Of a DNA stretch of 64,000 nucleotides, positions 1 to 64,000 are shown piece by piece. Origin of the DNA: Eremomyces bilateralis CBS 781.70 (Eukaryota); assembly GCA_010015585.1 (NCBI GenBank), contig ML975152.1; one strand, written 5' to 3'. The position numbers and the translations under genes were made by a program. The stretch's first letter is position 1; every line of letters begins with the position of its first letter. The notes beneath the pieces were generated by a model. The model saw only the letters and a list, made by a program, of their open reading frames with translations. It was not told the origin of the DNA and searched no databases.

Positions 1-29
1 GAACACCAATCCCTCGGTTCCCCAGGTCT

Positions 30-2228
30 ATGGTATCTTTATCACCAACGCGTGCACAGGGAGAAATAACGCGGGCGTCGCCAGCTGCCGTCTACAAGAG
101 TTCAGAAACAGTTGGAGGTATCGACGACACTACAGAACTTGCTCGGGCTACCCTAGCAATAAATCGCGGCAAACATGGCCGTAAAGATTCTCAGGAGTTA
201 CTTCGAAGATTAGCAAATGCTACCAGCGGCACTCCGAGTCCACGGCCAAGACCAGAAGTCGAGAAATCACCGAATGAGTTGATGGCGGCTGGGAGAGAAG
301 CGCAAGATAACGCCAAATCTTTACCATCAGAGGATGAAAAGTTGGACGTGCCTCAGAATGATGACCGCGGCAGACGCTCACTTGATATTTTGAAGCCGAA
401 CACTGAGACGAATGACGACCGACAGAGCACAAACCGGCCATTCTCTCGTGCACGACGTACCCGTCCTGCACCCTTTAAGGACCTTGCATTCCAAGATCAC
501 GCCGAAGTTCTTGATGAGCTGCAAACAAACCCAGTCGGAGATGGTGCCTCGAAACCGCCAGGAAACGAAGCGCGGGAACCAAAGACCCCAGTAGTAACTG
601 GGGCATGGATCAACACCCCTGATCCAAAGATTTCCGCTTCTGTAAAGAGCTCCAGGTTCTCTTCGCCGCAGAAAGCGAAAGAGAAGAAAGTCAAAGAGAA
701 CGAACATCCCAAGGCGTCAAGAGAAATGCCTTCCGTATCTCCTCCGCGTCAGAAAGTTGGTGTTGACATCCAAAAATCTCCATCTCGGTCTAAGGGTCGG
801 ATATCCGAGCCGCCACCGCTCCCTCCCTCCGCACTCGCTCACATTCTTTCTACCTCTGGAAACAACTTTGGTGACTCAACCATTGATTCTCTGGAAGGAA
901 TACTCCACCCATCCGGCGACACCACCACTATCCCGGACCCAAACACAATACTTCTACCGGAGTCTGTCGATGATCCGGATGACCAACCCGTAGATGAGGA
1001 CGACACTCTGCAAGGTTTCCCAGAATCTTCTAGGGGCGTCCGAACTGATGCAGAACGCCGACGAAGAGCGGAATCATTTGCTTTGCGGGACATGAATTCG
1101 CGCCTACGACTCGCAAGACAGGGCATTCGCGATGCGAAGCGTGGGATTCGAGACCTGGAAAACAAAGTTGAGAAGTCGGCAACGCCAACAAGCCCACAGC
1201 CTACGGTACCGGCTACTAAAGGACCTGAAAAGCAGCCAAGGGGTAATCCATCGACTGTACCACCCGTCCCGCCGCTCTCGCACTGTCCTCATTGCAACAT
1301 GCCTATTCATGTTACTGCTCCATCAATACCGCTTTCATTCTCATCTATCGCCTCCTTCCTGTTCTCGCTCTTCTTTCTCCCGGCGCCTCCCACCTCTCGC
1401 CTCCCTTATCGACCGACCAGGCTCGGCTACGTCACGCTATTCATCGTCCTCTGGGCTATCATCGAGCAGAACCTATGCAACGCATACTGCCATCCGAGGT
1501 ACACCCACATTAAAACCACGCCACTCGGAATCGCCTCGGACGCACCGGAATTCCCCATTGTCACCCTTACCTTCATCTGGCGCGCCATCAGCCCTATCCT
1601 CCGTCCGTTCACTCCCATCTACGAAGACATCCTGTCCCCGATCCTCTCTCCCTTCTCCACCGTCGCCCTCATTCTTGCCCGTTCAATGTCAGGTATCCAT
1701 GGCCTCGGTGCGTGGGGTCGAGACGACTGGATGAGCGGGACCGGGGTTGACGCATATAGCTACGGGATGGGCTTCAGTCCACCCCCACCCACGGCGTGGA
1801 GCGAATGGTGGGCGCGGATGGGACCGAAGATCTGGGGTGACGAATGGAATGCGAGGGACGAGAGGATGTGGGCATGGTCAGAGGCGAACGGGAAGCGGAT
1901 TCAGGAGACGACCAGCGAAGGAAAGGGCAAGTTAGAGAAAGCGCCCCCGCTGCAAGAGGAGCGAGACCGGGTGGACAAGGAGACTACGAAACCGACGAGC
2001 CAGGTTCACTATCAGCCGGTGGAAGAGAAGGCTCAAGAGCCGGCTCCTGACCCCTGGAAGGATGAGACGGTCAATATATGGGAGTCGGCCAGCATATGGG
2101 AGAACGTGGCCGATAAGGGCGAGGAAAATACGAAGGGTGAAGGCGGATGGGGTGGTTGGTGGTCCTCGAAAAAGGTACCTGTTCATGACCCGGATGATGT
2201 GGGAATGGACCAGGATGAGGAACTCTGA
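30..2228 (+). CDS. Hypothetical protein (probably 5'-truncated by the window edge); low-complexity N-region, coiled coil, C-terminal hydrophobic segments
   Basis: 732-codon uninterrupted ORF. S/P-rich N-half, coiled coil (LRLARQGIRDAKRGIRDLENKV), CPHC motif and hydrophobic stretches (LGYVTLFIVLWAII...YCHPRY...APEFPIVTL). No family recognised with certainty. Confidence 0.7.
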   Translation: MVSLSPTRAQGEITRASPAAVYKSSETVGGIDDTTELARATLAINRGKHGRKDSQELLRRLANATSGTPSPRPRPEVEKSPNELMAAGREAQDNAKSLPSEDEKLDVPQNDDRGRRSLDILKPNTETNDDRQSTNRPFSRARRTRPAPFKDLAFQDHAEVLDELQTNPVGDGASKPPGNEAREPKTPVVTGAWINTPDPKISASVKSSRFSSPQKAKEKKVKENEHPKASREMPSVSPPRQKVGVDIQKSPSRSKGRISEPPPLPPSALAHILSTSGNNFGDSTIDSLEGILHPSGDTTTIPDPNTILLPESVDDPDDQPVDEDDTLQGFPESSRGVRTDAERRRRAESFALRDMNSRLRLARQGIRDAKRGIRDLENKVEKSATPTSPQPTVPATKGPEKQPRGNPSTVPPVPPLSHCPHCNMPIHVTAPSIPLSFSSIASFLFSLFFLPAPPTSRLPYRPTRLGYVTLFIVLWAIIEQNLCNAYCHPRYTHIKTTPLGIASDAPEFPIVTLTFIWRAISPILRPFTPIYEDILSPILSPFSTVALILARSMSGIHGLGAWGRDDWMSGTGVDAYSYGMGFSPPPPTAWSEWWARMGPKIWGDEWNARDERMWAWSEANGKRIQETTSEGKGKLEKAPPLQEERDRVDKETTKPTSQVHYQPVEEKAQEPAPDPWKDETVNIWESASIWENVADKGEENTKGEGGWGGWWSSKKVPVHDPDDVGMDQDEEL

Positions 2229-2663
2229 CCTTCCCGTACGCATCTGTGTTAACATTGTTCTGCGGTTTAGGTCTGGAACTGGGTATTGAATGCGAGCATG
2301 GCGTTGAGGGAGCATTTACTAGCGCTGCTCTCCCGGTTTTGGGGGTAGCATGCAGGGCATTTATATTGTATTGATTGCGAGCGTATGTTCGAGTTCGAAC
2401 GGTTGCGAATGACGCACATATCGATGCTATGGCGAGGGGACGGGACAGGATGACGTCCCATTCCGATATTTGGCATATTTCATGTCATACATCAATAGTC
2501 GAAATGCCACGAGAATTTAAGATATTCGTTTGGGTCTAATAATATATGGTATGCATGATGCATGCAGCAGGTATTGAAATGCTCTATGCTCGCTCATCAT
2601 GGCATTCATTTCGCCAATCATTCCCAGAAAACATGATAGAACCAGACCTCTAAATCGATGGTA

Positions 2664-5399
2664 TCAAGGACTCTCTGCCGCTATCTTTCTCCTTGCTTTG
2701 CTAACGCTCCTCGTGACCCGTGCCCGACTAGCCGCTCTTCTCAACCCGCCTATGACGCCTCTCTCCTCCCGTTCTTCCGTATCCACCAAACCAGGCACCA
2801 TCAACACACCGGCAGCGCTGGCGCTCCCCTTCAGCAACCGCCGCCGCCACCGTCGTCGCTCGTCGATGAGCTCTTGGTTCACGCTTCCGAACCCCTTCCG
2901 CTTCCAGCACGCCTCCATCAGCATGTTCACGTCGAGCATTTTCCGCGGCAGCGTCTGCACGACCTGGAACACTTCCATGGGGTCCTCGATGGCGCGGATG
3001 GACGGCTCCCCGAGCTTGAAGATGGCGAGGGACACGCGGAAGAGCGTCTTGCTGCCTTCATAGAAGAGGCTATCCCAGACTCGGAGCGTAGACTCGATGG
3101 GCAAGGTGCCGATGAAGAGCGACATGAACCACGGGGTGGTGGCGAGCGAGACGGTGGGAAGTCGAGGCTGGGCGGGGCCGAGTCCCGGCGCTCCCCGCTT
3201 ACCGGGAGCGGGATTGAGATCGGCGGGGTCGCCGTCGTCGATTCTGTTCCAGACAGCGGGGAGATGTTCGCGGAGGAGGTCCATGAGCACGCCGATGTCG
3301 ACGTTGGCTTCGAGGACGCGGGCGTGGGTGCCTGGGAGGTGGACGGATGTAATGACGTCGAGGAGGATAAACGCCTTTTCTTCGTCAGATTTGAGGAAGA
3401 GTAGGAGAAGCCCGGCGATGAAATTGAGGGATTGGCAATAACCGATTTGCGGGTTGTGCAGGGCGAAGGCGCGGAGAACGCGTCGGAGGGAATTGAGGAT
3501 TGGAGGGTCCGGAGGATCAGGCCATGACTCGGGAGACGACTCGGGAGATGAAAGGGGTGTGGTGGGAGGATCGGGCTTAAAGCTGATGTTGTCGGGGAAG
3601 GTTCGGTGTAGGTCGCGTTCGATATGTTCGCGGTCGGCATCATTGAGTCCGCCCTCATCTTCGGGTTTCTCGCATCGTCGAACCAATTCCCAATACACGC
3701 CTTGCATTCGAGCCAGTCGGCCGGGACCTCCGGCATACCAGAACCAGGCTGCTCCTCGCCACTCAGGAGGGATGCCTTTTCGAACATACCGCTTGACCTT
3801 CTCACTCTTAGGAGGAAATCGGATTGGATCGTCGGTCATCAGCCCGTATGCTCTCATGAGCGCATACCACTTCTTACGCCGTCGTTCGATGTATTGTGTG
3901 TAATTTGTATTCCATGCATCGTATTCGGCCTTCGAGATGTACTGATTCGACTTCTTGAACCCATATCGATCTCTAGGAACAGGGGCGGCTGGTCGAGGGT
4001 GGGTATTAGGATTAGGGTTAGGATTAGGATTTGAATTAAGATTAGGATTAGGAGTTGGATTCGGATTCGGATTCGGATCTCGGCTTTCAAAGATCTGAGC
4101 GGATGTCCGCACGATGTGAGCTGGTTCTTCCACAGGCGGTGCGAGGGTCGACTTTGCCTTGGGCTTTGGTGGAGTATCAAAGAGCGTGGTTCGACTAATG
4201 CTCTCCGCCGACCGAGCTTTCCTCAGCGGTGGTAACGTCTCGGGTTGAGATATCGGTAGTAGTCCTTCCGGAGACTGGGATGCACGTTCGAAGCGAGCAT
4301 TGTACAACGGTTGCGTATGGGCAATGTGTCTGTTATCATCTCCAGCGGGGATATCAGAATCGTCATTGAAACCATCCTCATACATCCCGATCGCATCTTC
4401 GACGCTCATATTAATGTCCTCCATGCCTGGAGGGACGTTGGAACGTCCGAAATCGCTCACAGATGTAGCCTTGGTCAAGACACTGCTCCTTTCCGTATCG
4501 GTCGTGTAATACCCGGACGATGTGTTCGTCCAAGCGGACCGGAAACTCGCTCTGACTTCCGATGGGCCATCTCTCCCTGTTTGTGGTTCTCTCCGTAAAG
4601 AAGATTGGTAGCTGTCTCTCACTGAACTGTATCCGTCGACCCGTTGCAACCCTGATCCCTCTCTTCTCATTCCAGCCCGGCTCAGGCTAAAATCTGGAAT
4701 GGAGGTCGAAGTGCGCAAGGAATGAAAGGAGGGTGGCGCCCTTGACGATGCGTTCGAAGAGAAGGTTTGGCCTCGGGCTCGTGTGGTAGATGGGCGGGGA
4801 GATTTGCTGGTTTCGCGTCGTCGGCCATTCTGGTCTCTTGCATTGGACCTAGACTGTCCATTGGACAGAGGTGACCGCCTCTCTCCTCTCAGCCGCGGAG
4901 AGTGCCCATTTCGAGTAATATCATCCCCCGACATGGCTGACGATACTGTCGGTGATTGCTGCGACGGTTTCGGAAGTTGGGAGTCATGGGGAGAAGGTGG
5001 TGAGAGGTCTGATCGGAATTTCGGACTGGACAGTTTGCTCGGTGAAGATATCGGAGTGATGGGCGATGATTCTGCGCTGCCAGACAACGGCGAAGTATTG
5101 GTGACCAGTTTGCTGTCTGTTTGTATCGATCGAATTGGGATCCTGTCCAGCTTTGGTACAGGGCTGTCCATCCTCTGAGAAGATTTTCGGTCCAAAGATA
5201 GATTCTCATGGGGTCGGGGAAGGCTCTCTGGCGTCTCAAGTTGAGGATCTGAATATTCCGATGGACGAGGTGCCCCATCAGTCATCGAGCTTTGCTGTGG
5301 GATTGCAGGCTGCAACACATTTGAGCCTAAGAAGTCGTCGAAGTCGAGAGCGGACTTGTCGATTTCAGGAAGGGACATCATCGTTGGATGATATTCCAT
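2664..5399 (-). CDS. TBC-domain Rab GTPase-activating protein (Gyp3/Msb3-like)
   Basis: 911-aa ORF with TBC motifs RKGIPPEWRGAAW, IERDLHRTFP (Arg finger), GYCQSLNFIAG (Gln finger) and LRVWDSLFYEG; long disordered N-terminus. Confidence 0.93.
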   Translation of the reverse strand: MEYHPTMMSLPEIDKSALDFDDFLGSNVLQPAIPQQSSMTDGAPRPSEYSDPQLETPESLPRPHENLSLDRKSSQRMDSPVPKLDRIPIRSIQTDSKLVTNTSPLSGSAESSPITPISSPSKLSSPKFRSDLSPPSPHDSQLPKPSQQSPTVSSAMSGDDITRNGHSPRLRGERRSPLSNGQSRSNARDQNGRRRETSKSPRPSTTRARGQTFSSNASSRAPPSFHSLRTSTSIPDFSLSRAGMRREGSGLQRVDGYSSVRDSYQSSLRREPQTGRDGPSEVRASFRSAWTNTSSGYYTTDTERSSVLTKATSVSDFGRSNVPPGMEDINMSVEDAIGMYEDGFNDDSDIPAGDDNRHIAHTQPLYNARFERASQSPEGLLPISQPETLPPLRKARSAESISRTTLFDTPPKPKAKSTLAPPVEEPAHIVRTSAQIFESRDPNPNPNPTPNPNLNSNPNPNPNPNTHPRPAAPVPRDRYGFKKSNQYISKAEYDAWNTNYTQYIERRRKKWYALMRAYGLMTDDPIRFPPKSEKVKRYVRKGIPPEWRGAAWFWYAGGPGRLARMQGVYWELVRRCEKPEDEGGLNDADREHIERDLHRTFPDNISFKPDPPTTPLSSPESSPESWPDPPDPPILNSLRRVLRAFALHNPQIGYCQSLNFIAGLLLLFLKSDEEKAFILLDVITSVHLPGTHARVLEANVDIGVLMDLLREHLPAVWNRIDDGDPADLNPAPGKRGAPGLGPAQPRLPTVSLATTPWFMSLFIGTLPIESTLRVWDSLFYEGSKTLFRVSLAIFKLGEPSIRAIEDPMEVFQVVQTLPRKMLDVNMLMEACWKRKGFGSVNQELIDERRRWRRRLLKGSASAAGVLMVPGLVDTEEREERGVIGGLRRAASRARVTRSVSKARRKIAAESP
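3999..4080 (-). repeat. Degenerate hexamer microsatellite encoding an (Asn-Pro)n tract inside the TBC gene
   Basis: GGATTA/GGATTC/GGGTTA units on the + strand translate in frame on the - strand as DPNPNPNPTPNPNLNSNPNPNPNPN. Confidence 0.85.
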
Positions 5400-7014
5400 A
5401 CGTCCTCACACAACCACATCCTCAAGAGAAGATCAAGCCAAGCTCACGTTTCGCTTTGAATCATTGTTGTTCCGATAGTTTTCTTGTTGATCATGGGATC
5501 TGGGAACGAGGGACCAGGTTCCGAACGACCGAGCTTCGAAGTTCGAATAGGCAATGTCCCAATTGAGGGAGAAATGAGCGTGATATGCGAGTGAATGGAA
5601 TGGGAGGTCGACACAAGGGATACGATCAATGCCTGTAATAGTGGATACGAAAGTCTTGAACAGATGAAGCAGGGAAGATGAACGGCAAATGGTTTGATTC
5701 TTCCGTTTGATGTTCACCGGACGGACGTCTGGACAGGTTTAGGATGTGTGTGAAGATAGATAGTATCCTGTAACTACCAACTTTCGTCCTTCTTTCCAGG
5801 CATTCCCTGGCGTACGTGGAGTGTGGACAGTCCAATCATTAAGAGTAAGAATGACGCGGGCCAACTCTCTGACGATATTCCGTAATTTAATATCGTTTGT
5901 GCTTGTGCTTCCTGACAGAATCCTGACTAGTTAAGAGACCTTTCTTGTTTTTCTCGATTTCTGCACTGCAATTAAACTGTTGTTCCGTGGTAATGTTATG
6001 TGACAAGGAACCGCTCCGACAATCTTCCATATTAACATCGATTCCCAGTCCAGGAAAAGGAGTAATCAATCCCTGAGAAGAAGGACATGTTTGGATGCAT
6101 TGTTTATCCAGTAGGGAATATGCATTCTCTGATTCTCATAATCTCTTCCTTCGTTGGATCATTTATTCATTCCCCATTCACCCACTTGCGCTGTGAGTGC
6201 GCTCGCTCCAGGGCCAGTGATCAATAATCACTGACAAACGCGTTTCAGATCTTGCTCCAAAAGTCAAAATAAAAACACCAGGTGCCAAACGCGTTCCTGG
6301 CGCGCGGTCGCTCAGACCGTCAGATGGGACGGGGTTTTGGCCATTCCGCTTCCAGATTGGCGGGTTCCGGAAGGATTGCCGGCTGCCGCTGAAATCGGTG
6401 AAATGATCATTTCCTCAGTCCCACATTATCGCGAAACTCGTCCATTTGGCTGTTTTTAACTTTGCAGCTAGATTCCGTCGATTCCCTTGCATGATCCATC
6501 GCTATTCACTGCATGCTGTAGCCTGGAATAGTATCAAAAGATCGGACTAAACCAAGCCAGTGGTGACATGGTGCCACTGGTGAGTGGACCGAGAACATAC
6601 TGTACTGTCGGCCGGTAGCGATAAATGTGGCTTACACCATCCATCAATGCGGGCATCTAATTTCCCTGAAGATGAGGAAATGAGGAACTGAAGCATCACG
6701 AGTCGGGCCTGCAGCTCCAATAATCGCCAATTGGGATGCCCTTGCACCGAAGTATTCTTCATCCCCATCATTGATCATTGTGTAAGTGTACTGAATACTG
6801 ATTAAGCATTTCAAAGTACTGGCATAAGACACATATACCCGCAATAGATCTACGGAGGAGCAGTCCGTTCTCCAATCTCTCCTAAGTCATCGAACAATAT
6901 GGTCGGATCATGTCCAATCCAGGGCATCATCCCCTGATGTTAGATGGTATGTAGTCACTTATCACTATCATGTGGCAGTCAGGTGGAGCCGTGGAGGACT
7001 TCATTCTTCGAAGT

Positions 7015-7970
7015 TCAACCACTCGATATTAACAGCGATTTGACTCTCCTCTGCATGTCATCGTTGACGTCAATACTCAGAAGATAGTCCCTGATTCCGC
7101 CATACTTGTCGTTCACCTCGCCCGTTACTTTTTCTACGAAGTCAGGCGCGGTACGGGCAAATAGGTCTCCCAGACCAGTATTAATAGCGGACAACTCCCG
7201 TCGTCGTTCGTCCGCTTCCTGGCTCTGCGATTCGTCGGACTTTCGATAGTCATGGTCGATCGCTTCAGACGGCACTCCAAGCAGCATCAATACCAACAGC
7301 ACCGTCAAGCCGGTGCGATCCTTCCCTTGCGTGCAATGTAGAAGAACCGGATAGTTGGACTCATCCTGCAGGATCTCAAACATCGCGCGTATCTCCGCTC
7401 CACAGGCGGTCACCGTGTCGACGGCCAGTCCGACCAGGCCGCGCTTGAGCAGCACGTGTTTGGCGATCAGATTAATCATTTCTATACGATATCCACCCAT
7501 ATATAGAAATATGAGCTGGATGTAAGCCGGCCAGGAGAGTTGCGCAACCACGGCATTCTGGTAGCCTTTGCCATTGAGGTTGATATGATAGTAAGTGACT
7601 CCTGGAAGCTTTGCGGGCTCCGGGACTGAAGGGTCGGTTTTGTATTTCGCGGCTTGTCGGCGGAGCTCAGTATCGGTACGAAGGTCGATGATCGCGCGAA
7701 GGCCGATGGAGGATGTGAGTTTTTCACAATCGGAAGGGGTACATTCATCCGGTCGTGAGGAACGGAAGAGTTGTCCGGGTCTGAGAAATCTGCTCGACGA
7801 CTGCGTTAGTCTGTCTACTCCTAAATATCATATTCTCTGGTAAGGCTCGGTCAGGGGACGGACTCTTTGCCGACAAAGGTATTCACTGTCTGGCCAACAT
7901 CTCGGAAGTTCAGGAGTCTGTCGAATGGTATCTCGGGGTCTAGACCTGTATCGGAGTTGAGGACATCCAT
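7015..7970 (-). CDS. Tyrosine/lipid phosphatase-like protein (Y_phosphatase3/IphP type), one intron near 7790-7864
   Basis: Spliced product MDVLNSDTGLDPEIPFDRLLNFRDVG...GQLFRSSRPD...IIDLRT...; P-loop HCTQGKDRTG followed by DYRKS. Intron donor GTCCGT, branch ACTAAC. Confidence 0.88.
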
Positions 7971-8809
7971 CGCCTTAACCTAAGCTTTTGATCGATGTTG
8001 ATGTTAGGTGTCATGCAGTGGATACGGGCGGCGACATTTGAGTTCTAGAGCGGGCTTTCCCAAAAGCCCAGAAATCAAGAAAGCAAGATCTTTGATTCCC
8101 TGTGTCGATCACCAGCGGGGAACAACGACTTCCACCGGTTTCATGTTCCAACTCGCGACTCCCATCCTTCCAGTTCCTGAGCAGCGGAACATGGATTGTT
8201 TGAAGCCCGATGGGCAAATCATTTCCCAAATTCCCGGTTAATTTCTCTGCCAGCAGATCTGGAGTGACTTATGGCATTTCGCTGATTCTCCCATCTTATT
8301 GAGTCTACACATCATGAATTTGGCTCTTTCCTGTTGGATACGGATAGGTATTATCATGGGAGGATTCGCTCTACCATCTGCGAAAACCACATTCTTGAAA
8401 CAATTCTCCTGCCTGTTATGGTCTCCAGAAGGCCAGATGTTCAGCAAGAAGGAGAGCGTCCAAACTGGATCCCAGGGTTCAATTCGACATGGAGAGCTCC
8501 CAGATTCCCGCTGGCTGAGACTTCTATTCCCGCAGGGTTCCGCAGGATCAGCGGGGATGCTTGGCTGACGTGCTGAACCGTACATCGATCGGTCCAGAGT
8601 CCAGACTCGAGAGATGCCATGGGATGTTTCGCGTGGTGATAATGATGCATTCTTGACATCGTCTAGCTGGATGTCCATGACGAGAGTTGAGAGCCTCTAT
8701 CAGCTCCTCTCGTTCCCATCCCATCCTAATCTGCACCATTGTTACTCTACATATTCTCCTAGCATCTCAAAGTCATGTTCGACATCGTCAGCTAAAGTCC
8801 GGAGCTACC

Positions 8810-11116
8810 ATGGCTACAATATGTCCTGATCTATCCGCCCATCGAAAGGGCAATAGGGAGGCGGATGCGCGGCTCTCGTCGGCAGGTAATTATTCCACAT
8901 CTTGACCGATATTGTTCCCATTCCCTGTTACTAACGACGTCGTCCTTCTAGGTGCCGCGGTTTCCTTGAGGCAAGCTCCTGCTCACACACTTCCGTCTTT
9001 CCCTGTTGTCGGACTTGGAAACAAAGAGTCATCCGCCGGAGCGGCGGCATCTCTAGCCCATGCGAACAAGCGATCCGTCGAATTATGGAAGCCCAATCCA
9101 GATGCAAGTACGGCAGGGTCAAGGGCTGCTATACTCGCTCATCGTGATCATGCCGGCACTCTCAGAAAAGGGAAAACTCCTGTGAAGTCGGAAGCGGCAA
9201 AGGAGGCAGTCACACCTAGGGATCATGGAGCACTTCTTGCAGCTACCAAAGCCGTGAAGATGAAGAGACAGCGAGCCGACTCAATGTCTGTGCGACCGGT
9301 TTCATCTTCAACATACCCCCGGAAAGATTCGGGACCCGGCTCTGGCGTGCCTGGATTGACATCTGCGGAAGAAGATATAGAGAGATCGCCTGCCCTTCGA
9401 GCATCGCGGATCCACAACATCGGAACCAACTTGCCGCGGGAAATGTACACCGAGCACCCCCCAGTTGGGATCGAAGTTGAGGAACAGCGTCACCAGACGG
9501 CTTTGAGGGCGTCTGCGATCAGCATGGCCAAGCAGATGTACAATGCCCGTGAAAAAGCCTCCGAACAAGCTTCACTGGATGTCTTGAAAGCTACTGCCGC
9601 AGAAGATGAGAAGAAGAAAGGTAGCGATTCTGGCAAGGCTCGGGTGCAGCAGTATTTGAATTTGCACGACGCGGCAAGAAAGCTTGCAAATGAGCGGCTC
9701 AAGCGGATCGATGACGAGGGAGAGTTTCGTGCATATAGGACCTATTATAGCTGCGATGATCCTTCACTGCAACAGAGGCGCAGCACCAGGGTCGGTATGG
9801 CAAGGCGGAGGGCGGCGAGTGATAGTTCTTCGACTTCACGATCAGTCAGCGGGGCTCGCGACGATATGGAGCAGAGCAAGGCCATTCGAGCGCAGATGTC
9901 GCAATTCAGCAATCTGTTGGCGGCCGTGGATGACAAAAAGCGGCGGCAAGATATGGAAAGGGTGCTGGTTGCAGCTCAAAAGAACGTCCACGCCCAAATG
10001 CTCCACATGGACGAGAAAGTCTACCAGGACACGGGAAGGATCCCATATGCAACCCAGGTGGAATGGGATCGCGAAGCGCAAGCATTGGCTGCTGAGAGGG
10101 GTGAGAAGCGTATGGAGCATTTCGGCAAGGTGGAAGTCGGCTTTGGGAGGTTCGTGGAAAGGGACGCAGTCGACAGGGTTGCCAGAGATCGGGTTAAGCC
10201 GACAATCGAGGATATCGATGACCAAGTTGAGGTACAGAAAGCTCAAGAGGAAGGACGGAGGCTTGACAGGGAGTATGAAAAGCGTCATGCGCGGTTGGAG
10301 AAGGAGAGAGAGGCGGAGTTGAAGGCGGACCTGAAGCGGGCTAAGAAGAAGTCGGCAATTGGGGGGATCGGTGATCAAGCAGAGGAACAGGAAACTCCAG
10401 AGGAAGTACGGAGGCTTGATATGGAGTATGAAAGGCATCATGCACAGTTGGAGAAAGAGAGAGACGCGGAATTGAAAGCGGAGCTGAAGCGGGTACGCAG
10501 TAAGTTATACGCTGATCATGAGACTTTGATAGTTACTAACGGTCCATAAGCTGAAGAGAAAGAGGAGAGACGCCTGTCTAAAGACGCGAGGCGGTCATCA
10601 ACCGAGGCTGCGGGCACTTCTGGTCCAAACACTGGCGAGCAGGAGAGAATTTCATCCTTACGGCAGAGTTCGGTGCCATATGGGGTAGTGGAAGGTTCGG
10701 CAGAAGCACCCACATCCCCATCTCCGGAAGTACAGCACACCGGCTTCCGCTCGTTCCTCTCGAAGTTGAAAAGTCGATCCAAAGATCCTGCCGAAGACGA
10801 GGCGCTTGAAGGGGGTAGAGGAAAGCAACGTGCTAGTCGTCCAGGCTTCGTCGGTGGTGCTCGCCTGAAGTCCAGGAACAGTGCAGAGTCCGGTCAAAAC
10901 CAACGGACCAAAAAGACTGGACAACGGCGTGGTTCTTCGTCCTCCACGGATCTTTATGATGATGGTACGAACCACAGAACATCCTCCGGCCGAGACCAGG
11001 ACATGGAGGAAGCGCGCGACCAAGTCAGCATGGATCAAATGGATCCTCCGAGATACTCTACTGGGGGAGTGACTGGCAATCCGCAGCGGGGTTCAGTGTT
11101 CCAGGAACACTTTTGA
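8810..11116 (+). CDS. Eisosome protein 1 (Eis1-like) coiled-coil protein; introns 8886-8951 and 10500-10550
   Basis: AGAAASLAHANK...ELWKP and EMYTEHPPV...LRASAISMAKQMY...LHDAARKLANERL motifs recalled for fungal eisosome-1 proteins. Both introns have GT, a CTAAC branch and AG, and their phases join the ORFs 8912..10549 and 10673..11116. Confidence 0.75.
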
Positions 11117-11530
11117 GGGAATGGTCTGGAGTCTGGGGCAATTGATTTTCTGGTCCTTTGGAGACTCGGGTTGGCATATCTGTGTTCACAGTGTGGACAG
11201 GGCCTGTAGATATTGCCTCAGGGTTGTGACATTGGACAATGTATATATACGATGATCTATGAACTGTACGCAGAGTTGGTGGCATATCTGCTAGAAATAG
11301 AATTGCTGCGTCCAAAATAATAGAACGATCTTTTCCGAAACGGTACCTTCACCAGCATGAAGCTGTTGTCCTGCCTCCTGATATTGATGCTGGTGGCAGT
11401 AAATGCTGACGTCACCATCAGTCGCCTTCAAAAACCAACTCCCTCCCATGCAATCAACTGAATTTGTACAGAACCATTTGACCTCAATTCTAAGTTGGCA
11501 CCCAATTTTTGCAATAGTCACCAGCTCAGT

Positions 11531-12798
11531 ATGGCTCAAGTAAATGTTTCAGCAGGTGGAGGTGGTCTCGGCCTACTCTCGCGATTTAACAACGGGAATG
11601 CGCCCCTACTGTACATTGCCGCAGAGGAGGCAGAAGAAGACTTTGATCAAACCACAATTCAACTCTGGAAAGAAGAGGGATTTCTAGTGGAATATCTACC
11701 GTACCTAGGGACAGAAAAAGAGTTTGCAGCCGACCTCCATCAAATAAGTGCTAAGAAGGGGCTCGGGGATTACTTCGCGGTGCTCGCCTTTGGGGATGCA
11801 GCAGCAGTGTGTTTAGAGGTGTTCAGGAAAAACACTCCGAAGCTGTGCGCGTTGGTTGCATACTACCCTACATCAATACCGGATCCTCACTCAACATTCC
11901 CCATCTCCACGAGGGTTGTGGTACACCTTGCCGGTAGTGAAGTAGGGGTCACAAGGAATCCGCAAGTCCTCGGAATTCAGGGGAAACGACGGACAATTAC
12001 GAAGAGGATCAACGGTGCCATTGGAGTCGGGGGAAGACTTCAACTCGCGTATCCAAGCTATACGTATGCGAATGCGGGTCCCGGTTTTGCAGAGCATGAC
12101 CTCCCGGAATACGACAAAGTATCCGAGAGACTAGCATGGACCAGAAGTCTCGATGCAATGAGGAAGGGGTTTAGATTGGAGGTTGAGTTGGAAAAAGTTT
12201 GGGAAGAGCATCTCGATTGTATGTATTATCCCTGTTCTCCTTTAAATTTCATATCAGCATTGACAGTATTACAGACGAATTCAAACACAAGGATGCTGCG
12301 AAGACTATCGCCACGATGGTCTCGAACCCGTACGTCAACCACATCCCGACGTTAACCGGCGGCATTGGTCGAGAAGACCTATTTAAGTTCTACGAGGAAT
12401 TTTTCATCCCTTCAAATCCTCCTTCCCTGTCCACTCGCCTCGTCTCTCGAACAGTTGGCGTGGACAAAGTAGTGGACGAGATGATCATATCATTCAAGCA
12501 TACTTGCGAGGTTGACTGGATGCTCCCAGGGGTACCACCCACAGATAAGGATGTTGAAGTCGCGCTGGTGAGTGTGGTCAAGCTACGAGGCGGAAAGCTG
12601 TGTCATGAACACATCTACTGGGACCAGGCTTCTGTACTGGTTCAGGTTGGTCTACTGGACCCCAAGATGGTGCCACAGAAGTTCAAAGATCGGGGTTTAG
12701 AGCGGCTGCCGGTCTCTGGAAAGGAGGCGGCCCTGAAAGTCGTGGATGAAGACAGCATTCCTAGCAACCTTCTGATACTTGACTGGGACGGCGAGTGA
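11531..12798 (+). CDS. Dienelactone hydrolase-like domain fused to a SnoaL/NTF2-like domain (carboxymethylenebutenolidase-annotated family); intron 12219-12274
   Basis: ALVAYYP, GFAEHDLPEYD...LAWTRSL, then VWEEHLD-YEF...TMVSNPYVNHIPTLTGGIG...SRTVGVDKVVDEM...HEHIYWDQASVLVQVGLL. The intron joins the two ORFs in frame. Confidence 0.88.
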
Positions 12799-13196
12799 AA
12801 GTCTGTCGGAATGTGGCGGACTTTGCGGCAAGGAAGCACACTCCCATGCTCGGATCCTTCAAATATATCTCCATATTGGACATTTTGATCAAATACTATG
12901 CCAGATTTTATTACTGTCCACCCTATGCCCCGGGCGAATGCTTTGGACGTGATTGACTACGAATGTACCTCTGGTAAATTCTACGCACTGAGTAGTACAC
13001 TGTAGAAGGTGGTTTAGCCGCTTTATTGCTGCCTAGAATACTGAGCACAGTTCTGATAGTTCGGAAGAAATAGGAATGTAGAGAAGTCTAACAAGGTGTA
13101 TCTGAGGAGATCTAGATGCTAGGTAGTCAAAGTCTCTCTACCTCCACTCCTGACTGAGGACGAAGCGCTCGAGGCTAAAAGGGGTTTCTCTAGGTT

Positions 13197-15470
13197 TCAA
13201 CCGCCCCATCCAAACAATATCAACTCTTCCGGTTCCATCTGTAACCCAGTCACTGACTGGCAAATCTCATCCAACTTCCCCTCGAAATTCACATGCATAG
13301 CGTCCCATTGGGGATAATTGTCGATGCTTATGCCGTCCAAGCTCCAAACTGGGTCGTGATTGTCGATATCTTTCATGATTACATCATCGTCCTCATCAAT
13401 AGCGAATTCATGATCCACGTCGCCGTCGGGTCCAATGCAACTTCGAGAAATATCGCAAAGCTTCTTTTCCGGGTTGAAAACCCAGGCTGAGGCTCTCCCG
13501 TCTCGGGTAAAGGCCCAGATGCAAAGGTTGGCATGATTATGTATAGCGACGTCCACGACATGATCCATGGTAGCGACTTCGATCCCATAAACGTACATCG
13601 GCCACAGTCCGTCGCTGGGACTCGATATCTTGCCAGGTGGGCTAAAAATGGATTTCCAGGAGTGCAATAGATCATGGCACCGATCCGCTTCGGATAGTCC
13701 AGATGTCTCTTCCTTGAGCGAGTACCCATAGATATCGGAGGGGATTGAGTATTGGACGATTATGTTGTCGTAAACCGCAACAATCTTCACACCGGCTCTT
13801 GGATTTCTCGTAGCTGTATATATGCGAGGCAGTGATGCCCTTGCGTTTGGCGGGATGAAAATTAATTTTCGGCTCAGAATTCCTGGACGTCCAGCAGTGT
13901 CATGATCACCGTATACACCAAGACAGAGGCGGGTATTACACGCGTCAGTGAAGAGCATGTGCACTCCATCGGCTAAGGGAACGACGTGATAGTGATCGAT
14001 TGGTGATATCTGCGGTTCGGATGTAGGGTTTGAGTAGAAGACACCCCAGACACCCAATGCAGCCAAGGACGTGCGAACCCCGGCCAATATAACTTGATTC
14101 TGCCGTTCGGTGGTCGTGTAGTCGTCAGGGTGCGCTTGGCTAGGAACGAGTTGAACCTTTCTTCGAGCTCGTGGATATCCTGGCCGAGAAGGGATGAAGT
14201 GTAAAAAGTCGCTAGACACACGCAGCTGGAAATTTCGGACAAGGTGCTCGCCGGTAGTCCCCTCCGGCCAATGGAGCTCAACTCCATTCTTTGACCCAAA
14301 AGCAACGCAGCGGCGATGAGGACATAGGCCAACACTCATGGGAGGCTCATTCTGAGCGAAAACGTCCCGAAAGATCGTCCGCGGCCCTCGCTCAACCGGT
14401 ACACTCGTATTTCTCTGATGAAATGAGCCATCCCATTCGTCTTGTTCCCATTCGAAAGGGACACCACTGGAGTACATATTCCATTCTCGAGAAATCTGGC
14501 GGTTCAGGCGGTAGTGACTATGATGTGTCTCCTCTAGATCGGTAACGATTAAGCCACTGTGCACTCTGATAGATTCGAGTGGCAAAGTCCACCGATCGTG
14601 AGGTATGTCTCCGTCTCTATTCGGAGGCAAATTATTGCCAAGCGGTGGAGCATTCAGTCGGTACAGAGCGAGAGAGGACGTTGACGGTGGCCTTCGCTGA
14701 TCGCCCCAATGACTTAAATCGCCAACGCCGAAACCAAGTCTCGCCTTCGTTGCTAAGCTCCAACCGCGAGTGTCGAGATCGAACACCACCCCCATTCGTC
14801 CCTCCAGGAGTGCCGCAATAGCGTAGAGCTGGCATGTACTGTCCATACTCATATCAACCACGCGCCGTGGACAGAGAATTGTGGTCAGTATGTGAAATCG
14901 GCATTCAAAAAGCTCGTAGACGTAGATCATACTTGAATGCGCCACAAGAAGGAACTTCTGACAGACGCTCACCCTGAAAATGAGGGAGGACACCTGCATT
15001 GGGTCTTCTTCGTATCCGGGGACAAGGCCGGTAAAGTCCATGACTGCAGCGGGTGCGAAGAGACGAGGTTCAGATACCGAAGGTTCTCCATCGGGCAGCC
15101 GCTGAGGATAATTCCAAAGCTCCGTTAGCGCAAGAAGGTTGCTCATTACCCTGAGCGAGAAATCAGTGGTTCCTGAAGCGAAGCCTTCCCAGGCTATGCG
15201 ATCCATCGTATATTCGCACTCCTGTAACCACCCACCGAGCTTCAGTGCGCGCAGAAGCAGTTTCGGGTCCAGACTCGCCCGCATCCAGCTCTGACACGTC
15301 CGACGAGCCGAGTCAAAGTCTCGGGATCCAAGAAAGTTATATATTAGATGAATCAACTCGGTCGGAAGCCTCTGTGCAACAGCCACGGAGTTGTCATCGC
15401 GTCCGACTGGCTCGACGATTGCGAAAGGATGCTGCAGGAAATATCTGGCCCAAGAGAGACGCTCTGCCAT
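13197..15470 (-). CDS. F-box domain protein
   Basis: Long intronless ORF with an N-terminal F-box (RLPTELIHLIYNFL...FDSARRTCQSW) followed by a beta-rich region (SVCQKFLLVA, CPRRVVDMSMD, CPHRRCVAFG). First ATG at 15470; the ORF track starts at a GTG. Confidence 0.82.
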   Translation of the reverse strand: MAERLSWARYFLQHPFAIVEPVGRDDNSVAVAQRLPTELIHLIYNFLGSRDFDSARRTCQSWMRASLDPKLLLRALKLGGWLQECEYTMDRIAWEGFASGTTDFSLRVMSNLLALTELWNYPQRLPDGEPSVSEPRLFAPAAVMDFTGLVPGYEEDPMQVSSLIFRVSVCQKFLLVAHSSMIYVYELFECRFHILTTILCPRRVVDMSMDSTCQLYAIAALLEGRMGVVFDLDTRGWSLATKARLGFGVGDLSHWGDQRRPPSTSSLALYRLNAPPLGNNLPPNRDGDIPHDRWTLPLESIRVHSGLIVTDLEETHHSHYRLNRQISREWNMYSSGVPFEWEQDEWDGSFHQRNTSVPVERGPRTIFRDVFAQNEPPMSVGLCPHRRCVAFGSKNGVELHWPEGTTGEHLVRNFQLRVSSDFLHFIPSRPGYPRARRKVQLVPSQAHPDDYTTTERQNQVILAGVRTSLAALGVWGVFYSNPTSEPQISPIDHYHVVPLADGVHMLFTDACNTRLCLGVYGDHDTAGRPGILSRKLIFIPPNARASLPRIYTATRNPRAGVKIVAVYDNIIVQYSIPSDIYGYSLKEETSGLSEADRCHDLLHSWKSIFSPPGKISSPSDGLWPMYVYGIEVATMDHVVDVAIHNHANLCIWAFTRDGRASAWVFNPEKKLCDISRSCIGPDGDVDHEFAIDEDDDVIMKDIDNHDPVWSLDGISIDNYPQWDAMHVNFEGKLDEICQSVTGLQMEPEELILFGWGG

Positions 15471-16027
15471 TGAGGCCTTCGAGGCTTCCACAAATTTCGG
15501 TAGGAGGTTGGTATCTGGATTCGAAACTTTCGGTAAATATCGCTACCTGACTAAGAGACTCATGGGGTGCGTTATAGCAACAAAGACGCAATGGCAGGTG
15601 TCCCGATGATGAAGCGAACGGATAAAAATAGAGGAGATGATGGGTGTCGAGCCCCGAGGAACGCAACGAGGAATCTGAGACCGAAATATTGATAGAGCAT
15701 ACATACCAAAGATATAATGGACAACTAAATCAATATTCAAGGATAGACAAGGTTCCAATAGAAAAGAGAAGGGGTATTCCTGGCGCCGTAGGTGATGATT
15801 GCCTATTACGGCGTCCTCAAAGCCTTTTACTATACGAGTGTAACATTTGCAACGAAGACAGCACCAAGGTTTCCCTTGGAGGTACAATGAATACCGCATG
15901 ATGAATACTGCATAGGATAGATCCACAAGGTCCTAAGACCTAGAGGAATCAAATCGAATCATGACCACGCTATGCGAAGGATATTAAAACAAATCTATTA
16001 ACAAGGACATAGACAGGTTGGCCTTTA

Positions 16028-18759
16028 TTAAGCCTGCTGAACACCATTAGAGCCGTTGTGAAGGTTACTATCTTCACCTCGCCTGTCTTCATCCGTCAAC
16101 CAGGGTGGTTCGAGCCTATATCATTTAGAAATCGTCTGATGAGGTTGTAGGGCAATACATACGGGAGAACAAGATTGGGATTTACGAATCGCTTCGAGAC
16201 GTTGCTTCTCCCCTCAAGGGATGACCGCTCCGAGGTAGCGGACTCGTATCTTCGAGCGGCGGCGTCGTAGCTGTCATGATCGCGTTCTTCCACCGTGCCG
16301 ATTTGCTCCGCCTTTCGTATACATTTCAGCGCAATGAACGTCATCAGAGGCGTGTAATTCTTGCGAAAGACGTGGCTGAACCATATGGTTGCCAGCATCA
16401 ACGGAAGCATTCCAACCGATCGTCTTACTGCGCCTCGCAGCGCGAGCTGCCCGGCGATGGTGATTTGCATAACTACCAGGCCGACGGCGATTCGATTGCA
16501 AACCATCATCCAACTTTTGCCGGTCGAGGCTTGGCGGTGATCCATAGCGTAAAGAAGCTGGTATTTGTAGCAGAAGTATCCCATCAGGAAATACGCGAGC
16601 CCGGCAAAGAGTACCTCCCAGGATGCCCTCAAGCAGCTGTAAACGATGCATATCATGAAGATGAGAATCGTCTGCGGTAGATAGAAACCGTAACTGAAAA
16701 CAGGGGGTTGGATCAATTGCGCACGTTCTGCAATGGGTTAGTGTATCAGTTATAGTCAGGAGCCTGGATCATCGTACCTCTAGGTGTCTTTGCCATTAGC
16801 ATCCACACCGGATAGAGAGCCACACTCCCGAACTCAAGCAGCCGTAGCGGGTAAAGTCCGACGCCCTGCAGAATGACATAATTGACGTAGAATTTCCGGA
16901 GGTCCTGGATAGACAGCGCAAGCTTGTTTGCAGTCTCTCTGAGCGATTCGTTTCCAATATTGTCTAGCGAGAGGGACGCAGTCCCCAAGGCAGTGAAGAT
17001 GACGAAGAAGTTGAAAAACGTGAAAAAGAAGTTCTTAGAGATCACCGACAGCTCCACATCCCCCTGCGATGTCATGCCTTGTCGTCTTGAAAGCCCTGGT
17101 GGCTAGTTAGCGTCCATTCTGATTCCAATCTAGGTTCACTTACAAGCATAGAGGTACGGCACGGCGACATTCAGAAGAGATAGAATCAAAGTAGGAAGCT
17201 GAGTCTGAACAATCGAGCGAGCGGTCTTGTGATTGTCAAGGAAATCACCAAGCTGGGGCCAGATTTTGTGGATCGTGGCAAGGTCCAGGATACCGGCAAT
17301 TGGGACCAGGACAACAGACCAGAAGATCGTTAGAAAGACCATGAAGAAGGTAATACTCCAAGCACGGAACATGCGAGTCGACCGTGGAAGATATGTGTTC
17401 TTCCAAATCACATCGTTCGGAGAGGGACTCTTATTCGCCATGAGCTGCATCGGAGAGGGATCCAGTACAGCCTGGCATGCCATTTGCTAAATGGAATTAG
17501 TAGCCGAATTACTAAACGTTAAATAGCACTTACACAGGTGGCAACGCTGTCCATGGTAACGAAAGCGATGGATGCGGGCTCAAATTCCATTTGCCTTAGT
17601 GACCGTATCTCCTCATCAAGCCTTCGCAGCTTCTCTTCGTAGTAGTCGATCGCATCAATTTTCTTCGACCTCCACCAGCGACCGTACCAAAGGCGCTTTG
17701 TCGGACGGCTGTCATCCTTGATGCTTTCTTGACCATTGCCGATCAGGGGACTTTCTTCGAGTTCGGAAATGCCTGGATGGGAACTTGTTGCTTGGTCTGG
17801 ATACTTTCCTTTCCGCTTTTTGTTCCGCATATGTGTAACCTTGGCTCGTTCCACCTTTCTTAGGATGTGTGTTCTCTCTTTCATACGAATGTCCAGCCTC
17901 TCCCAATCGCAACAGAGATATACCGTCTCCACGTTGCCAATATCGAGATCTTCGATGAACTTTTGAATCTTGTCTTCGGAGCGTAAGTCGGGGGGGATAC
18001 CAGAGAGACGTATTGTTCGATCGGTTACGGTTGTCTGAGAGCCTAGATACTCTTGGCGAATCTTGATCAAACTAGTTGTTTCGACAATCATAAGGTATAT
18101 TGCAAGTCCGGTAAAGAAATATGCGAATGCAAGATACATCCATAGATAGTCGGCATCGTACATGCGAGCGATTTTATACCGGTCGGAAACCTCCAGGGTG
18201 GTAGGATGCTTATTGTAGACAAGGGAAATGTCTGACGTCTCATTCTTGTGGATCTTCTTATCATCGTCCGGATATTGGTCGTGGACAGGTTTGATGACGA
18301 TCAAAGAGAAAAAGAGCGTTACAACGATGAACTTGATGGCCATCTTGAAGAAGGCAAGGAACTTAAGTATGTTAGTCGGTCTCCCTCGGAGGCTAGGAGA
18401 GCGTAGGAGGGTTCACATACCGCATAAGCATCGAGTCCAGCAGATGCGAGAACTTGCTCTGGCGTAATACTCCATAACGTTGGAATCCATCCAAATAATG
18501 TGTTGGGGAGCTCGGGGAGCGATGTCGCCTCATCGTTTTGCTTCTTCCTCGCAGCGTATAAGCCCGTCCATCTTGGTCGCAAGATCTACCGTCCTCATCA
18601 GCGCAAAGATCCTCCATATCGGATCATGGAGACACGTACACAGAAGGAGAAGAAGCCGACAAGTCCAAGAACGGCGGACAGTGTAAGCTGGATATAGGTA
18701 TCGCGAGCGTTGGTGATCCCGTTAAGATCGCGGAAATCGCGGTCGAATAGGTGGATCAT
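16028..18759 (-). CDS. OSCA/CSC1/TMEM63 (RSN1/DUF221-type) calcium-permeable stress-gated channel, multi-exon
   Basis: Exons give ILRPRWTGLYAAR, ASAGLDAYA-FL.FFKMAIKF, TDRTIRLSGIP, AFVTMDS, SPSPNDVIWKN, SKNFFFTFFNFF, FSYGFYLPQ and YKYQLLYAMDH. The last exon ends at the TAA at 16028-16030. Confidence 0.92.
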
Positions 18760-19327
18760 GGTTAGCAAGCCGTTGCATTACCGAAGTTCACGGCGCCCAA
18801 CGCTAGCTTGAGTCGAAGACCTAGGGCCTCGAGGATGTACCGTACAGAGTATGATTGATTCACGTAGAACCTAGAGGTCATTCATTCATAAGGGTTGGAA
18901 CAAAACGAAGTCAGATCGCGACGTCACTCCGCAGCACGTGCAGCGTGTTGAGAAGCAGGGTTCACGCTAAGTTTAGGAGAAGCTTCGTTTCCTGCCAGAG
19001 CCGCAACCATTCGCGATAACTTGTGCTTTAGCAGCCTCCTCACAATCTACCTTGCACCGATGAAGGGAGACAATATTTGAAGCAACATCTCCGAATGGAA
19101 TGAGAATCACTAATCCAACAGACTAATCGAAGCTGACTTAAGGAGGCACACGCAGCGGTTCCTCAGTTCCCTATCGTACTGTACCTTTCCTGTCAGTTCA
19201 TATGCCTGAGGAGAGCAATAGCGACACTTCAATGATCTAGAGACTCGTTCTGACCGTGAGAATCTACTGTATTACCTGTCTTCAATCTTTTATTTGTCTT
19301 TCCGTTCGCGATGCTCTGAAAATCAAT

Positions 19328-20904
19328 ATGTCTAAGCCTGTCGTTCACATTGAAGTCCGGCTCAACAGCCTTGCCCGTCCGGATTTGGTACGTTGGTTCA
19401 CAAGCACATCGTTCCCTGGCTCATAGCTCTCTTCAAAGATTCGAGAAGAACTCACGCAATGGATCAAAGAGAAGTTCCTCAACTTGAAGATCGACCAGTC
19501 GATTGTTACGCATGGTAAAGTTCCTATTGTCTTGCCTCGCGTCCCATTCCTCATCGAGAAGTTCCAGATCACTATTACAATTCATCATGCATCGAATCCA
19601 TCAAAGTAGTGGATGTCTCCGGCGAACCGAGCCCGCACGGCATCTTCCAGTTGAAAGATGTCATCCTGGACGTACAGGCATACAGAATGCACCAGAACGA
19701 CCAATCCGAACCTCTTGTGGCCGACGAGCCTGAGGATGGTAACTCGCAGTCAACGTCTGTTCAGATCCTCCCTCATCGATCGTGCATGGAGACCTGGGAC
19801 AGCCTTGTATTTGAAGATCTGGTCCACAAGCAGATGCTTCGATATCTCACACGGATGATCAGCCTAACCAAGAACCCGAAAATGAACCTCTCCGCGATCA
19901 ACTGGAACCGGATCGTCCTATTCCATGGCGCCCCGGGTTGCGGCAAATCCAGCCTCTGTCGCGCCCTTGCGCACAAGCTCACCATCCGCCTGGGCAAGCT
20001 CTTCGCGCAAGGAAAGCTGATTGAAGTCCATTCGCAGTGTCTGATCAGTAAATGGTTTGGGGAAAGCGGCCGCCTGGTCGCCAAGCTCTTCGAACAGATC
20101 GAGGAAGTGGCGCGAGAAGACGAAAGCACGCTCGTTTGTGTCCTGATTGACGAGGTGGAGAGCATTGCCGGCCGGCGGGAGAGATCCGTTGCTGGTAACG
20201 AAGCCGTCGATTCTCTGAGGGTAGGTGGACGGCCGGATCCCGTTATGACTGCACCGACCCAGCACCAGTTGACATAGTGAACAGGCCACAAATCAACTAC
20301 TGACAGCACTCGACCGATTGAAGACGAGAACAAACATACTAATCATGTGTACAAGCAATATTGTGTCCGCACTAGTGAGCTTGAAGTCACCAGGGCTCGG
20401 TACACTGTTTAACTTTAAAAGGATCGCGCATTCCTCGACCGAGTTGATGACATCCAACACATCAAAAGTCCATCCAAGAACGTCGCCTACGAAATCTTCC
20501 GGTCCTGCCTCACCGAGCTCGTCCGCTGCGGCATCTTTACCCCCGACGCATCATCTACGACCGCCTCCCCCACATCTCTGTCCTCCGACCAATCCGAATG
20601 GGAACTGGTTCAAGGCATGTCCCTGGCGCGACTCGAGGAGGTGCGGATGGAAATCTGGAACCAGCCGGTCCCTCCCGCGTACGCGCATCCGTCCAAACGC
20701 TTGTGGGAAATCGCGCAGAAGTGCGAGGGGTGGAGCGGCCGGACGCTACGTAGGCTGCCCATTCGTGCGTTGGCGAAGTACACGTATGGGGATTGCTCGA
20801 TCGATGATGCGCTGGATGCGATGGCCATGCTGGTGGATGAGAGAATGGAAGAATCGGATATGGGAACTGTGGCTGATGCGCCGGCGATGGAGAATAGCGG
20901 ATGA
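19328..20904 (+). CDS. PCH2: Pachytene checkpoint AAA+ ATPase Pch2/TRIP13, four introns
   Basis: N-terminus MSKPVVHIEVRL, then WDSLVFE, INWNRIVLFHGAPGCGKSSLCRALAHKLTIRL, SKWFGESGRLV, VLIDEVESI, ATNQLLTALDRLK, DRAFLDRVD and GWSGRTLRRLP. Confidence 0.93.
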
Positions 20905-21348
20905 GCTCGTCGGGCGCCTATGACATCGGGGGATCAACCGCAGCTAAACAAAAGGATTTGCGTGGTCGTGATGATTACTCGATTAAGGTCTTTGAATTAC
21001 GTCGCTCGCCCTGAAGGTGAGGATGAGAACTATCAAACCACCGAAAATATTCCACGCCTCAAGACCCTTCAAGCGCTATTAATATGTTCTTGCTAAAACG
21101 GCTGGAGACATAAATCATCAGGGACAAGCATCCATGCCTACCCCTGCAAATGGTTGGTATCGATATTCGGAACGCCTCCTGGGCATTGCGCTATAAGCAC
21201 CACCAGGTGTACATGCCGTTGCGATATATGAGAATGGCGCGATATCAATGCCCTATCCATCGCCTCCTCGAACCCGATAACCTTATTGACACAGAATGTA
21301 ATGTGAGGACATTCCAAGTTCAGCGTCCGACACTCGTCGGCTCCATCT

Positions 21349-22959
21349 TCATGTGTCAACAATCCTCACCATCGCCGCCAGCTCCGGGAACTGCTCCGCA
21401 AAAGCAGGGCCCAGCGACCAATTGGCAAGCGTGAGGACGTGCGCCTCAAAGAGCGGATTGATCTGCCATCCGCCGGGCGCGTTGTCGGCGATGTCACTGT
21501 CGGGGGTCTGCGCACCGTGTGGAGACAGACCCGCAGCCCCGCTGTGCGGCGACGCTCCGGGAACGGAGGCGGACGACTGTGCGGGAGCGGGGATCAGGCA
21601 CTCTTTCGGATCATAGGGCCAGTTGACGGAGATGGTGGTGGTGTATGGGATAAAGAAGGTGTCGAAGACCGTCCATGGATCCTGTTGGACCATCAAGTCT
21701 CGCATTTTGGGCCTGTAGTTGAAGCGGTTAGATGACCCCCTTTCAAACCGGCGAGTACAACTTGAGAACGACCTACCATGGCAGATAATCAAACCAGACG
21801 GGATGAGGTGTAAATAGCTGGCTTGGTCGTGGCTGGAGCCAATCTGGCAACCGGTCATAGTTCTCTCGTGTCGGTTCAATCTTCCAGCGCATAATCAGAA
21901 ACATGATGTGTACGACCGCGACCTTTTCCGGCAGGGTCCGCAGATCAGGAAATGTGCGAACGATATCGGTCATCACATAGGATAGCGGATGTGAGTAGGA
22001 ATTAGTAGATTGATTGAGCAACGGGGCGAAGTTCGGGTAACGGGGTCCCGCGATCACTTTGGACGATGCCCCTTCTTTCGCGAGCTGTTGCCTCTCGGCC
22101 AAGAACTTGAGGAAGATGGAATCCAAGGTGAAGGTCGGTGCGATATGCTGCGGCAGGATCGAGTAGGCATGGATCGGTGTCTGGGATAGAGGAATGGTCG
22201 TATGATGTAGTCGGGGGGAGGTGGTCGCAGATTCGGGAGGGACGCCGTTGGCGACATTGAGGAGTCGCTGGTTGCCGTCCAGTATGAAATCGACACCAAG
22301 CCGCTCATCGAGGTTGCCATATTGCAGGCCAGGATGGATATTGCTCCGCGACTGATCCGGGGCCGATGGGGTCGATGACCATCCTCGAATGTTACTCGTA
22401 GGTGCTGCGGAAGGATATGTCCAGTGTGCTTCTGTTGCAGCCTGTGTGTCGCGGGTTTCCGCAGCGGGTCTTGCGTTTCCGTTCGTGCTCGATTCAGCCC
22501 TCGGGTCCCTTTCTTGTTGGGCTGCGGTCGCTAAATCTATGTCGCCAATCAGTATTCCATAAGGCTTTGCGTTTTGCTGAGTCTAATAATCCTACCATTG
22601 AGACTCTGGCCTCCTACAATAGGTTGAATCAAAGCAATGACTGAGGTCAGCCGTCTTCGAATATCCTCATTTGCTCTTTCTGCAGCCTCCTTCTGCTGGA
22701 TCGCCGCCTGAAGATCATGGTACGGCTGCTCCGACTGCAATTCACGGACTCGGTCCTCGAGTCGGGTAATTTGTGTCTTGGTCCTTTCACGGATCGCACG
22801 CTGGGCTTCCCGGTCGTTCTGACGCTTTCGCGCAAGCTGCTCGGGGGTGAGACTCGCGACCGAACGCGAAGAGGCGGATGCGCCAACGGCGGATCGCTTG
22901 CGTTTGTTGGAATGGTGTTGGGGGCTGCCTGGGGTGGTTACGAAGTCTGGGTCCTGCAT
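21349..22959 (-). CDS. bZIP transcription factor with a C-terminal DUF3425-type domain, at least two introns
   Basis: Basic region KRQNDREAQRAIRERTK plus leucine zipper; C-terminal PRPSQLFTPHPVWFDYLPW-PKMRD, SVNWPY and NWSLGPAF. Confidence 0.88.
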
Positions 22960-23657
22960 GGTGATCTTCACGGGTTCCTACGGGGCATACAGCGTACAGT
23001 TGATAGCTAGCTAATGCGCCTTGATGGGATCGGGTGGAGAGGATGCAGGAAGTTTGAGTAAGAGGAGGATTAGGAAGGAGCGGCTCACTGGACGAAATGA
23101 CTCGCGAAGCTGGGGAAGGGGGGAGTTGGTGCCTGAAAGCGACGACATCGTCTTGCTGACTTTCCGTTTTGAAAGTGACATCAACTCGTGATTTCTTGGG
23201 TGTATCACGTGACCCATCCACCAACATCAATGGGTTCCAGGGGGACGGTTTACCATTAGTATTGGATATTAGAGGATGTCGACCCCGCAATACGATTTCC
23301 CTCGGGTATGAAATTGATGTATCACTCCAACCCTTTGCTGCTTTCCAGCTCCAATAGGCGCAATGCCCAGCCGATGAATTTCAATACAGCAAGTGTATCC
23401 ATCCCCCCGGAGGGGTTTTGGTCTTTTGGACCGTAGTAGTTCCTGGTCCCGGGCCTACCAATGGGCCTGGACTATGCCATGCACGAGGTAATCTCGAGCA
23501 GCCTTAAAAGTTGATGTCCCGCTCTATCATTAAGCTTGTTGCTGTCTGTTTTACCAGCATTGATACTGTGATGAAGTTCTGAAGTTCCGAAGCCTGAAGT
23601 CTGTTAAAAGCCTCCGTCTTAATCGGTGATCATTGTATACTCCCCCAATACTCAAAC

Positions 23658-24900
23658 ATGTCGTCCCTTGGCCTTGTCTCGGTCCAAACCAAGACCCGTA
23701 AGCAATGCCATCCGTCGCATCTCATCCGCCCCACAGCTAACTTCTCCCAGTGCTCGCCACGCTGATCCGACTGTTCACCTCGCCCCTCTCCGGTTCCAGG
23801 GGCGCGCAGAACTACTTCAAAGATGTCATGTTCGCCGGGATGCGGGCGCAATTGGGGAACCTGACGTTTCCGCAGGAGCGCGGCTTGAACGGCGATACGA
23901 CGACGGACGTGTACAATAAGTTCGTGGCCGCCAAGGGGATTCCGGGGAAGAGCCTTACGCTTCCGTCGGGGACGCAGGCGCATTGGCTGGGGGATGAGTC
24001 GGCAAAAGATGTGTTTATCTGGTTCCATGGTATGGCGTCCGCAGCTTGGACTGGTGAACGATGATTAACAAAGTTTGACAGGTGGTGGATACTGCGTTCC
24101 GAGCAATCCTGGCAACATGGGCTTCCTGTTGGCGTTGAAGGATGCCATGGTCGCTCAAGGCCATTCGTTTGCAGTCCTTGTTTTGACCTACGATTTGGCA
24201 CCCGAGAATCCATACCCCGCGCAACTTCGACAGGCCGCCGAGCTCATGCACCATCTCCTGGAAGTGGAGAAGCGGAATCCGTCCACTGTAAGTGCTCTCT
24301 TCATGAATTTGCTCGTCCGGGATAGGCGCATGACTAACTATATTTGACCAGCTCACCATCGGCGGCGATTCCGCAGGAGGCAACCTGACCCTGGCCCTCT
24401 TCTCTCACATCCTCCACCCCCACCCCGACCCCAGTATCCCCCGCGTATCTCTCTCCTCCCCGCTCCGCGCTGCGATCCTCGTCTCCCCATGGGTCTCGTT
24501 CGACCTCACCTGGGACTCCTTCCGCACGAACGCGCAATCCGACATCTTCGACGGCAGGCTGCTCAAGCGCTGGTCCGGCGGCTTCCTAGGGTCGTCGACG
24601 GGCGACAAGTACAGCGAGCCGCTTACCGCCGATCCGGACTGGTGGCGGGGCCTGCACGGACTGACGAGCGAGGTGTTGATCTGGGGCGGAGGCGGGGAGG
24701 TGCTTCTGGATGGGATTAAGGAGTTTTACTGGAAGATTAAGGAGGGGTGGGTTAATGGAGGGGCGGAGGGGAAGAAGCTTACGATCGTTGTGGATCCGCG
24801 ATGTGCGCATGAAGAGATGATTGTTCATCGGTTGCTGGGCTATAAGACCGCGTCCCCATCGGAGAAGTCGATTGAGAAATGGTTGCAGGCGAGGTTGTGA
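23658..24900 (+). CDS. Alpha/beta hydrolase fold-3 esterase (Say1/Mug180-like), three introns
   Basis: Spliced motifs WFHG-GGY (oxyanion hole), YDLAPENPYPAQLRQA, nucleophile GDSAGGNL, ILVSPWV, GGGEVLLD and a C-terminal His (CAHE). Confidence 0.88.
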
Positions 24901-25130
24901 GGTTGCGGGTTCGACCGGTACCCATAATGGGCGCATAGTGTAAGTTTCGGATCTCTGGAGCTATCCGTCAGGAATACCATTTTCTGTATTTACGAGTGCG
25001 AGCTGTTTGATATAATGGCTTGGTAAAATAGCGAATTTGATCAGCGTCGTGTAGCGTCATGTTTCCTATCCTGACAACAGGCTAAAGTGTTCATCCACGT
25101 ATTGAATGTGTTTGACAATGGATAGTCCTT

Positions 25131-27424
25131 TTAATGCGTCCTTGCCCACTCACGATAGAACTCCAAACACTCCGGATTGCTCACGGACGCGGATAGCTTG
25201 ATATTCATTCCAGAGAGGATTTGCTTCACCGCCCCCTCGATCCTAGCTTGATATTAGCAAACCCTTAGAAAATCGGTGTTGAACTCACTTTTTCCCGTTC
25301 GTCGTCACTGGAATCTCGACGCACTCATCAACAATAGCCGGCACATGTCTCGCGCTTAACTCCCCTCGAATCGTCCTCTTCACCCTCTCCCTTAGCCCTT
25401 CATCCAACTGTTTCCCTTTCTCCATCTTCAAAAACAAGACCACCTCTTCATCCGCATCCTCCGCCCTCCGCCGCCCAATGCACAGCGCATCCGCCACCTC
25501 GCTCCCAAATCCCTTCAACACCACATTGTAGATCTCCGCGCTCCCGAACCGCACCCCCGCCGGCTTTAGCACCCCGTCGCTCCGCCCCAACATCACCAAC
25601 CCCGGGCCTGTCCGCGGGTTGAACCGCACAAAGTCCCCGTGGTGCCACACGCCGGGGAACAGCTCGAAGTACGCGGCGCGGTACTTCGCGATGCCGGTGG
25701 CGGTGTGGATGCCCGAGGAGCCGTCGGCGTCGCGCGCCCAGAAGCCGACGGGTTGGCAGGGGAACGGCGCCGTACAGACGAGGTCGCCTTCGGTGCCGCG
25801 GTCGGTGACGTCGGTGCGGTCGGGCTCGAAGGCGCGGATGGCCATGCCGAGGCCGGGGGCTTGGATTTCACCGGGGTAGACGGCGAGGAGGGGGTTGGGG
25901 GCGCCGAAGAGGGAGACGATGTCGGTGCCGCCAGTGATGCTAGCGAGGTTGAGGGAGGGGGGGAAGACGCGGTAAATGTAGCGGAAGGTGGAGGGGGGGA
26001 GGGGGGAGCCGGTGGAGTAGATGGCTTGGAGGGAGGTGAGGTCGAGGGAAGGGTGGGATCGGGGGTCGAGCTGCTTCTGCTCGAGGAGAGAGAGGTATTT
26101 GGCGGAGGTGCCAAAGTGGGTGATTTTGAGTTCGGAGATCAGTTTGGCCATCGCGTAGTCGTCTGGGATGGATGTTGGGGTGGCGTCCTCCTGTTCAAGG
26201 ACGGGATTTCCATTGATGGATTCCTTCGCCAACACGGCTCTGGATCGAAACGGAGAACCGTCATAGAGAACCAGAGCTGCGCCACTGGCGAGAGAGGTTA
26301 CTAACCAGTGCCTACAGAGCCATGTGATCAGTGGAATTCTTCGTGCTCAGATCGGAGGTAACAAACCACATCATCCACGCCGTCGTGGTGTAATACAAGA
26401 TTCGCGAACCCGGCCCAACATCACCATGAATGAAAAGCTCTTTCTTATGTTGAATCAGAGTTCCGATGGCGCCGTGACATATGCATTTCGGGGCGCCGGT
26501 GGTTCCACTGCTATAGAGGATATATATCGGATGGTTGGGCGGGAGTTGCTCGAAGATCAGTTCACTAGGTCGGCTCCGTTGGAGGAAGTCATTGTAAGTT
26601 AAAACCTCACCATACAGGACTTTGACGCTGGAGATATCCACATCTAAGCCGCTGATCGACCGGAATATAACCGCGGCCTTCAATGAAGGCAGGTCGGCCG
26701 CGATCTCAGCCACCTTAGGCAAAGCTGGATGGACTTTACCATTGTAGAACGATGCACTGTCTGCGAACAGCACGGTTGGCTCAATCTGACGCAGCCGTTC
26801 CAGGACGCCCTGAACCCCGAAATCCGGGCTCACAGCCGTCCAGATCGCACCCAGCGAAATGGACGCCAGCGCCGCAACCAACGTGTTCGCATGGTTGCCA
26901 ACAAAACCCGCAACCCGATCGCCCGGCCGAACCCCGAGCCCGTGTTGCAAAGCGCTCTGGCATTCACGCACCCGCTCACGGAGCTGGCCCCAGGAGACGG
27001 TTCGTCGGTCGATCTCCGTGACCTCGAACACCGCGACATCGTCCGCCGGCGGGTTCGAGGGTGGAAACAGCAGGTTCTCGGCGAAGTTGAGATGGGCGCC
27101 CTCGAAGAAGGCGGGGGGAGGGAACATGGGCGCCGACGCGTCTAGCACCTATGGACCGGTTCAGTTATTACGACCGCATCTGGGAGGAGGATTGCGAAGG
27201 GCGACCTTTTCGTAGGGCGTGGACGCCTTGATTCCGGTGAAGTGCCATACTTCTTCCCAGAAGGTCGGGAGGTCGGTGACGCTCCACGCGTATAGTTCTT
27301 TATACGTCTTGAAGTTGAGTCCATGCTTTTCATTTACGCGTTCCATGAAGCGGTACATATTAGTGGATGAGGGGTCATTGTGCTCCCATAAAGGAGTCAG
27401 GCCCTCTGCATCGTTGTCCGTCAT
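25131..27424 (-). CDS. Acetoacetyl-CoA synthetase (acetoacetate-CoA ligase), three introns
   Basis: FFEGAHLNFAENLL, YILYSSGTTGAPKCICH, TTAWMMWHWL, SITGGTDI, WHHGDF, GRSDGVLKPAGVRFGSAEIY and TTNGKK-IE; last exon ends NPECLEFYREWARTH*. Confidence 0.95.
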
Positions 27425-29447
27425 TCTGGCTATTGTTCTTCTGCCAGGAATTAGTACGTTGACTCATCTACAGCTGCTCGATCTGGGCGACATTGACTCA
27501 AGTACCTATCGTTTTAAAAAGAAGATATTATGGTATATTCTACGATTGATCTAATGCTTGAAAAGAGCACTGATAATTTTGATATTTTGGCATTGACGAC
27601 AATTGCCGTGATGACTCGTATTGGCGCAATTGAGCATCGGAGGGGTTGGCCGTTGACGGAGCTCCTCATCGCAGATCACACACGATTGTTTCGGTGGAGG
27701 AGGCTCTGCTTGGAAATTGGCTGGGCTGGTCGGCCGGGGTCAAGAGCACCAATTGCCACAGGCCCAGACGCACAACACTCCCAAGTCCCAGCCCTGTACT
27801 ACGTAGACTGCAGTGCGACTTCCGGAGCCTCCATTTGAGGTTGTACAGTTGTTTGGACATTTCATGTTTGGGACAATAGAATTACATTGTGATACTTGAA
27901 GTTCGGAGTATTTCTACAATTATACGGATACCACTCAGTTGAATCCTGCCTCCTGGTGTGGGTGGTTGCTATGTAATTGGATACCCGACGGCCGACACGC
28001 CAATTGCCAAAGGAGTAAGGACTAAGACGAGGCTGACTGGCTGAGTCTTGATTACTATTTTGGTTCCAAAGGATCCTCAAGGCTCAAGCGTATCTGCGCA
28101 TGAGCTTGACTCGACAAATGACGACAACCGACAGGGACAATTAATTAAAGGCATCGGTTTCCGGCGAAGATTGGGCACATCCTGGATTCCTGATGTAATT
28201 TCATTCAGGCTGGGCTGTGGCGTTACTGCTGACACGAAACGACGCGGTCGTTACGCGGTCGATGGGGGCTGGTGTCGCTGTGCCCCATGTCACTGTATCA
28301 CAATTGTTTCCAAACGGTGTTGAATATTTCGAAGAATCGGAGGATTGAAGAATTGAAGGATTGAAGGATTGAACAACCGGGTCGGATGAACGATTGCCAA
28401 TTGCGGTCGGAATTGTTAGGAAGTATTTGTACAGGAATTGGTATTAATGGGAATGGATTTGGGGCTAGGGAAACATGACGTTCGAACTCGATTACAAATG
28501 TCTCATTTTTCTGGATGCAATTCCTATTTCCTGCAAATTGGAATTGATTCTCGCCGTGTCGGAATTTCTTCGGAGATTTTTTGCCCCGACTTGGTTGGTC
28601 CGTTGGGTACGTACTCTTTCCATACGGAAATTCTCTCTCTCTTCGGTGCCCCTGACCGGGCCGCCAGAACTCCGACCAGCCACGGTGATTGGTCGATTGG
28701 TCGATTGTTGCCTGATCTATCCAATCGCTCCATCATCCATCGGCTGTCCTGTTTTCACCAACGCGATTATAGTGAACAGCACCTCTAGCATCTCTGTTCA
28801 CCGAATGGTAAATTGATAACAAACTCCTAGTATGTTGCATCCACTACAGTTTTATGCACGGTATGCACTAAATGCACCATCATAACCCGATGACCATTTC
28901 GTTCGGAAGTCGAAGGAAGCAAGGTTGATTTGTTGGTCCGTTGGTGTAGGCGACATTCATCCCTGTCGCTCCTTCCGTAGCACATCCGGCCCAGCCCCAG
29001 TTCTCTCCATCTCTCCGTTTCTCCCTCACAACTCACAAGGCACAACTAGACACCAGTAAAACTCAACCACCACCAACCACAGGCTACAGGGCACAGCACA
29101 GTCTACCACTACCACCGAGTGCCACCTTCAATTTCCTCCCACTGCTTCGGCTTCTGCTTCTCCTCTTCCTGCAGTCTGCACCCCATTCTCATTCAATCCT
29201 TACTCATTATTTCCTATCGTCCCTCCTTTGGATTCCGTTTCTCATCCGCTAACTTCCGTCGCCGACAAAAAGCTCGTGCTGTCATTTTCCTCTTTGATCC
29301 TTTATACTGTACAATTCCCTTCCTGCGCCCTCACAACGCCGTCGGCCTCCTTGCCACGGCTGGGCTCCCTCCCCTCATCTTCAACTCACCGCTTCATCCA
29401 CGACCCGTCCCGTAACCTGACACCTTCGAGCGTTGCATGCCCTTACG

Positions 29448-31424
29448 ATGTTGTCGACTATCACGAGGAACGACGGCATCGCGAAGCCATCGGATCCCTT
29501 CGACGAGAAAGCCGCTCTGCGCCGCCCGGCACCACCAAAATCGAACAATCCCTTCGCCAATTTCTTCTACGGCCAACGACCACGCAATAATGAATCCAAC
29601 GTGCTGGCCCCGTCAGTGACGACCCTTCAACCGCAGATGACCGCCGCTGCCATGCTCTCCCTATCCCCGTCCACTCTGGAGAAGTTACGAGAGGAGGAGA
29701 AGAAAATGATTGCCGCGCAACTGCTGTCCATGGACGACCAGTTGAAGGCAGCCAAGCAATTCGCTGAATTCGGTCCGCTGCGCTCCCATGATCATCTCCA
29801 TTCAAGCGCCTGGGAGGGCAATGAGTTCCCCACTCCGATTGAGGATTTGCCGGGGCTGTTCTACGTTTTGACCACCTACATCAGCTACCTGATCCTGATC
29901 ATGACCGGGCACTTGCGCGACTTTTTCGGCAAGATGTTCCGCAAGGAACATTACAAGCATCTTCTGGAGCAGGATGGATACGCCCCGCTCAACAGCGATT
30001 TCGAAGAGTTCTACGTGCGCCGATTGAAAACACGCATCAATGACTGCTTTTCACGGCCTACGACCGGTGTTCCTGGCCGATTCATTACCCTCCTCGAGCG
30101 AAAGTCAAACGACAACAACCAAAGCTTCCGGTTCACGGGAAAGACCATCGAGACGCTCAATATGTCTTCGTACAATTACTTAGGGTTCGCTCAGTCCGAA
30201 GGTCCGGTTGCGGACGCGGTTGAGACGTCCATTCGCCAAAAGGGCATCAGTCTCACCAGCTCTCGGGCCGACGCCGGTACCTCCGACCTCCATATTGAAG
30301 TCGAAGATCTCGTGGCCAAATTCGTCGGCAAGCCTGCCGCCATCGTCTTCAGCATGGGCTTCGTAACGAATTCGACCGGGTTCCCTTCCTTGGTTGGCAA
30401 AGGCGATTTGATCATCTCCGATGAACTCAACCACTCCTCGATTCGCAACGGAGCCCGTCTATCCGGCGCGATGATCACCTCCTTCGCTCACAACGACATG
30501 GAAGACCTGGAGCGGATCCTCCGGGAACATATCTCGCAAGGCCAGCCCCGAACGCATCGCCCATGGAAGAAGATCTTGGTAGCCGTGGAAGGCCTGTACA
30601 GCATGGAGGGAACCATGTGCAACCTTCCGGGTCTGGTCGCGCTCAAGAAGAAGTACAAGTACAACCTCTTCGTCGACGAGGCCCATTCCATCGGCGGACT
30701 TGGCCCGCAAGGCCGCGGAGTATGCGATTACTTCGGTATCGACCCCGCCGATGTTGACATCCTGATGGGGACCCTGACCAAATCATTCGGTGCTAATGGC
30801 GGTTACCTCGCTGCCGATGAAGCCATCATTCGGAAACTCCGCTGCATGAACGCCGCCTCCCTCTTCGCTGAGTCACCCACTCCCCCAGTGTTGGTACAAA
30901 TTGCCGCCGCTCTCAAGATGATCTCCGGCGAGATCCACCAAGGCGAAGGCCGCGAGCGACTCCAGCGCCTCGCCTTCAACTCCCGCTACCTCCGCCTAGG
31001 CCTCAAGCGCCTCGGCTTCATCGTTTATGGCCACGATGATAGCCCCATCATCCCCATCATGTTGTACCACCCGGCCAAAATGCCCGCCTTCAGCCGCGAG
31101 ATGCTCAAACGCAAGATCTCCGTCGTCGTCGTCGGCTACCCGGCCACCCCGCTCATCAGCTCGCGCGCCCGCTTCTGCGTGTCCGCCGCCCACACCAAGG
31201 AGGACCTCGACCTCATGCTCCGCGCCTGCGACGAGATCGGCGACATCCTGCAGCTGAAGATCAGCTCCGGCATCTCCGGGGGGGCGTACCCCGAGGACGA
31301 ACAGGTCGAGGACATCGATCCGAAGACCGGGGCGCTATTGAAGAGCATCATTAAGGCGCCCCGGTGGCAGCTGGACGACGTGCTGCTGCGCGGTGTGGAG
31401 GACACCAAGCTGCCTCTACGGTAA
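29448..31424 (+). CDS. LCB2: Serine palmitoyltransferase catalytic subunit 2 (PLP-dependent), intronless
   Basis: LNMSSYNYLGFAQSEG, ISDELNHSSIR, EGLYSMEG, VDEAHSIG, PLP-lysine motif GTLTKSFG and RARFCVSAAH. First in-frame ATG at 29448. Confidence 0.96.
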   Translation: MLSTITRNDGIAKPSDPFDEKAALRRPAPPKSNNPFANFFYGQRPRNNESNVLAPSVTTLQPQMTAAAMLSLSPSTLEKLREEEKKMIAAQLLSMDDQLKAAKQFAEFGPLRSHDHLHSSAWEGNEFPTPIEDLPGLFYVLTTYISYLILIMTGHLRDFFGKMFRKEHYKHLLEQDGYAPLNSDFEEFYVRRLKTRINDCFSRPTTGVPGRFITLLERKSNDNNQSFRFTGKTIETLNMSSYNYLGFAQSEGPVADAVETSIRQKGISLTSSRADAGTSDLHIEVEDLVAKFVGKPAAIVFSMGFVTNSTGFPSLVGKGDLIISDELNHSSIRNGARLSGAMITSFAHNDMEDLERILREHISQGQPRTHRPWKKILVAVEGLYSMEGTMCNLPGLVALKKKYKYNLFVDEAHSIGGLGPQGRGVCDYFGIDPADVDILMGTLTKSFGANGGYLAADEAIIRKLRCMNAASLFAESPTPPVLVQIAAALKMISGEIHQGEGRERLQRLAFNSRYLRLGLKRLGFIVYGHDDSPIIPIMLYHPAKMPAFSREMLKRKISVVVVGYPATPLISSRARFCVSAAHTKEDLDLMLRACDEIGDILQLKISSGISGGAYPEDEQVEDIDPKTGALLKSIIKAPRWQLDDVLLRGVEDTKLPLR

Positions 31425-33988
31425 CCTTCCGATGTTCATGGGCGTTTTTGGTTTTCCTGCACATTGTGGCGTCATCGGTTCGGACGGAGCAGGAGGGAGC
31501 TTTTGTTTTCGATTCTCGAACAAACCCCGCAAGCGGTCGGGTGTTTAATCTTAATGCCTATTCCTAATACAAGCGGAGGAAAGCCCTTGGGGAGACGGGG
31601 CGTGTACTTGCACATGCGTGTTGCGTCTCCGTGTCGGGTGTTCGGCAATAGAACCTTTTTTTGATAGATTGGAACTGCGGGAGTTCCTACTACCTCTTGG
31701 TAGCAATGAATCATTTCATCCCGAGAACACAGCTCTGTTCATGATCTATACTTTGACGAACGCTATCCATACCACTCGTTCATGGAATTTCATCCGGCAA
31801 TTCCGATCCCTCTCCATGAAGAGGTCAGACAAGCGGCCAGACACCCACTGCTCGTTTAGTGACGCTGCCATCCGCGTTCTCAGACCATTATGGAGAGAAC
31901 CTGGTCCGCTGCCTCTTCCCAACGCCCGCCTAACCCGTTAATAATCCATCATTGTCCAGGAAACGGTGGCATCCCTCCACGATCGTTGGTAAAGCGTCAT
32001 GCTCATGGCTCGTTGGGAATACCAACGTTGGGATTCGCAAGAGGGCCGAGCCGGGCGTACCATCCCGACGTAACGGCCGTGACCATCTTGGGGATAACGT
32101 GCGTGTAACCATTCCGGACAAGATGTCGTTGATTGGGGTGTTCTCTTCTATGGACTTTAGCATCTTGAGGGGATCCGGTGATATTCTCGCTCCTTGAATT
32201 TGTCCAATCTTGAGCATTATCCCACCGAAGAAAGGATTGACGCCCTCCACTCCGGATGGGCAGGCTGTCCTGATGGCAACTTTGCTGCTCGTCATTGCTA
32301 TGAGTTTGGGTGACATCCAATAGTCTCCTATTATGGATGGTCAAGTGTCGGAAAATCTATAATCCAACACCAAGACGGCATAGATGTACGCCTTTTTTTA
32401 CCGTCTTGAGGTTGGTCTAGGGATGTGGTGTGCTGGGGGTAATTTACGTCCAAATATTGATCGACCGCTGATTTATATAACCACATGGAGCAATGCATCG
32501 AGCTACTGACAACCGCTACAGATGGTCAGATACATGTTACTTAGCCAAGGGTAGAAACCAACTAGTGGATACCATGGCAGTATCATTTCGAGTATTCAGT
32601 CGAATAATGTCTCGAAGGAGCAATATCGAATAATACAACCCTGTACATACCCAATCGGCGACCATCCATGCTCCTGAAAACTTGCATGGCTTAAACCACG
32701 AACGTATGTCGAAAGGCAGGACCCAGGATCCAGTTGAGGGAGTGCTCACATGGTATAAAATCATCACAAAGTCAATATCAGACCAATGTTCCAACCTAAA
32801 GGGACCGTGTTGCCGCAGGTGTTGCAAGGTTTGCCAGTACAGCTCTGGTAATCCGCATCTATCCAAAAACCCCATCGAATACGCAATCAAGCGAAGCAAG
32901 TTTTCATGGCTTCAGTGGTGGCCGGTCTGCCATCATCGTCGGAGACCACGCGCCTCCAGGCGCTGCCTTTAGTACTGAGGCTTTCGCCCACGTCCCTGAC
33001 ATCTCGAGCGGGCTCACTGCAGTAGCTGGAGTGGAATTCCAGGAAGCGATGTCGTTGGACATTGGACGATTGCCCCGGCTTTCCTTCGGGGTTCTCAGTG
33101 TCATTGGTAGGCGATGAGACTCCCCCTGGGAACCCCCTTTCGTCGCAAGTTCGTCTGCCTCTTCTGCAACGAGATCGGGAAAACGATGAATAGCTGGAGT
33201 GGGATTTCTCTTAGAGAGTGCTATCAACGCGGCGAGAAACGCTTCTCGTAACTTGGGCTGGAGCAAAGCGATTCAAGGAGGTACGGAAACAAGACGGAGC
33301 TGGCATGTAAAAATGTCTTGTTTTGTAGACTTGGACGTTGTTTGAAGGGAACTCTAGCTTAGAATTGAATCTAACTATGGCAGCGGTACATCTTAGAGAC
33401 AGTGTGTAGTTGTATGATTCTCACGATTCGCTCTCGGACGGTTGTAAGAGAACATTGGATGAAAATGGAACCGCTGTGAAATGGCCTTCAGATCTGACCA
33501 TGCCTGTATTGATATCCTCCCGGATGGAGAGATCTATGTATCGCTTAGGCCCGGAGTATAACCAAGCACAAGTATATGAACCATCCAGAGCCCGAGTCCG
33601 AACGGCGTGACTCTCTCTTTTGATCTCTTGACAGTCGAATGAAGCGCACATATCGATCCAAGGAGCTTCAACTCTCACCCGACGTCGCCAGGAAGAGGTC
33701 CAGGTCGTTCCTGAGACCATCAGCCATCAGCGGGAGATATCCGTGATTCTCCTTGTTTCCCGAGTACCACGTGAACCGTGTACAGGTAGGTATTCGAAAA
33801 CGGAAGGCACGCCGGAACCGTTAGACAGCGGTTTCTAAAGAAAGGAGCATTCTGGTGAAAGGCCATAAGACCAACATCCCCACGACCAGAACTAACATCA
33901 AACATCAAATACCTTCGTTATCATTCTTCCAAGAACAGTAACATTAACACCCAGTTTCCAGACAAAGTCAAATCCAAACACCGAAGTG

Positions 33989-34798
33989 ATGCGCAAGATG
34001 GACGATTTCTACTTTTTCACCACCTTCAACCTCTTCCCTGACAAATATGACGAAGTGAGTTCCGATGAGAATCAAAGACTGAACAAACTGACAGGTTCGA
34101 AAGTGGCAAAGCGCATTCGATGGCCTGGCCGCCTACACTTGGGAAGAGGAACCCGATACGAAGACATATCAGTTCGCAGTGCCGTTGGACTACAAGGACA
34201 ATTGGTCCGGCGCAACCAGCGTGCTCGCCTTCGAGCGCTATGGGGAAAGAGAGGGTATGGAAACCCAACTTAAAGCCCCACCTTCATTGTTTGGTGACAC
34301 GGGATAGACTTGTATAAGACGCATTTCAAAAGCCCAGCCATGGCGAAGTTCCTGCTACTCACCACTCCCTTGGTCACCACAGACCCGGATCTGAACCACT
34401 ATGAATGCGTGGGCGGGTTCCTCGATATATTCGGGAAAAAGTCCGAATGCGAGATAATCCTGGACGTCAAGATCGCATGCCGGTCGGACAGCGCTCGCAG
34501 TGATGTTCTCGGGAGATTGACTGAACTCGCCGATATAGTCGAGGACAAGGAGAAGATGATGAGTTCCGGCGTGATGACCTGGATGGCGTTCAAACGCCTG
34601 GACAATGACACGGGGGTGCGGATCTTTGGCCGATACAAGACTCGGGACGCTATGGAGAAGTTCATCCGTCGCGAGGAGTACAATGACTTCTGGAGGGCGT
34701 CGTTGAAGGATATTGGGTCCATGGAGAGCAGAGGATGGGTGCCGAATGGGAAGGGGTGGCTTCATAGAGAGGGATTGGAGGGCGAGAAGAGCGAGTGA
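33989..34798 (+). CDS. Dimeric alpha/beta-barrel (ABM/quinol monooxygenase-like) tandem-domain protein, two introns
   Basis: Spliced reading MRKMDDFYFFTTFNLFPDKYDE-WQSAFDGLAAYTWEEEPDTKTYQFAVP...LAFERY...HFKSPAMAKFL; second repeat ...VEDKE...GVMTWMAF...IFGRY. Donors GTGAGT and GTATGG. Confidence 0.68.
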
Positions 34799-35163
34799 TG
34801 GAGGATTGGGAGAATTGACACCTTCATTGTTGGAAGAAAGCGTTGGATCATCTACCTATTCATTCATTCACAAACCATTCAATAACGATTCTAAATTCTG
34901 AGGGATGGGTTCTGTTGTAATTTGTTGAGCGACGATCGGTTCTTCTCGCCGAGAGCATCGGACAGTCTGTCACCCGGACCTCGTCAGGACAACCAAACTG
35001 CACGGACCACTTTCCAAGCTCCCGAAAGCTTCCCCCTTCAGAATTTTAACCTGTCTTCTTCCATCCTTTACATCTCTTCCATCTTCAATTGATCCGTCAA
35101 CACGTCAACTCCATCAATCAATTACCTCTCTCTCTCTTCTCGTCCATCAAGAGACTCGTCGCC

Positions 35164-35768
35164 ATGTCGTCTTTCGCCCGATTCAACGCCACTACCGGCC
35201 GTATGGCCCTCCGCAACCTGCAGGCCCAGCCCGCCCGGTCGTTCCAGAGTACGTGTGATTTCCATCCCATTCGCATCAATTCCCGTGCCCTTTCCATCGA
35301 GATCCCATCGGGATCCCATCGAGTGCCCGTCCGCTGACCTCTTGACCAGCCCAGGCCCGTCTGCCCGTCGCGAAGAACGGCCTCCTCATGAACGCCGCCC
35401 GTAAGAACGTCACCTCGCAGCTGGCCCGCAACGCCGTCCAGTCCCGCGGCATCGTTGTCGAGAGCACCGCCGCCGCCATGGTCGCCGCCGCGAAGATCCA
35501 GGGTGCCGGCATGGCCACCATTGGCCTCGCTGGTGCTGGTGTTGGTATCGGGACGGTTTTCGGCTCGTTGATCACGGTATGAGCACCCCGGCTTCTCGGC
35601 CACCCGCATTTCCAAATTTTCATCAAACTCATTCAATGACAGGGTGTCGCTCGCAACCCCAGCCTGAGGGGCCAGCTCTTCCAGTACGCCGTCTTGGGTT
35701 TCGCCTTCGCTGAGGCTACTGGCCTGTTCGCTCTCATGATGTCCTTCTTGCTCCTCTACGTCGCATAG
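35164..35768 (+). CDS. ATP9: Nuclear-encoded mitochondrial ATP synthase subunit c (subunit 9) with presequence, two introns
   Basis: Arg-rich presequence lacking acidic residues; mature part [71 protein letters not shown] with the GxGxGxG, RNP and proton-binding Glu motifs. Confidence 0.97.
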
Positions 35769-36204
35769 ATGGAGAGTTAGCACGGATCTCGCTCGAGCTT
35801 TGATTTACTATCGGGGGAAAAGGGTCTATTGTCAAATATGTGGGATCTTTGGAACCCGAAAAATCGCGGCGATAATAGATCATGGCGACGAAGCTTGTGT
35901 ATTGAACTGATGGAGCCCTTCCGAACCACCGTTGTATCATAGATCAATCTGATCATTGCCCTACAGGATTTCTTCGAAATGGTTATTGTTTACTTGACTT
36001 TGATTACGTTTGCCGAACCAGTTTTTGTCCTTCGCACCCGGCCCACCATACTGCTGCCATGCCGCTGCCATCGTAACCCGGCAATTTTCTCGGTGATGCC
36101 TATGTATCACCTCAACCATGCCATTTCCCATATGCCCACAACTGCTCCATTTGTTAACACAACCTATGAAATCCGCCCTTGGCGTATAAGAACTGCAGCC
36201 CATC

Positions 36205-38116
36205 CTACGACCCGATCTTGACCGTTGCAACCGGAGTCTTGTCCATTCCGTGCATTTCATAGAACTTGCACTTGCTGCCATAGGGACAATGACCGAGCGG
36301 TCCGTTCTCGTTCTGACAATGATGACCGGTCAAGCACCACGGATCCTCGCAGTCCGCACCCTGGAAACACGGCATCGTTCGAGCCACGAGGCGTAACATG
36401 TTGAGTTCCCTCGGAGTGGGTTTATAATCGTGCCGATTCCTGCATTCCTCCTTGTAACATTGCCCGTTAAGGAAGTACTGGTTGCAGAGTCGAAGGCCCT
36501 TGACGTGGTCGTAAACGGCTTTATCCGTGATATGGAAGGGCGGATCTAGTCGTTCGCGATACTTGTTCCGTCGAATAGGCGGAGGCGACTGGGAGCGGGG
36601 CGGATCGCTGCCCGCGGTAAACTGTTGAGATTGAGCCGATTTGGATAGACCCAACGGCACACCGTTGGACGAGCTAGGGGCCGCAGGAGTCGTCGTCGCA
36701 GCCGCAGTGGCCCATGACGGTACGCGAGATTTTGAGGCGAGATTGGCCGCCGCTACCTCGGGTGACGGCGTCGCTGTGGGAGGAGTCATCGACTCTTTTC
36801 TGATAATAGGCATGGTGGGGAGAGTCGAAGGCGCAACTATCTTGTTGCTGCGGAATATACTCCCAAACTTAATTTTGTTGAAGGGTAGACTCTTAAGCTC
36901 GAACTCGAAAGGTACGCCTTCGAGGAGCGTGACACGAGCCAATATGCCTTCGTCACTCTCGTAATCTTCTAGGAGGCGCCGATATCCATTGTCATGGGAG
37001 CAGCCTAAGATGATCTGCCTGCAATGTGGATCGAAGAGGTTGAGTTTGAAGTTTTCTAGCTTCGTGAGTCCTGAACCAAAAGGGACCTAGGTTACGGGGA
37101 TGGTGGTTTGCATACCTCGAATCTTTTCATCCGCTCTATCTTTTCCGTGACCGACATCAATGCTGTCAAATAACAATTTACTCTTCGTAAATCCTCGAAA
37201 AAATTGCTCCACTATCTCGGGGCGAGAGGCAAGCCCGGCTCGATAACAGACTTCCGAGAACGACTTCATGCTCACATACAAGCGACAGACGATCCTCGCG
37301 TGGGGAATCGAGGACAAGTTCGGGTTTGGGGACTGTTCAAGGAAATCCCTGATTTGAGATTCGAATAGACCGGCAGCTTTCCTTCCGCCATCTTCGCCCT
37401 CTGCGAGTAGTTCATCCGCGAACTACGACTAGTTAGTTATGAGAGTTCGATTGAAGGGACGGGTGCTTACGACAATGCCATCCCCATCTAGTAGTATTAA
37501 CACAAAGGGATCACGGTCCTGTCAGCAAAATTAGCCACCCGTCTAAGCAAGTATAGGAAGACCGTCCTGGTCAACGCCTTTGAAGCATGATAACAAAGAG
37601 GATATAGTGACAGCGTGTTCCATAGGCATAACTAAGCCTCCGTGGAATGGGTTGGGCAAGTCCTTCAAGGACTGTTGATAGAACAGGTCCTCTAGGGGAA
37701 ATGGTGGTAGCTTACCCTAAGCATTCTCAGCTCCATACTCAACTTATCCTTGCTCTTTGTTGTAGCGTCGTCCTTCTCCGCTAACTGACGTTCGAGGTCA
37801 CGGATCTTCTTCTGAGAATTGCGATTATGTTCCCGTTCCCGCTCGAGATCATAGCTCATCTCCGCCGCGTTCTCGCAGTGACGAAGCATTTCCTTCGCGA
37901 TGGATTAAACGCAGGTCATCAATATGTGACGATGCCACGGAAACTCACCAGCATCAAGCGCTGCTTATCGTTCTCGAACCGGAGCAGTTCCTCGATCTTC
38001 TGACGAAATATCTCTGGTGCCATCTGAGGATGTATAGCTTGGGAAGCGGTGGTGAAGGATCCAGCGCTGTGCCCGTTCAATGGGGAGGCCATGCTGGATT
38101 GACCTAAATGCGCCAT
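36205..38116 (-). CDS. Fungal CCCH zinc-finger protein: coiled coil, DGD...GCSHDNGY domain, tandem C-terminal CCCH fingers; multi-exon
   Basis: Exons give DRDPFVLILLDGDGIV-FADELL..GEDGGRKAA, FFRGFT..FDSIDVGHGKDRADEKIR, CRQIILGCSHDNGYRRLL and RVTLLEG; fingers CNQYFLNGQC...C...H and C...C...C..GHHC...C..C.F..MH. Confidence 0.85.
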
Positions 38117-38845
38117 CTCGAGGACCAATGAGATGAAATGGGTTGGAATGCCTTGTTGGAATCCGATCACAACATCAGTCTGTCGTGTGAAGAAAGTTGA
38201 GCGAGCAGATGTTGTGCTGAGACTGAAGGCGCAGTAAACTTTTGTTTGACAGTTGATGCCTGACCGTCTTGCGATGATGTGTGCAGCAAATCCAGTTTTC
38301 ACTTTTCAGAATTATCTGTAGCCAATCATGGTCTGCCGTTGCCTTTATACTTGGGTGCTACAAATACTGCAGGTCGCCATAGCTTGTTTGCAGGATGAAA
38401 TATGAATGTGATAGATCGGGTTTTAGAGCACATGAAACTCTATGGAAGTAAAGATAAAGGTTTCTCAAACATATCATGTTGCTTGGTGGTCAGACTCTCT
38501 TAGCTCACTATTGTGCAGCCCTGGTGGATTTCAGGGCTGCAGCTCTTTATCATGACCCCAGAGCTCCGTCACACAACTTAATTCCGCTGAAGGGCATTTC
38601 ATTGTTCCTCCGCTTACTATTGTTGCGAATATTAAAGGTCAGGTTCCAAGTCTCTATCCTATTAGCATGACGAGTCTATTGTCCTATCTAATATTACACT
38701 AAACATCTACACTGAAATCGAAATGAGGAATGCATTACGCTCCACGACCGCTCCACAGTTTCACCGTTCTTAATGGTATCATATATTCACATAGCCGTGA
38801 CAATTCACGAAGCTCAGTATCCAAACCTCAGGGCCGCACGCCTTC

Positions 38846-39883
38846 TTATTCTCTCTTTCCCTGCCAGAATCCTTCCATCTGCCCCTGCATCCGCCACCAC
38901 ATCTCCACGGGCTTCCGATCAATCCAATCCTTGTTCAACGAGTCCCAGAACTTATCATGAAGCGTGGCCGTCCCCCCTTCCACGTCCTTCTCATTTGGCC
39001 AGTTGGTGTTCCACTTCCCCATCTCAAACGCGCGCCACGGCATATTCCCGTCGCGGCGATGCGCGTACGTCAGCATGCTCTGCTCCATGAAGACGCTGGG
39101 GAAGCGGTTCGGGATGTTGAGGACGGACTTGTAGTAGGCAAGGAGGGCGCGGTCTGGTCGAAGGAGGAAGAATCCGCCGTTGATGTCGTCACCCTCGACG
39201 GGGGGGAAGGGATGATCCCCGCCGCCGGTGTCGGAGACGCCGGTGAAGAGGTAGGTGCTCGGCAGGGGCGCTTCATCGGACTCGATGGATGCCGGGTCGG
39301 CGCCGGTCGTTTGCACTTCCATGACGGCCGGCTCGTCGAAGATGGGGTCGAGACATCGGGTGAGGAGCATGTCGTTGTCGACATAGAGGATGCGGTCATA
39401 TTGCTCGAGGCCGAAGAGACGCAGCTTCGTGAACTGGTCGTCGTAGCGGTCCGTCGCCGGGCTGAGCCATGGCGTGTCCGGTAGAAGGAGGTCGACGGGG
39501 ACAATCTGCGCGCCCTCCGACGCCAGGATTTTGCGCTTGTGCTCGGAGACGTGCGGGGGTACGAGGATCAATAAGGGGATGTTGTCTCTGGTCTTCGTGA
39601 CCGGATGGTGGAGGAGTTGATAGGCAAGAACCCGCGACGCGGTGAAGTACGGGTCATATTCCGACTCATTGGTGACTCTTGTCGACAGAAACGATGCGTA
39701 GGCAACCTTCAAGCCATTCCGCACTGGCGGGGCGGTAAATAAAGGGATCTGCGTGGAAATGGACGATGCTGCGCTGGGCGAATGCGGCGCGATCTTGAAA
39801 AACGTGAACAACAGAATACACGCGGAGACGGTGGCCGCGACGATGGTGAGCTGGTTAGCTCGAATTTTGACAGGTGTGATCAT
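38846..39883 (-). CDS. Glycosyltransferase family 8 protein (Gnt1/glycogenin-like), type II membrane protein
   Basis: N-terminal TM anchor; RVLAYQLLH, FTKLRLF..EQYDRILYVDND (DxD), INGGFFLLRP, MEQSML and LHDKFW. Confidence 0.9.
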   Translation of the reverse strand: MITPVKIRANQLTIVAATVSACILLFTFFKIAPHSPSAASSISTQIPLFTAPPVRNGLKVAYASFLSTRVTNESEYDPYFTASRVLAYQLLHHPVTKTRDNIPLLILVPPHVSEHKRKILASEGAQIVPVDLLLPDTPWLSPATDRYDDQFTKLRLFGLEQYDRILYVDNDMLLTRCLDPIFDEPAVMEVQTTGADPASIESDEAPLPSTYLFTGVSDTGGGDHPFPPVEGDDINGGFFLLRPDRALLAYYKSVLNIPNRFPSVFMEQSMLTYAHRRDGNMPWRAFEMGKWNTNWPNEKDVEGGTATLHDKFWDSLNKDWIDRKPVEMWWRMQGQMEGFWQGKRE

Positions 39884-40684
39884 CGTTGGCAGGGCATATC
39901 AGAAACGACGTAGTGCGTGCTTCACCATGGGCGGTACAGCGGTCAAAGAAAGAGGAATCCCTCGCATGATGAAAGATGAGAAAGTATTATGGATTGAATA
40001 CTTGCCCTGCGGTACCACTCTCGTTACCCATATCGTAACACCATCGGTCAGTGGCCCACATCCCTAGCAATCCCCTTTTCTGCAAGATTTACTGTCGGTA
40101 TGCGGAATGGTTGGTGTATTCCGGTGTGTTTTTACCCTGGATTTCATCGGTGACATGCAGCCTTGTCACCAAATGACTGACCCGACTGAGCGAGCAACCC
40201 CCTGCCATTGGGTTTAGCGACATTTGGTGGCTTGAAACGAACCACCTAGATCAAAAACGGTTATTTTAGTCCAGTGCGGCTAAAATTCTAGGCTGGACCG
40301 TGGCAGCCAGTGTGAAATCAAAGGTGATTCAAAATTCTATATGCAACGTGAATAGGGTGGGCGTAAAGAAATAATGAAATAAATAGGCCCGAGTAAATTA
40401 CGAAAACAATGAAATTTATTGTTTTATTTCTTGCATTTATTTCCTTACCTAAAATCAGGAATCCCGTGACGGACCCCTGGAGGCTGTATCCACCATCGTA
40501 TTCTTGCCTGCATCGTTTCCCCTCGTGAACGGAGAGCAAGTAGGGATCCCAACGAAAGAAGGAAGTCGCAATGGATATGGAGAAGGACCCGTGATATCAA
40601 ATACACGAAGAGTCTCCGAACACGGTATTAGGATATATTAAGCAGGATATATTAAGACTTAGGAAATGCGGAACCAAGAAACGA

Positions 40685-42996
40685 CTATATCTCATCAATA
40701 CCAATCTCCTCCCCCTCACTATCCTGACCCTCATCCGAATCATGATCTTCATCATGATCTTCATCATTGAGCTGCTCCGCAAACAGTTGATGCGTCTCAG
40801 CCTCCTCCTCAAGTTCAAGGTCACATAAGTCATGCAATGACTTTAGATACTCTTCTGTACTATACTCCGCGTAATGCTGCAAAGTCCTGGAGTTCATATA
40901 GATGAAGAGCATCTTATTTAGGGTTTCTCCCTTCATACGACTCCTCTTCGCTGTCATCAAAAGATTCTGCACAGAGAAAGTGTGAGATAAATAGCGGTTT
41001 CGCTCAATCCGGTGATTAATGCAGCGACACGGTGGAAAACCCCGTTAGATTCCAAAAGAGCGTAGATAGATTTAACTTGATCCTTTTTCTTAGCCTCAAT
41101 CCTACGAAAACAGGCTGTTCCTGCAGCTATTTATGTGGTTTTTTATGATGATCTTTTCCCCGATAAAGGAAACAGAAGGCATAGAATCGAATATGAGATG
41201 AGACAGTGGTGATACGCCAACGATACGCCAATGATACGTCAATAAAACACAGATATTCTGTGACAGAAAGCCCTCTCCGATGGGACTGAGTTCGCCGGTG
41301 CTGTAAAAACACGATTAACGATCGCTGTTAGAGGTGCTGCATGATGAAATGCGCTCGCGGTGCTCCAGTATTCTAGGGTGTCATTCTCCTCCGCGATAAG
41401 GCGCTTATTCCGATGGAACGAGCTCATGGAATCTTTATATTGCGTGAAGATCCTGATTGCCTGGTTCGCTATAGTAGAGTTCCCCGAATACTTCATGATG
41501 AAGTCCTCAATGAGCTTGCGATCTTTTGAAGTAACGTGTACTTTCCGGTTTAGAGGGTTCAGATGGAAAGCGACACGGTGGAGATCAGCGGTAATCTGTT
41601 TCTCTTTCCGGGTAAGCCACTTGTTCTCAACCGATGCAGCCATCGGTAGGGCGTTGATGTTTGAGAACTGTAAATCAAGATGGGCCTTAACCGTATCCCA
41701 TTTCGATATCACCGAGCCAATATCCTGCTTCCGCGAGACCTCTGTCTCCCTAAGGAACATCGAGATCGGTTCAATAACATACAGGAGCTCGTCCAGATCA
41801 TTCCAGAGGCGATAATCGAGTATGACCGGCGTAAGTTCGGTAAACTTCTCTTTTAGATTACCGGATAGGCCTTCCATGGTTGGCAATACGGTACGGAAGA
41901 ACTCCTGGATAGCTTTCCTATTCTCTACGACCGAGTTGAGGGCCTTGAGATGTGTTCCCCATCTTGTTTCAACAGCAGCGATGAGCATCTTCGTCTTCCC
42001 GTAATATTGGACCTGTAGCGCCCTGATCTCACCAAGTATACGGGAGGAGTTCCGGATACTGTTGATCAGGCTCTGACAGGTCTTGAATCAAGGCTTAAAC
42101 TTCGGTAGTTTTAAGATATCTTGGACGAGGAGATTCAGACCGTGAGCCTGACAAGGAATGGGGATAATATGCCCTAGCTCTTTATCTTTCTGAATCATCT
42201 TCCAGACTGATCGCATTGTTGAGCATGTATCGGTAGATAGGCTATTAACCATATCTAGCTTGTCCACCCCAAAGAAGTCAATCAGACCCTTCCGAAGAAC
42301 GTTCACAAGGTATTTCGCGGTTTGTCGGTCTTTCCACCGTATTAGATGCGTCGAGATAACGAGGGAACCGAAATCAGGATGTATGATAGAGAGGTTGATA
42401 ACGCGTTCGCCTGCTGCATTGCTCAACTCGTCAATGCAGGCATTGATGGAGTGTTTATAGTCGAATCGATCGAAGATAAAGCGACGCACTTCATCGTAAA
42501 GGCTCGAGTATAGGTTGTTGAGGATGTCTCCCGCGACGCGGTGGCGGTTAGGTATTTTGAAATTTCCGTCCGGTCCTGCAAGCTCGAGAAGAAAGTCTTT
42601 CATATCATCATTCTCTAGAATGTGAAAGGGGCTTCCAGATGTAACGATAGCTTTTGTTAAGAGCGTTTCAAGTCTCGTCTGTCGATCGGCTTTGATATAC
42701 CGTTTCTTGAAGTATTCCTGGAGCATTGGCTGAGATCCTGATCTCTTTACACCACTCGGATTCGGGGAAGGAGACAAAGATGAAGAAGGCAAAGACATGG
42801 ATGGAGTTCGTGAGTCTCGAGATACTGGGTTATTCTCGCATTCTCCTGGGTTTTCGAAATGACCCTTCGCTCGTGTAGCGTTCTTTGCGAAGGTTTTCCC
42901 GCAGTATTTGCAGGTCATTATGGCCTTGTTCGCAGGTGAAACTCCACTCGCCCAATGCTTCCAGATAGCATCCTCAGGACGTCCGGGTCTACCCAT
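40685..42996 (-). pseudogene. hAT transposase (673 codons when reconstructed), disrupted by an in-frame TGA (42088-42090) and a solo-LTR insertion
   Basis: BED-like finger (IWKHW...CKYC...H...C), IDELSN, STDTCSTM, CQAHGLNL, ETRW and dimerisation domain ANSVPSERAF|SVQNLLMTAKRSRM...LFIYMN. The frame continues across the TGA (KP*FKTCQSL...KMLIAAVETRW). Confidence 0.93.
40981..41265. mobile_element. Solo LTR (285 bp) of an LTR retrotransposon
   Basis: Begins TGTGAGA and ends TGTGACA (TG...CA), flanked by the 5-bp direct repeat GAAAG (40976-40980, 41266-41270). Removing it restores GAG AGG GCT TTC TCT GTG CAG (ERAFSVQ). AATAAA at 41241 and a triple GATACGYCAA repeat near the right end. Confidence 0.88.
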
Positions 42997-43811
42997 ATTA
43001 TGTGATACATAGATAGAGCTCGCTGAGACGAAGAAGTAGATGTATAAAATATAAGGTTCAATAAAGGTTTGGTGATATTGTTGGGATTTGAAGACTTTAT
43101 GAATAAAATGGCCTCAAATCTACATCAGAGGCTGGGGACATTCCAGCTACTTGTGAACCCGGCTTATCAACAATTGAAAACAGCATTTATATATAATGAT
43201 ATATATATTAAATTATAGCTTTAAATGAAAGCAATCGATTAATGTATACTATATCAAAATTAAATAGATACTTGTAGAGTTATTGGTAGCAGAAGAAAAG
43301 ACCGCAAAAGCTGTATTCTGTTGCCCAGGGGAACAGACCATCAGCTGCATTACAACTTTACAAGTCGAAAATGAAAGATTTTCGACCGGACTCAACACAG
43401 ACTTCCTATATTAATATGAATGTCAAATTATAGCTCTAAATCAGGCGAGTATGAGAATGTAGGGCGCATATGGAATAGACGTGGTTCCGTAAAGATATGG
43501 TAGCTGGAAGCAATGTGGTTTCTGCATACAATAGATCCCTGCAGGTACGGGACAGATCTACCGCTTCAAAATAAATATGGCATCACGTGATATACTAACC
43601 TAATACGGCTAGCATATCATTAAACTAACTATTTTGGGCCTAGCTTATTTTAGGTAATTTTCAATTGAAATAAATGTTTATTTCAAGGTTTCAGAGTTTC
43701 TTAGGTAAGAAACGTTTATTTCATATATTATACCCACCCTAAACGTGAAACACCTCAAATCCTACCATCGTAACTCCACCTCCACCTTCCTAATTAGTAA
43801 TGAAAGCTTGG

Positions 43812-43847
43812 CATGAAATATTTCCAGGCCTCCGGAAATATTTCATG
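43812..43847. repeat. Perfect 14-bp inverted repeat with an 8-nt spacer
   Basis: CATGAAATATTTCC-AGGCCTCC-GGAAATATTTCATG, inside the putative outer miniature element. Confidence 0.85.
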
Positions 43848-44575
43848 AAAATTACAAGAACAATAGATTTCATTGAAAAATTTCACCCACCCTAGTGGCA
43901 GGCTTCGCGTCCTTTGGATTTGAATATTATTTACAATCAATTCCGCGTGGCGAGTAGTTCGGCCGCACAAGGCGTGGTACGGCCACCAGGCGGCCGGTGC
44001 GCGAAGGATATTACCGCGGAGATAGGATAATTGCACAAGAGTGTCACAGTCGTATTTTTCGTGCTTTGAGGCGTTGATGGATTGTTGCCTTATGGCCTGA
44101 TATGGATGCCTCACGATACGATTGGATGTGATGTGATGCCTCCGATGTGTTAGGGGTTATCACGTGGTGATTCACAATCCCGCTTTGTGTATATTATATC
44201 TCTCTCTCTGTTCTGGTTTCCCATTCTCCTTCTTTATCTTTCGTTTCGTCGAATACAAGCTGTTTTACGATAGTGATCCATATCCATGGTCCTCCAAAAT
44301 AGCACCGTGACAAAGAGCACGAATTAAGCATCGCTTTATCGGAGAGATTCTGCAAAGTGTCCGCAGTGCAGGACTAGGTCTCTACATGGCGGATATATTC
44401 TACTATGTGGCATTTTCAGTTCTGACAGCCTACAGCTGACACATGTTGAATACGGCAGTTGTGGCAACGCATATCCTTCCATAGCTGCAAGACAATTGCT
44501 TCAAAGGCGAGCGGAAAAGTACCCAGCGGCAAAGTACAGTACCGGTATCATCGACAAAAGCTACAGTGGAATTCA

Positions 44576-47500
44576 TCAAGGTGTACTCTTGTCTGACGGG
44601 ACAGATGGTGGGACAGGATCCATCGGAGGCGCCAGGCTGCCTTCAATGCGTCTCTTTGCATCCATCCTCTCCTGCCTTGTCGGGCTATCCGTCTTTGTGT
44701 CTGGAATATGAGGTAGCGCATTTGGAGAGTGGCCCATGGACATGCCGACTCGAATCTATATATTCGTTAGTATCGACCGATTGTAGTAGGATGACCACCC
44801 TTCAACTCACCAATGTTTCGAGGGCTCCCGCCGAATTATCGGCCAAATCCTCGTCCCATTGCATCATACCCGGCTCGAACAGTACCAGGAGGGTGCTTCC
44901 ACCAAACTTGAAATACCCCAGTTCGTCAGCACGCCTCACTTTCTCGCCGGCAGTTCGGGTGATGACAGTGCTGCCGACCATCATTGCGCCGACGCAAATC
45001 ACCATGACACGCCCGTGCTTCTCGCTGTCAATCGGCACGATGACCCGCACGTTCTCCCCGTAGACATCCAATGCTGACCGGATTGCCATCGGGTTCACCG
45101 TGTAGTACTCCCCGGCAATAAGCTTCGGCTCATCGAGGATGCCGTCGACCGGGATATGGAAACGGTGGTAATCTTGCGGCGCCAGACGGAAAATTCCAAG
45201 CGCCCCATTGTGATACCGCTTTGCGTCTTCGGGATACGCATCCCCCAACAGCCGCTCGATCGTGAACTCTCGGCCCTTGACCCAGATGCGTTGCGCATCG
45301 GACAACTTATTGAAGACCACGGAACGGCAGTCGGCTGGGGATGTGATGATTTCCGGACGGAAGGGAGCACAGCAGGGACGGGCCCCGGGATTCAAGGCAC
45401 GGTAGAAGAACTGGTTGAAGGTTTTGAACTGCTCGGTCGGCAGCAGAACCTCGGACATGTCCAGTTGATGGAAGGCGATGAAGCTCCGGATCTGAGACGC
45501 CGATGCTGGGTCATCGTACTTCTTGCCTTGTTTAATGCTTAGGGAGCGTAGAAGCTTTCGAACTATCGCACGGTTAGTGAACGCCATACCCGTCGCCTGC
45601 GCACCGCTTACTCCGCTTCTTCTCCATATCTCGACTCTTCAACCCCTTATATAGCAGCCGAATTCCGAGTCGGACGTAGACGCTCATCCGTTCTTCGTTG
45701 ATCTGGCCGGTAAGTCGATCTTGGACCAGAATGTTGGCCGAGTTCGCACCCAGTTTATATCCACCGTAGCTGATTTTTGTGATGACTTTGGAGTACCACT
45801 TCCTCTGCGCCTGGCTGGATGTGACGAAGCCAGCCATGAGCAGATTGTTGACCTGTCTCCAGTCCTGGCTGGCGCATGTGGCGATATGCGTGATGATGTC
45901 AGAATCGGAGCGCTTGTGTAGGCGCGGTTGGTGACAGATTGGACATTCGCGGATTTCGATGACATGCTCCTCGCCCCCATCATCTACCAGGTCATCTCTG
46001 GACATAGTTGCCCCTTCTTCCCCTTCTTTACCTTGAACGTCGGATTCAAGCACGAGCACTGACGATGAGTTCATGCTTTCGTTGACCGGCGTCTCGACGC
46101 CCGGCGTAAAAACCGAAGGAGTCTCAGAGCCATTCGAACCTTCTGAGGACTTGGGTTGCGTCCGCTGCAACTGATCCTCCAGGCAGACCACGGCCTGGTC
46201 GATTGTCATCAATGCCTCGCCTTCCTCTCCGGTCTCCCCCGCAAAACGCTTGAAGAAACCATCGATCGTGTCCTCGTGCAATGTAGAGCCCAAGTTGTCC
46301 AGCATCGTCGTCAACTCAACCTTGTCAATTTTGCCGCTATCGTCCGCATCGTACTGCCGTAGCATGGCTTTCCAAAACTGCTGCCGTAGGGCTTTATATG
46401 GGAGATACCTGGCTTTGATATACAACACCGGATTGTGCTTCGACTCCCACCGGTCCTTGTTCTTCAGATCGATCGGGAGTTCGAATGCGGTCAGCTCGTG
46501 TTCATCTGGCCCGACGTTCAGCGGCGCTGTAGGCGGGCTTGCGCTGCTCGATTCGGATATCAGATCCGGAGCCAGTGGAGCGTTCCCTGGGCCCGGAGGA
46601 ACGTCCAGATTTACTGCTGCACTGCGGATCGATAGCGTCGACTCCTCCTTCTTGAGTGCCGGCTTGTTTAGTCGAGATAAGCTTTGGCTCGATGACGAAC
46701 GAGACAACGGAATGCCGAAGCGCTTCCTGGCTTTCGCCACATGGGCATACTCTGCGGGTTCGGGAAGACTGTAGAGACCGGTTTCCGGATCGGCTTCGGG
46801 AGAGGTTCCGGTAACTTTTTCTAGAGGCAAATTTACGGTGCCGACGAAATCATTGCCGGAGAAGGAATCTCGATCCACAACCGCGAAGCTGACCGAAAAA
46901 TTTACTTCTTGACGCAGTACTTGGAAAACGAGCTTCTCATCATAGACTGGGTTCAAGTTATGTCGGACTACTCGAGTACGATAGGTCTTCTTGCCCAGAG
47001 ATGTAACCACAAATGGGTCCATGTCGAATGAGGTACGGGTCACTTTCCCGAAGTTAGCATCCATAGACCAGGAGTATTTTATAGACCTACTGTTCCGTTC
47101 AGGGGGGAGATCCGTGATCTTGCAGATCTCCAAATAGAGCACGCCTGCAACGACTGAACCACCATTGAATTCGTATGCCTTCTGCTTCGCCTTTCTTCTT
47201 AACTTCGCAATCCGCCGCCTCCGTTTCTTTGTCCGTGTTTCTTCCGTCTTCTCCGCTAAAGCTTGGCCGTCCTCCTCATCGATTTCATCTTCATCTTCCA
47301 GTTCGGGGCTCTCCTGCTCTCCTTTTTCGTCGTCATCGTCGACCCCGTCCGCCCCCGTGATCGTACTGAACTTCTGTATAATCTGCTGTGGTGTCGCGGC
47401 GGGATTGGAGGGGTCGCTCAGCGAAAGATGTAGCTGCACACGGCCGGTGACGAAGGAAGACTTTTTCCCCGTCCGGCGAGACTCGAGCGGATACCATGCA

Positions 47501-48120
47501 GGCTGTTTTCCGAGAAGCATTAGACCAGTCTTGTCAATGTTCCGCCTTTGGGTTGAAGTGCACGAACCTGGAGGTCCACTTCACCATTGCTAAAGACATC
47601 GTCCAGCGCGATGGCGAACTCGCCCATGTAGTCTTTGCCAAATCGATCCTTATCCCAGCAAACGGCCTCCAAGAGAAGGCTTTGTACGCCGACGACGGGG
47701 AACTCGAGGTCCTGGTTCCATTCGGGGTTTAGGGTTTTGGGGATCGTCGACGTAGCGGATCGTGCGTCTCCAAGCGTGACCACGAGATACTGTCAGGTCC
47801 CTTAAGGTCAATTCATGCGGAGAAACCCAGGGGTCTGCAAGTCTTACGGGATCACTTGTTCCAGTCCTGTCCTTTGCTGCAAGGTCCTGGCCCTGGAATC
47901 GAAACAGGTCGTCAGCATCGAGGTTTCGCTAAACTTTATAGCAATTTCAAGCAGCACCCACCTTGATGGCCTTAACCTTGAGCACAAGGCTGTCTTTGGC
48001 ATCGAGCATTGTGCCGGGCTTCGGACTGGTACTCCTGCTTGAATTGGCGGTGGGGGTATTGTTGCCCTTCAATCGGTTGGGGAAGCTGCTTAAGCGACCC
48101 GGGAGAGCTGGGCGAGGCAT
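44576..48120 (-). CDS. PSD2: Phosphatidylserine decarboxylase 2 (C2-C2-EF hand-PSD), multi-exon
   Basis: C2 domains (KTLNPEWN...CWDKDRFGKDYMGEF; DMDPFVVTSLG...HNLNPVY), EF hand YDADDSGKIDKVE, FNQFFYRAL, SPADCR, FRLAPQDYHRFH and autocleavage motif FKFGGST. Last exon IRVGMSMGH...STP*. Confidence 0.96.
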
Positions 48121-51100
48121 TGTACAAATATATTCGTTTGTGCCGTCACCAAGACGTGGAATGTGGGCAATCAATAATGACGGTAGGTACTTGCAGCAGG
48201 AGGAGGGGCAGTGAATTCGACACCGTTGGTTAGCGAATGAGGGTCGCCGCGATTCGAATGGAGAGTCGGAATGGCCGTGCACTTGCTGCAAGCTTTCTCT
48301 ATCCAAGGTACGTGTGGTTGTGGACAAACGTTATACGTAACACTGATCAAAAGGTGGGACTGAGGGTCGATAAGTCAATTCCTCCCAGGACGATGTGGGG
48401 TAATAGAGCTAGTGGGATTTCGACAGTCGAGGCCTTGGATTTGCGGGAGGCATGCAACAAGATGGAAGGGTTAGACCGTTAGAAACATGATGGGGAAGTC
48501 GGAGGAATCCAAGGCCAAAAGATGAAAAGAACGCAAACGAACGGGGAATTCGCGTCCATTAAATTCGAAGCATCACGCATACGGAGGGGGCGGAAGCAGA
48601 CTTTCCAATGAGCTGCCAGCGCCGATGCTCCGCCTGTGGTGGGTAATCGCTTTGTCGTGCATGTGCAATCGTGCGTTGTGGTGAATTGGATCCAGCTGGA
48701 TGAAGCAAGTCGATTGCTTAGCCTCAAATGACGGACCATGAAAGCCAGATGTCGGAAATATATCACGGATAGGAGCAATTAATTCGTAAGGTGGAACTAG
48801 TCGAGCCTTGCTTGATTGCTTGATTGCGTCGTAAGGTATCAATTTTAGAACCAGCTGAGGCTCCAAGCAATCCTTTTATTTCAGTTTCTAATTCAGCACA
48901 GCAGGGAACCTAACACGCCGCAGCCACCTTCCCAAATGTATCGGTCCTTCGGTTGACAGCTAATAATATTGTTTTGGAGCCATGGGAATGAGGCGGATGG
49001 ACTTCCGAGTCGAGCTGTGCCACAGCTGATTATAGTTCAACCATTGGGAGACAGTACCTACCATGGACTGTAATTGCAGTATACATCTTTATTGTGTGCC
49101 TTCTTTAGCAACAAATGTAAGCAGAATGATGGGGTTCTGAGGATGTGTTGTCGCCGGGAACGTCAACGTCACTCTCTCCACAGACCCCTCACCTCACTGC
49201 TCAGTCTGGATGTGCTCAATGCTATCCCATGGATGATCCACAAAAGCCGGTGGAAGATGATTATGTGGTTCTGACGTCTTGCCAACCCGGATTACGTCCT
49301 TCTTACAGAGCCTCAATCGGATTGACTGGTTGTTGATGTATGTGCTCTGCCCTGGAAGAGTGTATTCGAATCGTCGAAATATCCAGCTTTCTGGGCGAGG
49401 CGTGCTTGTACAACGTCCAGAGCGTTTCACCGAGGGTGGCTGAATCCACAGATAACCTTGCAATCCAGCATCGATGTTTGATGGATAAAGTATGATCGAC
49501 ACCAGCCGGTAGTTGACGTCCGACAGAGTGATAGGGGAACACGCCCGAACACCACAGTTCCAAGCTGGAAAGAAGGTGTAGACTCGAGCATGAAGAAATA
49601 GGAGTGCGGTTCTGGGAGTGGATGAATGTATTGAGTGACGAGAATGCGTCGGCGTTTGTGCCACATATGGCCTGATATTACCAAACCGACATATAGGAAA
49701 TTAAAACCAGGTCGGGATTTAGAGGAAGTCAGTGGAGGATTAGTAATTACGCGCGAGAACGAGCAGCTGAATGGTGTAACCGTTCGGCGAATGATGAAGC
49801 GGTCAGATCGGAGGGTTTTGTCTTCAGGCGACATACATGGATCAGACCCTGAGATCTATATCTATTCCCGCCATCGGCCATTGTCAGATATTCTTGACTC
49901 GGAAGTCCACATCCTCAGCTCAGCGTTGCGTACCGGACGGACATGTGGTTGTTCCACAGATCGAAGGTCGGGCATGCAAGATGCGCTGCGAAGAAGTGAA
50001 TATGGACGAGAATCTCGAAAACTGGGAGTTGGGGGAGCAAGAACGAAAGTTGGTAGCGGCATCAACAGAAAAGGTTATAGTTAGAAGTCCCGTATTGGCG
50101 ACATTAGACAATCTGAGTATTACGCCAAGCGACATTGCAGTGTGGTCCTGTGGATATGTTGGAATATTACTCTGGCAAATGAAGTAGGTGAAGTGATTGA
50201 ATGCGGATGGCTACAAGAACGTCGCTGCTTGGATCCTTATCAACCCAGTCTGCTGCGACCTAGGGGATGTTTGTCGATCTGAACGATACACCTCGTGCTT
50301 CAATCCCTGATTTACTGAGTACTGCGTGCGTGAGGACTGAGGAGATACGCATATCCGAGCGACCTAAATCAGGAACAGGTCTGAAGCCGGGACAAAATTT
50401 GCGAGATGTTGTCGCGGACAAGGGTTAGTTATCGTAATTGATCATTCGTATCAAACCGAGACTGTCGCAGACCAGGCCAGACAGTCAGACAGCAGGATGA
50501 CATGTTCCGGCGCGGTCGGCGAGTAAGAGACCTTTGGAGATTGGAGATTGGAGATTTAATCGGATGCTAAATTGCGAATGGAGAAGGTCCAGAAGGGATG
50601 CTAGTGTCGTTGGGCGGTGATGAAAGCCGATCATAGGGTAATATTGGGACTAGGCGACTAGGGGAGAGCGGACTGGAGTGATTCATGTTAAAGGATAGCG
50701 AAATCTTAATTGAGATTGACGGGGTTGTTTAAGTGGTGGGATGCGTGGGTTCGCGAGCGGGCAATTGTCGCATCACGAACGAATCTTGAATCCCTCCGCT
50801 GATGCATGACACAGTTGACACTCATGCGTCTGAATCCTGATGTGGGGCGTTCAAATTGCTCCGTGTTCGAGAAGCTTTGAAGGCTGGAGCGGCCGTGGGT
50901 GGAATTGACCGATCCTCCGAATCAAAAGAGAAGATGGCTGAGATGCGAGGTCCTACCTCTGAATCTGTGATGTAGTCGAAACCTGAGGCGGAGGTGATTG
51001 CAGAGACGTCGGTCACTTGGTGAAAGGGAGGCTGTGTCTCTCACTGCTTGGTTTTAGCCGCAGCGATGGCACTGTGATAATAGTGAATAAGAGAGTAGAC

Positions 51101-52554
51101 GGAGCATGAGGACTGCGACGGGTCAGTTGTTACTGGGGAGTGGTGCCGACTGGTGGAAGGGTATTGTCAAAACTCAAAACTCAAAACTCGTATCCTAGTA
51201 ATTATTCTGAAATTAGCGGTGACCACGGGCGGGAACTTGATATTGCTAATTGGTGAAGTTGATGATAAGCTTTATGTGAAGCAGGACCTGAGGAACTAGG
51301 AATGAGGAACTAGGAAGATGTGGTCTGTGGTGTGGTCACTCGTCACTGGTCAGTGCCCAGTAGGTGGAGGTTCTAGCGTTCTGATGTCTAAGCTGCATTT
51401 TGGGAATTCTGGAATTGAGAATGGCTGGCCTGTGGGGGCGGGGGGCGGACTGGGTGACTGGCCGATTGGGAGGGTTCAAGCGCCCGAACATGCCGAACGA
51501 CCGCTGAACCACACTGAGTGTCTGCCGGTGTCCGTAGGCCCTGGGCCCCTAAATCACCCCCTATCTTAGGCTCCGCGGGCAGCCGGACGGAGGGGAATAG
51601 GCTCTCAGGCCTCCCAACTTCGCTCTTCCAGCTCATTCAACCCGTAGAAATATTCCCTAAATACTGCCAGTTGGTTCCGGTACTTATGGTAGGTACAGAA
51701 AGTTTATTACGGGAGACCGTATTTCCCCTGCAGTAGCCACCCGGTAGAGCGGCATAATACTGGCAATTGGCATCAATTATTCATTTACCGATCGCGGTTC
51801 ACCCCCCCTTCAGTCAGTTCGGCTCCGCTGCAAGTGGTCCTCTTCTTCGGGAATTTACATCTCTCACAGCATCCATCCCATCATCTGAATAGGAAGTGAA
51901 TTCACATCATTTGTCGCTCTGACTCCCTTTCTTCTTCCCACCTCTCTGGTTCTACATTTCAGTTCCCACCCTCCCCCAAACCAACCCCAAGTGTCCCAAG
52001 CCCCGACTACACTGTCACGGTTCAGGCACTACCCCAGTCGCAACGATCCCCTCCACAGCACTGCCTAGGACTCTGAGCACTAAACTCGCTCGGTTTGCGT
52101 GATTGCGTCGTCGCACTGCAGCCCTTCTGCCAGCCACAGTCGCTTTGGGACGCTCGTCGACCGGTAGCTATCCTCTTCCTGATCTCACCTACATCGATCC
52201 ACGGGCGAGACTTGGTTATTCGAACCGTTCTCGACTCTCTCGAGGGGCAGCTATTGTCGAACGTCCCGCCGAATTTCCCTTGCGCTGGACTAGATCAGTG
52301 CCTCACAGTCTGACCACAGGAGTAGTTAGTGCGTCTGTCCCACTACCCACACCACCTCCGGATTTGCAATCCACCTGTCCATCATCCCCCCTACGTCGTC
52401 CTCCAACCAATCGCGCCGCTTCGGCGCTTCACTACTCAACCGTCCTCGACCACCCTTCGTCGTCGAGCGAATTGTTTTCCTTTTCCCACATCTTCACTCC
52501 TAGGACCGCCTGTCCGACTCTCTCAACGCCAGTATCTACCTTTTTCTGAAACAG

Positions 52555-52811
52555 GTGAGTTCCCAATCCTTCTCTTCCTCCGGCTGGGTGGTTCCTCCGA
52601 ACCTCGCGACGATCATTCCCCAACCGGTCGCTTCGCAGCCCGTCCCAGCCTTACTCCCCGACGCCGCGCAAATCGTCTCAAATGACGGTCAGGCGAGCCA
52701 AGGGCCGTCGAATTCATCTCTCCCATACTCCGAACCATCGTTCATCATTCATCGTCGTTGGAGCTGGAGCTTGGAATTGTTGAAAGCTGACGCGCAACCC
52801 CTTTACCACAG
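52555..52811 (+). other. Predicted 5'-UTR intron of the G-alpha gene
   Basis: Consensus donor CAG|GTGAGT, branch GCTGAC (52786-52791) and acceptor TTTACCACAG, ending 104 nt before the ATG. Confidence 0.65.
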
Positions 52812-52915
52812 TCACCCTCGAAGGCCCCATCGACGTACGAAGTTAATCTTGTGCTTCACGAACCGAGCCTCACTCCAACTATCTAAGTCGAGGCGAATAC
52901 ATACAGACAGCCAGC

Positions 52916-54224
52916 ATGGGTTGTGGAATGAGCACCGAGGAGAAGGAGGGGAGAGCCAGGAATGAGGAGATCGAAAACCAGCTAAAGAAAGACCGGATGA
53001 TGCAGCGAAATGAAATCAAGGTGCTCTTGCTCGGTACGCGCCTTACGACCATCGTATACCAGCACACCATCCGACTAACCGGACTTTAGGTGCCGGAGAG
53101 TCGGGCAAGTCGACCATTCTCAAGCAGATGAAGCTCATCCACGAAGGTGGCTACTCGAGGGATGAGCGGGAGTCGTTCAAGGAAATCATCTTCAGCAATA
53201 CCGTCCAATCAATGCGGGTCATCTTGGAAGCGATGGAATCATTGGAACTCCCGCTCGACGACAGCCGTGCCGAGTACCATGTCCAGACAATCTTCATGCA
53301 GCCCTCGCAGATTGAGGGCGACCGGCTTCCCCCGGAGGTTGGTCTGGCTATCAAGGTGCTCTGGAACGACCCTGGTGTTTCACAATGCTTTCAGCGATCA
53401 CGAGAATATCAGCTCAATGACTCGGCCAAATAGTGAGTCCCCATTACACCAGTTGAAAATCGACTTGGTACTCGCATGAGAGGACTGCATATGCTAATTC
53501 ATGTACTTTCAGCTACTTCGACTCGATCGACCGCATCGCCGCTCCCGATTATATTCCCAACGACCAGGACGTCCTGCGATCGCGTGTGAAGACCACCGGT
53601 ATCACCGAAACCACGTTCATCATCGGCGATCTCACCTACCGCATGTTCGACGTTGGTGGCCAACGTTCCGAACGAAAGAAGTGGATCCATTGCTTCGAGA
53701 ACGTGACGACCATCCTCTTCCTCGTTGCCATCTCAGAATACGACCAGCTGTTGTTCGAAGATGAGACGGTCAACCGTATGCAGGAAGCGCTGACGCTGTT
53801 CGACTCCATCTGTAACTCGAGATGGTTTGTCAAGACGTCCATCATCTTGTTCTTGAACAAAATCGATCGGTTTAAAGAGAAGCTACCGTCGAGCCCGATG
53901 AAGAACTACTTCCCGGATTACGAAGGTGGGCTCCAAACATGATGCTTTTCTCCCCGAAGGCAAGCAAGACTGACTCTCTATAGGTGGTGCCGACTACAGT
54001 GCGGCTTGCGATTATATCCTCAACCGATTTGTCTCTCTGAACCAGCATGAGACCAAGCAAATCTACACTCACTTCACCTGCGCTACCGACACCATGCAGA
54101 TCCGATTCGTCATGGCTGCTGTCAATGGTATGTTCGACCCCGTGTCCCCCAATCCATCCATCTCTAACAATATCAAACAGACATCATCATCCAAGAGAAT
54201 CTCCGCATGTGCGGCTTAATATAA
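52916..54224 (+). CDS. fadA: Heterotrimeric G-protein alpha subunit, fungal group I (FadA/GNA-1 type), four coding introns
   Basis: MGCGMS myristoylation start, [49 protein letters not shown] and C-terminus ENLRMCGLI*. Confidence 0.97.
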
Positions 54225-55589
54225 AGCCCACCGCCCACCGTCCTTCCACTCGCGGACCTACACTTCCCCAAACCATACCCACCACGGGGATATATTGGAA
54301 TGCAGTCTTGTTGGGCGGGGCGGCAGTGACCGCAGCATCGGACATAACGATACCAAAGTGCAGATCCACATGTTTTTTGCAATCGGCGTTTCATTTCCTT
54401 TTTCCCTGAGAACAATGCACGAGAACTCTTTTTTAATCATTCGATGGATGGACGACGAAGGATCACTGCAAAGGCATTCGTGCCATCCGGACCGTTTATC
54501 TGGATGGGTGGGAGGACAGACTTTCGGAACGTCGGCGTGACGTCGAGAGATACCCTCGGGGAACCTTATTTGACTCCCTCCTGTCTACCTGCCATCGAAT
54601 CGACACTCTTTCTTCCCTTCGGCCGGATTCAACCACGCTATTCTCTCACATTCGTCCCCCAATTCGGTCCCATTGATCAATCAGCGTGGGTGGTTCGTGG
54701 ATTTTGGTTGCCCTCCTTTCTTGCGATTTCCCTGGCCTGTATGCTTAAAGGATGGAGTACCTTTGCCTCGTTATTTTGCACGGCGGACGTCGAGAAGCGC
54801 GGAGGATGAAAGAAGGACGAGGAGGGCTTCGGGGATACAATGGTGGAAGCCTTACGGTAGTTGCGATGCTTTTCTCGATGGGGGTGCTCGTTGGTTACGA
54901 TAATATCTGATGGGGCGTTTTTTCCACCTTTTCGCCGTTGTGGAGGAGTGCGAGGTGCATGGTCTTAGTGCAGATGCTACTCTGGATTGTCCAAGCGCTG
55001 TGTGGAATAGATGCAGATAAGGAGAATCGCATGGCTACTTTCATAACCAAGACCTTCCATCTGCAACTTGCTGTGAGTGATCGCACATACCTACGGCACC
55101 TATCGTATTCTGTACAGGTATTCGAATCTTCCTCGAAGGAATTGATTTGCTCAACGCTGTCATTCTGCCTTGCATGTCGCGGAAACCAAGAGCAGCCCTG
55201 GTAATCTGACTAACTTAACATGTACCTCAACTGAAAACCCCGACGTTCCTCTGCCAGCTACAGAACACTTCTTGGGCAAGGTTATGGTGATTCCGGCCGA
55301 GGAGTTGCGGCTTGGGCAGCTCAGCAACTGAGCCAGACATGATCTGATATTGAAATGGCTGGTGCAGGGATGAAGCTATGTCACTAACCTGATCCAGACT
55401 AGTGCATATAATTTTCGAGCCTTAGAGGTTCCTCAAAGTTTCTTGCACACCAGTTACACTTCGGAGTTTTCGTTAACGGGAGTACCAAAAAGTCCTCGAG
55501 TGCACTACATCCCGAAATTCCCACGACCTGTTCAGAAACCAACCCCTCCCATCGTCCGGAATAATCCAATCCGCCACACCTCCCACACA

Positions 55590-56400
55590 ATGGCGAAAGA
55601 CAGAACCGAAGATCCGGAGAAGAAGGAGAAGAAGAGCCGGAAGTCCATAGACGGCGTGTCCAAGTCGCACAAGAAGGAAAAGAAGGACAAGAAGGACAAG
55701 AAGGAGAAGAAGCAGAAGAACCGCGAGGAGCAGCCTACGTCGGATGCCGTCGCTGGTGCGGACGAAGATGTCGAGATGGGCGGCACCGGCGCTGCTGAGG
55801 TCGCGGTCAATGGCGAGGACGAGGTGGTAAAGCAGCTTGTGCCGTTCGCCGATCCGATGGCGACGGCGGAGGAGACCAAGAAGATCCTCGATGGCGTCAA
55901 ACGAGGTGAGTTGGACCTCTAATAAATTTTCCTACCGCGTTTCGACGGCAGCGCCTTTCGATGCGTAATATAACTAGGAGCTAACCATTTTCCATCCAGC
56001 CTCCCGCAACCGCGCCCTCCTCACCGGCATCAAGGAGACCCAAAAATCCCTCCGCCGCTCCTCCACCGCTGCGACGGCCGCGCCGCGCGGGATCCTCATC
56101 CTAGCCGCCGACACCTACCCGTGGGACATCATCTCGCACATGCCGGTGCTGTGCGAGGACCACAACACGCCGTACATCTTCGTGCGGAGCCGTGAGGAGC
56201 TGGGGCAGGCGGGTGGCAGTGTGCGGATGCAGACGAGCGCCATGATGGTGCTGGCGGAGAAGGGGGTGAAGAAGGCGGCGAAGGAGGGGGAGGCGGCGAA
56301 GGAGGCGGTGCCGGGGGAGCTGAGCGCGGAGGAGTATAAGAAGGCGTATGAGAAGCTGCTTAAGGTGGTGAACAAGGCGCAGGACCGGGTGAAGTTGTGA
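55590..56400 (+). CDS. NHP2: H/ACA snoRNP subunit Nhp2 (L7Ae family), divergent; intron 55906-55999
   Basis: Lys/Glu-rich N-terminus, LVPFADPMA, GIKETQKSLRRS and ILILAADTYPWDIISHMPVLCEDHNTPYIFVRSREELG. Confidence 0.85.
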
Positions 56401-56881
56401 GGTTGGGGAAGAGAGAAGTATAATTTCTCGCATGCGATGGCTTGACTGGTTTCGGGGACCAGATCATGGAGTCTGGTGGAGTGGGCGTTTGCTGTATTTG
56501 GTTTCTTGGGTTGGCATGTCCTGACGGTCGTGGTTCTCAATTGGTCGGGTTCGGACTTCATATACAAGGGCAGCGTGCGTGTATATAAGACATACGCAGG
56601 AGCACCCCGATGCCAACAACGGTGAATGCGAGGCAGAGCCGTATGTATGGTATCTCAATAGGGTATCGTAACTACCTAACTCCGGATTCCACCCTATTCC
56701 ATCATCGCCTGTTTGAACGTTGGTACATGAGTCTCGTAGGGAATGATAGCCTGTTACCCCAATGCACCGTCCGAGCCTGGTGTCCGGCACCTGATATCCT
56801 GCCCCAATCCAACCGTAGAAGTAGGAAATAAGTGCACCTAGAAACCCAAGAAACGCCTGCAAGTTGACCATTCGCTTCGGC

Positions 56882-57917
56882 TCATCCGTATCCCATCATC
56901 TCTGCAAACGGTTTCCTCTGCCTCAACTCCTTCTCCAAACTTTCCACACTCCCCAAATGCCTTGCCAACAGCCTCTGTTTCTCGTCTCGCCCTCGCACTG
57001 CACCCTTTTTCACTTCTCTTTCTCGATGTCGTGTCAATTCCTCCTCCAACGCCGACGCATCTCCCAAAGCCATGCTCCATCGCTGCTGCGGCGCCTCCAC
57101 GTCGTTACCCTTATCCCGCCCCGCTCCCCTTCTATGCGCATGTGCTCCCGTGCCAGGTGCGGATTGAGCGGCTTTTACGGCACTCGGATTACTATGCTCA
57201 TCACTCGATTCGGGATTGGTGGTCGGATTAATTTCGTCGAGAAGGTAGAAGTAGAGGAATTCGGCGACGCACTTGCGGACGTGGGGAGATGTCGAACGGG
57301 ATTTGTAGAGGGATGCGGCGGTGGCGAGGCCGTCGGTGCGTTCGAAGGAGCGAGCAGCACGAGGTGAGTATAGGAGAGCGGACATCAAAACCTGAAGGGT
57401 GGTCGATTGGGTCGAAGCGGGGTTTAGAGGGTCGAGTAGATCAAGTAAAAGCTAAGGCGACTGTTAGCGGCTCCGTATGTCGCAGAGGGTTCGGCTTGCG
57501 TACGTTGAGATAGATCTCCTCCTCAAAGATGCTTCGACTAGGTGGATGAAGCAGCAAGCATCCTTGCAGGAGTGTCAACGATGAGAGGATCAACAAGTCC
57601 GTCTCGGCCGATGTTCCCATGCCTAATAACCGCTCAAGGCACGCGACCAGTCGTGTTGCAACATTCCATTCGAAACGCTCTTGAAGGCGGAAGAATGCCC
57701 GAAATGCCGGGTCACCACCTAAACTCACGAGGGACTTCTCGTGTGACGGAGCGTCGGAGGATGTGGGGACTGTCGGTCGTTTGCTTGGTGAGGAGGAGGA
57801 AGAGGGAGAGAGGCAGATTTGCTCGAGGAAGCCTTTGATCTGGCGCAATCCCTTCGATATCTTCTGGGCGTCTTTGGAGGAGATGTAGTTGAAGGCGGTG
57901 GAGAGGAGGGCCTCCAT
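56882..57917 (-). CDS. cdc14: Septation initiation network protein Cdc14 (S. pombe Cdc14/SepM type, not the phosphatase), one intron
   Basis: MEALLSTAFNYISS...KGLRQIKGFL, DPAFRAFFRLQERFEWNVATRL, LQGCLLLHPPSR, YLN-LLLDLLDP, RSFERTDGL, EFLYFYL and EKQRLLARHLGSVESL. Confidence 0.9.
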
Positions 57918-58228
57918 TCTTGCTATGAGAGAGCGTCTCGAGTATCGGAAATAGTGTCACTATGAATGTGTTGATTAATTCCTGAGATAGTTGTTCAACT
58001 TGTCATTTTGATAGATATGTTCAAGTGGGGACATGATCAATCTGCATTGACTGAACTGCATTAGGTTAATGTGAGAATTCCTTTACAGTTTACTTGATGG
58101 CTTTCTGTTGGCGAAGCCTGTTGCTAGGCAACGCAGATCACAGATGAAGGATGAGCCGATAAGGCATGGAGAGAGTCACGTGCCAAATACATGCCCAGGG
58201 CACGTGAAAATTGGATTATATAATCATT

Positions 58229-58393
58229 AATCTCATCGAATCTCATCGAATCCCATTGAATCTCTCCGAATTCAACCCGTTTTTGAGTGAGGGTAGACAT
58301 ATGTCTTACTAAGACATGAAATCACGTGAATGTTAACTTCGATGCTTGAGCGAATCTCACCGAATGCTAACCGTTTTTAGAGAGGGTCAATGT
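58229..58393. repeat. Short 10-mer array plus a ~93-bp tandem duplication whose second copy is split by the transposon (it continues at 60422-60452)
   Basis: AATCTCATCG x2 plus degenerate copies. The unit GAATCTC.CCGAAT...CCGTTTTT..GAGGGT...ATGTCTTACTAAGA...ATCA.GTGA starts at 58258 and 58352; ATGTCTTACTAAGA occurs at 58301 and 60422. Confidence 0.75.
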
Positions 58394-58899
58394 TACCTCA
58401 GCAAGCTCAGGCTATTTCTCAGGGGAGTCTAACCTTTTTTGTAAAAGGTCACGTTACTTTAACTACTCCTCTGGTAAATAGCCTGAGGATTCTGTCAATG
58501 ACGCGCACTGCTCTGCATAAATTTTGTATGTGGTTTGTATGTATCTCTGCGGATTTGACAAAATCACGATCCATTAATAACCACATCAAAACACGTCGTA
58601 TGTACTCCAAAATCTGATCGATTGTGTATTAAAGTATGCTCTATCTTGTAATTGATTTTTTTTTACATGTCCATGCTTGTGTCGGGTGAAAAACGCTAAT
58701 ATGTGATGAACTAGACCACACCGAAATCACCATCCAGCCATCGTTCCGGAACTTACGGTCGAATGAGCCTGGAAAACACCCATTGGATGTCATATAATGC
58801 CTTTCTCGGTCGGTATTCACACGAATATCTATTATTGAACACATTTTGTGTTCATATTTCCCATGCGAAGCAAGGCGAGCGTTCGAAACGGGCGACGAG

Positions 58900-59235
58900 A
58901 GACTGTGGACATCGCCGGAGATCTCGTCCACGATGCCTATAGCACTACGAGTATGCTAGCTATATAGCGGCTGGTCGAAATTGCAAGAGACGTGCCCGAG
59001 GAAGTGCAGAAGGTCATCATCCGAGCAGGCCTAGACCGCCATCTCTACCCATTCGAGCCTCGTTAGAAGCAGATAGATGTTATATGGCATTTAGTATTCA
59101 AGTAGGAGGACCTTCCTCTTGTAGCGAAGATATCTTTTGGTAAAAATGTCATATTCCAGGCAATGCTATTGCTTTGTCGCGGTGGCATCGGCTTCATCCT
59201 TATCCCTTTGGATCGAATTAGACAGGAGTATATGG
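58900..59235 (+). pseudogene. RecQ-like superfamily 2 helicase, N-terminal remnant
   Basis: Reads LYPFEPR*KQIDVIWHLVFK*EDLPLVAKISFGKNVIFQAMLLLCRGGIGFILIPLDRIRQE: Q-motif region, degenerate Walker A and motif Ia. Stops are TAG (59064, 59103), consistent with CAG>TAG. Confidence 0.78.
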
Positions 59236-59289
59236 ACGGACCGTCCCCTAGTTATAATCGGTCGACGTCTATACTAAGAGGCGATAAGG

Positions 59290-60150
59290 ATGCCTTTGTT
59301 TATTCTGCCACGGTTTCGAGATATCTGTGGGCCCTCTTGTAGCCTTTATAAACCCCAAGCTGGTGAAGAATATCGAGGACACGCCGTTTCACACCATTTG
59401 AATGCAGAAAGGCGTCAAATACGCGGGGAAACCTATTGCTCCCTTCCGACCCCCGAGAATAGCAGAGAATTAACGTGACTATCGCAATCCTGTGGTTAAA
59501 CTTAACAGGATCCCGTGGTAGTCGATCTTTTCTCATCTTAGGTGTCATAAGACTATTAAGCAATCTACATAGAAGAGGAGCACGAGTGCTAACTTGCTCG
59601 TATATCTGCCTAGACAGTATGTCGCCTAGTATACACTCGTAGTCCTCGATTTTCTAACCCTCTAACTGTTTCCCCCTCCCTACGCCGGTAGGTAAAGTCT
59701 TCTCCTAGATGCAGTCGACTTAGTAGGCACTAAACATATCTACGGCTTCTTCTAGTGCCTTCATTTCCTTCCTTAGACCCTTTATAGTGATAGTTCCTGC
59801 CGCACTAGACGCGGGATTCTTATAGTGCGTCTAAGACCTCTGGGCTCTGGCTAACCGTAGACAGCCTCAGCGAGCTATTTGGCTCGCGTGACAGAGCACT
59901 CTCTATAACCACCCAACCCTTAAGTCGTCGCGTAGATGTAGATAAATTCTCAAAATTTAATGCTCTTTTTCTTCATGAATTGACATATCTCATTTATTCT
60001 CTGTGCCTTACTGCGTCTTTGAGACCCTCTTACTTTCTGATGTGGTGCATTAGATGTGTTTGACGCAGCACTATGCTGAGGACTTGGAGCAAGTAGCAAA
60101 GTGGGCGAGTTCAACCGCGCGCTCTGACGACGCTGGTTTCAGGCCGACAC
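59290..60150 (-). pseudogene. Putative transposase N-terminal remnant with many stop codons
   Basis: Reads ...RINEICQFMKKKSIKF*EFIYIYA...KGLRKEMKALEE...STRAPLLCRLLNSLM...LCYSR...FLHSNGVKRRVLDILHQLGVYKGY. It resembles from memory the N-region of DUF6589/Academ-type transposases. Multiple TAG/TAA stops and at least one frameshift. Confidence 0.6.
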
Positions 60151-61034
60151 GACCCAAAATTCAATCAATTATGGAGAAAAAGCAGGGGAATCGAATGGTT
60201 ATATTTAATTGACGGAGCACAGTGTGGTTGTGGATGAAAATGGAGTTAAAAATGGTCTTCCATTTGGTATGAAAGCTCTCCACACACACCCAAAACCCAT
60301 TGACAGAATCCTCAGGCTATTTGTTCGAGGAGTGCATGTGACTTACCGATTAGGTATAGTCCCACTCCGGTGCCTTGGCACGACCACAAATAGCCTGAGC
60401 TTGCTGAGGTAAGGTCAATGTATGTCTTACTAAGAAATGTGATCATGTGATATTCACAAGCTTGTATGAGTTGTACTCCATCTTCACCACAGTCAGCGAG
60501 TGACCAGACGGACATCGTCACATGTGCATGGATCGTTAGTTTACTACCCCGTACCAGGTGGCACTTGAACTTGCTTCTAAACCTGGAGCCTTGCGACTTG
60601 CGACTGGCGCCAGTCCGCCATGACGATAAATCCTCGCTGCCAACCAACTTGACCGATAATCAACTCCTCCGGACTTCTCTGCCTCTTGTATATGCTGCTC
60701 GGTCCATCTTCCATCTCATATCACCAACCTAGTTATTGTTTCCCCGTGCTTCCCGCTGTACCCGTACTGCTGTTATCTATCCTTACCTATCCACATACTC
60801 GGCTGATATCAGATCGGCTGTCAGACCTGCAGGTCCGGCTCGTGATATCCGGGTGACACTGTTCCGTGTAACTTGTAACAGCCGGTCTATCGAAGAGACC
60901 CGCTAACACTCAAGATCCCTCCGTGTCTGTGTTGAGCCTGCCGTCATAGGCCAACACGAACAAAGACTCGTTGATTGCCCACATCACACACCCGAAACCT
61001 CCTTCCCGTACAAAACCCCTCTCGTCTTTCCACG

Positions 61035-62448
61035 ATGACCAGCGCTACCACGAGTCCCGAGCCCTTTCGCATCCCCTCCTCCATCCCTCCTCGAACAAGT
61101 TCTCACCGCCCCACCCTTTCCAACGGTCTCTCGCCAGCCTCTCCTCCGCGATCCACAAGCACCCCCAAACCACTCATCTCCGAATCAGACTGGATGAGTT
61201 CGTCACTTCAGGCTAACATAGCCCAAGGGAAAGCACCTGCGTATCCTCCGCAGACCTTCTCCTCATTTCCGTCGAAGACGGCTCAAGTACCCGGAGTCCA
61301 TTTGCAAAAGTCCGCCATGTCGCCGAGCGGTCCAGCAAGCGGCGGGGCAGAGATCGGCGTCCCCCCGAGGAACCCAAGAAGAAACGAAGAGGGGCGAGAT
61401 GAAAGCTCGGGATTGCCTCAGGCGGTATGGAACGATTCGAAGGAGAGCATCCTCTTGGCCCCGTATGAGTACATGTTCGGTCATCCAGGGAAAGACATCC
61501 GGACGCAGTTGATTGCTGCGTTCAATCTATGGTTGGATGTGCCAGAGAAAAGCCTAGAAGTCATCACCAAGGTAGTCGGGATGTTACACACCGCCAGCTT
61601 GCTGTAAGTCAAAATGTCAAGATACGAGGTACACAGGCTCATATTGATGGCATGGAACAGAGTGGACGACGTAGAAGACGCATCCTTATTGCGTCGTGGG
61701 GTACCCGTCGCCCATTCGATATTCGGCACGGCGCAAACGATCAACTCCGCAAACTACATCTACTTTCAAGCTCTCAAGGAACTGTCCGCGCTGAAGTCAC
61801 CGAAAGCCATCGAAATCTTTACGGACGAGCTCCTCAATCTCCACCGTGGGCAAGGCATGGACCTCTTCTGGCGCGACACCCTGACCTGCCCAACCGAAGC
61901 CGATTATTTGGAAATGGTCGGAAACAAGACGGGGGGGCTATTTCGGCTAGCGATCAAACTGATGCAGGCGGAATCCAGCATAGACATGTTCGTCCTTTCC
62001 CCTCGATCCCCGCATAGCATCCAGCTAACTTCCACGTAGTGACTGTACCCCTCTCGTCTCCACCATGGGCACCCTCTTCCAAATCCTCGACGACCACCTC
62101 AACCTCTCCTCCCAATCCTACTCCGTCCGCAAAGGCCACTGCGAAGACCTCACCGAGGGCAAGTTCTCCTTCCCCGTCATCCACGCCATCCGCGCCGACC
62201 CCCGCGACCTGGTGCTCGTCTCCATCCTGCGCCAGAAAACCAACGACGACGAGGTCAAGAAGTTCGCCGTGCGCTACATGGAGGGGAAGGGCAGTTTTCA
62301 GTATACAAGAGAGGTCATGGAGGGGTTGCGGGCGCGCGCGGTCGAGATGGTGGGCGCGTTGGTGGAGAAGGTGGATGGGTTCCGGGGACAGGGACAGCTG
62401 GGTGGGCAAGAGGTCATGGCAATCTTGGCGAGGATGAATGTCGACTGA
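61035..62448 (+). CDS. Geranylgeranyl pyrophosphate synthase (Al-3/Bts1 type), two introns
   Basis: [24 protein letters not shown] (first Asp-rich motif), [34 protein letters not shown] (second motif) and [20 protein letters not shown]. Confidence 0.96.
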
Positions 62449-62882
62449 TTCGTTCGATATATTTATTGCTTCGTTTCTATGGATGGGGAACAGCGGGCCT
62501 GGTTGGTTTTTTTGACATTCAGGTCTGCGTTGCATCGGTAGGCGTCCGGTTCGAACTCTGCGGAATCCGCGCCAGGATTTCGCTTGGGAAGAGAGGGGGA
62601 GAAATTGTGCGACGCCAAGGCCTCACTCGGGGTATTTATCCAGAAATATTTTGTAATCTAATTGATAGTAACTTCGAATCACGCAAATACCATGGCAGGC
62701 CATTCATCAGGGGTATCTACGCTCGGGAGAATGGATGCCAAACACCCGCATATATAAGAAACAACTTTGGATTTCGCTTTCATGTCACAGGTCATGCCTA
62801 CCCACGTCCGTCTCTCATGCAAACGCCCAACCCAATGCTAAGTCCCAACCCAAACAAACAAAACGCTCCCATCCGATCCTCC

Positions 62883-64000
62883 TCACCCCCCGCCCCGCTG
62901 CGCCAACAGTCCCGCCAGCGCGCCTAGCACCTCGCCCACATCCTCCTTCCCCCCGGCCGCCGCCCTGCCGTTCCGATCCCGCGCCTCCAAGAACTCCGCC
63001 GCCGTGCCGAGCACGCGGTCGGCCATGCGTTCGGCGGCGAGGCGGTACTGCTCGATGCGGTGGACGCCGTCGGCGAGGGTGTCGATGGAGGGTTCGAGGG
63101 AGTCGAGGAGAGGCTGGAGGCGGGATTCGAGGGCTGCTTTCGCGGTTTGGGGATGCGGTGATGGGGCGCGGGGGGGCTGGTCGTTGGAGGGGGGTGGTTG
63201 GGGGGTAGGTAGTAGAAGGGGTGGGTGGAGGATGGAGTTGAAGATGGTGGATTGTTCCGGGTCGTCGAGGAGGTCGGGGTGGATGGGGGAGGGGGGAGTC
63301 GATGTGGAGGGGTCGAAGGCCGGGATCGGGGGGAGCACGGAGGAAAGGGTTTCCCATGATTTCTTCTCCGCTTGGAGCCTAGCATTACTAGATTAGATGG
63401 ACGTTTCCGGGTGAAGATCGTGGCTAAGCGTTACCTTTCAATATCTTGCTCGAGCTCTTTCAGCTTTTCAACCATCTGAGCATTGCGCGGATTTGGTTTT
63501 TTAACTACTACTGCCGGCGCGATCTCTTCCTATAATATGGTCAGCCGAATAATTCGCCCATCAGCTACACGTCGACCTACCCTACTAAACCAATCCGATA
63601 TTTCCGGATTGTTCGCGAAGTCTTTCAGCAGCTCGGCCTGGATGTGACGTGCTACGCATTCCGTTAGCTCTATTGATTCTGCGCTCCGTTATGATTTCTC
63701 GGGTACTCGGGACTTACCAGCTTCGAGCGCTAGGACAGCGTTGGCATCGCCATTGCCGTTGGGTTTCTCTGGTATAGCTCGTGCTCCACACCACGTCAAA
63801 AGTTGGAGCATCCGTTTTGGCTCTAGGATGTTCTGGTCGATGTGTTTGTAGAACTCGAGGATCTCGACGTCGGCGTGTGGTACAGCTAGATAGAGTTCCA
63901 CGTCAGTATAATCCATTGACGAACAAAGTTGGGTAACCAGCTTTGATCTTTCCTCGACAGACAGGTCGCAGACTTGTCTAGACGCTGGTTCGATGACAGC
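62883..64000 (-). CDS. DSN1: Kinetochore Mis12-complex subunit Dsn1/Mis13, 3' part (5' end lies beyond the window), multi-exon
   Basis: Exons give VPHADVEILEFYKHID...EPKRMLQLLTWCGARA, ARHIQAELLKDF....EISDWFSR, KKPNPRN..., and LEPSIDTLADGVHRIEQYR. Confidence 0.85.

Follow-up and report, generated by a model that had tools for sequence, protein, structure and literature searches.

Location and Ends of the Element

The window, a stretch of 64,000 bp from contig ML975152.1 of Eremomyces bilateralis CBS 781.70, contained a 3.1-kb divergent region between a cdc14-like gene (coding for a SIN component) and a polyprenyl (GGPP-type) synthase gene. A DNA transposon copy of 2020 bp was present in this region, at positions 58393–60412. 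The cdc14-like gene adjoining the element was 99% identical to Eremomyces bilateralis Cdc14, and the two genes were divergently oriented, in agreement with the initial annotation, which was made from the sequence alone and had placed the element in an ascomycete promoter. That annotation gave the element a span of 58385..60421; the element was real, but these bounds included the flanking repeat.

The left terminal inverted repeat (TIR; 58393–58417, plus strand) began with the terminus TTACCTCAG and was the perfect complement of the right one (60388–60412, minus strand). The repeats were 25 nt long and complementary at 25/25 positions (100%), as expected from the 24–25-bp perfect TIRs first described. 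With up to three mismatches allowed, the 25-mer was found at two places only in the window. Two matches were obtained in 0/100 shuffles, and the TIR pair is therefore not expected by chance. The TTACCTCAG terminus was kept across the related loci in which it was located, and the base preceding it varied. A subterminal repeat, corresponding to the inverted TIR core (AAATAGCCTGAG...), was located at 58465–58500 on the left and paired with a second one at 60298–60333 on the right (36 nt, 89%; repeat I1, and also I3). The motif GCCTGAG...TGTC was invariant at the subterminal distance in 8/8 aligned ends. Both ends and the subterminal repeats were intact in the window copy. No clear termini emerged when L008, L024, L069, L075 and L076, which are distant loci, were scanned for inverted repeats.

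The flanks were compared taking TTACC...GGTAA as the element termini. Over 8 bp they had no mismatch, compared with 6 mismatches over 9 bp and 8 over 10 bp. The target-site duplication (TSD) was the 8-bp sequence GGTCAATG, at 58385–58392 on the left and 60413–60420 on the right. The duplicated target noticed earlier was thus present, but its length was not the 9–10 bp proposed. A 9-bp direct repeat, GGTCAATGT, literally existed at 58385–58393 and 60413–60421; this reading was rejected because the TIR begins with the final T of the left copy, a base conserved in the relatives. The 10-bp reading was rejected since it demands one mismatch and shorter TIRs. In the lineage, the window copy and locus L020 had a TSD of 8 bp each, and locus L066 one of 9 bp (n = 3). 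L020 and L066 were the only loci with a TSD among the eight with a matched terminus pair. Five of these eight (L001, L012, L014, L021 and L028) showed none, and the right flank of L002, reduced to 2 nt, was too short for this test. We assume that the missing TSDs at the five loci result from the chimeric assembly of repeats.

Full-Length Relatives and Internal Deletion

Intact relatives were present in two soil metagenome contigs, L001 and L002, with distances of 6289 and 6300 bp, respectively, between their matching termini. Between the termini, a helicase ORF of 933–935 aa with DEAD and Helicase_C domains was convergent to a minus-strand gene carrying the DUF6589 domain (PF20231, E 2.5e-68). 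The helicase profile matched RECQ1, WRN and RecQ in the PDB (best E 1.7e-16), and the RecQ/DEAD-like identity first suggested for the left gene was thereby recovered. In the window as in L001 and L002, approximately 470–500 bp separated the left terminus from the helicase start. In the full-length form, the second gene has a product of about 830 aa, with DUF6589 as the putative catalytic part. A frame break follows the first ORF of this gene, and inspection by eye for an intron, as opposed to a frameshift, found no convincing splice pair.

By blastn, positions 58466–59228 of the window aligned with positions 215–997 of L002, and positions 59230–60412 with positions 5254–6433. The missing part corresponded to a single gap of 4256 bp (L002 998–5253), or 4.26 kb approximately. 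The junction was located at 59228–59230, with about 2 bp of microhomology, and not at 59240–59300 as claimed before. The lost sequence reached from codon 122 of the helicase gene to where the DUF6589 part begins.

The helicase remnant occupied 58863–59228 on the plus strand, from the start codon to codon 122 (tblastn with the L002 helicase, matched over residues 1–122). It contained three in-frame stops, at codons 35, 68 and 81, and its Walker A motif was GKN, not GKS. Residues 1–122 were identical at 99/122 positions (81%) to P0004, a named helicase of 826 aa. On the other side of the junction, the minus-strand segment 59231–59260 matched L002 5254–5284, where the transposase gene has its frame break and its DUF6589 part has the first codons. 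The N-terminal remnant of this gene followed at 59261–60150 (minus strand) and corresponded to residues 1–297 of the L002 product, a part preceding DUF6589. By tblastn it was divided between two frames, with residues 1–102 at 60150–59845 and residues 109–297 at 59821–59261; the frame shifted between 59821 and 59845, and several premature stops were present. Read in one frame, it showed 12 stops within a 273-codon read-through, and its start codon appeared by eye to be lost. The best match was the protein P0032 (61% identity, E 5e-56); the identity to the Eremomyces protein P0176 was 65%. No useful match came from a Pfam search with the seven raw ORF fragments of the element. The remaining sequence of the window copy has no protein-coding capacity. 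The two converging remnants, helicase 5' on the plus strand and transposase 5' on the minus strand, do meet at one deletion junction, as the initial annotation described.

The window copy therefore kept both termini, was collinear with the full-length L002 except for one gap, and possessed no intact ORF. This collinearity, together with the gene pairs of L001 and L002, supports the claim that it derives by deletion from a family with a superfamily-2 helicase and a transposase. The same internal-deletion design recurred in loci L056, L058, L065, L079 and L066.

A DUF6589 match was present at 22/80 helicase loci, and in 21 of the 22 paired loci it was downstream of the helicase on the opposite strand. 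Because this pairing was conserved down to 26% helicase identity, the helicase is a core gene of the family and not a capture, and the idea of a captured host gene fails. The bare look of two gene fragments might suggest that the segment consists of two unrelated pieces lying side by side, or that the helicase piece was acquired by the window copy only. We give this almost no credence, considering that the two halves are collinear with both ends of single 6.3-kb elements, that the helicase starts at the same distance from the left terminus in the window and in both intact relatives, and that the two genes are so regularly paired. Positions 58393–60412 are probably a decayed, non-autonomous copy of a cut-and-paste, AcademH-like transposon encoding a helicase and a DUF6589 protein, with a full length of approximately 6.3 kb.

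Copies in the Same Genome and Sequence Decay

In sequencing runs X1 and X2, the unique contigs ended at 58421 and resumed at 60386. The depth was 160 for the flanking contigs and 950–1380 for the element unitigs, ratios which give rough copy numbers only. The unitig over the junction (59034–59351) had a depth of 1045. One contig from these runs ran past 59228 and, as read by eye, encoded residues 123–132 of P0004. The same genome thus holds many copies of the element, among them siblings with the identical 59228–59230 junction and copies continuing beyond it. The named Eremomyces proteins include, in addition to the 826-aa helicase, a DUF6589 protein of 735 aa. Longer copies such as these had been anticipated when it was suggested that autonomous copies may exist elsewhere in the genome.

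At the positions differing between the window and the X1/X2 contigs, the window had A/T versus G/C at 115 sites, and the reverse was observed at 51. The indices of repeat-induced point mutation (RIP) were borderline (TpA/ApT 0.94; (CpA+TpG)/(ApC+GpT) 1.07), and a few differing sites inspected by eye were not mainly CpA. Run X4 bore the species label of X1 but was coded as organism C. Its contigs were less than 90% alike on the flanks, none covered 57917–61058 and none joined across the element; no empty site was seen among them, which counts neither for nor against its existence. Run X3 contained element pieces at a depth of 5–7, without flanks, which may stem from small amounts of this fungus in the sample.

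DUF6589 as a Putative Transposase

The DUF6589 (PF20231) domain is predicted by structure modelling to adopt a DDE transposase fold. A Foldseek search with the model gave no PDB match at E ≤ 0.001. The six best rows were all the hAT transposase Hermes (E 0.02–0.09), and long structural alignments were obtained with the P element transposase and Hermes, at 7–8% sequence identity. We know of no solved Academ structure, and the fold therefore cannot tell the superfamilies apart. A search of the ESM Atlas showed no usable match outside PF20231, and the DUF6589 profile found no transposase among the PDB sequences. At E ≤ 10, Pfam recognized only DUF6589 in three full proteins, and no hAT dimerisation, BED, MULE or Transposase_mut domain, hAT and MULE being the affinities against which the minus-strand gene was to be checked. 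DUF6589 counts in print as a domain of unknown function; a full-text search showed it in a single preprint, speculating on a virulence factor or a regulator.

The Academ RNase H consensus was taken from the RNase_H_Academ profile, in parts 1, 2, 6, 8, 9, 10, 18 and 19 of the supplement of PMC5751038. In these parts, the motifs follow one another in the order DN[wf]D, h-v-t-n-g, g-d-q, W-l-v-P-x4-f-H and D-x3-E. The DUF6589 proteins showed YDNF[DE], HSVTTG, GDQKT, W.LPVPALFH and D...E, in the same order and with a similar spacing, which was identical from W to H (9 residues) and from D to E (4). All of the strongly conserved positions in those parts of the profile (D3, N4, D6, H223, D450 and E454) were matched by DUF6589. 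Four hand-placed, cherry-picked blocks scored with the emission costs of the profile reached about 42–45 bits, which is a rough block score. The match consists of consensus letters compared by eye and of this block score, rather than of a scored profile search. The close family deviated at two motif residues (RSVTTG and WLIGVAALFH), and the strict collinear pattern was present in 3/30 aligned DUF6589 proteins, many of them fragments.

On the strength of these motifs, DUF6589 is read as an Academ-type RNase H-like (DDE) domain, and the family as AcademH-like. As guessed initially, the minus-strand remnant is part of a DUF6589 gene, and the label "AcademH-like" holds, as judged from the motif order in the available parts of the profile.

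An alternative is that the family belongs to another superfamily with 8–9-bp duplications, hAT or Mutator-like, and acquired a helicase. Two of the three TSDs have the hAT length of 8 bp, and the six best Foldseek rows as well as the long alignments point in the same direction. Yet the E-values of these structural matches were not significant, Pfam and the profile search of PDB sequences disclosed nothing beyond DUF6589 and no transposase, respectively, and the motif order and spacing fit the accessible parts of the Academ profile. In addition, hAT termini start with CAG or TAG, and those of the present element do not. We consider this placement highly improbable.

Comparison with Known Transposons

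The AcademH lineage of the Academ superfamily was reportedly described by Kojima in 2020 (Mob DNA 11:15). Like AcademH as presented in the available parts of the literature, the present family is a TIR DNA transposon encoding a DDE transposase and a superfamily-2 helicase, and the motifs of its transposase agree with those of the Academ RNase H profile. The helicase gene lies inside the element in L001 and L002, and the window retains codons 1–122 of it; the TIRs are perfect over 25 nt, with TTACCTCAG conserved in the relatives; and the catalytic domain is of the Academ type, according to the motif match by eye and the block score. The difference concerns the TSDs, which are 8, 8 and 9 bp in the present lineage (n = 3) versus 9–10 bp in the accessible part of PMC10045372. 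The use of the TSD length as an argument for AcademH consequently fails. This length is a reported characteristic of AcademH and not a homology criterion. The three TSDs make us less confident that the family is an AcademH, and leave untouched that it works like one.

The helicase and DUF6589 elements could also form a superfamily of their own, distantly Academ-like, in which the motifs would be generic to many DDE transposases. TSDs beyond the range given for AcademH in the available text would fit this idea, as would a link to Academ made without a scored test, in which the GDQ-like and D...E motifs are short. Against it stand the five motifs in the same order with the same W-to-H and D-to-E distances, the matched conserved residues and the block score, as far as the available parts of the profile extend, and the architecture of a helicase and a transposase inside TIRs, which the accessible text reports for AcademH. 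A separate superfamily thus seems unlikely, and an AcademH-like family is the reading that we retain.

The AcademX elements possess a nuclease instead of a helicase and 3–4-bp TSDs, according to the available part of PMC10045372. The present family, with its helicase and TSDs of 8–9 bp, differs from them, and shares their transposase superfamily if the Academ link holds. The hAT element Hermes (PDB 2bw3, 8edg) and the P element transposase (6p5a) showed no sequence similarity in the Pfam and PDB searches; those elements are not known to carry a helicase gene, and no hAT dimerisation or BED domains were recognized in the present family. Internal-deletion derivatives such as Ds, derived from Ac, retain both ends without the central coding sequence and are moved by transposase acting in trans. 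The window copy and loci L056, L058, L065, L079 and L066 are of the same design, with no specific difference.

Basidiomycota, Ascomycota and Mucoromycota are named in the accessible part of PMC10799480 (citing Kojima 2020) as hosts of AcademH in low copy numbers. The listing of Ascomycota contradicts the opinion, expressed in the initial annotation, that the fungal examples are mostly outside this phylum. Literature searches on AcademH, Academ and Eremomyces bilateralis found no account of the present transposon family. The lineage proteins of a dothideomycete and of sordariomycetes were 79–87% identical; a host protein was 40–44% identical. It is possible, although we would rather doubt it at this stage, that the family is an undescribed Academ-type lineage of Pezizomycotina, with the termini TTACCTCAG...CTGAGGTAA, TSDs of 8–9 bp, recent horizontal moves from class to class, and DUF6589 as its transposase.

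Proposed Mechanism and Significance

We propose the following model. At either end, the transposase would bind two motifs, the terminal one and the inverted subterminal one; it would excise the element and insert it with cuts staggered by 8–9 bp. The internal deletion may have originated from faulty repair involving the 2 bp or so of microhomology. Later, with transposase provided in trans by full-length copies, the shortened element would have moved and increased in number. The G:C-to-A:T excess could reflect RIP-like or deamination decay. As a guess, the helicase might unwind the DNA at the ends or during gap repair.

The window copy alone is of little weight. It is dead, shortened and intergenic, helicase-encoding Academ elements have already been reported from ascomycetes, and it is an ordinary non-autonomous member of an already known, although little-studied, transposon group. 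The family is now represented by a fully resolved example, for which the intact 6.3-kb relatives, the termini and subterminal repeats, and a repeatedly used mode of deletion are described, and which is a possible seed for the repeat libraries of Dothideomycetes. If confirmed, the TSDs of 8–9 bp would slightly broaden the description of AcademH, and the high protein similarity across fungal classes would be an added case of horizontal transposon transfer. For the Pfam family DUF6589, a working annotation would be that of a DDE transposase of the Academ type.

Ends and Insertion Site of the Element

The element covered 2020 bp (58393–60412) between perfectly complementary inverted repeats (TIRs) of 25 nt, located at 58393–58417 and 60388–60412. 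With up to three mismatches allowed, the TIR 25-mer had only these two sites in the window, and two matches were seen in none of 100 shuffles. Each end also carried a 36 nt subterminal inverted copy of the TIR core (58465–58500 pairing with 60298–60333, 89%). The G+C content of the element (0.43–0.46) was below that of most of the window, and its TpA/ApT ratio was 0.94, compared to 0.47–0.77 across the window's 4 kb bins. The window minimum in G+C, 0.376 compared to about 0.5 elsewhere, was located in the bin 43001–44000.

In related elements having such an end, the terminus was TTACCTCAG and the preceding base was variable; the base following ...CTGAGGTAA similarly varied among those having that end. 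Given these termini, the flanks were identical over 8 bp (GGTCAATG, 58385–58392 and 60413–60420), with 6 mismatches at 9 bp and 8 at 10 bp, so that the insertion amounts to 2020 + 8 bp. The letters of the 9 bp repeat reported in the initial annotation were present, but the TIR already begins with the last T of its left copy. A paralogous repeat unit approximately 100 bp upstream (58284–58329) was 76% identical to 60405–60450 over about 46 nt. Judged by eye, it is spaced like the insertion site after removal of the 2028 bp, which favours no particular length of the target-site duplication (TSD). The insertion site lies within a locally repeated stretch, and the segment 58227–58365 contains five copies of a CGAATCTCATCGAAT-like motif spaced by 10 bp.

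The TSD was checked in eight metagenome loci with paired termini. It measured 8 bp in L020 (a 6191 bp element) and 9 bp in L066, and no TSD of 7–11 bp with at most one mismatch was found in L001, L012, L014, L021, and L028; the flank of L002 was too short for the check. Chimeric assembly of the repeat is an unproven explanation for the five loci devoid of a TSD.

The element is inserted in a divergent intergenic region. To its left, at 476 bp, is the start codon of the minus-strand gene for the SIN component Cdc14 (PF08045, ATG at 57917), and to its right, at 623 bp, that of a polyprenyl synthetase gene (61035). The Cdc14 fragment was 99% identical to a protein of Eremomyces bilateralis CBS 781.70, the next best matches being at 58–62%. 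The host is accordingly this dothideomycete or a strain nearly identical to it.

Helicase and Transposase-Gene Remnants

The helicase remnant (58863–59228, plus strand) corresponded to residues 1–122 and contained three in-frame stops. It shared 99 of 122 residues with P0004, an "ATP-dependent DNA helicase" of E. bilateralis. Among 266 candidates, 28 proteins matched with E ≤ 0.001; those with a named source were all from Pezizomycotina, and 26 contained DEAD and Helicase_C together. The profile A1, built from 21 of the 28, matched RECQ1 (E 1.7e-16), WRN, RecQ, RECQ5, and BLM in the PDB, and the label "RecQ-like" initially given to this remnant is therefore right.

On the minus strand, the segment 59240–60058 was read through with X for stops and searched against 1.84 billion representatives. 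It matched 141 proteins at E ≤ 0.001, nearly all short, the best being P0032 (61% identity, E 5e-56). When 14 of these matches were submitted to Pfam, only P0130 (945 aa) and P0079 showed a domain, DUF6589 (PF20231), and the remnant aligned upstream of it. In tblastn, the whole first part of the transposase gene was recovered in two frames, residues 1–102 at 60150–59845 and residues 109–297 at 59821–59261, indicating a frameshift besides the stops.

In every copy seen (the window, the soil metagenome loci L001 and L002, and the proteins P0032 and P0034), the transposase gene was split by a stop right behind a conserved "...DVD". The region of this frame break is 5167–5284 in L002, 5150–5267 in L001, and 59231–59270 in the window. 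A short intron or a frameshift may account for it: the NCBI gene models of the relatives P0176 and P0177 splice around it, the distant homologue P0204 is uninterrupted at this position, and inspection by eye for a splice pair gave none that was convincing.

Full-Length Relatives and Internal Deletion

Metagenome contigs scanned with the helicase alignment gave 322 pattern matches; 87 of these were confirmed, and 80 loci were retained. L002 (6435 bp) and L001 (6418 bp) contained intact elements, 6300 and 6289 bp long, respectively, both with termini TTACCTCAG...CTGAGGTAA. Their helicase ORF, on the plus strand, encodes 935 and 933 aa. The minus-strand gene spans two reading frames, the first of 297 and 294 aa without Pfam match, and the second of 540 aa with DUF6589 at E 2.5e-68. 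In blastn, window positions 58466–59228 aligned with 215–997 of L002 (69.5% identity) and 59230–60412 with 5254–6433 (73.8%). The window copy is thus one element with a single internal deletion of 4256 bp. Such a deletion had been proposed with a junction near 59240–59300; it is present, but the junction lies outside this interval, at 59228–59230, with about 2 bp of microhomology. The 64 kb window held no second copy.

Deletion derivatives of the same design recur, as helicase 5′ parts adjoin transposase-gene parts in L056, L058, L065, and L079, and L066 is a 1595 bp element with only a helicase scrap. All five are independent derivatives, and the first four likewise retain the 5′ ends of both convergent genes.

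A DUF6589 match was detected by tblastn in 22 of the 80 helicase loci, most contigs of the other 58 stopping too early to show it. It was on the opposite strand and downstream of the helicase in 21 of the 22, with L024 as the exception, and this pairing was seen for helicases ranging in identity between 100% and 26%. The helicase is therefore a core gene of the transposon family.

Copies in the Same Genome

The runs X1 and X2, from one sample (organism A), contained a fraction of 0.82–0.83 of the window's words, and their contigs were compared over 56000–63000. Long unique contigs ended at 58421 and resumed at 60386. In X1, the depth was 160 in the flanks and 950–1380 in element unitigs, although contig depths are poor copy numbers. 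The family is multi-copy in the host genome. A 320 bp unitig spanning the junction (59034–59351; 5 differences, 2 gaps) had a depth of 1045, and sibling copies with the same deletion are present at about 6–7 times the flank depth. Undeleted copies are also present: one contig extends past 59228 by 30 letters corresponding, by eye, to residues 123–132 of P0004. Named Eremomyces proteins include this helicase (826 aa), along with DUF6589 proteins 735 and 364 aa long.

The differences between the window and the X1 contigs were mostly transitions, with A/T in the window and G/C in the contig at 115 places, compared to 51 places with G/C in the window and A/T in the contig. This suggests a G:C-to-A:T decay of the window copy, with borderline RIP indices.

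In X2, the terminus 60412 was joined to the terminus at 58392/58393 with 7 other letters between, at about single-copy depth (194–241); of the two records, each is the reverse complement of the other. This could correspond to two abutting genomic copies or to a joined-ends form. In X3 (organism B), element pieces covering 58393–60219 were seen with 0–4 differences, at a depth of 5–7 and without flanks, which may reflect either a small amount of the same fungus in this run or a second host.

DUF6589 and the Academ Transposase

The DUF6589 part of L002 was modelled with AF2 from the 30-sequence alignment A2 (pLDDT 80.4, pTM 0.83). The model showed the order strand-strand-strand-helix-strand-helix-strand, then a long helical insertion and a helix bearing invariant D and E. 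Foldseek against the PDB returned nothing at E ≤ 0.001, its best six rows being Hermes (E 0.02–0.09), and a structural search independent of Foldseek gave ISCth4, Tn5, MuA, RAG1, and Transib with lower scores.

The RNase_H_Academ profile has 465 positions and 44 sequences (PMC5751038 supplement). In its consensus, taken from supplement parts 1, 2, 6, 8, 9, 10, 18, and 19, the strongly conserved positions include D3-N4-x-D6, h-v-t-n-g (22–26), g-d-q (190–192), W214-l-v-P-x4-f-H223, and S430 ... W444 ... D450-x3-E454 (PMC5751038). DUF6589 contains YDNF[DE], HSVTTG, GDQKT, W.LPVPALFH, ILS...W, and D...E in the Academ order. The W-to-H (9 residues) and D-to-E (4) spacings are the same and the first-to-second D distance is similar (157 residues versus 188 profile positions). 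In this partial, hand-made comparison, four hand-placed blocks, scored with the profile's emission costs, summed to 44.6 bits (L002 type) and 41.7 bits (P0204 type). The close family shows H to R and P to G replacements in two motifs. Of 30 family members, many of which are fragments, 3 matched the strict collinear pattern, compared to none of 148 control proteins.

DUF6589 is listed among domains enriched in rust fungi, with a suggested virulence or epigenetic role, in the consulted portion of bioRxiv 10.1101/2025.10.24.684071, besides which our literature search on DUF6589 found no treatment. The present evidence points to a transposase. According to the consulted parts of PMC5751038, the Academ domain had no match to any Pfam family in 2017, and Academ has few copies in most fungal taxa but is abundant in Pucciniomycotina; a DUF6589 transposase would fit this abundance.

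Relationship to AcademH and Possible Transfer Between Classes

The TSD is given as 9 or 10 bp for AcademH and 3–4 bp for AcademX in the part consulted of PMC10045372. The family fits AcademH in architecture and transposase motifs but not quite in TSD length, which was 8, 8, and 9 bp here (window, L020, and L066). The initial observation was real, with two exceptions: the length of the TSD and the precise position of the junction. Very probably, an Academ-type DNA transposon encoding a helicase gave rise to the element by deletion, and the element is an ordinary derivative, non-autonomous and decayed. Transposons of this type have been reported from ascomycetes before, AcademH being described in low copy number from Basidiomycota, Ascomycota, and Mucoromycota in the sections consulted of PMC10799480.

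When Eremomyces (Dothideomycetes) was compared with Sordariomycetes or Leotiomycetes, identity was 79–87% for DUF6589 and 67–81% for the helicase, compared to just 40–44% for the host Cdc14 (proteins P0176/P0177/P0178/P0182, P0004/P0019/P0013, and P0220). Since the element proteins are far more alike across classes than this one host gene, the comparison suggests that the element may have been transferred horizontally between fungal classes. This high cross-class identity, the 8–9 bp TSDs, and the working annotation of DUF6589 are side results perhaps worth following up.
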